The notes under the pieces: generated by a model
Told to the model about the DNA's origin: nothing
Databases searched by the model: none
Seen by the model: only the letters and a program-made list of their open reading frames with translations
IMG/VR virus record: IMGVR_UViG_2681813262_000009
DNA: 6,279 nt
Direction: 5' to 3' (one strand)
DNA from: a virus
Taxonomy: Duplodnaviria; Heunggongvirae; Uroviricota; Caudoviricetes
Shown here: piece after piece, positions 1-6,279 of the stretch
Position numbering within the stretch: position 1 is the first letter of the stretch
How the letters are laid out: every line of letters starts with the position of its first letter
Program-made: the position numbers and the translations under genes

Positions 1-29
1 CAACTGGATATTTTTACAGTATTAAGCAT
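1..29 (-). CDS. 5' end (first ~9 codons, MLNTVKISS...) of a DNA methyltransferase gene; the gene body continues leftwards beyond the window
   Basis: Bases 1-29 are identical to 4063-4091, which is the N-terminus of the 3462..4091 minus-strand ORF carrying a DPPY motif. Whether this copy is intact cannot be seen. Confidence 0.5.
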
Positions 30-61
30 GGATCATTAAGCCTGTCTCTGATAGGCTCATT

Positions 62-80
62 CTGCTTTTGCGCAAAGCAG
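62..80. promoter_or_regulatory. Imperfect palindrome ctgcttttgcgcaaagcag about 35-50 bp upstream of the methyltransferase start; possible operator
   Basis: 7-bp arms ctgcttt/aaagcag around a tgcgc core, seen in the sequence. Function is inferred only. Confidence 0.2.
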
Positions 81-121
81 TGGGCCTGAGGTTTGCTTGT
101 GAACCCAACGCATGAGCAGAT

Positions 122-152
122 GGCTGGTGGGTGCCCCTAACACCCACCAGCC
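122..152. repeat. Perfect 12-bp inverted repeat with 7-nt loop (ggctggtgggtg-cccctaa-cacccaccagcc)
   Basis: Exact reverse-complement arms seen in the sequence. No U-tract follows on either strand, so it is not a classical intrinsic terminator. It lies between the small-ORF terminator and the methyltransferase start. Confidence 0.5.
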
Positions 153-168
153 GCCCATTTACCACAAA

Positions 169-193
169 TAAAAAAGCCTTCACTGCGGAAGGC
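169..193 (-). terminator. Rho-independent terminator after the 65-aa ORF
   Basis: Minus strand reads GCCTTC-CGCAGT-GAAGGC followed by TTTTTTA. The stem contains the ORF stop codon TGA. Confidence 0.55.
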
Positions 194-377
194 GTCTGTA
201 ACAACCGAACTGATAGTCTGCCAGACCCGCCATAACCAGCTGGGTCAGTATTAACTGGCAGCGTTCGCGTGAAAGGTAAGTATTCTGCGCTATCTCCCCG
301 ACTGTCGCCGGTTCGGTAACGCTTAATTCATTAAACACCACTCTGGCGGTTTCTGTCATATCCTGCTGTTTTAGCAT
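180..377 (-). CDS. Hypothetical 65-aa protein, possibly a small winged-helix/HTH-like DNA-binding protein
   Basis: ORF track MLKQQDMTE...RRLPQ. ATG at 375-377 is preceded by AAGGA with ~6-nt spacing. It is identical in both repeat copies and followed by a terminator. The HTH guess rests on the helix-turn-helix-like stretch TVGEIAQNTYLSRERCQLILTQLVMAGL and is inference. Confidence 0.45.
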   Translation of the reverse strand: MLKQQDMTETARVVFNELSVTEPATVGEIAQNTYLSRERCQLILTQLVMAGLADYQFGCYRRLPQ

Positions 378-495
378 GTCTTTTCCTTTTCCGGTTAACG
401 TGACACACCAATAACTCTTGTCGAAAAAGCCAGCAAGCTGAAAGACAGGTATTCACCGCCACCAGCGCGTTTACTGTACTGACGCGATTTCAGTC

Positions 496-521
496 ATAAA
501 AAACCCGCTCGGCGGCGGGTT
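496..521 (-). terminator. tR'-like rho-independent terminator ending a short pR' transcript
   Basis: Minus strand reads AACCCGC-CGCCGA-GCGGGTT followed by TTTTAT, about 65 nt downstream of the predicted pR' start. Confidence 0.65.
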
Positions 522-553
522 GTAGAAACTCTTCTAACGTCAGGCATAAAACG

Positions 554-596
554 CCCATCGTTATGACGAATTTACCACAGATTCCGGAAAAATCAA
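554..596 (-). promoter_or_regulatory. Sigma70 late promoter resembling lambda pR' with a -10-like pause element; the Q-utilisation site is expected here
   Basis: Minus strand: -35 TTGATT (plus 591-596), 16-bp spacer, -10 TAAATT (plus 569-574), 6 nt, then AACGATGGG (plus 562-554). As I recall it, lambda pR' has the same TAAATT -10 followed by AACGATGGG. It sits immediately downstream of the Q-like gene. Confidence 0.6.
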
Positions 597-601
597 CCTT
601 G

Positions 602-1423
602 TTACCTAGTTACCTTTTTTAACTGCCGCTCAGCCCATGCTTCTTCAATATCAAACCGGGTCACCAGCGCATCATAAAATTTCTTAACTGTTTTTTCCCA
701 TGACGCGCGTGTTATCTGGTTTGTCACCTCGCATATAGCATTAAATGCCTCCGTTGATGGTAGTCTTTCATAGCCACGACCACCACAACGCTGGCAGTCT
801 CTGATAACAGGCATACCACGTTTTACCGACTCTTCACGATGAATGGCGACACCACGCCCACGGCAATCCTTACAGGCGGTGGAAACCTCACCCTTTCCGC
901 CACACTCCGGACAGGCAACTTTTACCACCTCCCTGACTTTTTTCCATTCTTCCCAGTAAGACGGATACACACCTTTCGTACACTTTGCCCATACCGGCGG
1001 CTTACCATCCGGATACTGGACCTTGTTTGTAAAAACTACGCTTTCAATAAATTTTTCCCCATAGCAACAAGGGCACTGCTTTTTACTCGCTGCGCTGCGG
1101 GCATAATCCTCAAAAGCGTACGAAGCCATAATGCGCATCACTACCGGTTTTATTTCTGCCGGAAGTTTTCTCAACGCCGCCACACGATCGCACCGACTGA
1201 GTGCATAATCTGCCAGTAATTCTGTTGCCCGCGCCCTGTCATTCATACTGATGCCCATTTTCCCCAGGAACGCAGAAAACCCCATCTCAGCCCGATTCTG
1301 TGTCATGCCCTGCGCGGCCATCACATCAGTGATACTCAGCGCATCTTTTGACGTTGAGGCCGATGCATCGGTCAGGCAAGGGGATTTTGGGGAGTAGTAT
1401 TTCGGTAAATCTTCCAGTTTCAT
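602..1423 (-). CDS. Phage antitermination protein Q (long Q family of enterobacterial lambdoid prophages), 273 aa, cysteine-rich
   Basis: ORF track. Position is immediately after rusA and immediately before a pR'-like promoter/terminator. Contains CxxC motifs (CPCC, CPECGGKG, CKDCRGRG, CQRCGGRG) suggesting zinc binding. N- and C-terminal sequence resembles what I recall of prophage Q homologues. Start overlaps the rusA stop (ATGA). Confidence 0.75.
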   Translation of the reverse strand: MKLEDLPKYYSPKSPCLTDASASTSKDALSITDVMAAQGMTQNRAEMGFSAFLGKMGISMNDRARATELLADYALSRCDRVAALRKLPAEIKPVVMRIMASYAFEDYARSAASKKQCPCCYGEKFIESVVFTNKVQYPDGKPPVWAKCTKGVYPSYWEEWKKVREVVKVACPECGGKGEVSTACKDCRGRGVAIHREESVKRGMPVIRDCQRCGGRGYERLPSTEAFNAICEVTNQITRASWEKTVKKFYDALVTRFDIEEAWAERQLKKVTR

Positions 1424-1794
1424 TTTTTGACCTGCTCTTCATGCATTATGGGGTAAATCTTCACCCCCAGACGTCCACCAGATACTGGCTGACCACGAAC
1501 GATATTGATTTCATCAAACTGCTCATCGTCCATTAACACTCCCGCATGTGTCAGTGCATCCAGTGGTGCTTTCAGGATATTGTCCAGGTCACGACGGCGC
1601 TTATCCGGTGGCTCTGCAATAATCTTTATCGCCAGTCTTCCGGACAGGCTTAATTTCAGTCGCTGCTGACGGACAATAAGCGCCACATCCCGGCGATAAC
1701 GCTCACCGGCTTTTGATACAAAATATGTGTTGTCACGACGTCGCCAGTAAGTATTCACCGTCGGCGGATAAGGTAAAATAAACTCATGGCGCAT
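1420..1794 (-). CDS. rusA: RusA-family Holliday-junction resolvase (crossover junction endodeoxyribonuclease), 124 aa
   Basis: ORF track. The motif PDKRRRDLDNILKAPLDALTHAGVLMDD matches the conserved RusA catalytic region (PDRRRRDLDN...DAL). Translationally coupled to both neighbours. Confidence 0.85.
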   Translation of the reverse strand: MRHEFILPYPPTVNTYWRRRDNTYFVSKAGERYRRDVALIVRQQRLKLSLSGRLAIKIIAEPPDKRRRDLDNILKAPLDALTHAGVLMDDEQFDEINIVRGQPVSGGRLGVKIYPIMHEEQVKK

Positions 1795-2051
1795 CAGCGC
1801 AGCACCTCCTGCACCAGTTTTTCAAACTTTCCGACTCTGGTTTCCAGCTCTGCCACACAGTCCACCAGCTCATCTACTGCTTTCTGTGCGCGATGCTTCG
1901 CCTGCATCAGTTCCCGAAGCGCGGGTACCATATCTTTACGGATAGCGTCTTTTGTTATGCCCGTTTTTTCGAGTTGTTCAGCATGACGCAGCATTTCCTG
2001 CGCGTGTTTACGCAATTGTTCAGGGGTAAAAGTCATTGTCTGGTTGTTCAA
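1794..2051 (-). CDS. Hypothetical phage nin-region protein (85 aa from TTG at 2051, or 80 aa from ATG at 2036), predicted helical
   Basis: ORF track. Stop overlaps the rusA start (TGATG). GGAG lies 9 nt upstream of the TTG. An in-frame stop at 2067-2069 prevents any further upstream extension. Confidence 0.55.
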   Translation of the reverse strand: MNNQTMTFTPEQLRKHAQEMLRHAEQLEKTGITKDAIRKDMVPALRELMQAKHRAQKAVDELVDCVAELETRVGKFEKLVQEVLR

Positions 2052-2171
2052 AAGAAACGCTCCATCTTACTGCTGTCAGTTCGTTTATTACTGTATCTGC
2101 GCGGATTGCCGGGCTTCATGGGAGTGGAAAGCACCCGTGCACTTTCCTGGTCCACAGGCAGAAAATGTCCG

Positions 2172-2212
2172 TAGACTGGCCCCCTGAATCTCCAGACAAC
2201 CAGTATCACTTA
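2172..2212. repeat. IS2 left terminal inverted repeat (IRL)
   Basis: Imperfect match to the reverse complement of 3462-3502 (shared ...TTCCAGACA...TATCACTTA). Confidence 0.85.
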
Positions 2213-2262
2213 AATAAGTGATAGTCTTAATACTAGTTTTTAGACTAGTCATTGGAGTACAG

Positions 2263-2628
2263 ATGATTGATGTCTTAGGGCCGGAGAAACGCAGACGGCG
2301 TACCACACAGGAAAAGATCGCAATTGTTCAGCAGAGCTTTGAACCGGGGATGACGGTCTCCCTCGTTGCCCGGCAACATGGTGTAGCAGCCAGCCAGTTA
2401 TTTCTCTGGCGTAAGCAATACCAGGAAGGAAGTCTTACTGCTGTCGCCGCCGGAGAACAGGTTGTTCCTGCCTCTGAACTTGCTGCCGCCATGAAGCAGA
2501 TTAAAGAACTCCAGCGCCTGCTCGGCAAGAAAACGATGGAAAATGAACTCCTCAAAGAAGCCGTTGAATATGGACGGGCAAAAAAGTGGATAGCGCACGC
2601 GCCCTTATTGCCCGGGGATGGGGAGTAA
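2263..2628 (+). CDS. insC: IS2 OrfA (InsC), 121 aa, HTH transposase N-terminal component
   Basis: ATG at 2263 preceded by GGAG. Protein [29 protein letters not shown]... The ORF track's extended 136-aa start at 2218 is upstream of this site. Confidence 0.9.
2580..2586 (+). other. Programmed -1 ribosomal frameshift heptamer A AAA AAG joining orfA to orfB
   Basis: aaaaaag at 2580-2586 lies in the orfA frame (GCA AAA AAG TGG), and orfB is in the -1 frame overlapping here. This is the classic IS3-family arrangement. Confidence 0.8.
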
Positions 2629-3491
2629 GCTTAGTCAGCCGTTGTCTCCGGGTGTCGCGTGCGCAGTTGCACGTCATTCTCAGACGAACCGATGACTGGA
2701 TGGATGGCCGCCGCAGTCGTCACACTGATGATACGGATGTGCTTCTCCGTATACACCATGTTATCGGAGAGCTGCCCACGTATGGTTATCGTCGGGTATG
2801 GGCGCTGCTTCGCAGACAGGCAGAACTTGATGGTATGCCTGCGATCAATGCCAAACGTGTTTACCGGATCATGCGCCAGAATGCGCTGTTGCTTGAGCGA
2901 AAACCTGCTGTACCGCCATCGAAACGGGCACATACAGGCAGAGTGGCCGTGAAAGAAAGCAATCAGCGATGGTGCTCTGACGGGTTCGAGTTCTGCTGTG
3001 ATAACGGAGAGAGACTGCGTGTCACGTTCGCGCTGGACTGCTGTGATCGTGAGGCACTGCACTGGGCGGTGACTACCGGCGGCTTCAACAGTGAAACAGT
3101 ACAGGACGTCATGCTGGGAGCGGTGGAACGCCGCTTCGGCAACGATCTTCCGTCGTCTCCAGTGGAGTGGCTGACGGATAATGGTTCATGCTACCGGGCT
3201 AATGAAACACGCCAGTTCGCCCGGATGTTGGGACTTGAACCGAAGAACACGGCGGTGCGGAGTCCGGAGAGTAACGGAATAGCAGAGAGCTTCGTGAAAA
3301 CGATAAAGCGTGACTACATCAGTATCATGCCCAAACCAGACGGGTTAACGGCAGCAAAGAACCTTGCAGAGGCGTTCGAGCATTATAACGAATGGCATCC
3401 GCATAGTGCGCTGGGTTATCGCTCGCCACGGGAATATCTGCGGCAGCGGGCTTGTAATGGGTTAAGTGATAACAGATGTCTGGAAATATAG
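2586..3491 (+). CDS. insD: IS2 OrfB (InsD), transposase catalytic (DDE) component, 301 aa; normally made as an OrfAB fusion by frameshifting
   Basis: ORF track [14 protein letters not shown]...[14 protein letters not shown]..., in the -1 frame relative to orfA. Confidence 0.9.
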
Positions 3492-3502
3492 GGGCAAATC
3501 CA
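3462..3502. repeat. IS2 right terminal inverted repeat (IRR)
   Basis: The reverse complement TGGATTTGCCCCTATATTTCCAGACATCTGTTATCACTTA pairs with IRL. Confidence 0.85.
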
Positions 3503-4091
3503 AGGCACTGAACCAGTGCGACACCATGTTTTTCTTTCCTGTGGCATCTGCAATCTGTTTTGCCGTTATCCCCAGGGCCGCGCGCGCATCACGAAAGTAA
3601 GAAATCAGCGGGGCCATCACATGCTGTTTCAGTGCACTGCCCTTCGCCGCATACCCGGCATCTTTCGGACGATACGGCCCCTGATAATGTTCCGCGAACA
3701 GAATGCGCTCTGTGGCGGGGAAATACGCCCGCAGGCTTTCCTTGTTGCATCCGTTCCAGCGTCCGGACGGCTTCGCCCAGATAATATGGTTCAGCACACT
3801 GAAGCGTTCACGCATCATGATTTCGATATCAGATGCCAGGCGATGACCACAGAACAGGTAAAGACTTCCGGCAGGTTTCAGCACCCGCCAGAACTGCGCC
3901 AGACACTGGTCCAGCCACTTCAGGTAATCATCGTCGCCCTTCCACTGGTTATCCCAGCCCTCAGGCTTCACTTTAAAGTACGGCGGGTCCGTGACTATCA
4001 GGTCAACAGAATTTTCGGGTAACGACCGGATAAATTCCAGGCAGTCGGCGTTGATTAACTCGCAACTGGATATTTTTACAGTATTAAGCAT
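3503..4091 (-). pseudogene. Beta-class DNA methyltransferase (N6-adenine/N4-cytosine type, DPPY motif) truncated after codon 196 by IS2
   Basis: ORF 3462..4091 has DLIVTDPPYF at residues 30-39. Only the first 196 codons are non-IS sequence; the last 13 codons and the stop come from the IS2 right end. The C-terminal region expected to bind SAM is absent. Confidence 0.8.
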
Positions 4092-4123
4092 GGATCATTA
4101 AGCCTGTCTCTGATAGGCTCATT

Positions 4124-4142
4124 CTGCTTTTGCGCAAAGCAG
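4124..4142. promoter_or_regulatory. Copy 2 of the imperfect palindrome upstream of the methyltransferase start
   Basis: Identical to 62-80. Confidence 0.2.
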
Positions 4143-4183
4143 TGGGCCTGAGGTTTGCTTGTGAACCCAACGCATGAGCAGAT

Positions 4184-4214
4184 GGCTGGTGGGTGCCCCT
4201 AACACCCACCAGCC
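4184..4214. repeat. Copy 2 of the perfect 12-bp inverted repeat with 7-nt loop
   Basis: Identical to 122-152. Confidence 0.5.
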
Positions 4215-4230
4215 GCCCATTTACCACAAA

Positions 4231-4255
4231 TAAAAAAGCCTTCACTGCGGAAGGC
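4231..4255 (-). terminator. Rho-independent terminator after the 65-aa ORF (copy 2)
   Basis: Identical to 169-193. Confidence 0.55.
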
Positions 4256-4439
4256 GTCTGTAACAACCGAACTGATAGTCTGCCAGACCCGCCATAACCA
4301 GCTGGGTCAGTATTAACTGGCAGCGTTCGCGTGAAAGGTAAGTATTCTGCGCTATCTCCCCGACTGTCGCCGGTTCGGTAACGCTTAATTCATTAAACAC
4401 CACTCTGGCGGTTTCTGTCATATCCTGCTGTTTTAGCAT
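4242..4439 (-). CDS. Hypothetical 65-aa protein (copy 2), identical protein to 180..377
   Basis: Start taken as the ATG homologous to copy 1 (4437-4439). The ORF track's 94-aa form (to 4526) arises only because a 2-bp indel at about 4446 brings an upstream ATG into frame. Confidence 0.45.
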   Translation of the reverse strand: MLKQQDMTETARVVFNELSVTEPATVGEIAQNTYLSRERCQLILTQLVMAGLADYQFGCYRRLPQ

Positions 4440-4558
4440 GTCTTTTTCCCTTTTCCGGTTAACGTGACACACCAATAACTCTTGTCGAAAAAGCCAGCAA
4501 GCTGAAAGACAGGTATTCACCGCCACCAGCGCGTTTACTGTACTGACGCGATTTCAGT

Positions 4559-4584
4559 CATAAAAAACCCGCCAGGCGGCGGGG
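4559..4584 (-). terminator. tR'-like terminator (copy 2) with a different stem-loop sequence
   Basis: Minus strand reads CCCGCC-GCCT-GGCGGG followed by TTTTTTAT. The stem differs from copy 1 but keeps a GC stem plus U-tract. Confidence 0.65.
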
Positions 4585-4617
4585 TGTAAAAAATCTTCTA
4601 ACGTCAGGCATAAAACG

Positions 4618-4660
4618 CCCATCGTTAGAGCAAATTTACCACAGATTCGGGAAAAATCAA
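4618..4660 (-). promoter_or_regulatory. pR'-like late promoter with pause element (copy 2)
   Basis: -35 TTGATT (4655-4660), 16-bp spacer, -10 TAAATT (4633-4638), then AACGATGGG (4626-4618) are all conserved although the surrounding bases differ from copy 1. Confidence 0.6.
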
Positions 4661-4665
4661 CAACA

Positions 4666-5484
4666 CTATCGCGTTACCCTCTTTAACTGCCGCTCCGCCC
4701 ATGCCTCTTCAATGTCAAACCGAACCACCAACGTATCGTAAAAGCGTTTCACTGATTTTTTCCACGTATCAAGCGTGATAGCACTCGTCACTTTGCATAT
4801 GGCATTAAATGCCTCCGTTGATGGCAGCCTTTCACAGCCACGACCACCACAACGCTGGCAGTCTCTGATAACAGGCATACCACGTTTTACCGACTCTTCA
4901 CGATGAATGGCGACACCACGCCCACGGCAATCCTTACAGGCGGTGGAAACCTCACCCTTTCCGCCACACTCCGGACAGGCAACTTTTACCACCTCCCATT
5001 TTTTCCATTCTTCCCAGTAAGACGGATACACACCTTTCGTACACTTTGCCCATACCGGCGGCTTACCATCCGGATACTGGACCTTGTTTGTAAAAACTAC
5101 GCTTTCAATAAATTTTTCCCCATAGCAACAAGGGCACTGCTTTTTACTCGCTGCGCTGCGGGCATAATCCTCAAAAGCGTACGAAGCCATAATGCGCATC
5201 ACTACCGGTTTTATTTCTGCCGGAAGTTTTCTCAACGCCGCCACACGATCGCACCGACTGAGTGCATAATCTGCCAGTAATTCTGTTGCCCGCGCCCTGT
5301 CATTCATACTGATGCCCATTTTCCCCAGGAACGCAGAAAACCCCATCTCAGCCCGATTCTGTGTCATGCCCTGCGCGGCCATCACATCAGTGATACTCAG
5401 CGCATCTTTTGACGTTGAGGCCGATGCATCGGTCAGGCAAGGGGATTTTGGGGAGTAGTATTTCGGTAAATCTTCCAGTTTCAT
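4666..5484 (-). CDS. Phage antitermination protein Q (copy 2), 272 aa; variant allele with a one-residue deletion and a diverged C-terminal ~55 aa
   Basis: ORF track. Identical to copy 1 over most of its length, with KKVREVV changed to KKWEVV and about 12 substitutions in the last ~55 residues. Confidence 0.75.
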   Translation of the reverse strand: MKLEDLPKYYSPKSPCLTDASASTSKDALSITDVMAAQGMTQNRAEMGFSAFLGKMGISMNDRARATELLADYALSRCDRVAALRKLPAEIKPVVMRIMASYAFEDYARSAASKKQCPCCYGEKFIESVVFTNKVQYPDGKPPVWAKCTKGVYPSYWEEWKKWEVVKVACPECGGKGEVSTACKDCRGRGVAIHREESVKRGMPVIRDCQRCGGRGCERLPSTEAFNAICKVTSAITLDTWKKSVKRFYDTLVVRFDIEEAWAERQLKRVTR

Positions 5485-5855
5485 TTTTTGACCTGCCCTT
5501 CAAGCATTATGGGGTAAATCTTCACCCCCAGACGTCCACCAGATACTGGCTGACCACGAACGATATTGATTTCATCAAACTGCTCATCGTCCATTAACAC
5601 TCCCGCATGTGTCAGTGCATCCAGTGGTGCTTTCAGGATATTGTCCAGGTCACGACGGCGCTTATCCGGTGGCTCTGCAATAATCTTTATCGCCAGTCTT
5701 CCGGACAGGCTTAATTTCAGTCGCTGCTGACGGACAATAAGCGCCACATCCCGGCGATAACGCTCACCGGCTTTTGATACAAAATATGTGTTGTCACGAC
5801 GTCGCCAGTAAGTATTCACCGTCGGCGGATAAGGTAAAATAAACTCATGGCGCAT
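5481..5855 (-). CDS. rusA: RusA-family Holliday-junction resolvase (copy 2)
   Basis: ORF track. Differs from copy 1 at two C-terminal residues (PIMLEGQVKK versus PIMHEEQVKK). Confidence 0.85.
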   Translation of the reverse strand: MRHEFILPYPPTVNTYWRRRDNTYFVSKAGERYRRDVALIVRQQRLKLSLSGRLAIKIIAEPPDKRRRDLDNILKAPLDALTHAGVLMDDEQFDEINIVRGQPVSGGRLGVKIYPIMLEGQVKK

Positions 5856-6112
5856 CAGCGCAGCACCTCCTGCACCAGTTTTTCAAACTTTCCGACTCTG
5901 GTTTCCAGCTCTGCCACACAGTCCACCAGCTCATCTACTGCTTTCTGTGCGCGATGCTTCGCCTGCATCAGTTCCCGAAGCGCGGGTACCATATCTTTAC
6001 GGATAGCGTCTTTTGTTATGCCCGTTTTTTCGAGTTGTTCAGCATGACGCAGCATTTCCTGCGCGTGTTTACGCAATTGTTCAGGGGTAAAAGTCATTGT
6101 CTGGTTGTTCAA
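5855..6112 (-). CDS. Hypothetical phage nin-region protein (copy 2)
   Basis: Identical to 1794..2051. Confidence 0.55.
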   Translation of the reverse strand: MNNQTMTFTPEQLRKHAQEMLRHAEQLEKTGITKDAIRKDMVPALRELMQAKHRAQKAVDELVDCVAELETRVGKFEKLVQEVLR

Positions 6113-6232
6113 AAGAAACGCTCCATCTTACTGCTGTCAGTTCGTTTATTACTGTATCTGCGCGGATTGCCGGGCTTCATGGGAGTGGAAAGCACCCGTG
6201 CACTTTCCTGGTCCACAGGCAGAAAATGTCCG

Positions 6233-6279
6233 TAGACTGGCCCCCTGAATCTCCAGACAACCAGTATCACTTAAATAAG
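6233..6279 (+). mobile_element. IS2 left end (first 47 bp), truncated by the window edge
   Basis: TAGACTGGCCCCCTGAATCTCCAGACAACCAGTATCACTTAAATAAG is identical to 2172-2218 and sits at the same junction with the flanking prophage DNA. Confidence 0.9.

Follow-up and report, generated by a model that had tools for sequence, protein, structure and literature searches.

The stretch of phage DNA analysed here (the window, 6,279 nt) contains two copies of one module, at bases 1-2217 and 4063-6279, and all of its phage genes lie on the minus strand. The gene order is an 85-aa ORF, RusA, the Q antiterminator, a tR'-like terminator, a 65-aa ORF, a terminator-like hairpin, a hairpin with a 12-bp stem and an N6/N4 DNA methylase. 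An IS3-family element truncates the methylase of the second copy. The features surrounding the 12-bp hairpin are:

1420-1794, minus strand: RusA gene.
602-1423, minus strand: Q antiterminator gene (PF03589).
521-502, minus strand: tR'-like terminator.
377-180, minus strand: 65-aa ORF.
176-193, minus strand: terminator-like hairpin followed by T6, which ends the 65-aa ORF and is convergent with the sRNA predicted below; found by the terminator scan and lying outside the conserved element.
1-29, minus strand: start of the N6/N4 DNA methylase gene, with its ATG at 29-27; the gene runs off the window.
3462-4091, minus strand: methylase gene of the second module copy, truncated by the IS element.
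2218-3491, plus strand: IS3-family element between the module copies.

The order Q, small ORF, methylase and then tRNAs and stx, or lysis genes, is annotated in known phages, among them SfV, phiP27, mEp460, many Stx2 phages and Klebsiella and Morganella phages. The arrangement of the whole window was absent from all complete E. coli genomes, and the nearest match identified came from an E. albertii contig. The methylase has no obvious Shine-Dalgarno sequence.

A repeat search of the window located the arms of the hairpin at 122-133 (GGCTGGTGGGTG) and 141-152 (CACCCACCAGCC), complementary at 12/12 nt and separated by a 7-nt loop. An earlier note, made from the sequence alone, had described a perfect 12-bp stem between the terminator-like hairpin (193-176, minus strand) and the methylase ATG (29-27, minus strand), and both the stem and its location were confirmed. 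An identical pair of arms occurs at 4184-4195/4203-4214, because a lambdoid late-region module is present twice in the window. The unique 4062 nt contained one perfect inverted repeat of at least 12 bp with a loop of 3-20 nt, compared to 0.003 expected (mean of 2000 dinucleotide shuffles of this unique part), in agreement with the note's view that the repeat is unlikely by chance. The isolated hairpin was stable on either strand, with a folding energy of -29.1 kcal/mol (z -5.8) on the minus strand and -26.0 kcal/mol (z -5.4) on the plus strand. On the minus strand, bases 122-152 form the helix that we call P1 of the methylase leader; its plus-strand counterpart is designated P1', and the other helices are named likewise. 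The duplication of the hairpin, a Chi octamer (GCTGGTGG) in its arm and the restriction of the perfect stem to one lineage were absent from the earlier note.

A consensus terminator scan of both strands did not flag the 12-bp hairpin (criterion, at least 5 U in 8 nt), and a simple intrinsic terminator was rejected on either strand. The earlier description of the hairpin as lacking terminator context is thus correct for both strands under this strict scan, but not in full, as the plus strand carries a short U-run past the last helix. The plus-strand sequence directly 3' of the stem is GCCCATTT / GCCCAUUU. A candidate two-tetrad G-quadruplex in GGGCGGCUGGUGGG was set aside, since two variants break it. 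A literature search with the hairpin sequence returned only unrelated aptamer or primer matches.

The hairpin lies within a longer conserved element. Across 13 aligned phages, the entire stretch of approximately 150 nt that separates the small ORF from the methylase start was conserved, more so than the small ORF itself, and the element travels with the methylase where upstream genes differ. It measures about 100-160 nt, and the 12-bp hairpin is its helix P1. An imperfect palindrome at 62-80, also recorded in the earlier note, proved to be real and to be helix P3 of the same element. A terminator hairpin upstream was considered as part of the element and rejected, as Providencia-type loci do not have it. 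The element and the two copies of the hairpin are:

8-168 and, in the second module copy, 4070-4230, minus strand: conserved element, full extent to the first methylase codons; 141.8 bits each with covariance model R1.
122-152, plus strand: P1', the hairpin described above; perfect GC-rich 12-bp stem and 7-nt loop; covariation at 8/12 pairs, 97% of cells paired.
4184-4214, plus strand: second, identical copy of P1', from the repeat search; inside the covariance model match at 4070-4230 (141.8 bits).

A 19-mer from the hairpin arm recovered about 45 true homologues, the remaining matches being chance matches in high-GC genomes. The homologues were in prophages of Citrobacter, Enterobacter, Kosakonia, Kluyvera, Buttiauxella, Mangrovibacter, Trabulsiella, Erwinia, Mixta, Salmonella, Klebsiella, Morganella, Providencia and others, and related forms of the element were found in prophages of at least 20 Enterobacterales genera. 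The window-type variant was present in 1526/5426 complete E. coli genomes (28%), at up to 5 copies per genome, and was never annotated. No copy was seen in the late regions of the E. coli O157:H7 Sakai prophages Sp15, Sp3 and Sp10. The methylase operon always begins directly beside the element, with its first gene in the same orientation. This gene is the methylase itself or, in two remote homologues (L349 and L350; R1 match 35 bits, E ~2e-6), a Com-type zinc-ribbon gene (PF10122, 28.1 bits) lying between the element and a methylase that is only 53% identical. In samples anchored outside the hairpin, most relatives had a 13-nt 3' arm, seen as a 1-nt bulge or as wobble pairs in mid-stem. A perfect 12-bp stem is thus specific to the Escherichia-type lineage, to which the window belongs.

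Since the 19-mer search fixes the hairpin arm by construction, homologues were resampled with two anchors outside the hairpin: a pattern in helix P3 and the methylase protein of a Morganella phage. An SfV-type methylase query gave only loci that were 98-100% identical, and the Morganella-type query was used for diversity. In a plain MAFFT alignment of 64 de-duplicated leaders, which was not fitted to structure, a three-hairpin model had 86.8% of cells paired compared to 29-38% with slid partners. Both-side changes were seen in 57 cells compared to 5-12 in the slid controls, and this count was reached by 0/500 shuffles. In a model-based alignment of 99 R1 hits, both-side changes occurred in 19/34 pairs (P1 8/12, P2 7/10, P3 4/12), with 4-10 in slid controls. 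Across both alignments, P2' showed compensatory changes in 5-7/10 pairs. RNAalifold on the first MAFFT alignment reported invariant helices only, with no covariation, and phylogenetic signal dominated an all-against-all column scan; explicit helices and slid controls were needed.

Relatives found through the methylase protein, and not through the hairpin, had replaced stems. In Providencia-type relatives the P1 stem of the window is replaced by ACUGUAAAAGUG/CACUCUUACAGU, in locus L330 by ACAGUGAGGAUG/CAUCCCCACUGU and in L339 by ACCGAUGAGUG/CACACAUCGGU; the stem sequence of L349 is likewise replaced. The comparison of homologous prophage regions that the earlier note had set as its test therefore showed the inverted repeat retained, with compensatory changes at 8/12 P1 pairs. 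That P1 pairing is kept by compensatory change indicates a nucleic-acid structure and argues against a sequence-specific palindromic operator. A binding site for a dimeric protein, one of the roles proposed in the note, is unlikely, because the arms change together to unrelated sequences while complementarity is kept. The hairpin is real, and it is part of an element of several helices in which substitutions are compensatory. An RNA-level structure, also proposed in the note, agrees with this covariation; the structure is not an isolated hairpin, as the note had it, but one arm of a three- or four-helix element.

Two other candidate features were dropped. A helix P4 beside the start codon (AUCAG/CUGAU) showed no compensatory change and many broken pairs among the 64 leaders. 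A sense-strand mini-ORF from an invariant AUGGGC (MGGWWVL*) was not conserved: it begins with AUA in L339, is stopped at codon 4 in one variant, varies in length and lacks a Shine-Dalgarno sequence.

Folding was compared between the window plus strand, antisense to the methylase, and the minus (sense) strand. RNAalifold gave -35.4 kcal/mol for the antisense strand and -27.7 kcal/mol for the sense strand, and the antisense fold was a hairpin plus a three-way junction. Mean minimum free energy (MFE) was -48.2 kcal/mol antisense and -44.5 kcal/mol sense, and the dinucleotide-shuffle z-score was lower on the antisense strand in 32/36 members (means -4.47 and -3.36). The window copy had an antisense z-score of -5.73 with an MFE structure close to the centroid. 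Its sense strand gave z -3.87 and a diffuse ensemble, with an MFE frequency of 0.017 and a centroid 15 kcal/mol above the MFE.

Individual helices pointed mostly in the same direction. P2 was 96% paired antisense and 76% paired sense; for its eight outer and middle pairs the figures were ~99-100% and 36-87%, respectively. Every lineage had two A.C mismatches in sense-strand P2, at different positions in Enterobacteriaceae and Morganellaceae, and all of these were G.U on the antisense strand. The junction helix J (AUGGGC/GCCCAC) was 99.8% paired antisense and 83.9% paired sense, where it is one pair shorter. With J replacing the P3 extension, the whole model was 94.7% paired antisense compared to 86.8% sense. 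The P3 core also favoured the antisense strand. L349 and L350 folded to -67 and -68 kcal/mol antisense compared to -50 kcal/mol sense; their P1 was G.U-rich on the antisense strand only, and helix J of L349 carried an A-U to C-G change. The middle of P1 paired better on the sense strand (89% compared to 71%; 61 G.U against 11 A.C cells), while the lower stem was Watson-Crick on both strands (100%/100%) and the top nearly so (99.6%/98.9%). One P3-extension pair (G-C, G.U, A-U) fits the sense strand only, because its 3' partner is within a putative -10 element described below; that partner falls outside the proposed antisense RNA. Most of the evidence, including a conserved promoter-like motif described below, points to the window plus strand as the strand that folds, although the question is not fully settled.

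The predicted RNA from the plus strand would begin at G64 and extend to about 161, approximately 100 nt, and would comprise a 5' hairpin followed by a three-way junction, in which the 12-bp hairpin is the last arm. Folded from G64, its MFE structure equals the centroid (-48.7 kcal/mol, z -4.77), in the order P3' (64-78), J (79-85/153-159), P2' (91-121), P1' (122-152) and a tail UUUACC. The predicted start, G64, is the G of GCUUUUGCGC. The parts of the predicted transcript and its putative promoter are:

29-34, plus strand: weak -35-like TGGATC, 17 nt upstream of the -10-like element; a tentative reading of the sequence.
49-57 and, in the second copy, 4111-4119, plus strand: extended -10-like element TG-A-TAGGCT, putative sRNA promoter, from conservation.
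64-78, plus strand: RNA 5' end at G64 and 5' hairpin P3' (GCUUU-UGCGC-AAAGC), from read starts and the fold.
79-85, plus strand: 5' strand of J (AGUGGGC), closing the three-way junction; from the fold, 99.8% paired.
91-121, plus strand: P2' hairpin, 11 bp in the window copy, with a variable loop; compensatory changes, 96% paired.
153-161, plus strand: 3' strand of J (GCCCAUU) and a short U-run, the probable 3' end region, from the fold.

The candidate promoter lies at a nearly fixed distance from the 5' hairpin. The hexamer TAGGCT (52-57) ends 7 nt upstream of G64, and the TG is at 49-50. The arrangement TG-n-TA(G/A)GCT, 6 nt and GCUU was found in 88/94 unique members (TG in 83/88 and TAGGCT or TAAGCT in 82/88), and the other 6 had the same motif with a 7-nt spacer. 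Even L349 carries the promoter-like motif, as TGATAAGCT-CCGGCC-GCUUUGCAAAGC. The motif would place +1 at the base where published reads begin, and an extended -10-like element on the plus strand accounts for the invariance of the block GAGCCUAUCA on the sense strand. No promoter was detected in the window by a sigma-70 consensus scan; the assignment of the extended -10 is based on its conservation and on the read ends, from which we infer that the motif at 49-57 may act as the sRNA promoter. The TGGATC at 29-34 shares bases with a conserved GATC and with the complement of the methylase start codon. For the sense strand, an extended -10 reading TGTGRAAAT was considered and discarded, as its spacing was variable and G was at -11 in about half of the members.

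At the other end, a U-run of 2-5 nt (mostly 3-4) follows GCCCA and precedes CACAG across the family. The terminator scan found no canonical intrinsic terminator 3' of the hairpin on the plus strand. Because the terminator is non-canonical, the 3' end of the sRNA was placed by inference.

Published crosslinking data contain an RNA from this position. EcOnc49 was listed as an orphan Hfq-CRAC peak at 1772764-1772808 in the Sakai prophage Sp9, on the strand opposite the late genes; it passed in 3/5 data sets and was reported without a northern blot (Tree et al. 2014, PMC4104026, Table S2). The Sp9 copy of the element scores 138.9 bits with the family model and maps to the late-gene strand at 1772841-1773001, within the order antiterminator ECs_1778, small ORF ECs_1779, element and DNA methylase ECs_1780. 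The coordinates of Tree et al. refer to an older version of the record, and they were therefore calibrated with the published sequences of EcOnc03 and AgvB1. With the resulting offset of about +135 to +140 nt, the EcOnc49 peak falls inside the element. In window terms it covers 64-108 and ends about 14 nt before the 12-bp hairpin.

Two RNase E-CLASH chimeras annotated EcOnc49, with ECs0662 and ECs3797 as partners (Waters et al. 2016, PMC5286369), gave a match that does not depend on coordinates. Their EcOnc49 parts, GCTTTTGCGCAAAGCAGTGGGCCTGAGG(TTTGC) and GCTTTTGCGCAAAGCAGTGGGCCTGAGGTTTGC, equal the window plus strand at 64-96 and 4126-4158 with 0 mismatches; this evidence consists of two single chimeric reads. 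G64 is the first base of both fragments and also of the CRAC peak. In vivo, Hfq and RNase E are thus crosslinked to an RNA that has exactly the plus-strand sequence 64-96 and whose 5' end recurs at G64. Judging by the conserved three-way-junction fold, the 12-bp hairpin would be part of the EcOnc49 transcript. EcOnc49 and the window RNA share the type of locus, the strand and the identical read sequence, but EcOnc49 as published is a peak listing, in which ends, structure, promoter, family and function are not reported. The literature searched held no main-text mention of EcOnc49, and the StxS paper contained nothing on this locus.

The hairpin arms also carry Chi. The octamer is present at 123-130 (plus strand) and 151-144 (minus strand), likewise in the second copy, and the window holds 8 Chi compared to 0.28 expected, four per module, three of them in late-sense orientation. 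The Chi-containing arm and its flank were invariant in 12/13 phages from E. coli to Morganella, while the other arm drifts, and in phage PhiR5_1 a mosaic junction directly follows GGCTGGTGGGTG. The octamer was broken with the hairpin kept in about 9/62 unique variants, in the sample anchored outside the hairpin, and the hairpins of the Providencia-type loci, L330, L339 and L349 have no Chi. Loss from these variants and from whole clades indicates that Chi is not the defining feature of the element. The second, plus-strand Chi is found only in the lineage with the perfect stem, and conservation is centred on AUGGGCGGCUGG and not on the octamer.

Taken together, these results make it likely that the hairpin is P1', the 3'-proximal arm of a conserved, structured sRNA of about 100 nt (EcOnc49), transcribed from the plus strand antisense to the methylase 5' leader, which would exert cis-antisense control. 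In the proposed mechanism, the extended -10-like element TGnTAGGCT at 49-57 would start transcription at G64. The 5' hairpin (64-78) would be followed by J (79-85/153-159), closing the junction with P2' and P1', and the short U-run would come last. The RNA would end after the junction, with P1' and J serving as an atypical terminator or as a 3' stability structure. In the lysogen the sRNA would be made from its own promoter, which would overlap the methylase start region. Upon induction, Q-modified polymerases would cross this promoter and produce the complementary leader, and in doing so would silence the promoter. Pairing between sRNA and leader may then alter the processing, stability or translation of late transcripts.

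The sRNA is fully complementary to the methylase leader from about -35 to -132, and as proposed does not overlap the methylase ribosome-binding site. This full complementarity, and the fact that the sRNA stays linked to the operon's first gene over large evolutionary distances, favour cis-antisense control of the methylase operon, which is the most likely function. The CLASH partners and Hfq binding also leave room for a further, trans-acting role, in which the sRNA might act on host mRNAs through Hfq. For P1' itself, the roles that would best fit its position are 3' structural protection and, with J, transcript termination.

The earlier note had read the hairpin as a possible regulator within the methylase leader, and this is probably wrong; an sRNA from the opposite strand is most likely. 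If the element worked on the sense strand, it would be a structured 5' leader of the methylase (or com-methylase) mRNA in the Q-antiterminated late transcript, controlling translation, processing or stability in cis, with the hairpin as its first helix. Such a leader would account for the fixed position upstream of the first gene's start codon and the constant co-orientation, which extend to the remote homologues with com, and for the excess of G.U over A.C cells in mid-P1 (61 against 11) and the P3 extension, whose outer pair (G-C/G.U/A-U) forms on the sense strand only. The lack of an obvious Shine-Dalgarno sequence in the methylase, and the precedent of Mu com/mom, in which mRNA structure controls the translation of toxic DNA-modification genes, were also counted in its favour. 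It is nevertheless unlikely given the thermodynamics (a worse z-score in 32/36 members and a diffuse ensemble in the window) and the pattern of G.U and A.C in P2 and J, with two A.C mismatches in P2 per lineage and J one pair shorter. P4, the helix nearest the start codon, has many broken pairs and no compensatory change, and a sense leader leaves unexplained both the conserved TGnTAGGCT at a fixed distance from P3 and the antisense reads crosslinked to Hfq and RNase E.

Both strands might instead be functional, with a sense leader and a cis-antisense sRNA as mirror-image stem-loops that would make loop-loop contacts, by analogy with classical antisense control systems, each helix being under selection on both strands. 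The wobbles are indeed mixed (mid-P1 favours sense; P2, J and the P3 core favour antisense), the lower and upper stem pairs are Watson-Crick either way, and both strands of the window fold better than shuffles. The mixed pattern could reflect a few lineage-specific events, because the cell counts are not independent. We think a function of both strands improbable, and it overlaps the cis-antisense sRNA explanation instead of excluding it. Still less probable is that the hairpin acts as DNA, either as an inverted Chi pair attenuating RecBCD degradation, which might protect linear or rolling-circle phage DNA, or as a palindromic operator for a dimeric protein. The Chi excess, with three per module in late-sense orientation, the invariant Chi arm and the mosaic junction in PhiR5_1 all speak for a role of Chi. 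The conserved Chi presumably also faces RecBCD entering from the lysis/cos side, if the orientation dependence of lambda Chi applies. Such a role is opposed by the broken octamers, the clades without Chi, the confinement of the plus-strand Chi to the perfect-stem lineage and the centring of conservation on AUGGGCGGCUGG. An operator is opposed by half-sites that are replaced compensatorily, unlike those of a sequence-specific operator. An extra DNA-level function may exist in the Escherichia-type lineage.

A more far-reaching reading, which we consider improbable, is that the locus represents a new class of phage regulatory RNA. It would combine an Hfq-associated antisense sRNA of about 100 nt whose Y-shaped three-way-junction end replaces the canonical terminator hairpin, a promoter with GATC in its -35 region where it overlaps the methylase start codon, and the lineage-specific Chi. 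Through this GATC, methylase and sRNA would make up a methylation-sensitive feedback switch that times late DNA modification. In the same reading, one 31-bp sequence would have both an RNA role and a DNA role in the Escherichia-type lineage.

With the cis-antisense sRNA as the preferred explanation, an anonymous CRAC peak becomes an RNA family with a proposed promoter, a proposed 5' end and a covariation-supported fold; the analysis adds a family, a fold, a likely promoter and a likely 5' end to EcOnc49. In lambdoid and Stx-converting prophages, the module is flanked by the Q antiterminator on one side and by stx or lysis genes on the other. The family offers a testable handle on the silencing or timing of late phage DNA methylases, and on host effects of an abundant prophage sRNA through Hfq. 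The locus further illustrates that a hairpin seen in the leader of an mRNA may be part of a gene on the opposite strand.

In Rfam 15, searched on both strands in E-value mode, no family reached its gathering score. The sole match was Pseudomonas sRNA P26 (RF00630), on the plus strand at 89-153, which aligns AUGGCUGGUGG and the terminal hairpin. At 24.2 bits (gathering score 36, E = 0.09) and with its first helix unformed (4 non-canonical pairs), this was judged a chance resemblance.

The prophage sRNAs AgvB, AsxR and EcOnc03 are Hfq-bound anti-sRNAs of 51-60 nt in EHEC (Tree et al. 2014, PMC4104026). Shared features are Hfq binding, an antisense position to the late operon downstream of PR', occurrence in lambdoid prophages and expression in lysogens. 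They differ in lying 3' of the stx/moron site, in having a conserved 3' terminator hairpin (GCCCGAACCCACTCGGGCTTTT) and in their unrelated sequence. Identity with an AgvB/AsxR-type anti-sRNA was rejected on the basis of the different place and unrelated sequence.

The proposed control would resemble the com-mom system of phage Mu by analogy, in that a late-expressed DNA-modification function would be under post-transcriptional control. In Mu, however, an mRNA hairpin is remodelled by a regulatory protein, and the window has no Com gene. We know of no antisense RNA for mom.

Phage cis-antisense regulatory RNAs include P22 sar (against ant), lambda OOP (against cII) and c4 of P1/P7. Like these, the predicted sRNA is a short structured RNA, convergent with and opposite the 5' or regulatory region of a phage gene that is harmful if expressed at the wrong time. 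The known RNAs have canonical terminators, and sar overlaps a ribosome-binding site, whereas the proposed sRNA would end after a three-way junction with 2-5 U and leave the methylase start codon uncovered; there is no sequence or Rfam relationship. The RNA to which the hairpin belongs is best explained as an expressed, uncharacterised prophage sRNA of this phage cis-antisense, Hfq-associated kind.

Two copies of the late-gene module lie in the window, at 1-2217 and 4063-6279, each holding rusA, Q, PR'/tR', the small ORF, the sRNA and the 5' end of the methylase. Between the two copies is an IS3-family element, and the methylase of the second copy (copy B) is cut short by it:

2218-3491, plus strand: IS3-family element, with orfA at 2218-2628 and orfB at 2586-3491
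3462-4091, minus strand: truncated copy-B methylase

The two modules differ at 62 positions, clustered at 384-937, over the C-terminus of Q and the PR'/tR' region; the copies therefore carry different Q/PR' alleles. This arrangement of two modules around an IS was found in no complete E. coli genome, and parts of the window are closely matched by an E. albertii contig.

Chi octamers (GCTGGTGG) were over-represented: eight occur in the window vs 0.28 expected from shuffles. The same four are present in copy B as in the first module, where they lie as follows:

123-130, plus strand: Chi
144-151, minus strand: Chi
459-466, minus strand: Chi
1862-1869, minus strand: Chi

Three of the four in each module are on the late-sense strand, the orientation in which RecBCD recognises Chi when it enters from the lysis/cos side. 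In Escherichia phage PhiR5_1 (L012), homology to the module (small ORF, terminator and AAATGGGCGGCTGGTGGGTG) ends exactly after the Chi-containing arm in alignment A1, and the sequence beyond is unrelated. The break in PhiR5_1 is a mosaic recombination junction within the hairpin.

The minus-strand flank of the conserved structured element, at 160-170, reads CUGUGGUAAAU in the window and CUGUGAAAAU in most relatives, and methylase codons 4-7, at window 8-20, read ACUGUAAAAAUA. The conserved 5' flank (CUGUGAAAAU) is similar to a conserved stretch in the first methylase codons (CUGUAAAAAU), and thus a 10-nt imperfect direct repeat brackets the element. Upstream of the element is a small reading frame:

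180-377 and 4242-4439, minus strand: 65-aa ORF

Similarity of its product to winged-helix domains of the TrmB or MarR type was weak and sub-threshold, with E about 0.003-0.04. Some phages keep the element and have other sequences in place of this ORF. In the remote, high-GC homologues L349 and L350, element and methylase are separated by a zinc-ribbon gene of the Com type (Pfam PF10122, 28.1 bits), whose start codon falls where the family model has that of the methylase:

329-479: element in L349/L350
about 462-605: Com-type ORF
601 onward: methylase

A GATC at 31-34, directly upstream of the methylase ATG (29-27), is nearly invariant family-wide. It lies in the -35-like part of the promoter proposed for the sRNA, and so sensitivity of that promoter to Dam or the phage methylase is conceivable. 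A third hairpin overlaps the proposed -10 element:

39-57: AGCCTGTCTCTGATAGGCT

This hairpin is specific to the window lineage and pairs fully only on the plus strand, where G.U takes the place of an A.C mismatch. The sole Rfam match, to the Pseudomonas sRNA P26 (24.2 bits vs a gathering score of 36; 89-153 and 4151-4215, plus strand), shares its strand with the proposed sRNA and is probably a chance likeness of the terminal hairpin.

Downstream of Q is a lambda-like late promoter region, followed by a strong terminator:

about 601-500, minus strand: TTGATT, 17 nt, TAAATT, then AACGATGGG
521-502, minus strand: terminator

The AACGATGGG sequence resembles the pause-inducing sequence of lambda PR', and in Stx phages StxS-type short RNAs arise at this position.

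Follow-up and report, generated by a model that had tools for sequence, protein, structure and literature searches.

A conserved winged-helix gene next to a phage hypermethylase gene: a possible dedicated regulator at the head of a late-operon cassette

The methyltransferase M.EcoGII is in wide use for non-specific m6A "painting". The non-specific enzyme is deleterious under constitutive expression and unexpressed in the lysogen, and its discoverers, who found it silent in the native prophage and harmful when made, described no silencing mechanism (PMC5778455). How a relative of such an enzyme is controlled, and whether a small gene beside it takes part, is the question raised by the locus considered here. 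The locus lies in a window of 6,279 nt (the whole stretch of DNA analysed, to which all coordinates refer) from a Caudoviricetes virus, IMG/VR record IMGVR_UViG_2681813262_000009. Between a late promoter and the methyltransferase gene it carries a reading frame of 65 codons, called ORF65 below, which a preliminary description, made from the sequence alone, had read speculatively as a controller-like regulator of the methyltransferase.

The window contains two repeats of this arrangement (Table 1). Between 1..501 and 4062..4564, the sole difference is a 2-bp indel at 384 (AAAAGGAAAAGAC vs AAAAGGGAAAAAGAC), and 60 of the 65 inter-repeat differences fall within 502..~940, a block comprising the upstream terminator, the pR'-like promoter and the C-terminus of Q. 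The identity of ORF65 in both copies, noted earlier beside a diverging upstream region, is thereby confirmed at the nucleotide level. The gene next downstream had been taken for a DNA methyltransferase, in agreement with its Pfam N6_N4 match (E = 2.6e-17). The fragment in the window is 99% identical to the full-length, 349-aa enzyme of E. coli 55989, and the 55989 enzyme is 95% identical to that of phage 1720a-02, which is described as very similar in the paper on M.EcoGII (PMC5778455). The downstream gene belongs to the clade of M.EcoGI and M.EcoGII, with which it shares the length of 349 aa, the DPPY...FxGxG beta-class motif order, a central target-recognition domain containing a helix-turn-helix (HTH) and the occurrence in enterobacterial prophages; in the window the enzyme is truncated by IS2. 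Of 5426 complete E. coli genomes, 2284 carry the cassette, in up to 8 copies each, and in many Shiga-toxin phages it lies between Q and stx2. On the 3' side of the methyltransferase, tRNA genes, stx or lysis genes are found, and no endonuclease. The literature searched on M.EcoGI, M.EcoGII and relatives holds no description of an upstream small gene or a leader RNA.

Table 1. Features of the two repeats and of the region between them, by position in the window
Feature	Position	Strand	Remarks
Q antiterminator, PF03589 type, copy 1	602..1423	minus	ORF list and Pfam
Q antiterminator, copy 2	4666..5484	minus	ORF list and Pfam
pR'-like late promoter, copy 1	569..596	minus	TTGATT - 16 nt - TGg TAAATT (extended -10); by inspection
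pR'-like late promoter, copy 2	4633..4660	minus	
tR'-like intrinsic terminator, copy 1	495..521	minus	3' of late promoter; terminator scan (521..502)
tR'-like intrinsic terminator, copy 2	4558..4583	minus	terminator scan (4583..4568)
Invariant bipartite motif, copy 1	403..437	minus	TTGCTG (436..431) - N13 - AGAGTTA (418..412), then TGTGTGTCA
Invariant bipartite motif, copy 2	4467..4501	minus	
ORF65 ribosome-binding region, copy 1	378..392	minus	AAAAGGAAAAGAC; A/G homopolymer length polymorphic
ORF65 ribosome-binding region, copy 2	4440..4456	minus	AAAAGGGAAAAAGAC
ORF65, copy 1	180..377	minus	65 aa, ATG start; minimal winged-helix protein; PHROG 331; homologue of phiP27 L23
ORF65, copy 2	4242..4439	minus	nucleotide sequence identical to copy 1
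Hairpin GCCTTC..GAAGGC + T-tract, copy 1	166..193	minus	terminator scan (193..176); overlaps ORF65 TGA stop
Hairpin GCCTTC..GAAGGC + T-tract, copy 2	4228..4255	minus	terminator scan (4255..4238)
Leader RNA (predicted), copy 1	2..170	minus	covariance-model match, 152 bits
Leader RNA (predicted), copy 2	4062..4232	minus	covariance-model match, 157 bits
Helix B, leader copy 1	158-154/116-112	minus	
Hairpin P1, leader copy 1	152-141/133-122	minus	
Anti-RBS helix X, leader copy 1	105-95/41-31	minus	
Anti-RBS helix, leader copy 2	4167-4157 with 4103-4093	minus	
Helix D, leader copy 1	87-84/56-53	minus	
Hairpin P3, leader copy 1	80-74/68-62	minus	
Coding-region hairpin, leader copy 1	20-17/6-3	minus	
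Methyltransferase beside copy 1	29..1	minus	first codons only
Methyltransferase, M.EcoGI/GII family, N6-adenine	3503..4091	minus	first 196 codons; cut by IS2
IS2, 1331 bp	2172..3502	plus	truncates methyltransferase; lies between the two repeats

ORF65 is a real, conserved gene, as had been supposed. Its homologues form 334 clusters, every one from Enterobacterales, the length is 63-69 aa, and the median dN/dS of the family is 0.28 (444 pairs). A 94-aa version with a GTG start (4242..4526, copy 2) was rejected: this spurious call arises because the 2-bp indel brings a non-conserved upstream GTG in frame. The N-terminal extensions of that version are unrelated between homologues and broken by the indel, and the extensions in database entries for the homologues are not conserved either.

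The HTH-like stretch of the preliminary description proved to be of the winged type. The profile search and the structure prediction that it had recommended gave homologues, with a match of residues 1-64 to the PHROG 331 profile (E = 1.4e-37), and an AlphaFold2 model (pLDDT 90.8) with the topology H1-H2-H3-beta-hairpin, which agrees with that of the winged-helix superfamily (H1-S1-H2-H3-S2-wing-S3). The structure matches and the sub-threshold Pfam matches to TrmB, MarR and DprA_WH fit this fold. All Pfam matches lie below their gathering scores, including that to TrmB (PF01978), the label used by RefSeq, which reaches 18 bits against a cut-off of 25.6; NCBIfam contains no family matching ORF65. 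The best match in a PDB sequence search, to winged-helix domains of O-methyltransferases, has only E = 0.056. ORF65 also differs from the TrmB, MarR, IclR and ArsR proteins and from the stand-alone Z-alpha and SelB winged helices in being an acidic single domain, without a second domain or a recognisable dimerisation element, and the Z-alpha signature (N and Y in helix 3, W in the wing) is absent by inspection.

In the ORF65 family, which is acidic to neutral, net charge has a median of -1 (range -5 to +3) and pI one of 5.5; an acidic net charge is unusual for a nucleic-acid-binding domain of 65 aa and counts against such binding. Hydrophobic residues dominate the best-conserved stretch, CQLILTQLVMAGL, which could be a protein interface. 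ORF65 might be a protein-binding accessory of the methyltransferase module with no affinity for nucleic acid, either a partner or inhibitor holding the toxic enzyme in check or a counter to host systems directed at DNA with dense m6A (Mrr-like or DpnI-like type IV restriction). Such a role is consistent with the charge of the family, with the hydrophobic residues that the alignment comparison suggests for helix 3 where the TrmB profile is polar, and with the best sequence and Foldseek matches, which include the winged-helix dimerisation domains of O-methyltransferases and the ScpB-ScpA peptide-binding domain. The co-divergence of ORF65 with the enzyme (see below) and the need for an mcr/mrr-deficient host in the expression of M.EcoGII (PMC5778455) point in the same direction. 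However, cloned M.EcoGII is fully and non-specifically active without ORF65 (PMC5778455), neither PADLOC nor any anti-defence family gave a match to ORF65, and this reading gives no account of the conserved non-coding elements that flank ORF65. An accessory of this kind is considered unlikely.

The linkage between ORF65 and the methyltransferase is near-obligate. Of 36 species loci, 31 have an orthologous methyltransferase immediately 3' of ORF65, and the others are contig ends or decayed loci; in IMG/VR the same order is found in 78 of 80 loci; a scan of viral contigs with the methyltransferase alignment returned again only close E. coli relatives. Among five ORF65 homologues of 38-49% identity, a PF01555 methyltransferase comes next in all five, and the Q proteins before them belong to three different Pfam families, the upstream Q gene being mosaic across loci. 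The pairwise identity of ORF65 correlates with that of the methyltransferase at r = 0.67, compared with 0.23 for the upstream gene. The functional tie proposed earlier is supported by this co-divergence and by the adjacency across Enterobacterales. It is very unlikely that ORF65 is instead an independent moron with a role of its own, such as that of a host-directed regulator made by the prophage, and that its adjacency to the methyltransferase merely reflects a co-inherited short module. The adjacency persists from Escherichia to Proteus and Plesiomonas and down to 38% identity, with the upstream gene swapped freely, and no homologue was found in another gene context among the loci examined. 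Compatible with a moron are the faster evolution of ORF65 (mean pairwise identity 53%, against 69% for the enzyme) and the decayed locus L036, in which ORF65 survives beside a truncated methyltransferase. As to the promoter and terminator of its own that a moron should have, terminators flank ORF65 in E. coli, Proteus and Providencia lack the one on the 3' side, and the candidate motif is promoter-like in geometry only.

The plausible ribosome-binding site of the preliminary description exists, with an AGGA Shine-Dalgarno sequence 6-7 nt 5' of the ATG in both copies. The suggestion that the indel could alter the translation of ORF65 is not supported: it is an ordinary homopolymer-length polymorphism in which the Shine-Dalgarno sequence is kept; among 52 E. 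coli-like loci, the copy-2 form occurs in 34 and the copy-1 form in 7. The bracketing of ORF65 by two terminators stood in part. Both were found by the scan, the downstream stem overlapping the stop codon, and a terminator at the tR' position is kept in nearly all related loci. The hairpin after ORF65 is terminator-like in E. coli and its stem co-varies within Enterobacteriaceae, but it is not kept outside this family, being absent in the Proteus and Providencia loci. The pR'-like promoter lies directly 3' of the Q stop codon and scores under the promoter-scan threshold. The TTGCTG-N13-AGAGTTA block upstream of ORF65 has a promoter-like geometry and is the only non-coding element found in every locus, those without a leader included. 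A conserved 5'-UTR hairpin before ORF65, seen only in Proteus-type sequences, was dropped as an idea because RNAalifold gave no consensus structure for this 5' block.

Such a block could be the site of a DNA-binding transcription factor. ORF65 would then act by the logic of C proteins or Aca regulators, as a dimer on TTGCTG-N13-AGAGTTA, activating or repressing a weak internal promoter independent of pR' and Q; this promoter would drive ORF65 and, in the genera without an intervening terminator, the methyltransferase as well. Winged helices of the IclR, MarR, ArsR and TrmB types are mostly DNA-binding, and the universal presence of the block, its fixed spacing, variable spacer and lack of a consensus RNA fold correspond to promoter geometry. 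The E. coli terminators 5' and 3' of ORF65 resemble those of a moron-like independent unit, and a local promoter would be useful at some loci, because genes on the opposite strand separate Q from the cassette there. On the other hand, the candidate -10 hexamers are without A-11 or T-7, the sigma-70 scan was empty, clear dyad symmetry is lacking in the block, no C-box was found and the family is acidic. Moreover, the Q-driven late operon times expression without an internal promoter, and the predicted sequestration of the methyltransferase start, described next, would be left unexplained. A transcription factor is therefore regarded as rather unlikely.

The preliminary description had also remarked on palindromic elements before the methyltransferase. 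These elements are real and conserved, not as DNA operators but as a strand-specific feature: the spacer of ~150 nt is predicted to form a co-varying RNA leader on the sense strand. The leader alignment (A8) was made to fit the structure. Paired cells make up 94% of it, compared with 28-46% in controls with slid partners; 12-15 pairs are changed on both sides, compared with 1-7 in these controls, and 0 of 500 shuffles attain the observed values. The independent covariation events are few, since most covariation comes from deep splits (Enterobacteriaceae, Morganellaceae, Plesiomonas). Positions -1 to -14 at the methyltransferase start are paired in the anti-RBS helix X, of which three co-varying forms are found (AAGC/GCUU, GGA/UCY and GGGC/GCCC). 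For the E. coli leader as for that of Proteus, the minimum-free-energy fold buries the start region (z = -3.9 and -4.6). The modelling thus suggests that the leader structure is conserved and sequesters the methyltransferase start. The alternative "ON" helix, UGUGA/UCACA, shows one-sided changes only. The covariance model finds exactly one leader copy per locus, always abutting the methyltransferase ATG. At L134 and L136/L137, ORF65 is kept and the leader is strongly reduced or replaced, undetected by the covariance model; the protein is therefore not strictly dependent on the leader.

The leader RNA matches no Rfam family. The search of the whole window with 4227 covariance models (E <= 1) found nothing on the coding strand, the sole match being a sub-threshold P26-like one on the opposite strand. 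A DNA cruciform or an antisense RNA was rejected as an account of the spacer because many leader pairs are G-U on the coding strand, as in 16:96 (G-U in 29 sequences, G-C in 19) and 110:187 (G-U in 23, A-U in 19). Two further candidates were discarded. A long-range TGGGC/GCCCA pairing, which would form a three-way junction, has a single double change, in L033, that also fits the chosen structure, and a 33-aa reading frame from the invariant leader AUG has 7, 18 or 33 codons depending on the genus and no Shine-Dalgarno sequence.

The preferred reading, held tentatively and with somewhat less than even confidence, is that ORF65 is the first gene of a self-contained hypermethylase cassette and a dedicated regulator of the methyltransferase, by analogy with com-mom of phage Mu. 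The cassette stands first in the late operon of lambdoid prophages and has the order tR', TTGCTG-N13-AGAGTTA, ORF65, hairpin, leader of ~150 nt, methyltransferase. The enzyme, according to the literature, is non-specific, toxic to the cell and silent in lysogens. Upon induction, Q-modified RNA polymerase would pass the terminators and place ORF65 and the methyltransferase on one RNA. In this RNA, the ~14 nt before the methyltransferase AUG (GCUUAnUGAUC), in E. coli with the AUG itself, would pair with a segment ~60 nt upstream (GGUCACAAGC), so that translation would be blocked by default. The upstream segment could alternatively pair with the 5' UGUGA, freeing the methyltransferase start. ORF65, a single-domain winged helix of 63-69 aa made from the same transcript, would bind a conserved element, for which the P1/domain-1 hairpin in the leader is the likeliest candidate, and this binding would set the timing and the amount of methyltransferase translation, as Mu Com does for mom. 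We infer that ORF65 binds nucleic acid, as well as the element bound and the choice between activation and repression. A more specific form of this reading is rather doubtful, namely that ORF65 represents a new RNA-binding winged-helix family, a non-homologous analogue of Com, which flips the leader between helix X and UGUGA/UCACA through P1/domain-1 and licenses a lytic-only translation of the hypermethylase.

If ORF65 and the structured leader do control the enzyme, this would account for the safe keeping of a lethal hypermethylase in lysogens, and the com-mom strategy would have a second example, not homologous to the first. A "hypothetical protein" that is very common would also gain a function, and a new RNA family would be added. 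Toxin expression could be influenced by the terminators and structures of the cassette, since stx2 is on the same transcript.

Three known systems invite comparison. The C proteins of restriction-modification systems (C.PvuII, C.AhdI, C.BamHI) are likewise encoded by a small HTH gene just upstream of a modification gene that is harmful when untimely. They are Xre-type (HTH_3) five-helix dimers of ~75-100 aa, which act on C-boxes before their own gene and control an endonuclease, whereas ORF65 is a winged helix beside an orphan phage methyltransferase with no endonuclease. ORF65 has no HTH_3 match, a C-box search (GACT-N3-AGTC type) gave one-mismatch matches at chance frequency, all inside coding sequence and none upstream of ORF65, and no restriction endonuclease was found near ORF65 or the methyltransferase at the loci inspected. 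From the controller-like regulator of the preliminary description, the gene, its HTH and the tie to the methyltransferase are retained, membership among the C proteins is abandoned, and the regulation itself is what we infer.

The Aca regulators are also small HTH proteins co-encoded with a phage counter-defence gene, whose harmful over-expression they limit (PMC13551039). They belong to other protein families with other cargo and act on acr promoter DNA, some of them on RNA, whereas no operator was identified for ORF65.

[quoted passage not shown] Com and ORF65 are not homologous, since Com is an RNA-binding protein with a CCCC zinc finger, absent from ORF65, and ORF65 is a winged helix in which C40 and C59 are the only conserved cysteines. 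In Mu, com overlaps mom and transcription depends on Mu C, Dam and OxyR, whereas here a spacer of ~150 nt, the predicted structured leader, separates the two genes and transcription is Q/pR'-driven. As in com-mom and the com-hin1523-type operons, a protein of ~62-65 aa is encoded directly upstream of a toxic adenine-modifying anti-restriction enzyme and on the same late transcript; as in the Mu-like prophages, that enzyme is itself a non-specific adenine methyltransferase; and as in mom, its translation start is predicted to be buried in RNA structure, beside a hairpin.

The strongest new result of the analysis is the genomic linkage between ORF65, the 65-aa open reading frame, and the gene of an N6-adenine DNA methyltransferase of the M.EcoGI/GII family. 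It was followed through 36 loci, one genome per species, from 11 genera (Escherichia, Salmonella, Klebsiella, Citrobacter, Buttiauxella, Proteus, Providencia, Mangrovibacter, Mixta, Erwinia, and Plesiomonas). An orthologous methyltransferase (347–357 aa, 59–99% identity) lies directly 3′ of ORF65 in 31 of the 36 loci, 30 of them found by blastp and that of locus L029 by tblastn, and the spacer between the genes measures 142–154 nt in the 29 directly measurable loci. Of the remaining five loci, two run off the contig (L003, where the methyltransferase start is still visible, and L020), and three are decayed, with nothing but ORF fragments left in L018 and L038 and a methyltransferase truncated after about 25 codons in L036. 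ORF65 stands upstream of the enzyme in 78 of 80 IMG/VR loci, the two exceptions being a contig end and a deletion extending into the spacer. A PF01555 methyltransferase also follows each of five ORF65 homologues of only 38–49% identity, which are placed behind Q proteins (late antiterminators) from three different Pfam families. For one homologue, P0189 (loci L138 and L139), opposite-strand morons intervene between Q and the cassette, which consists of a bipartite motif, ORF65, a hairpin, a leader, and the methyltransferase. Pairwise identities of ORF65 correlate with those of the enzyme at r = 0.67 (561 pairs), compared with 0.23 for the upstream gene. Because of this adjacency across loci, its persistence in the divergent homologues, and the difference between the correlations, ORF65 and the enzyme are a single inherited unit behind interchangeable Q/pR′/tR′ modules (antiterminator, late promoter, and the terminator just after it).

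Of the complete E. coli genomes, 42% contain the cassette, and many Stx2 phages carry it between Q and stx2. The phiP27 homologue, L23, has Q/GIY-YIG on one side and the methylase L24 on the other, behind which come tRNA genes and stx2e; the order in E. coli 55989 is Q, ORF, methyltransferase, tRNAs, and lysis genes. Extra genes after Q leave the cassette undisturbed, as with the GIY-YIG nuclease gene of phiP27 (L001 5592..6821); at L138 1569..2808, the morons between Q and the cassette are Usp and cytochrome-b-like genes on the opposite strand.

All relevant genes of the window lie on the minus strand, and a lambdoid late-regulatory segment is present twice (1..2218 and 4062..6279, 97.3% identity). 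Each copy contains, in order, a C-terminal fragment of PHROG 2565, RusA, a PF03589-type Q antiterminator, ORF65, and the DNA methyltransferase. The PHROG 2565 match is confined to the end of the profile, and the 85-aa ORF is therefore a 3′ gene fragment, the 5′ part of which was lost at the IS2 junction. The direct repeat unit of about 4.06 kb comprises IS2, the truncated PHROG-2565 gene, RusA, Q, ORF65, and the truncated methyltransferase. The junction occupied by IS2 is identical in the two repeats, and the GTCCG and AGGCA flanking the element do not form a target-site duplication, pointing to IS2-mediated rearrangement or amplification; none of the complete E. coli genomes in the collection spans at least 80% of the window.

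Coordinates of the features in the window and its two repeat copies
Feature	Copy 1 or single position	Copy 2	Strand	Remarks
ORF65	180..377	4242..4439	-	65 aa; copies identical
Terminators (terminator scan)	521..502; 193..176	4583..4568; 4255..4238	-	
pR′-like promoter, TTGATT-16 nt-TGgTAAATT	596..569		-	by inspection; directly after Q stop codon
pR′-like promoter and terminator pair	596..495	4660..4558	-	
Bipartite motif, TTGCTG-N13-AGAGTTA(Y)NTGTRTG	436..403	4500..4467	-	between terminator and ORF65
Leader, covariance-model matches	170..2 (152 bits)	4232..4062 (157 bits)	-	
Small ORF from invariant helix B AUG	158..57		-	33 codons in E. coli, 7 Klebsiella-type, 18 Proteus-type
TGATCYATG	35..27	4097..4089	-	includes Dam site GATC
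Methyltransferase codon 4–10 hairpin, ACTGT..ACAGT	20..3	4082..4065	-	conserved
85-aa ORF	1794..2051	5855..6112	-	matches only positions 121–203 of the 204-position PHROG 2565 profile
IS2	2172..3502			1331 bp; interrupts copy-2 methyltransferase after codon 196, links it to copy 1
Second IS2 end	begins at 6235			

The preliminary description of an ORF65 shared by both copies below a divergent upstream region is borne out. Over 1..501, a 2-bp indel at 384 is all that distinguishes the repeats, and 60 of the 65 inter-repeat differences fall within 502..~940 (4564..5002 in copy 2), a stretch made up of the terminator, the promoter, and the Q C-terminus. Both sides of this patch are identical or nearly so between the repeats, and the divergence is a typical mosaic recombination patch exchanging the Q-specificity and promoter module. 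The plausible ribosome-binding site is present in both copies as AGGA, 6–7 nt before the ATG, and ORF65 does lie between two terminators in the terminator scan of both copies, the downstream stem (GCCTTC/GAAGGC) overlapping its TGA stop. The terminator proposed after ORF65 is convincing in E. coli and only there; the stop-codon hairpin co-varies within Enterobacteriaceae and is absent in Proteus and Providencia. The proposed effect of the indel on the ribosome-binding site and on translation is not supported: the indel is an A/G homopolymer-length polymorphism, and all 52 E. coli-like loci keep AGG(G)A (34 in the copy-2 form, 7 in the copy-1 form, and 11 of other lengths). It brings a non-conserved upstream GTG into frame, which accounts for the 94–106-aa versions of ORF65 in databases. 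The N-terminal extensions of these versions are unrelated to one another, and the 94-aa protein of Shigella sonnei (P0012) contains a 100% identical segment covering 95% of ORF65.

The ORF65 family is real but narrow. ORF65 matches PHROG 331 (E = 1.4e-37), which has no assigned function; NCBIfam and PADLOC hold no family for ORF65. Among 1.84 billion proteins, grouping the family at 90% identity gives 334 clusters, and at 50% no more than 82 representatives remain; the named members are all Enterobacterales, the length is 63–69 aa, and the median dN/dS is 0.28 (444 pairs). The helix-turn-helix-like stretch noticed earlier is part of a winged-helix fold, the Pfam matches being all sub-threshold and exclusively to winged-helix families (TrmB, MarR_2, DprA_WH, HTH_24, Rrf2, and Crp); the TrmB threshold is failed, although the RefSeq label implies TrmB. 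The AlphaFold2-predicted fold can be taken as established, and it leaves the ligand unspecified, since its matches range over ArsR and MarR domains, Z-alpha domains, the RNA-binding winged helices of SelB, and the dimerisation domains of O-methyltransferases. Members of the family are acidic to neutral proteins (net charge between −5 and +3 with a median of −1; median pI 5.5), and helix 3 (CQLILTQLVMAGL) is nearly invariant and largely hydrophobic; both features call for caution over the ligand. The acidic charge and the hydrophobic helix also speak for a serious, if rather improbable, alternative in which ORF65 is a protein-binding accessory, acting as a partner or inhibitor of the enzyme or as a counter to m6A-dependent restriction.

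Nearly all loci have a terminator ahead of the cassette. In the window, the putative pR′-like promoter, which scores below the threshold of the terminator/promoter scan, and the terminator at 521..495 would give a short constitutive transcript of about 65–70 nt, an arrangement known for lambda 6S RNA and StxS. The sole Rfam match in this region is a chance-level Trp-leader driven by the terminator. The bipartite motif is present in every related locus, leaderless ones included, and is invariant over 27 aligned representative loci. Its two halves stand a constant distance apart, the spacer between them varies, and it shows no consensus RNA fold. Its geometry looks promoter-like, and the promoter scan found no acceptable sigma-70 −10 hexamer in it. 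The main rival explanation is that ORF65 regulates at the DNA level by binding this motif, much as C or Aca proteins do at their own sites. The universal presence of the motif and the preference of winged-helix folds for DNA as a ligand argue for such a mechanism, which lacks, however, a recognisable promoter or operator and is considered somewhat unlikely.

The palindromic elements noticed before the methyltransferase belong to a structured leader, the spacer RNA of about 150 nt that precedes its AUG, which is more conserved than both flanking genes and carries many compensatory changes. The helices were defined on a 39-sequence MAFFT alignment and include helix B (AUGGG/CUCAU), the long hairpin P1, helix D, hairpin P3, the hairpin in codons 4–10 of the enzyme, and the long-range helix X, in which GGUCA-C-AAGC pairs with GCUU-AC-UGAUC immediately 5′ of the AUG. 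In this alignment, 94.2% of cells are paired, compared with 31–46% when the partners are slid by 1–3 columns, the both-sided pair changes number 12 versus 1–7 in the slid controls, and none of 500 shuffles reaches the observed pairing or covariation score. Helix X occurs in three complementary versions (AAGC/GCUU, GGA/UCY, and GGGC/GCCC) and P1 in at least five. A covariance model built from the structure gives exactly one match per locus, always abutting the methyltransferase ATG, and none elsewhere in the 382 kb searched. In the model alignment, which is fitted to the structure and thus not independent, double changes are seen at 15 pairs, and none of 500 shuffles attains any of the five measures. 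Because G–U pairs are frequent on the coding strand, the structure is a sense RNA, and a DNA or antisense element was rejected. Rfam contains no match for the leader.

Independent minimum-free-energy predictions place the start region inside the structure in the E. coli as well as the Proteus leader (z = −3.9 and −4.6). The 5′ UGUGA can pair with UCACA of the upstream strand of helix X (96% of cells, one-sided changes only), and hypothetically this would be an alternative fold that exposes the start and is the first to form during transcription. Loci L134 and L136/L137 keep ORF65 though all that is left of their leader is a P1-like hairpin, or another sequence has taken its place; therefore, the full leader is not strictly required by the protein. 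On a viral contig (L131 2325..2524), P1 holds an insertion of about 30 nt, and the covariance model still finds the leader (132 bits). The small ORF opened by the helix B AUG has neither a Shine-Dalgarno sequence nor a conserved length and is probably not translated; leader-peptide-type control is possible.

The methyltransferase start has no canonical Shine-Dalgarno sequence and is preceded by the near-invariant TGATCYATG (GATCYATG in 38 of 39 leaders). In 16S rRNA, the complement of UGAUC, GAUCA, occurs close to the 3′ end, directly upstream of the anti-Shine-Dalgarno sequence, and UGAUC might therefore be an atypical ribosome contact. The hairpin in codons 4–10 has a compensatory version (ACTGG..CCAGT) in L140 and L036, and its frozen synonymous sites indicate a nucleotide-level constraint within the coding region. 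The methyltransferase fragment in the window shares 99% identity with residues 1–196 of a 349-aa protein from E. coli 55989; that protein is 95% identical to the methyltransferase of phage 1720a-02, which Murray et al. named as very similar to M.EcoGII (349 aa) (PMC5778455). M.EcoGII methylates adenine in any sequence context, its constitutive expression is deleterious, and the native lysogen does not express it (PMC5778455). A later paper places its clade mostly in prophage regions of Enterobacteria and describes a central HTH-containing recognition domain, in line with a weak HTH_3 match at residues 167–195.

The cassette has to silence a lethal enzyme in the lysogen while allowing its synthesis during lytic growth. 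The transcriptional switch is provided by the Q-dependent read-through of tR′, a mechanism established for lambdoid phages, and the conserved helix X may act as a translational lock, which some factor would have to open. The winged-helix ORF65, made from the same RNA just upstream, is the only other part co-inherited with the enzyme. Based on the putative lock, the co-inherited ORF65 on the same RNA, and the com-mom precedent of phage Mu, the favoured but tentative reading is that ORF65 may be a Com-like, non-homologous regulator.

The earlier idea of a controller-like regulator thus survives, with the same reserve, as regards regulation, and fails as regards the controller (C) family of restriction-modification systems, which is ruled out by a wrong fold, the absence of a C-box, and the absence of an endonuclease nearby in the window, phiP27, and E. 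coli 55989. ORF65 belongs to the winged-helix superfamily and PHROG 331. The literature search found no published description of its family, the leader RNA, or the bipartite motif; the pairing of a small regulator with a toxic phage DNA-modification enzyme is already known. The closest precedent for the cassette is com-mom of Mu, where Com (62 aa) binds a hairpin beside a translation-inhibition structure and activates mom; com homologues are also found in front of non-specific adenine methyltransferases in Mu-like prophages (PMC3299994, PMC6483171). Membership of ORF65 in the Com family itself is excluded, as Com is characterised by a zinc finger, whereas ORF65 has none.

What the first reader, a model, noticed from the sequence alone, without database searches (positions are those of the whole stretch)
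378..1450. The two tandem copies are mosaic: identical flanks but a hyper-diverged patch over the Q C-terminus and pR'/tR'
A recent duplication should give identical copies. Instead 1-378 and about 1451-2218 are identical between copies, while about 490-790 (versus about 4552-4855) differs at roughly a quarter of positions by eye. There is also a 2-bp indel at about 384, a 3-bp in-frame indel at about 950 and two SNPs at about 1434-1441. The patch replaces the last ~55 residues of Q and the spacer, flanks and terminator stem of the late promoter region. The -35, -10, the spacer between them and the AACGATGGG element stay conserved. This looks like gene conversion from a third, related lambdoid prophage, or an old duplication followed by module exchange. 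A collapsed or chimeric assembly of two prophage alleles is the alternative.
Basis: seen in the sequence. Interest (0 to 1): 0.7.

Follow-up and report, generated by a model that had tools for sequence, protein, structure and literature searches.

The report
Prophage Q-switch alleles in draft contig
Two near-identical prophage segments differ only by a swapped, naturally occurring version of the DNA-binding end of the Q late-gene switch and its promoter, which is ordinary prophage mosaicism, and their side-by-side layout comes from a short-read draft contig and may be an assembly artefact.

Summary
55 of 59 differences between the copies lie in 263 bp (509-771 vs 4573-4835), about 21% divergence against 0.2% elsewhere.

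The patch is not local hyper-divergence. It swaps one common natural allele (a1) of a lambda-Q-family late-control cassette for another (a2). Each allele is at least 99% identical in hundreds of E. coli genomes, and 33 fetched prophage loci match copy 2's patch exactly.

The swapped unit covers Q residues 218-273, the Q-binding spacer, the pause-proximal hexamer and the terminator. Residues 218-273 align to lambda Q 152-207, the helix-turn-helix half of the body. One edge of the patch falls on a Q domain boundary and the other on a module junction used across lambdoid phages. dN/dS is 0.12 and dS is 1.2, so the divergence is old and under purifying selection.

The "recent tandem duplication" premise is weak. 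The window is an entire 6,279-bp short-read draft contig (CXEJ01000285.1) and both of its ends lie in the repeat. The internal IS2 has no target-site duplication. Copy 2's methylase flank carries donor-lineage SNPs. The Shigella sonnei complete genomes examined carry this backbone once, with that IS2 split by another IS.

My best reading is related prophage remnants strung together by the assembler (0.55). A real IS2-bounded duplication with in-vivo exchange is the main rival (0.35). Either way the phenomenon is already known.

The parts
1..2171 (-). Copy 1 of the prophage late-regulatory segment: start of the methylase gene, 65-aa ORF, tR', pR', Q allele a1, RusA, 85-aa ORF.
   Evidence: Bases 772-2330 are identical to the S. 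sonnei 53G locus. Bases 1-1020 are 100% identical to a separate a1+methylase contig piece in L250.
4063..6232 (-). Copy 2 of the same segment, carrying Q allele a2.
509..771 (-). Divergent patch, allele a1: Q codons 218-273, stop codon, -35, Q-binding spacer, -10, hexamer, and the loop and stem of tR'.
   Evidence: (55 of 59 differences fall here). At least 99% identical in 630 E. coli records.
4573..4835 (-). Divergent patch, allele a2.
   Evidence: At least 99% identical in 788 E. coli records. 33 fetched loci have zero mismatches in the patch.
602..1423 (-). Q antiterminator, 273 aa, lambda-Q family (PF03589), with a 68-aa insert at residues 114-181.
   Evidence: Pfam 183.7 bits. PDB 7UBM E=1.5e-40. 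The exact protein is listed in 7,505 blocks of the collection.
4666..5484 (-). Q antiterminator, 272 aa: a2 C-terminus plus a private one-codon deletion (KKVREVV>KKWEVV).
   Evidence: The deletion variant is found in none of 301 fetched loci.
554..596 (-). pR'-like late promoter of copy 1: -35 TTGATT (596..591), 16-nt spacer with the presumed Q-binding element (590..575), -10 TAAATT (574..569), hexamer CGTCAT (568..563), sigma-dependent pause element AACGATGGG (562..554).
   Evidence: Alignment to lambda pR'. The generic consensus scan does not list it, because it matches only 8 of 12 positions.
4618..4660 (-). pR'-like late promoter of copy 2: the same layout, with spacer SNP G>C at 4649 and hexamer TGCTCT.
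502..521 (-). Intrinsic terminator tR' of copy 1 (AACCCGC..GCGGGTT followed by a T-run).
   Evidence: predicted fold energy -13.4 kcal/mol.
4568..4583 (-). Intrinsic terminator tR' of copy 2 (CCCGCC GCCT GGCGGG followed by a T-run). The stem differs from copy 1 but remains paired.
   Evidence: predicted fold energy -12.6 kcal/mol.
1420..1794 (-). RusA resolvase, copy 1 (C-terminus ...IMHEEQVKK). Identical protein to S. sonnei complete genomes.
5481..5855 (-). RusA, copy 2 (C-terminus ...IMLEGQVKK).
   Evidence: found only on 7 short draft contigs.
180..377 (-). 65-aa ORF, the first gene after tR' (copy 2: 4242-4439). It is followed by a second terminator at 193..176 (copy 2: 4255..4238).
   Evidence: The 65-aa ORF plus methylase module sits behind Q genes of all three Q families.
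2172..3502 (+). Complete IS2 (1,331 bp). Flanks are GTCCG | AGGCA, so there is no target-site duplication. The left junction matches the S. sonnei insertion. The right junction lies in the methylase gene.
3503..4091 (-). N-terminal 587 nt of a DNA methylase gene (PF01555) cut by IS2. It carries a2-lineage bases at 3579 and 3582 and a private G at 4062.
6233..6279 (+). First 47 nt of IS2 again, at the same phage/IS2 junction. The contig ends here.

Best explanation
The 'hyper-diverged patch' is a clean swap between two old, common, natural alleles (a1 and a2) of one regulatory cassette of lambdoid prophages.

The cassette consists of:
- the helix-turn-helix half of a lambda-family Q antiterminator (Q residues 218-273, aligning to lambda Q 152-207);
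- the late promoter pR' that follows it, with its Q-binding spacer;
- the hexamer next to the sigma-dependent pause element;
- the terminator tR'.

The cassette is exchanged by homologous recombination in the conserved DNA on either side. On one side that is the Q zinc-ribbon and N-terminal coding region. On the other it is the 65-aa-ORF/methylase module. Natural prophages show every combination (shown).

In this window the two 'tandem copies' are most likely not a recent duplication (inferred). The window is a complete 6.3-kb short-read draft contig from a Shigella sonnei-type genome. Such genomes hold several related remnants:
- 'locus A': IS2-85aa-RusA-Q;
- an a1 + methylase locus;
- an a2 + methylase locus.

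These remnants share exact stretches of 100-700 bp. The contig path runs through those shared stretches and through a multi-copy IS2. On this reading the identical flanks and the head-to-tail order owe more to the assembly than to biology.
For: The patch is a natural allele:
- Each allele is at least 99% identical in 630 and 788 E. coli records.
- 33 fetched loci match copy 2's patch with 0 mismatches and share the +TC at 384.
- dS is 1.23, dN is 0.146 and dN/dS is 0.12.
- Both terminators still fold.

Boundaries:
- The first changed residue, 218, aligns to lambda Q 152. The lambda Q body/HTH segment is 153-207.
- The RNAP-contact residues L268 and T272 (lambda L202 and T206) are unchanged.
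- The downstream 65-aa/methylase module sits behind Q genes of all three Q families.
- Patch alleles reassort with Q N-terminal haplotypes and with downstream modules.

Composite contig:
- The window equals contig CXEJ01000285.1 of GCA_001259655.1.
- Its left end starts 1 nt after a private SNP at 4062, and its right end stops 47 nt into IS2.
- The internal IS2 has no target duplication. The same insertion in S. sonnei 53G has the duplication GTCCG, and that IS2 is split by an IS21-family element at about nt 157.
- In the roughly 30 large contigs read in each of two look-ups, mostly complete chromosomes, this RusA/85-aa backbone appeared in one context only. It was never next to the methylase module and never in tandem.
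- The IS2/methylase junction was found in no collection searched.
- Copy 2's methylase fragment carries a2-lineage bases at 3579 and 3582.
- Sister draft assemblies show many different hybrids of these loci, and one scaffold (L307) joins pieces of different prophages.
Against: - The contig keeps SNP-level differences between the copies (384, 934-937, 1436/1442).
- It uses the 731-bp RusA-85aa-IS2 junction stretch twice. A conservative assembler normally does that only at double read depth, which points to two real copies of that stretch.
- I have no reads, no depth information and no knowledge of the assembler or library.
- The species is inferred from 100% identity of 772-2330 to S. sonnei genomes. 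I could not confirm it.
- This isolate may lack the IS21-family insertion in IS2.
- Only 24 of the many database blocks holding this backbone were read in each look-up.
Confidence: 0.55

Rival explanations
1. The arrangement is physically real. A prophage remnant flanked by two direct IS2 copies, one upstream of the 85-aa ORF and one in the methylase gene, was duplicated by unequal IS2 x IS2 exchange, or two remnants were joined by IS2 x IS2 recombination. One unit then received the a2 cassette, with its methylase-side flank, from a co-resident lambdoid prophage by homologous recombination. That unit later acquired a 3-bp deletion in Q and the 4062 SNP.
For: - The same phage/IS2 junction occurs twice (2172-2218 = 6233-6279).
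- Both copies share a RusA haplotype at 1549-1800 that the other natural sequences aligned lack.
- A hybrid IS2 without a target duplication is what IS2 x IS2 exchange produces.
- SNP-level differences between the copies and private mutations in copy 2 show that two distinct sequences exist in the reads.
- Suitable donors exist in related genomes: L251 piece 1 differs from copy 2 over 3505-5081 only at 3579, 3582, 4062 and the private deletion.
- From general knowledge, Shigella genomes are rich in IS-mediated rearrangements.
Against: - No independent assembly or complete genome shows the arrangement or the IS2/methylase junction.
- From 1443 to 3502 there is no copy-specific marker for more than 2 kb, including a multi-copy IS2. 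A short-insert library could not support that join.
- The contig's left end stops at the 4062 fork rather than running on to an IS2. That does not fit two units identical by descent unless 4062 G arose after the duplication.
- The scaffolds in this project are demonstrably unreliable in this region.
Confidence: 0.35
2. An old duplication whose copies diverged in place only in the patch, through diversifying selection on Q specificity or targeted hypermutation (for example a diversity-generating retroelement). The flanks would have been kept identical by concerted evolution.
For: The differences cluster on the DNA-recognition part of Q and on its binding region.
Against: - Both patch sequences exist unchanged in hundreds of unrelated genomes, so they were not generated in this locus.
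- Most coding changes are synonymous (17 of 30 changed codons; dN/dS 0.12).
- The substitutions are not adenine-specific (24 of 56 at A; 34 transitions and 22 transversions).
- No reverse transcriptase or template repeat is present in the window.
Confidence: 0.02
3. The differences are sequencing or consensus errors in one copy.
For: The contig comes from a draft short-read assembly.
Against: - All 55 patch differences, the +TC and the two RusA SNPs reproduce variants seen in independent genomes.
- The reading frame and the terminator pairing are preserved.
- Only TGAC>A at 934-937 and G at 4062 are private, and only these could be errors.
Confidence: 0.01

Closest known systems
Phage lambda Q / pR' / tR' late-gene antitermination cassette (Q-lambda family, Pfam PF03589; PDB 4MO1, 7UBJ-7UBN)
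   Same: - Q aligns to lambda Q over residues 1-113 and 116-207 (E=1.5e-40), with all four zinc-ribbon cysteines conserved.
- The promoter has the same -10 TAAATT, a 6-nt hexamer and the pause element AACGATGGG as lambda pR'.
- An intrinsic terminator follows.
- By analogy, Q binds between -35 and -10, loads onto sigma-paused RNA polymerase and makes it terminator-resistant (PMC9388147, PMC4914094).
   Different: - A 68-aa insert with extra Cys motifs lies between body and arm (residues 114-181).
- The spacer (Q-binding) sequence differs from lambda's.
- The terminator lies only about 45 nt after the pause element, whereas lambda's transcript to the terminator is 194 nt.
- The downstream genes are a 65-aa ORF and a DNA methylase. 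Lambda orf-64 is not homologous to the 65-aa ORF.
- No activity was tested.
Genetic mosaicism of lambdoid phages, meaning module exchange by homologous recombination between co-resident prophages (from general knowledge: HK97/HK022 comparisons, the O157 prophage pool, Red/Rad52-type recombinases acting on diverged sequences)
   Same: - Sharp transitions from near-identity to about 20% divergence.
- Junctions at a gene or domain boundary and at an intergenic module junction.
- The same alleles reassorted in many genomes.
   Different: Nothing essential. The only particular point is that one junction lies inside Q, at the arm/body boundary, so that the DNA-binding half of Q travels with its promoter.
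Shigella sonnei prophage remnant IS2::IS21-85aa-RusA-Q-IraM (for example 53G, HE616528, about 1.32 Mb)
   Same: Window 772-2330, including the phage/IS2 junction and the first 157 nt of IS2, is identical to it.
   Different: - In the complete genomes the locus is single-copy.
- IS2 there has its GTCCG target duplication and is split by an IS21-family element.
- Q/pR' is decayed: an 8-bp deletion removes the Q stop and part of the -35, and AACGAT is changed to AACTAT.
- Homology ends at window 496, with IraM-type genes downstream instead of the 65-aa ORF and methylase.
IS-mediated tandem duplication (unequal exchange between direct IS copies)
   Same: The repeat unit is IS2 + methylase fragment + phage segment (4,061-4,064 bp start-to-start). 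The middle IS2 has flanks from two different insertion sites.
   Different: The units are not identical. The outer junction of unit 1 is not visible. The structure has no independent confirmation.

Membership tests
Q-lambda family antiterminators (PF03589) | Match to the family profile above the curated threshold | tested here: met
   183.7 and 171.5 bits against a cut-off of 26.7. The family is named Q-lambda in PMC9388147.
Q-lambda family antiterminators (PF03589) | Homology to lambda Q over both the N-terminal (torus-forming and body) part and the C-terminal arm + HTH part | tested here: met
   7UBM_Q: residues 1-113 align to 1-113 and residues 182-273 align to 116-207, E=1.5e-40.
Q-lambda family antiterminators (PF03589) | Zinc-ribbon ligands (lambda C118, C121, C144, C147) | tested here: met
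   C184, C187, C210 and C213 are present in both copies.
Q-lambda family antiterminators (PF03589) | Antitermination at its own pR', with dependence on a Q-binding element and on NusA | not testable with these tools
   Needs in-vitro transcription or reporter assays.
Lambda-type Q-dependent regulatory cassette (pR'-QBE-SDPE-tR') | -10 element followed by a -10-like pause element in the initial transcribed region | tested here: met
   TAAATT, 6 nt, then AACGATGGG, aligned column for column with lambda pR'.
Lambda-type Q-dependent regulatory cassette (pR'-QBE-SDPE-tR') | Recognisable sigma-70 promoter | tested here: inconclusive
   The generic scan lists no site in the window. TTGATT/TAAATT matches 8 of 12 positions, plus a TG two bases upstream of the -10. 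The assignment rests on the lambda alignment.
Lambda-type Q-dependent regulatory cassette (pR'-QBE-SDPE-tR') | Intrinsic terminator between the promoter and the late genes | tested here: met
   521..502 and 4583..4568; -13.4 and -12.6 kcal/mol.
IS2 (IS3 family) | 1,331-bp element with orfA/orfB and near-identity to known IS2 | tested here: met
   99.9% identity over 1,331 bp. HTH_Tnp_1 and rve domains.
IS2 (IS3 family) | 5-bp target-site duplication of a simple insertion | tested here: not met
   Flanks are GTCCG and AGGCA. The same left junction in S. sonnei 53G has GTCCG on both sides. The element is therefore a hybrid of two insertions, made either in vivo or in silico.
   Right side: yes, the private RusA haplotype at 1549-1800 is shared. 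Left side: no. 1-508 is uninformative, and 3579/3582 are donor-type CG where the copy-1 lineage has AT.
   No reads are available.
IS-mediated tandem duplication | Same arrangement in independent assemblies or complete genomes | tested here: not met
   - None of 5,426 complete E. coli genomes covers at least 80% of the window.
- The IS2/methylase junction is absent from E. coli genomes, GTDB species representatives, metagenome contigs and IMG/VR.
- The roughly 30 large contigs read per look-up show the backbone once.
IS-mediated tandem duplication | Two-fold read depth over the unit | not testable with these tools
   No reads are available.
Diversity-generating retroelement / targeted hypermutation | Adenine-specific changes, a template repeat and a reverse transcriptase nearby | tested here: not met
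   Mixed substitution spectrum. No reverse transcriptase among the ORFs or called genes. Only the two-copy repeat was found. dN/dS is 0.12.

The most novel reading that the evidence does not exclude
a1 and a2/a3 may be functionally distinct Q/Q-binding-site pairs. The swapped unit carries the Q recognition helix (TRASWEK in a1, LDTWKK in a2 and a3). It also carries the single variable base of the promoter spacer (TTCCGGAAT versus TTCCCGAAT), which lies where the lambda structure places the helix-turn-helix subsite.

In 218 natural loci the helix class and the spacer base never separate (72/72 and 146/146), while markers on both sides do reassort. If the pairs are orthogonal, the cassette would be a portable 'specificity plug'. 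It would insulate the late switches of co-resident prophages from each other, and its exchange would re-wire which prophage's Q turns on which late operon.

Caveat: the two features are only about 100 bp apart, and the DNA between them is 20% diverged. Complete linkage is therefore expected even without selection.
Probability: 0.2. Interest if true: 0.45.

Novelty: already known. Interest (0 to 1): 0.15.

Why it matters
Biologically this is a textbook case of lambdoid prophage mosaicism, and possibly only the shadow of one cast by a short-read assembler. It changes little.

Two practical lessons follow:
- 'Mosaic tandem repeats' in draft contigs of IS-rich, multi-prophage genomes such as Shigella should be checked against reads before any evolutionary reading.
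- This lambda-family Q gene comes in at least three discrete helix-turn-helix alleles that travel with their own promoter. That gives a simple natural system for asking how Q proteins discriminate between Q-binding elements.

Tried and rejected
- **Junction searches.** I looked for the source or a second instance of the tandem through the two IS2 junctions.
  - The IS2/methylase junction was found in no collection: GTDB representatives, E. coli complete genomes, metagenome contigs or IMG/VR.
  - The phage/IS2 junction was absent from E. coli genomes and GTDB but was found in six IMG/VR contigs.
- **Exact-protein look-ups.** Look-ups of the copy-2 Q and of the truncated methylase returned nothing. 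The source locus, as held by the tool, carries a masked N in each of those genes. The RusA copy-2 look-up did find the source contig.
- **Apparent multi-copy IMG/VR loci.** L250, L254 and L256 seemed to show the same tandem. I rejected this because single N characters mark scaffold joins between separate contigs.
- **Contigs with both alleles.** L064/L164 looked like a tandem but is probably a scaffold gap. L024/L160 hold the two alleles about 23 kb apart.
- **Finding the other methylase loci in a complete S. sonnei genome.** I tried the 65-aa ORF. It is too common (32,001 blocks) and only E. coli-type contexts were returned. The call did show the module behind all three Q families.
- **Lambda orf-64.** It is not homologous to the 65-aa ORF.
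- **Rfam.** No family matched in the window.
- **Exact lambda QBE coordinates.** They could not be extracted from the held text of the structure papers. Placing the spacer SNP in the helix-turn-helix subsite therefore remains an inference.
- **Alternative causes of the patch.** I considered and rejected a diversity-generating retroelement, hypermutation and sequencing error.
Full report
**1. What is in the window**

All phage genes lie on the minus strand. In the direction of phage transcription, right to left, the order is:
- an 85-aa ORF;
- RusA;
- a Q antiterminator of 272 or 273 aa;
- a lambda-like late promoter with pause element and terminator;
- a 65-aa ORF followed by a second terminator;
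- the start of an N6/N4 DNA methylase gene.

This segment occurs twice, at 1-2171 and 4063-6232. Between the copies lie a complete IS2 (2172-3502, 1,331 bp, 99.9% identical to E. coli copies) and a 587-nt methylase fragment (3503-4091). The last 47 nt of the window (6233-6279) are the start of IS2 again, at the same junction.

**2. Checking the observation**

A global alignment gives 97.2% identity. 55 of 59 difference events fall in 509-771 (copy 2: 4573-4835), which is 0.21 per base against 0.002 outside. The binomial P is about 3e-46, and no simulated 263-bp window held more than 22 events.

The remaining differences are:
- +TC after 384;
- TGAC>A at 934-937, an in-frame loss of one codon;
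- SNPs at 1436 and 1442.

**3. What the patch encodes**

Q is a lambda-Q homologue. PF03589 scores 184 and 172 bits. PDB 7UBM gives E=1.5e-40, with Q residues 1-113 aligned to lambda 1-113 and residues 182-273 aligned to lambda 116-207 without gaps. A 68-aa Cys-rich insert lies between these two parts.

The lambda structures divide Q into a body (residues 61-113 and 153-207; helices H4-H5 form a canonical helix-turn-helix) and a zinc-ribbon arm (residues 114-152) (PMC9388147).

The first residue that differs between the copies is 218, which aligns to lambda 152. The protein part of the patch is therefore exactly the helix-turn-helix half of the body plus the C-terminal tail. Thirteen residues differ. 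Nine of them lie between residues 232 and 248 (lambda 166-182), the turn and the start of the second helix. The residues that contact the RNA polymerase flap tip in lambda (L202 and T206, here L268 and T272) are unchanged.

Downstream, the promoter aligns with lambda pR' element for element: -35, -10 TAAATT, a 6-nt hexamer, and the pause element AACGATGGG. Between the copies the following differ:
- the 5 nt before the -35;
- one spacer base;
- the hexamer (CGTCAT versus TGCTCT);
- the terminator stem and loop, with pairing kept.

**4. The patch is an imported natural allele**

Each version is at least 99% identical in hundreds of complete E. coli genomes, 630 and 788 records respectively. Among about 300 fetched prophage loci, 33 match copy 2's patch without a single mismatch, and most of those aligned site by site also carry the +TC at 384.

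The coding differences are mostly synonymous: 17 of 30 changed codons, dS 1.23, dN 0.146, dN/dS 0.12. The substitution spectrum is mixed. Error, hypermutation and local diversification are therefore excluded.

A sample anchored on a conserved 33-mer shows at least three discrete alleles, a1, a2 and a3.

**5. The boundaries are population-wide junctions**

In natural loci the patch allele reassorts with:
- the Q N-terminal haplotypes (sites 1021-1118);
- residue 218 (Y or C);
- the hexamer;
- the terminator;
- the downstream module.

The 65-aa-ORF/methylase module is found directly behind Q genes of all three unrelated Q families, PF03589, PF06530 and PF06323. The junction at about 496-509 is therefore a general module boundary. 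This is classical lambdoid mosaicism.

**6. Why 'recent duplication plus a short conversion patch' is not supported**

The left flank (1-508) is identical in a1- and a2-bearing natural prophages, so its identity between the copies carries no information. Further left, copy 2's methylase fragment has CG at 3579/3582. That matches the major a2 haplotypes (55 loci). The copy-1 lineage and the other a1 + methylase loci have AT. The foreign segment in copy 2 is therefore at least 1.26 kb (3579-4835) and open-ended on the left, which fits a single crossover or path switch somewhere in 772-1378.

On the right, both copies share a RusA haplotype (1549-1800) and the phage/IS2 junction that the other natural sequences aligned lack. 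The SNPs at 1436 and 1442 are natural variants too. Only TGAC>A at 934-937 and G at 4062 are private to this sequence.

**7. Provenance changes the picture**

The RusA of copy 2 led to the source. The window is the complete contig CXEJ01000285.1 (6,279 bp) of draft assembly GCA_001259655.1.

The backbone at 772-2330 is identical to a prophage remnant of Shigella sonnei complete genomes, for example HE616528, which papers cite as an S. sonnei reference. In those genomes:
- the locus is single-copy;
- IS2 at this site has its GTCCG target duplication and is interrupted by an IS21-family element about 157 nt in;
- Q/pR' is decayed, with an 8-bp deletion removing the Q stop and part of the -35, and AACGAT changed to AACTAT;
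- the downstream DNA is different.

In the window, by contrast, IS2 is intact and its right flank is the methylase fragment. Its flanks are GTCCG | AGGCA with no target duplication, so it is a hybrid of two insertions.

The contig's left end starts exactly one base after the private 4062 SNP, which indicates an assembly-graph fork. Its right end stops 47 nt into IS2.

Related draft genomes contain, as separate contigs, an a1 + methylase piece 100% identical to window 1-1020 and an a2 + methylase piece almost identical to 3505-5081. They also show a zoo of hybrids between these loci, with different junctions in closely related isolates. One scaffold (L307) visibly joins different prophages.

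No independent assembly or complete genome examined contains the IS2/methylase junction or the tandem.

**8. Weighing the two readings**

For a real IS2-bounded duplication with in-vivo exchange:
- the assembler kept SNP-level differences between the copies;
- it used the 731-bp RusA-85aa-IS2 stretch twice, which suggests two real copies;
- a hybrid IS2 is what IS2 x IS2 recombination makes.

For a composite contig:
- more than 2 kb (1443-3502), including a multi-copy IS2, carries no copy-specific marker, and a short-insert library could not bridge it;
- the complete-genome evidence (section 7) shows the backbone once only;
- both contig ends lie in the repeat;
- the scaffolds of this project are unreliable in this region.

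I put the composite at 0.55 and the real arrangement at 0.35. In either case the mosaic pattern itself has the same ultimate cause: two old alleles of the Q-HTH/pR'/tR' cassette sitting on otherwise near-identical prophage DNA.

**9. Possible functional meaning (inference, not tested)**

In lambda, the helix-turn-helix reads positions 1-4 of a 13-bp Q-binding element that lies between -35 and -10, and the arm reads positions 11-13.

Here the arm is identical in both alleles. The recognition-helix start differs: TRASWEK in a1, LDTWKK in a2 and a3. The only variable spacer base (CCGGAAT versus CCCGAAT, about -23) lies at the upstream end of the spacer, next to a GAAT that also aligns with lambda's spacer.

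Across 218 natural loci the helix class and the spacer base never separate (72/72 and 146/146). This fits a co-adapted specificity cassette. It is also expected from tight linkage across 20%-diverged DNA, so I rate it at about 0.2.

**10. Verdict**

- The phenomenon is already known, and interest is low.

Noticed in passing
window 1-6279: The window is the complete contig CXEJ01000285.1 (6,279 bp) of draft assembly GCA_001259655.1. The locus as fetched differs from the window only by two masked N characters.
   Followed up: yes
window 883-1084 (Q residues 114-181); copy 2 about 4947-5145: Compared with lambda Q, this Q carries a 68-aa insert between the body and the zinc-ribbon arm. The insert has extra Cys motifs (CPCC, ACPECGGKG) and gives a sub-threshold DnaJ CXXCXGXG match. 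The one-codon deletion private to copy 2 lies in this insert.
   Followed up: partly
L310-L322 (S. sonnei complete genomes), equivalent of window 554-603: In S. sonnei the same Q/pR' is decayed. An 8-bp deletion between ACCT repeats removes the Q stop codon and part of the -35, extending Q to 284 aa. The pause element AACGATGGG reads AACTATGGG.
   Followed up: partly
window 2172-3502; L312 6275-9620: The IS2 in the window lacks a target-site duplication (flanks GTCCG | AGGCA). The same insertion in S. sonnei 53G has GTCCG on both sides and is split by an IS21-family element after about 157 nt of IS2. Several draft contigs end exactly at that point (window 2330).
   Followed up: yes
window 4062: G at this position is private to this sequence; about 100 natural methylase sequences have A. 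It lies exactly one base outside the repeat, and the contig's other end begins at the equivalent of 4063. That pattern suggests a fork in the assembly graph.
   Followed up: partly
window 176-193 and 4238-4255 (minus strand): A second intrinsic terminator (GCCTTC CGCAGT GAAGGC followed by a T-run) comes right after the 65-aa ORF. The late transcript therefore meets two terminators before the methylase gene.
   Followed up: no
L331-L340: The 65-aa-ORF/methylase module sits directly downstream of Q genes of all three unrelated Q families (PF03589, PF06530, PF06323). This marks a general module junction just after the late terminator.
   Followed up: partly
L304, L306, L256, L254, L255 (equivalents of window 496-1020): Short-read contigs from related isolates show hybrids of the S. 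sonnei locus and an a1 + methylase locus, with different junctions. In two cases the junction interval fits the apparent k-mer size of the assembly: an IS2 overhang of 41 nt goes with a junction in a 55-bp shared stretch, and an overhang of 64 nt goes with a junction only in the 343-bp stretch.
   Followed up: partly
L250, L251, L254, L255, L256, L307: Single N characters in the IMG/VR loci, and N runs in L307, mark joins between separate contigs. These records look like multi-copy or tandem arrangements but are not contiguous DNA.
   Followed up: yes
L160 and L024 (IMGVR_UViG_651053022_000007, 92.8 kb): One long prophage-region contig carries an a1 and an a2 cassette about 23 kb apart, with IS2 fragments next to the a1 copy.
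   Followed up: no
L302 / L329 (E. coli FDAARGOS_944, CP065613) and L323 (UGBG01000002): A more intact prophage carries the same 85aa-RusA-Q backbone without the IS2 insertion (99.7% identity over 1450-2172 in FDAARGOS_944). In FDAARGOS_944 its helicase gene is interrupted by IS600.
   Followed up: no

Follow-up and report, generated by a model that had tools for sequence, protein, structure and literature searches.

A predicted late promoter cassette of the lambda Q family, with a short terminated leader, in two copies beside IS2 in prophage DNA

Gene content and arrangement of the window

The stretch of viral DNA analyzed here (IMG/VR record IMGVR_UViG_2681813262_000009, Caudoviricetes; 6,279 nucleotides, hereafter the window) contains two diverged copies of one prophage segment, in which the genes of interest lie on the minus strand throughout. 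Each copy carries, in order, an 85-aa open reading frame, a RusA resolvase gene, a Q antiterminator gene of 272 or 273 codons, an intergenic region, a 65-aa open reading frame and the start of a DNA methylase gene. A complete IS2 element separates the two copies, and the left end of a second IS2 is found at the equivalent junction after copy 2.

1-2171: prophage segment, copy 1
4063-6232: prophage segment, copy 2
602..1423, minus strand: Q antiterminator of copy 1, 273 aa, lambda-Q family (Pfam PF03589)
4666..5484, minus strand: Q antiterminator of copy 2, 272 aa, 95% identical to copy 1, with the differences concentrated C-terminally
180..377, minus strand: first downstream gene of copy 1, 65 aa, with a weak winged-helix match
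29 (start), minus strand: DNA methylase gene of copy 1, following the 65-aa gene
3462-4091: methylase open reading frame downstream of copy 2
2172-3502: complete IS2, 1331 bp
6233-6279: left end of a second IS2

Inspection of the IS2 junctions revealed no target-site duplication at the first element, the flanks of which read GTCCG and AGGCA, and showed that the methylase frame downstream of copy 2 runs into IS2 and is thereby truncated. The arrangement has the appearance of a ~4.06-kb unit rearranged or amplified through IS2, or else of an assembly artefact; the window as a whole, in this arrangement, was found in no complete Escherichia coli genome. Identity between the copies is uneven: stretches such as 1-300 and 938-1237 are 100% identical to their counterparts, whereas the 3' end of Q, the promoter and the terminator (381-680 versus 4445-4744) are just 90% identical. 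The repeat is therefore mosaic, in the manner expected of recombination with another prophage allele, and does not reflect a simple recent duplication. The interval between the 65-aa gene and the methylase gene also contains a long GC-rich inverted repeat (GGCTGGTGGGTG...CACCCACCAGCC) at 89-153 and 4151-4215, which scored 24.2 bits (E 0.09) with the Rfam family P26, below its gathering score of 36.

A predicted lambda-like late promoter directly after Q

The gene upstream of the intergenic region was called Q in the initial annotation, and profile searches bear this out. The copy-1 protein matches PF03589 with 183.7 bits (E 6e-55, cut-off 26.7), close beside lambda Q itself at 193.4 bits, and its BLASTP alignment with lambda Q extends from the first to the last residue at 31% identity (2e-39) with one large central gap, making it a full-length homologue. 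An HMMER search against the PDB sequences likewise returns 7UBM/7UBN, where the lambda Q chain is matched at E 1.5e-40 over residues 1-113 and, separately, over residues 182-273, and neither PF06530 (Q21) nor PF06323 (Q82) matched the window Q at E <= 0.01. Compared with lambda Q, the window protein has an insertion of ~68 aa (residues ~114-181; window 882-1084, minus strand) that brings in two additional CxxC pairs and gives a weak, sub-threshold match to the DnaJ zinc finger (CXXCXGXG). This insertion coincides with the zinc-ribbon arm of lambda Q, which comprises residues 114-152 and is one of the two parts of that protein that contact DNA (PMC9388147). An AlphaFold model of the window Q has a mean pLDDT of 63, with scores of 41-66 within the insertion, values from which the geometry of the arm cannot be inferred.

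Starting 5 nt past the stop codon of the copy-1 Q gene (604-602), the intergenic region presents a series of promoter-like motifs that recurs with the same layout in copy 2.

591..596, minus strand: -35 element TTGATT, copy 1, matching lambda TTGACT in position
575..590, minus strand: 16-nt spacer TTTCCGGAATCTGTGG, copy 1, ending in a TGn extended -10 (T577 G576)
569..574, minus strand: -10 element TAAATT, copy 1, identical to that of lambda pR'
568-563, minus strand: 6-nt segment CGTCAT, copy 1
554..562, minus strand: AACGATGGG, copy 1, as in lambda in both sequence and distance from the -10
545..548, minus strand: TATG at +15..+18, copy 1, fitting the T-N-Y-G pause-site consensus
4618..4660, minus strand: promoter and pause element of copy 2
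4660-4655, minus strand: -35 element TTGATT, copy 2
4639-4654, minus strand: spacer TTTCCCGAATCTGTGG, copy 2, one base different from that of copy 1
4638-4633, minus strand: -10 element TAAATT, copy 2
between the -10 and AACGATGGG, minus strand: 6-nt segment TGCTCT, copy 2
4626-4618, minus strand: AACGATGGG, copy 2

The order TTGATT, 16 nt, TAAATT, 6 nt and AACGATGGG had been read by eye just after Q on the minus strand, and every one of these elements is found there. The initial annotation had further stated that lambda pR' contains the same -10 and downstream motif. The lambda genome (NC_001416) indeed reads TTGACT-17-TAAATT-TGACTC-AACGATGGG, with the first A of AACGAT at base 44587 and the T-tract of tR' ending 194 nt later, such that the -10, the 6-nt distance and the motif at the predicted +1..+9 are all identical between the two. 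In lambda pR', AACGAT occupies +1..+6 as a -10-like element and is followed by GGG, a discriminator-like sequence (PMC4005639). On this model, A562 is the predicted start site of copy 1, with AACGAT at +1..+6 as the predicted sigma70-dependent pause element and GGG at +7..+9. A simple promoter scan had missed this late promoter, which agrees with the consensus at 8 of 12 positions against a cut-off of 9. Ten bases across the extended -10 (578-569) recur as TGTGGTAAAT after the 65-aa gene (157-166, minus strand), probably by chance.

The likeness to lambda extends to the surrounding genes. As in the lambda cassette, which is described as a Q gene, PR', a sigma-dependent pause element, a terminator and late genes, and for which three Q families have been named (PMC9388147), the window has a Q of the same Pfam family, a promoter directly after it and a terminator ahead of the presumptive late genes. 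Past +9, however, the window leader has no visible similarity to that of lambda, and several promoter features differ as well. The -35 and spacer are TTGATT and 16 nt rather than TTGACT and 17 nt, the extended -10 TGn sets the window apart from lambda, and the spacer is unrelated in sequence to that of lambda, where it contains the Q-binding site. In lambda, a TTGACT beside the pause element marks where sigma region 4 takes up its new position while Q loads (PMC9388147), whereas the corresponding positions of the window read TCGTCA in copy 1 and TTGCTC in copy 2, each agreeing at 3 of 6 bases; this segment is hypervariable in the clade to which the window belongs.

The predicted pause site itself is also displaced. 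A T-N-Y-G consensus has been described for such sites (bioRxiv 10.1101/2022.01.24.477500), and the TATG of the window lies at +15..+18, 1 nt downstream of the lambda register (+14..+17), a position from which polymerase would be predicted to pause at about +17. Among 26 leader variants T17 never changes and T15 is kept in at least 90%, and T-N-Y-G with its Y at +15..+18 appears in 23 of 59 unique leaders, compared with 10 +/- 2.8 in shuffled sequences; the motif is thus enriched but not universal. Together with the missing TTGACT, the 16-bp spacer and the insertion in the Q arm (~68 aa with two additional CxxC pairs), the T-N-Y-G shift indicates that the geometry of Q loading may differ in detail from that of lambda.

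The start site and the activity of the promoter are assigned here by homology with lambda, as are pausing, the binding of Q to the spacer and antitermination, and from that homology the following sequence of events would be expected. RNA polymerase carrying sigma70 would initiate at A562 (4626 in copy 2) from the TTGATT / TGn-TAAATT promoter, after which sigma region 2 would re-bind the -10-like AACGAT(GGG) on the non-template strand at +1..+6 and hold the polymerase in a pause at about +16/+17. Without Q, polymerase would escape the pause and terminate at a hairpin followed by U6, releasing an RNA of ~65 nt. With Q, the protein would bind the spacer between the -35 and the -10 (TTTCCSGAAWCTGTG in the window) and load onto the paused complex. 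Transcription would then continue past this and subsequent terminators, covering the 65-aa gene, the methylase, the tRNAs and the genes for lysis and morphogenesis.

A competing view is that the element is an intact-looking relic within an IS2-rearranged and apparently defective prophage, where it would no longer control a late operon and would at most give rise to a constitutive short RNA. The IS2 at 2172-3502 and the second IS2 end at 6233, without a target-site duplication, fit this view, as does the absence of the whole arrangement from complete E. coli genomes, and copy 2 at least may not drive a complete late operon given that its methylase frame enters IS2. We nevertheless regard this reading as doubtful, for both Q frames are full length and both promoter and terminator sets are intact, while the genes downstream of copy 1 extend beyond the edge of the window, which is therefore not diagnostic for that operon. 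The relic reading moreover concerns present-day use rather than the identity of the element.

Conservation and exchange of the cassette among lambda-Q family prophages

To place the window among its relatives, IMG/VR was scanned for TAAATT-N6-AACGATGGG. The scan returned two promoter types along with about a dozen unrelated chance matches. The first is the lambda type with its long leader, where the upstream Q of every site shares 90% or more identity with that of lambda; the second, that of the window, has the leader CGTTTTATGCCTGACGTTAGAAGA and a terminator, and here every site with a readable upstream frame follows a Q at least 80% identical to that of the window. A profile search restricted to one genome per species yielded 80 loci from many Enterobacterales, among them Klebsiella, Enterobacter, Kluyvera, Pantoea, Edwardsiella, Serratia, Providencia and Photorhabdus, in which Q is 30-99% identical. 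In ~75 of the 80, the same layout recurs after the Q stop codon: a -35, a clade-specific spacer, a -10 (TAATTT, TAAATT or TAGGAT, for example), 5-7 variable bases, a AACGATGGG-like element, including near variants such as AATAGTGGG, AATAATGGA and AACACTA, and a terminator.

This recurrence bears on whether the resemblance to lambda might be fortuitous and devoid of function, a concern that the initial annotation had itself raised. The motifs are short, which leaves some room for coincidence. The combination TAAATT-N6-AACGATGGG, however, occurs twice in the window and in 0 of 200 shuffled versions of it, and the pattern stands after Q in dozens of diverged loci; chance resemblance is accordingly ruled out for practical purposes. 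Given the Q family, the identity with lambda and the ~75 of 80 related loci, the lambda-like pR' reading is well supported, and the element is very probably the cassette that regulates the late genes of a lambdoid prophage with an antiterminator of the lambda-Q family.

The same loci put the length of the leader into perspective. A terminator was found by script in 71 of them, and in 65 of these 71 the stem ends at +47..+70. A leader that ends by about +70 is therefore the family norm, and the 194 nt of lambda are the exception. The transcript had been predicted to be much shorter than lambda 6S RNA, and so it is (~65 versus 194 nt), though its shortness is typical of the family rather than a peculiarity of this prophage.

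Promoter spacers are usually not conserved. In the clade of the window (Q 50-99% identical), by contrast, the spacer TTTCCSGAAWCTGTG and the TGn motif are nearly invariant while positions -6..-1 vary freely, and TTTCCSGAAWCTGTG persists almost unchanged in ~30 promoters across genera even where Q is just 50-60% identical; other Q clades have other conserved spacers. Because the spacer is conserved, positions -6..-1 are variable and spacers differ by Q clade, TTTCCSGAAWCTGTG (within 575-590 and 4639-4654) is likely the Q-binding element of these promoters, a candidate assignment that rests on this pattern and on analogy with lambda. The TTGACT beside the pause element is present in lambda-like and in some other clades, and may be a subfamily feature rather than one that defines the family.

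Closest to the window are cassettes with a long lambda-family Q (250-277 aa) in prophages of Enterobacterales, from Klebsiella, Enterobacter, Kluyvera, Salmonella, Photorhabdus, Providencia and other genera, which have the same architecture and a similarly short leader. The nearest clade shares the spacer TTTCCSGAAWCTGTG and a TGn-TAAWTT -10 with the window, and more distant long-Q clades have other spacers together with the variant pause elements AATAGTGGG and AATAATGGA. Most genera carry TTTACT as the -35 in place of the TTGATT of the E. coli version, and their leader and terminator sequences are unlike those of the window. The searched literature contained no experimental characterization of long-Q cassettes. 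The family comparison offers a candidate Q-binding sequence for a large, unstudied subfamily, and it indicates that neither the long 6S leader nor the TTGACT element of lambda is general.

In E. coli 55989 and in phage SfV, Q is followed by the 65-aa gene and the methylase, with tRNAs next in 55989, and then by a holin; these downstream genes are the late operon. Homology between the window and other phages breaks right after the T-tract of the terminator, as at a mosaic breakpoint: one phage shares Q through terminator with the window and then diverges, and many Stx2 phages, as well as Sakai Sp9, share only the region distal to the terminator and the 65-aa gene. In Sp9 the same slot, between rusA and the shared module of 65-aa gene and methylase, holds a Q with a promoter and terminator, but this Q (ECs_1778) is an unrelated protein of the Q21 family (PF06530/DUF1133), and the promoter, leader and terminator are different and lack AACGATGGG. 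The breakpoint after the T-tract and the replacement seen in Sp9 indicate that Q, promoter, leader and terminator form a unit that is exchanged as one module.

The cassette is also common. A 115-bp element spanning it was present at 80% identity or more in 2,439 of 5,426 complete E. coli genomes (about 45%), at up to four places per genome, and the only annotation listed beneath these matches was the end of the Q gene. The element is thus an ordinary, widespread and unannotated late promoter cassette of the lambda family, an uncharacterized member of a well-understood kind. As a textbook type of switch it changes no concept; its value lies in marking where transcription of the late operon is predicted to start in these prophages, and in related Stx phages the toxin genes are transcribed from the equivalent place.

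The predicted short leader RNA

Both copies end the predicted leader in a terminator equivalent to tR', and both begin it with a predicted RNA hairpin.

498..521, minus strand: terminator, copy 1; stem 521-502, T6 503-498
4562..4583, minus strand: terminator, copy 2; stem 4583-4568, T6 4567-4562
536..562, minus strand: predicted 5'-terminal RNA hairpin (+1..+27), copy 1, formed by the transcribed pause element and CCUGACGUU
4600-4626, minus strand: the same predicted hairpin, copy 2

The predicted RNA runs from 562 to about 498 in copy 1 (~65 nt) and over 4626-4562 in copy 2 (65 nt). The terminator stems differ, being CCCGC/GCGGG with a 6-nt loop in copy 1 and CCCGCC/GGCGGG with a 4-nt loop in copy 2; both were nonetheless detected by a terminator scan and both fold stably, in line with the initial annotation. 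The copy-1 terminator has a folding energy of -11.2 kcal/mol (z = -2.6), and the whole predicted RNAs, at 65-67 nt, reach z of about -2.5. A GC stem and U-tract had been placed about 45 nt after AACGATGGG; the structure is there, but its distance needs correcting, as the stem begins at +42, 32 nt past the end of AACGATGGG. The designation as a 6S-RNA analogue likewise applies in part, fitting the RNA by position and origin but not by sequence or length, given that only +1..+9 is common to it and the 194-nt lambda RNA. Rfam 15 gave sub-threshold matches only over the window, with no family at its gathering score, and a literature search for the leader sequence found no paper.

A translated attenuator was also considered, in which a 22-codon open reading frame would run from the ATG inside AACGATGGG through the terminator. 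Such a frame (MGVLCLTLEEFLQPAAERVFYD) can be read from 558, and the Rfam Trp_leader model aligns to 495-601. At 21.8 bits (E 0.65), however, that alignment falls far short of the gathering score of 41; a ribosome-binding site is absent, the lambda sequence at the same place is ATG GGT TAA, a frame of two codons, and close variants of the window leader differ by 1-nt indels that break the frame. We therefore rejected the leader-peptide reading as highly improbable.

Folding of this RNA suggested a second structure at its 5' end. AACGAUGGG is predicted to pair with CCUGACGUU at +19..+27 (-8.6 kcal/mol, z = -2.2), and the same hairpin is predicted in most leaders of the family. When 65 unique leaders were folded to minimum energy, 6.2 of the 9 nt at the 5' end paired with +13..+37, compared with 3.3 +/- 0.3 in shuffled sequences. 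Across 26 variants aligned without gaps, 92% of cells are paired, versus 28-39% when the partner is slid out of register, with the changes being one-sided transitions only. Where the pause element varies between clades, the partner tends to match it (AACGA/UCGUU, AACA/UGUU, UAGUGGG/CUCACUA, UAAUG/CAUUA and AAUGGU/ACCAUU), and an exhaustive permutation of 8 arm classes against 8 downstream classes favored the cognate pairing at p = 0.005; the leader sequences entering these statistics are related by descent.

Four cruder tests were not significant. Duplex energy did not differ significantly from shuffled sequences (median p about 0.19 in the canonical class), nor did the best 9-pair register; a test on 10 cluster representatives gave a Fisher p of 0.05, which we counted as non-significant, and swapping arms on the basis of the longest helix gave p 0.37. 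RNAalifold found no structure in a MAFFT alignment of 45 leaders, in which the terminator arms were misaligned. The evidence for a conserved 5'-terminal hairpin is, as a whole, suggestive. We tentatively entertain, as a less probable addition to the late promoter assignment, that the leader is a conserved structured RNA in which +1..+9 is kept paired with ~+19..+30 across the family, the partner tending to co-vary and the hairpin starting from the 5' nucleotide. In E. coli, where mRNA decay can depend on the 5' end, a stem-loop at the 5' nucleotide is expected to stabilize a transcript. If the hairpin is real, it could thus stabilize both the short RNA and the long late mRNA.

A role for the RNA in its own right can be considered by comparison with StxS, an Hfq-binding sRNA derived from the PR'-tR' transcript of Stx phages that regulates rpoS and stx1B, and that is processed by RNase E from a 258-nt transcript to a 74-nt form (PMC7547250). 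Short terminated RNAs from late promoters are also described for phages 21, phi80, 82 and P22, the lambda 6S RNA being without known function (PMC7547250). The window RNA, as predicted from sequence, resembles StxS as a short constitutive transcript of an antiterminated late promoter that ends at tR', but it belongs to a different Q cassette. By this analogy the ~65-nt transcript could be a functional trans-acting sRNA in lysogens rather than a by-product of antitermination. The StxS authors proposed antiterminated phage promoters as a source of sRNAs (PMC7547250), the predicted RNA combines a GC hairpin and U6 tail with an unstructured AGAAGAGUUUCUACAA stretch, and the element is carried by close to half of the complete E. 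coli genomes searched. The RNA matches no Rfam family, however, and the middle of the leader varies widely among clades, as a conserved seed would not, which leaves an sRNA function unlikely. Were either the hairpin or the sRNA role to prove true, a constitutive prophage RNA in thousands of strains would gain a function, and the ~65-nt RNA could act in lysogens as StxS does.

A 66-nt prophage sRNA of nearly the same size, HnrS, has reportedly been described of late from Sakai Sp9, Sp10 and Sp12 and is said to pair with the 3' end of mazF. We considered whether HnrS is the window leader RNA and rejected this, as the Q of Sp9 belongs to the Q21 family and the Sp9 leader is different; HnrS lies elsewhere, which also counts against the sRNA reading. 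With a mazF 3' end as the query, the window has no complementary site, and the only complementary site in Sp9 (2 mismatches; L285 22677-22694, minus strand) lies near the lysis genes. This site is likely the location of HnrS and unrelated to the late promoter, provided that the mazF sequence used as the query is correct.

In both copies, a hairpin with a T-run that resembles a terminator also overlaps the stop codon of the 65-aa gene (176-193 and 4238-4255, minus strand), where it would represent an additional terminator for Q-modified polymerase to pass.

Follow-up and report, generated by a model that had tools for sequence, protein, structure and literature searches.

The window, the whole stretch of 6,279 bp that we analysed, is an entire draft WGS record (GCA_001259655.1 / CXEJ01000285.1) in reverse complement. 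Its minus-strand gene content is that of a lambdoid prophage nin/Q module, and a complete insertion sequence, IS2, lies within it on the plus strand. A direct repeat with a unit of approximately 4.06 kb occurs about 1.5 times in the window, with 97.3% identity between positions 1-2217 (copy 1) and 4063-6279 (copy 2), and the scaffold both starts and ends in the repeated segment. We refer to related draft contigs from IMG/VR (L012-L017) and to sister drafts from NCBI (L021-L023) as the lineage. The features are as follows.

1-29, minus strand: start (10 codons) of copy 1 of a phage N6/N4 DNA methyltransferase gene, at the record end; identical to 4063-4091
180-377, minus strand: hypothetical 65-aa gene between Q and the methyltransferase gene, copy 1 (open reading frame list; same place in the SF-088 and NCTC86 prophages)
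602-1423, minus strand: antiterminator Q, 273 aa, lineage allele (c1, with the Qin-like 3' end); Pfam Antiterm, E = 6e-55
1420-1794, minus strand: rusA Holliday-junction resolvase gene, allele ending MHEEQVKK (Pfam RusA; translation)
1794-2051, minus strand: hypothetical 80-85-aa gene downstream of the helicase gene (open reading frame list; hypothetical in VL7S7 and SF-088)
2048-2171, minus strand: final 41 codons of the prophage replicative DNA helicase gene, which IS2 interrupts; 100% identity to the VL7S7 helicase gene over this 3' end
2172-3502, plus strand: complete IS2 (IS3 family), 1331 bp, 99.7% identical to K-12 IS2A and IS2I, with orfA and orfB domains
3503, no strand: scaffold-gap N, A in the window (public record; methyltransferase homology begins at 3504)
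3504-4091, minus strand: 5' 588 nt (196 codons) of a DNA methyltransferase gene, NCTC86-type, the left part of piece B (Pfam N6_N4_Mtase)
4573-4835, no strand: tract of about 55 substitutions, copy 2 (NCTC86/SF-088 type) relative to copy 1 (per-site table; BLAST of the patch)
4998, no strand: second scaffold-gap N, A in the window, in place of TGAC in copy 1; gives an apparent 272-aa Q
4999-6231, minus strand: piece C, with the 5' part of Q, rusA ending MLEGQVKK, the hypothetical gene and the 3' end of the helicase gene; lineage-type by its identities
6232-6279, plus strand: start of an IS2 left end (IRL), 48 nt, at the record end, with the same left-junction flank

In the intact prophages of E. 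coli SF-088, NCTC86 and VL7S7 the order is helicase, hypothetical gene, (DUF968), rusA, Q, hypothetical 65-aa gene, methyltransferase and tRNAs. The window shares this gene order, and its genes have high identity to those of the three prophages. It differs from them in that DUF968 is absent, IS2 interrupts the helicase gene and the methyltransferase contig runs only to codon 196.

The window and the public record differ at exactly two positions, 3503 and 4998, where the record has N and the window has A. Around 3503 the public record reads ...caaatccaNggcactg... (also given as ...ggggcaaatccaNggcactgaacc...), and around 4998 it reads ...cacctcccNttttttcc.... The record is a scaffold of three pieces, A (1-3502), B (3504-4997) and C (4999-6279), with gap characters at both disputed joins. 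Each gap character sits at a repeat boundary: the first follows the last base of IS2, and the second lies inside 4836-5031, a 196-bp stretch that is identical in both allele classes described below. The N at 4998 produces a false 3-bp deletion in the second copy of Q (272 aa versus 273 aa). Because the two Ns were rendered as A, both the 272-aa Q and the IS2 flank 'aggca' are artefacts; an earlier note on this DNA had given aggca as the 5 bp to the right of the IS2 right end (IRR), and its first base is the N at 3503. The 272-aa Q and a 209-aa truncated methyltransferase are called as genes in L020, yet both are missing from the exact-protein index, which is thus incomplete. Exact-protein look-up of the copy-2 rusA matched CXEJ01000285.1.

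The three pieces fall into two allele classes, as judged from nucleotide identity.

1-2171 (piece A): 99.8-99.95% to lineage contigs, 93.7% to the NCTC86 prophage
3504-4997 (piece B): 96.1% to lineage contigs, 99.87% to the NCTC86 prophage (2 mismatches in 1,494, no gaps)
4999-6231 (piece C): 99.8-99.9% to lineage contigs (L021, L023, L014 and L016), 93.2% to the NCTC86 prophage

The points at which the allele class switches coincide exactly with the two Ns. About 50 sites separate piece B from the lineage allele. Among these are methyltransferase positions 3579 and 3582, which are C and G in the window, NCTC86 and SF-088 and A and T in lineage contigs. The TC indel at 4447 is likewise NCTC86-type in piece B, which aligns to NCTC86 without gaps. 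One candidate explanation for the divergence of copy 2, a short gene-conversion patch within a duplicated unit, was set aside because all of piece B matches NCTC86, including the TC indel and positions 3579 and 3582. At position 4062 the window has a private G, in contrast to the A of every relative and E. coli allele compared; this base directly precedes 4063, the position to which record position 1 maps. The private G probably reflects either a contig seam or a second methyltransferase allele in the genome. Taken together with the mapping of the record start to 4063, it points to a second, different methyltransferase copy in the same genome.

Two variants of the rusA 3' end, MHEEQVKK and MLEGQVKK, occur within this one record (positions 1436 and 1442 versus 5497 and 5503; T/T and C/A). 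The MHEEQVKK form is found in the IMG/VR relatives and the MLEGQVKK form in the NCBI sister drafts. The presence of both implies two copies of the backbone in the genome, or a mixed sample.

The exact 273-aa Q protein is very common. The two Q alleles of the window differ in a sharply bounded tract (509-771 versus 4573-4835) that extends from about residue 217 to the C-terminus of Q and a further 93 nt downstream, the stretch in which the late promoter and qut site are expected. The methyltransferase-linked module of the lineage carries the Qin-like 3' end of Q, and most methyltransferase-linked E. coli prophages carry the other allele. The pattern suggests that the C-terminus of Q and its target site may have been exchanged together.

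The insertion sequence is complete, as the earlier note had stated: its 1331 bp at 2172-3502 have canonical termini and both open reading frames. The termini, TAGACTGG...CAAATCCA (IRL and IRR), are identical to those of K-12 IS2A and IS2I; orfA matches Pfam HTH_Tnp_1 and orfB matches Pfam rve/rve_3 (DDE). An A6G -1 frameshift motif, AAAAAAG, is located at 2580-2586. In length, termini, orfA and orfB, A6G site and sequence identity, this copy is thus like IS2A and IS2I of K-12. It differs from them in its flanks. IS2 is reported to generate 5-bp direct repeats (PMC3299598), and the K-12 copies, read against the same termini as controls, have perfect 5-bp duplications (ATTAC/ATTAC for IS2A and GTTAT/GTTAT for IS2I), in line with the expectation that IS2 normally duplicates 5 bp of its target. 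The window copy as scaffolded has GTCCG on the left and (N)GGCA on the right; the right side is an N join, and the flanks may come from different copies. A 5-bp duplication is the mark of a simple insertion event, not of the identity of the element. The second IS2 of the record consists of 48 nt of IRL only, at the contig end.

The left flank, GTCCG at 2167-2171, lies inside the helicase gene. Over the 124 nt that precede IS2, the window and the E. coli VL7S7 prophage are 100% identical, and the uninterrupted target in that prophage reads AAAATGTCCG followed directly by TTATAAAAACG. The exact left junction (J1), GTCCG followed by TAGACTGG, is present with more than 200 nt of identical flank in L012-L017 from IMG/VR and in the NCBI sister drafts L021-L023 (9-10 related draft contigs). 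This confirms, to the base, the gtccg reported earlier to the left of IRL. The same report had described the left flank as DNA upstream of the operon of the hypothetical gene, rusA and Q; the location stands, and the DNA is in fact the last 41 codons of the helicase gene. Four of the contigs with J1 (L014, L016, L021 and L023) have an uninterrupted methyltransferase gene at the site in question.

J1 was found in none of 5,426 complete E. coli genomes. Junction queries of 160 bp for J1 and for the right junction (J2) gave no spanning match in complete E. coli genomes, PLSDB or INPHARED. Exact 25-30-mers of the junctions had no match among GTDB representatives, where the J2 pattern included the artefactual A at 3503. 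On the evidence of the shared, base-exact sequence, J1 is a real junction and reflects an old insertion fixed in the lineage. The lineage is probably Shigella-like and missing from the collection of complete genomes, since J1 occurs in none of the 5,426.

The situation at the right end is different in kind. J2 is the join of IRR, CAAATCCA, to the methyltransferase sequence GGCACTGAACC. In every best-matching allele the methyltransferase homology starts at 3504, not at 3503. Uninterrupted methyltransferase genes read ...CACTGAC(C/T) followed by GGCACTG, and piece B begins one base past this site, which is polymorphic (C or T) between two methyltransferase allele classes. Because 3503 is N and the homology runs only from 3504, the right junction is a scaffold join, not read sequence. 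The earlier identification of the right flank as the interior of the methyltransferase gene is essentially right, from 3504 onwards. The last base of contig A is exactly the last base of IS2; we read that as the mark of a collapsed multi-copy repeat with differing right flanks. Two explanations for an odd base at 3503, an extra base from the IS2 minicircle spacer (PMC3299598) and a point mutation in the target repeat, were dropped, as the base is an N.

J2 was not found in the 5,426 complete E. coli genomes, and with 0-8 unspecified bases allowed at the join it had no match in IMG/VR or JGI metagenomes. The reciprocal junctions, IRR followed by GTCCG... and ...GGCA followed by IRL, were absent from the related contigs searched. 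Predicted junctions of IRR with GTCCGTTAT(A/G)AAAACG and of ...GGCA with IRL had no match in IMG/VR. The two flanks of the window IS2 map 2,729 bp apart in one prophage module of the sister contig L016. The claim that the element has no target duplication and that its flanks come from different prophage positions therefore describes the scaffold correctly; it would hold for the genome only if the right junction, an N join and not sequence, is real.

We lean, with moderate confidence, towards an explanation in which a single collapsed multi-copy IS2 served to connect J1 with the methyltransferase contig, and the apparent array is a walk through paralogous prophage modules. The element is an ordinary complete IS2 that entered the replicative helicase gene of a lambdoid prophage, 123 nt ahead of its stop codon, and this GTCCG insertion is fixed in the lineage. 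The apparent right junction is a one-N join of the last IS2 base to a separate contig carrying the NCTC86-type methyltransferase 5' part. The two flanks would then belong to two different IS2 copies, which would account most simply for the missing 5-bp duplication, the scaffolder and gap-filler having threaded both flanks through the collapsed element. The second N would likewise chain the NCTC86-type contig back to lineage-type Q and rusA, and the 1.5-unit tandem array would be a path through paralogous modules rather than an established genomic repeat. We infer several IS2 copies in this genome, an assembly from short reads and a join made in silico. The analysis itself shows both Ns, the allele class of each piece, that J1 is shared and that J2 is unique.

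Arguing for the scaffold join, the joined pieces derive from different paralogues, as seen in the identities of A, B and C and in the same chaining in L013, L015 and L017. The record resembles a repeat-induced mis-join from short reads, with single-N joins at the IS end and in the 196-bp stretch shared by paralogues, and with chaining in relatives. It differs from a plain mis-join in that a link made by the scaffolder implies some real proximity. Scaffolders normally require several read pairs to link contigs. Some IS2 IRR end is thus probably near the methyltransferase fragment, because the scaffolder linked them, and this counts against an artefact. Also counter to an artefact, the coexistence of the two rusA variants (T/T and C/A at 1436/1442) suggests that the backbone is really present twice. 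Assemblers break at shared sequence, and homologous recombination in vivo happens there too. The coincidence of Ns and allele switches is therefore compatible with a genuine recombinant as well.

Alternatively, the scaffold may be correct, with one physical IS2 bridging both sites as a result of homologous recombination between two directly oriented IS2 copies. This is the main rival, plausible but rather less probable than the first reading. One parent would be the lineage-fixed GTCCG insertion and the other an insertion in the methyltransferase gene, and the reading covers duplication by unequal crossover. Tandem duplication and amplification bounded by IS elements arise by unequal crossing-over between directly repeated IS copies, and the window resembles such a case in having an IS with hybrid flanks between same-orientation copies of a 2.7-kb segment. 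The flanks map to one module of the sister contigs, 2,729 bp apart, and their order and orientation fit a duplication joint. J1 is ancestral and J2 is private to the record, as would be expected for a derived event; the record holds two backbone rusA variants, and the scaffolder joined the IS2 end to piece B.

Counter to this, the IRR junction is an N, not sequence, and a search of relatives for the expected reciprocal junction gave no match. Over 1.5 kb the copies belong to different alleles, at odds with an IS-bounded duplication: piece B, 99.87% NCTC86-type, lies about 50 sites from the lineage allele (3579 and 3582 included), and pieces A and C are lineage-type. The units are therefore not identical by descent, which weakens the tandem array by unequal crossover proposed in the earlier note. 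The node boundary at 3504 and the private G at 4062, at the mapping point of the record start, imply a second methyltransferase copy, and the outer IS2 copies lie outside the record. If IS2 copies did recombine, a simple unequal-crossover array is less likely than a fusion of two different lambdoid prophage modules, or than a duplication in which an NCTC86-type phage later replaced 1.5 kb or more. As for the claim that this IS2 is a recombinant junction and not a simple insertion, the element as drawn is indeed not a simple insertion, and on its IRR side the draft scaffold is joined through an N.

A very improbable third reading is one-ended IS2 transposition, in which the cleaved IRR of the GTCCG IS2 attacks the methyltransferase site on a sister chromatid or neighbouring prophage and would produce, in a single step, a duplication or fusion with neither a target repeat nor a second parental IS2; it agrees with IRR being the exclusive donor end in the asymmetric first step of IS2 transposition (PMC3299598) and with a conserved IRL junction beside a novel IRR junction, but nothing favours it over homologous recombination, and it meets the same objections, namely that the junction is an N and that piece B is of another allele.

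IS2, recombination joints between IS copies and repeat-induced scaffold joins are all already well known, and we claim no novelty for any of them. The useful outcome is to correct the earlier claim: the base on which it rested is an N, and at the junction the scaffold has a gap. More generally, when an IS in a short-read scaffold shows no target duplication, this does not testify to recombination, since its sequence is a consensus across every copy and the pairing of its flanks is inferred. The finding thus serves mainly as a caution about draft scaffolds, here one whose two gap Ns became A in the window, including the crucial flank base. If the join were real, the record would add one case to the known reshuffling of defective lambdoid prophages by IS elements, here in an enterobacterial lineage rich in them. 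Such reshuffling is well documented and involves no new mechanism.

Under the scaffold-join explanation, the related scaffolds deserve comparison with the window. L013, L015 and L017 chain M-type, D-type and third (92%) Q-rusA modules through single Ns. In L015 the module is present 1.5 times, and its copies are joined by an N without an IS2 between them. Another N of L015 follows IS2 nucleotide 821, so this single N conceals at least 510 bp. Beyond the J1 IS2 on its right side, L013 and L015 both have an N, after which come the interior of the third Q gene (92%-type) and then rusA and DUF968. In these relatives too, then, the remainder of the helicase gene is not placed to the right of the J1 IS2, because both scaffolds continue into the third Q.

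In L013 (2232-2425) and L016 (1-68) the IS2 at the GTCCG site is itself interrupted, after IS2 nucleotide 159, by unrelated sequence. An opposite-strand frame in the interrupting sequence ends ...LNIKGESYRLKEKRKAGV..., which may resemble the C-terminus of IS21-family IstB. In the orientation of the window, the first approximately 70 nt of L021 and L022 are identical (GGGAAAAATATCATCAGATGGCTGC...), and their contexts then diverge; this shared start is probably the edge of another repeated element.

Follow-up and report, generated by a model that had tools for sequence, protein, structure and literature searches.

In a lambdoid prophage region, the gene for an N6-adenine methyltransferase of the M.EcoGI/M.EcoGII type has probably been turned into a pseudogene by the insertion sequence IS2, which meets it between gene nucleotides 588 and 589, and a second, intact allele probably accompanies it in the same isolate. 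Taken on its own, the IS2 insertion is likely, if not very likely, to be real. The window, that is, the whole stretch of 6,279 nucleotides that was analysed, is the reverse complement of a complete draft contig (CXEJ01000285.1; assembly GCA_001259655.1).

The proposed sequence of events can be outlined as follows. Positions 3504–4091 are the 5′ 588 nt of the gene, situated in a lambdoid late-regulatory region that resembles the one in E. coli 55989. In intact phages, the enzyme of 349–352 aa would be made only when the Q antiterminator carries RNA polymerase through two terminators on induction, and the full-length enzyme would presumably methylate adenines across the phage DNA, thereby evading restriction. 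Insertion of IS2, most likely at nucleotide 588/589, would leave residues 1–196 followed by a short IS2-encoded tail. Such a product would still have DPPY and one half of the helix bundle that serves target recognition, would be devoid of residues 197–349, and would represent a dead pseudogene. Copy 1 of the gene, behind a second Q/pR′ unit, would probably be an intact 352-aa gene, as it is in sister isolates. As for the arrangement of the two units head to tail around one IS2, either two prophage regions have truly been fused by IS2, or the scaffold is a chimera assembled through repeated IS2.

The methyltransferase fragment

Codons 1–196 of the methyltransferase occupy 3504–4091 on the minus strand, and are identified by their Pfam match, sequence identity and allele-discriminating sites as a 55989-like allele of an M.EcoGII-family, beta-class N6-adenine enzyme. 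They form part of a chimeric open reading frame of 209 aa (3462–4091, minus strand), in which the 196 native residues are followed by 13 IS2-encoded codons. The read-through tail and stop codon of this reading frame lie at 3462–3502 (minus strand). A preliminary description of this DNA had recognised a beta-class methyltransferase with DPPY at residues 35–38, which is upheld both by the Pfam match and by alignment with the 55989 homologue. The fragment scores 64 bits against the N6_N4_Mtase profile (PF01555; cutoff 26.7, E = 2e-17), and D35-P36-P37-Y38, in its N-terminal part, is the catalytic motif IV, (D/N/S)PP(Y/F). Alignment to the 349-aa prophage methyltransferase of E. coli 55989 ends after A196, with 195 of 196 residues identical. 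At the nucleotide level, the 55989 prophage shares 98% identity with the window fragment, far above chance.

Coverage of the N6_N4_Mtase model is limited to positions 1–105 of 221 in the fragment, compared with 1–219 in the full-length relatives of 349 and 352 aa. These relatives (349–352 aa) carry FFMGSGST or FFMGLGST at about residues 308–315, which places FxGxG at about 310–314; since the fragment ends at residue 196, it cannot be active. Neither the SAM-binding motif I (FxGxG) nor a complete Rossmann fold was found in the 196 residues by profile or by alignment, and the fragment falls short of the approximately 349 aa expected of the M.EcoGI/M.EcoGII family. As judged from its sequence, this copy is without the 153–156 residues that hold FxGxG and the second half of the Rossmann fold, and cannot methylate. 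The preliminary description had expected the SAM-binding motif to lie in the missing C-terminal part, and the position of FxGxG in the relatives agrees with this. Alignment against full-length prophage enzymes of the N6_N4_Mtase family, proposed there as a check, likewise leaves the fragment with motif IV and without motif I.

Family membership can be specified further. At least 191 of the 196 residues are identical to M.EcoGII, and of the five mismatches one may stem from misreading, as the reference sequence was machine-read from the PDF of Table S1 of PMC11551740. M.EcoGII is an enzyme of 349 aa, of which 333 residues are identical to M.EcoGI, and has the order typical of the beta class, namely DPPY, recognition domain and FxGxG (Murray et al., PMC5778455). 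It methylates adenine irrespective of sequence context, and both M.EcoGI and M.EcoGII are reported to be silent in lysogens (PMC5778455). With about 97% identity to M.EcoGII, the family member represented by the fragment would be expected to share this activity and specificity when full length. The preliminary description had suggested that methylome data might reveal a motif lost in this strain. That suggestion does not hold for an M.EcoGII-type enzyme, which is non-specific for sequence context. SMRT or ONT motif analysis cannot reveal the loss of such an enzyme, which has no recognition motif and is reported to be silent in the uninduced lysogen.

In the domain map of M.EcoGII, the Rossmann fold comprises residues 1–134 and 260–349, and a four-helix recognition bundle spans residues 160–237 (SUPREM paper). 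A cut at residue 196 therefore takes away half of the catalytic fold and runs through the recognition domain. It is extremely improbable that the truncated product still acts, whether by binding DNA, by poisoning dimers in a dominant-negative manner, or through complementation by a separate C-terminal half. The fragment does retain residues 97–110 and 116–140, the predicted dimer interface of M.EcoGII (SUPREM paper), along with the first part of the helix-turn-helix bundle, and a full-length paralogue that could be affected is probably present. However, stable folding is unlikely with half of the Rossmann fold gone, the window holds no sequence of the C-terminal half, and no start codon or promoter for it is visible. 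Residual activity of this kind is a matter of pure inference.

IS2 and the scaffold joins

A complete element of 1331 bp, IS2 of the IS3 family, lies at 2172–3502 on the plus strand; both inverted repeats are present, and insC and insD are intact. Its left inverted repeat begins TAGACTGG and its right one ends GGGGCAAATCCA. Within it, insC (2263–2628, plus strand) and insD (2586–3491, plus strand) are joined by an A6G frameshift site, AAAAAAG, at 2580–2586. The element contains HTH_Tnp_1 and rve domains, its annotation being taken from database matches. Of a further IS2 left end, the contig end contains the first 47 nt (6233–6279, plus strand).

The element at 2172–3502 has no 5-bp target-site duplication, the left flank being GTCCG and the right flank (N)GGCA. 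The two flanks come from different genes, with a helicase remnant on the left and the methyltransferase on the right, where the order is IS2 right end GGGGCAAATCCA, (N), methyltransferase GGCACTGAACC. An IS2 without a target duplication is either a recombinant IS or the mark of a chimeric scaffold through a collapsed repeat.

The deposited record has an N at window positions 3503 and 4998 (2777 and 1282 of the contig as deposited, L011), whereas the window file has an A at both. Comparison of the two shows position 3503 to be an undetermined base at the junction of the IS2 right end and methyltransferase nucleotide 588, and thus to stand for gene nucleotide 589. The contig is a scaffold of three pieces (1–3502, 3504–4997 and 4999–6279), and the IS2/methyltransferase junction is a scaffold join that was never read through. 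Adjacency of the methyltransferase to IS2 presumably rests on the assembler's read-pair links. The earlier claim that IS2 cuts the gene after codon 196 consequently stands in part: the fragment does end there and does abut IS2, but the junction base is an N and unread.

Several apparent features of the window derive from the Ns. The junction codon 'L197' is an artefact of filling the scaffold gap with a base, and the apparent 3-bp deletion in the second copy of Q (272 aa, KKWEVV) is an artefact of the N at 4998. Exact-protein look-up of the 209-aa chimera and the 272-aa Q returned no match, because of the Ns in the record. The exact junction, the Q deletion and the tandem layout should therefore not be taken at face value. 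The methyltransferase-side IS2 junction was not found in 5,426 complete E. coli genomes, GTDB representatives, JGI metagenomes or IMG/VR, and the helicase-side junction was not found in the same complete genomes, GTDB representatives and JGI metagenomes. By similarity, the isolate is E. coli or Shigella, and the lack of both junctions in the complete E. coli genomes might, as a guess, point to Shigella or to a lineage not yet sampled.

Could the interruption itself be an assembly artefact? There would then be no IS2 in the gene, and two full-length alleles would have produced a break at a SNP at nucleotide 589 and a false join to an IS2 contig. The N falls exactly on gene nucleotide 589, which is polymorphic between the allele types (S197, AGT, in 55989; G197 in the sister contig L012). 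Furthermore, both flanking pieces end where graph branches are expected, one on the last IS2 base (3502) and the other on gene nucleotide 588 (3504). The lack of a target duplication and the absence of the junction from every other collection searched also fit a false join. We nevertheless consider it unlikely. The assembler had followed the 55989-like allele across two stretches common to both alleles, of 479 and 75 nt, and past similar SNP branches at nucleotide 30 and at 510/513, which flank the 479-nt stretch. One further SNP is therefore unlikely to have stopped it. That it stops only at nucleotide 588, and there links to IS2, fits a high-copy repeat at that point. The link to the IS2 right end also requires read pairs running from the 5′ half of the methyltransferase into IS2, and in these assemblies contigs normally break at IS ends, as illustrated by sister contigs that start 41–64 nt inside IS2.

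An interrupted gene thus remains the favoured reading, although the join limits what can be said of the 3′ half. The preliminary description stated that the gene lacks its C-terminal region, which is correct for the fragment. At the level of the gene, the loss is less certain, because the junction base is a scaffold N and no target duplication flanks the IS2, so that the 3′ half may sit on another contig.

Late-operon setting

All phage genes in the window are on the minus strand, and two similar units flank IS2. Each unit, followed in the direction of transcription, starts with the 3′ remnant of a phage DnaB-like helicase gene, which the IS2 left end cuts (copy 2, 6113–6232; copy 1, 2052–2171; minus strand). 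It continues with orf85 (5855–6112 and 1794–2051, minus strand) and rusA (5481–5855 and 1420–1794, minus strand), for copies 2 and 1, respectively. Upstream of each rusA copy, at a distance of 378 nt, is an IS2 end. Two non-synonymous SNPs towards the C-terminus (1436/1442 versus 5497/5503) set the rusA copies apart, giving H118/E120 in copy 1 and L118/G120 in copy 2. The L/G form is rare, being found in seven short draft contigs in the protein index. The IS2 left end occurs at the same site in the helicase gene 3′ region in both units (2167–2176 and 6228–6237) and in four sister assemblies (L012, L013, L014 and L016), which makes it a lineage marker.

The Q antiterminator follows at 4666–5484 in copy 2, which has a 55989-like C-terminus and the N at 4998 in the record, and at 602–1423 in copy 1, where it encodes 273 aa (both minus strand). 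The exact copy-1 protein is very common by protein index look-up. Copy-1 Q is a Qin-like protein found in thousands of genomes, and copy-2 Q is of the 55989 type. Downstream of each Q gene is a pR′ late promoter, at 4618–4660 in copy 2 and at 554–596 in copy 1 (minus strand). It consists of TTGATT, a 16-nt spacer and TGgTAAATT, followed by the −10-like pause element TAACGATGGG. This specific pattern has two matches in the window, where none would be expected. We take the combination of TTGATT/TGgTAAATT with TAACGATGGG to be the lambdoid pR′ architecture with its sigma70-dependent pause.

Two intrinsic terminators separate pR′ from the methyltransferase. The first, of the tR′ type, lies at 4568–4583 in copy 2 and at 502–521 in copy 1 (minus strand). 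Between it and the methyltransferase lies the conserved hypothetical gene orf65 (4242–4439 in copy 2 and 180–377 in copy 1, minus strand), whose product is given as a hypothetical protein in the annotations of 55989 and SF-088. The second terminator, after orf65 and directly upstream of the methyltransferase, is found at 4238–4255 in copy 2 and at 176–193 in copy 1 (minus strand). A perfect 11-bp hairpin, GCTGGTGGGTG-cccctaa-CACCCACCAGC, is present at 122–152 and 4184–4214, between the orf65 terminator and the methyltransferase start. An Rfam scan gave only sub-threshold, chance-level matches, the one for the hairpin being P26 at 24 bits against a gathering score of 36. Of the copy-1 methyltransferase, only the first 29 nt are present (1–29, minus strand), at the contig end.

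The placement of the gene in the Q-to-lysis interval, behind pR′ and tR′, is confirmed by the specific pR′ pattern and the terminator calls. The gene had also been described as a moron. It does not qualify as a self-expressed one: a generic promoter scan found no promoter-like site anywhere in the window, and two terminators precede the gene. It is, rather, a known late-operon accessory gene that would depend on Q for its expression. The order Q, orf65, methyltransferase and tRNAs is common to 55989, SF-088, L012 and L014, and a cluster of three tRNA genes lies 3′ of the methyltransferase in 55989, SF-088 and the sister contigs. The orf65–methyltransferase stretch is also present in phage 1720a-02 and in Stx2 phages. 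In E. coli SF-088, the same methyltransferase is annotated as frameshifted (L010 2540–3588).

Two alleles and the status of copy 1

The two units are identical over 1–383, and over 772–2171 they differ by two SNPs, apart from the N at 4998. Between these stretches, within 509–771, there are approximately 55 substitutions, spanning the Q C-terminus and pR′. The divergent patch (509–771 versus 4573–4835) is about 263 bp long, has about 79% identity and is sharply bounded. In a six-way comparison, copy 2 agrees with the 55989 prophage at every one of the approximately 55 sites, and copy 1 agrees with L012, L014 and L013. The sister contigs are five contigs from other draft assemblies with neighbouring accession numbers. 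The two 'copies' are therefore two alleles, not a clean duplication. The Q/pR′ patch is classic lambdoid mosaicism, and the two Q/pR′ pairs may differ in specificity.

Three sites within the methyltransferase discriminate further. The truncated gene has C30, C510 and G513, compared with T30, C510 and G513 in 55989 and T30, A510 and T513 in the sister contigs. The contig's left end is at gene nucleotide 29, one base short of the discriminating SNP at nucleotide 30, which is the pattern of a graph branch between two co-resident alleles.

The haplotype data bear directly on whether the layout is a true IS2-mediated tandem duplication. Such a structure would have the form IS2–unit–IS2–unit–IS2 with a 4,062-bp period, and both methyltransferases would be cut at codon 196. 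It could arise if IS2 copies in the helicase and methyltransferase genes recombined unequally, leaving the 3′ half beyond the left-most IS2. The start-to-start spacing of 4061–4064, the identical helicase-remnant/IS2 left-end junction in both units, and the identity of the copies over 1–383 and near-identity over 772–2171 are all compatible with this. So is the middle IS2, which has no target duplication, as expected of a recombinant IS. However, the approximately 55 substitutions in 509–771 mark distinct haplotypes, and the position of the contig end, one base before the nucleotide-30 SNP, implies a copy-1 methyltransferase distinct from the truncated one. In sister isolates, moreover, the copy-1 haplotype is linked to an intact 352-aa gene, and the layout is known only from a scaffold with two N joins. 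We regard a true duplication as improbable. A clean IS2-mediated tandem duplication was the reading first favoured, and it was downgraded by the haplotype table and the Ns.

The reading of one interrupted and one intact allele agrees better with what lies beyond the contig end in related assemblies. From the IS2 left end on, L012 and L014 share 99.8% identity with copy 1, and both run into an intact 352-aa methyltransferase (DPPY, FMGLG) and then the tRNA cluster. By sequence comparison with these sisters, the copy-1 methyltransferase of the isolate is probably the intact 352-aa allele. Copy 1 had previously been given as of unknown status because it runs off the window. It does run off the contig end, but its status is not simply unknown, given that the sister haplotype joins an intact gene. 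Similarly, the presumed loss of phage-encoded methylation holds for the truncated copy but not for the strain, as the intact 352-aa gene of the sisters comes close to the finding, a complete methyltransferase in copy 1, that the preliminary description itself named as contrary to its claim. Loss of methylation capacity at the strain level is unlikely.

If the scaffold is correct, one IS2 would fuse two lambdoid late-regulatory modules head to tail. The fused order would be Q–pR′–orf65–methyltransferase′, IS2, helicase remnant–orf85–rusA–Q–pR′–orf65–methyltransferase. Such a fusion, in this order, seems doubtful, but it would have consequences for expression. Q-modified polymerase from the upstream pR′ could pass IS2 into the second rusA–Q unit, and each rusA would follow an IS2 end at a distance of 378 nt, an arrangement like that of the K-12 rus-1 suppressor. 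Constitutive expression of M.EcoGII is harmful (PMC5778455). Were the fusion true, it and the frameshifted and IS-flanked copies found elsewhere might reflect recurrent selection against a leaky, harmful methyltransferase.

Prevalence and recurrent decay

Of 5,426 complete E. coli genomes, 1,978 carry the methyltransferase family, at up to six places per genome. In 61 of the 1,978 matching genomes, no match spans 80% of the gene, and decay of the methyltransferase gene appears to be recurrent across genomes. Transposase genes of ISEc23 or IS1 occur in other complete genomes within the matched Q-to-methyltransferase region. Among phages, 41 records carry the methyltransferase, mostly Stx2-converting phages plus 1720a-02. 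In the 15 phage matches listed, DNA identity over the fragment and the upstream orf65 region is 95.7–96.7%.

The truncated gene has little biological weight, being a routine pseudogene in a strain that has probably kept an intact paralogue. Its value lies in annotation. The gene belongs to the M.EcoGII family, methylome motif calling is uninformative on its loss, and the A at window positions 3503 and 4998 replaces the Ns of a scaffolded draft contig.

Comparison with known systems

M.EcoGI and M.EcoGII (E. coli O104:H4 C227-11; GenBank EGT69837.1) have the same N-terminal DPPY as the fragment, and the 349-aa homologue in 55989 has the same length as that reported for M.EcoGII. Both are non-specific N6-adenine methyltransferases, and M.EcoGII acts on DNA and RNA. 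They are reported to be prophage-borne; the position behind Q was seen here for near-identical homologues, not for M.EcoGII itself. Unlike M.EcoGII, the window copy comprises only residues 1–196, with about half of the recognition domain gone, and is a pseudogene.

Beta-class enzymes with solved structures, namely M.RsrI (1eg2), CcrM (6pbd), M1.MboII (1g60) and DpnA (5hfj), share the order of motifs, beginning with DPPY and ending with FxGxG. The full-length homologue matches these structures in two separate stretches, one N-terminal and one C-terminal. The similarity is only distant, however: the central recognition domain is unrelated, and the solved enzymes are sequence-specific.

M.EcoGII belongs to a very large family carried by E. 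coli prophages, including phage 1720a-02 (PMC5778455). Phage 1720a-02 and the Stx2a-, Stx2c- and Stx2d-converting phages have the same orf65 neighbour, and their methylases are annotated as complete. In the Stx2a/2c/2d phages, the interval runs Q, orf65, methylase, tRNA and stx, whereas the window has neither stx nor the tRNA cluster. The methylases of phage 1720a-02 and the Stx2 phages are full length, while the window gene ends at IS2 and the scaffold N.

IS2 is likewise a known resident of lambdoid prophages. In the K-12 rus-1 mutation, rusA is switched on by an upstream IS2 (PMC1636454). IS2 lies upstream of rusA in the window as it does in rus-1 (DLP12), and the window IS2 is the complete 1331-bp element with the insC/insD frameshift arrangement. 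It differs from IS2 in lambdoid prophages, rus-1 included, in that the IS2 on the methyltransferase side has no target duplication. Disruption of so widespread a prophage accessory gene by an IS element is routine, and nothing about the window gene departs from known systems.
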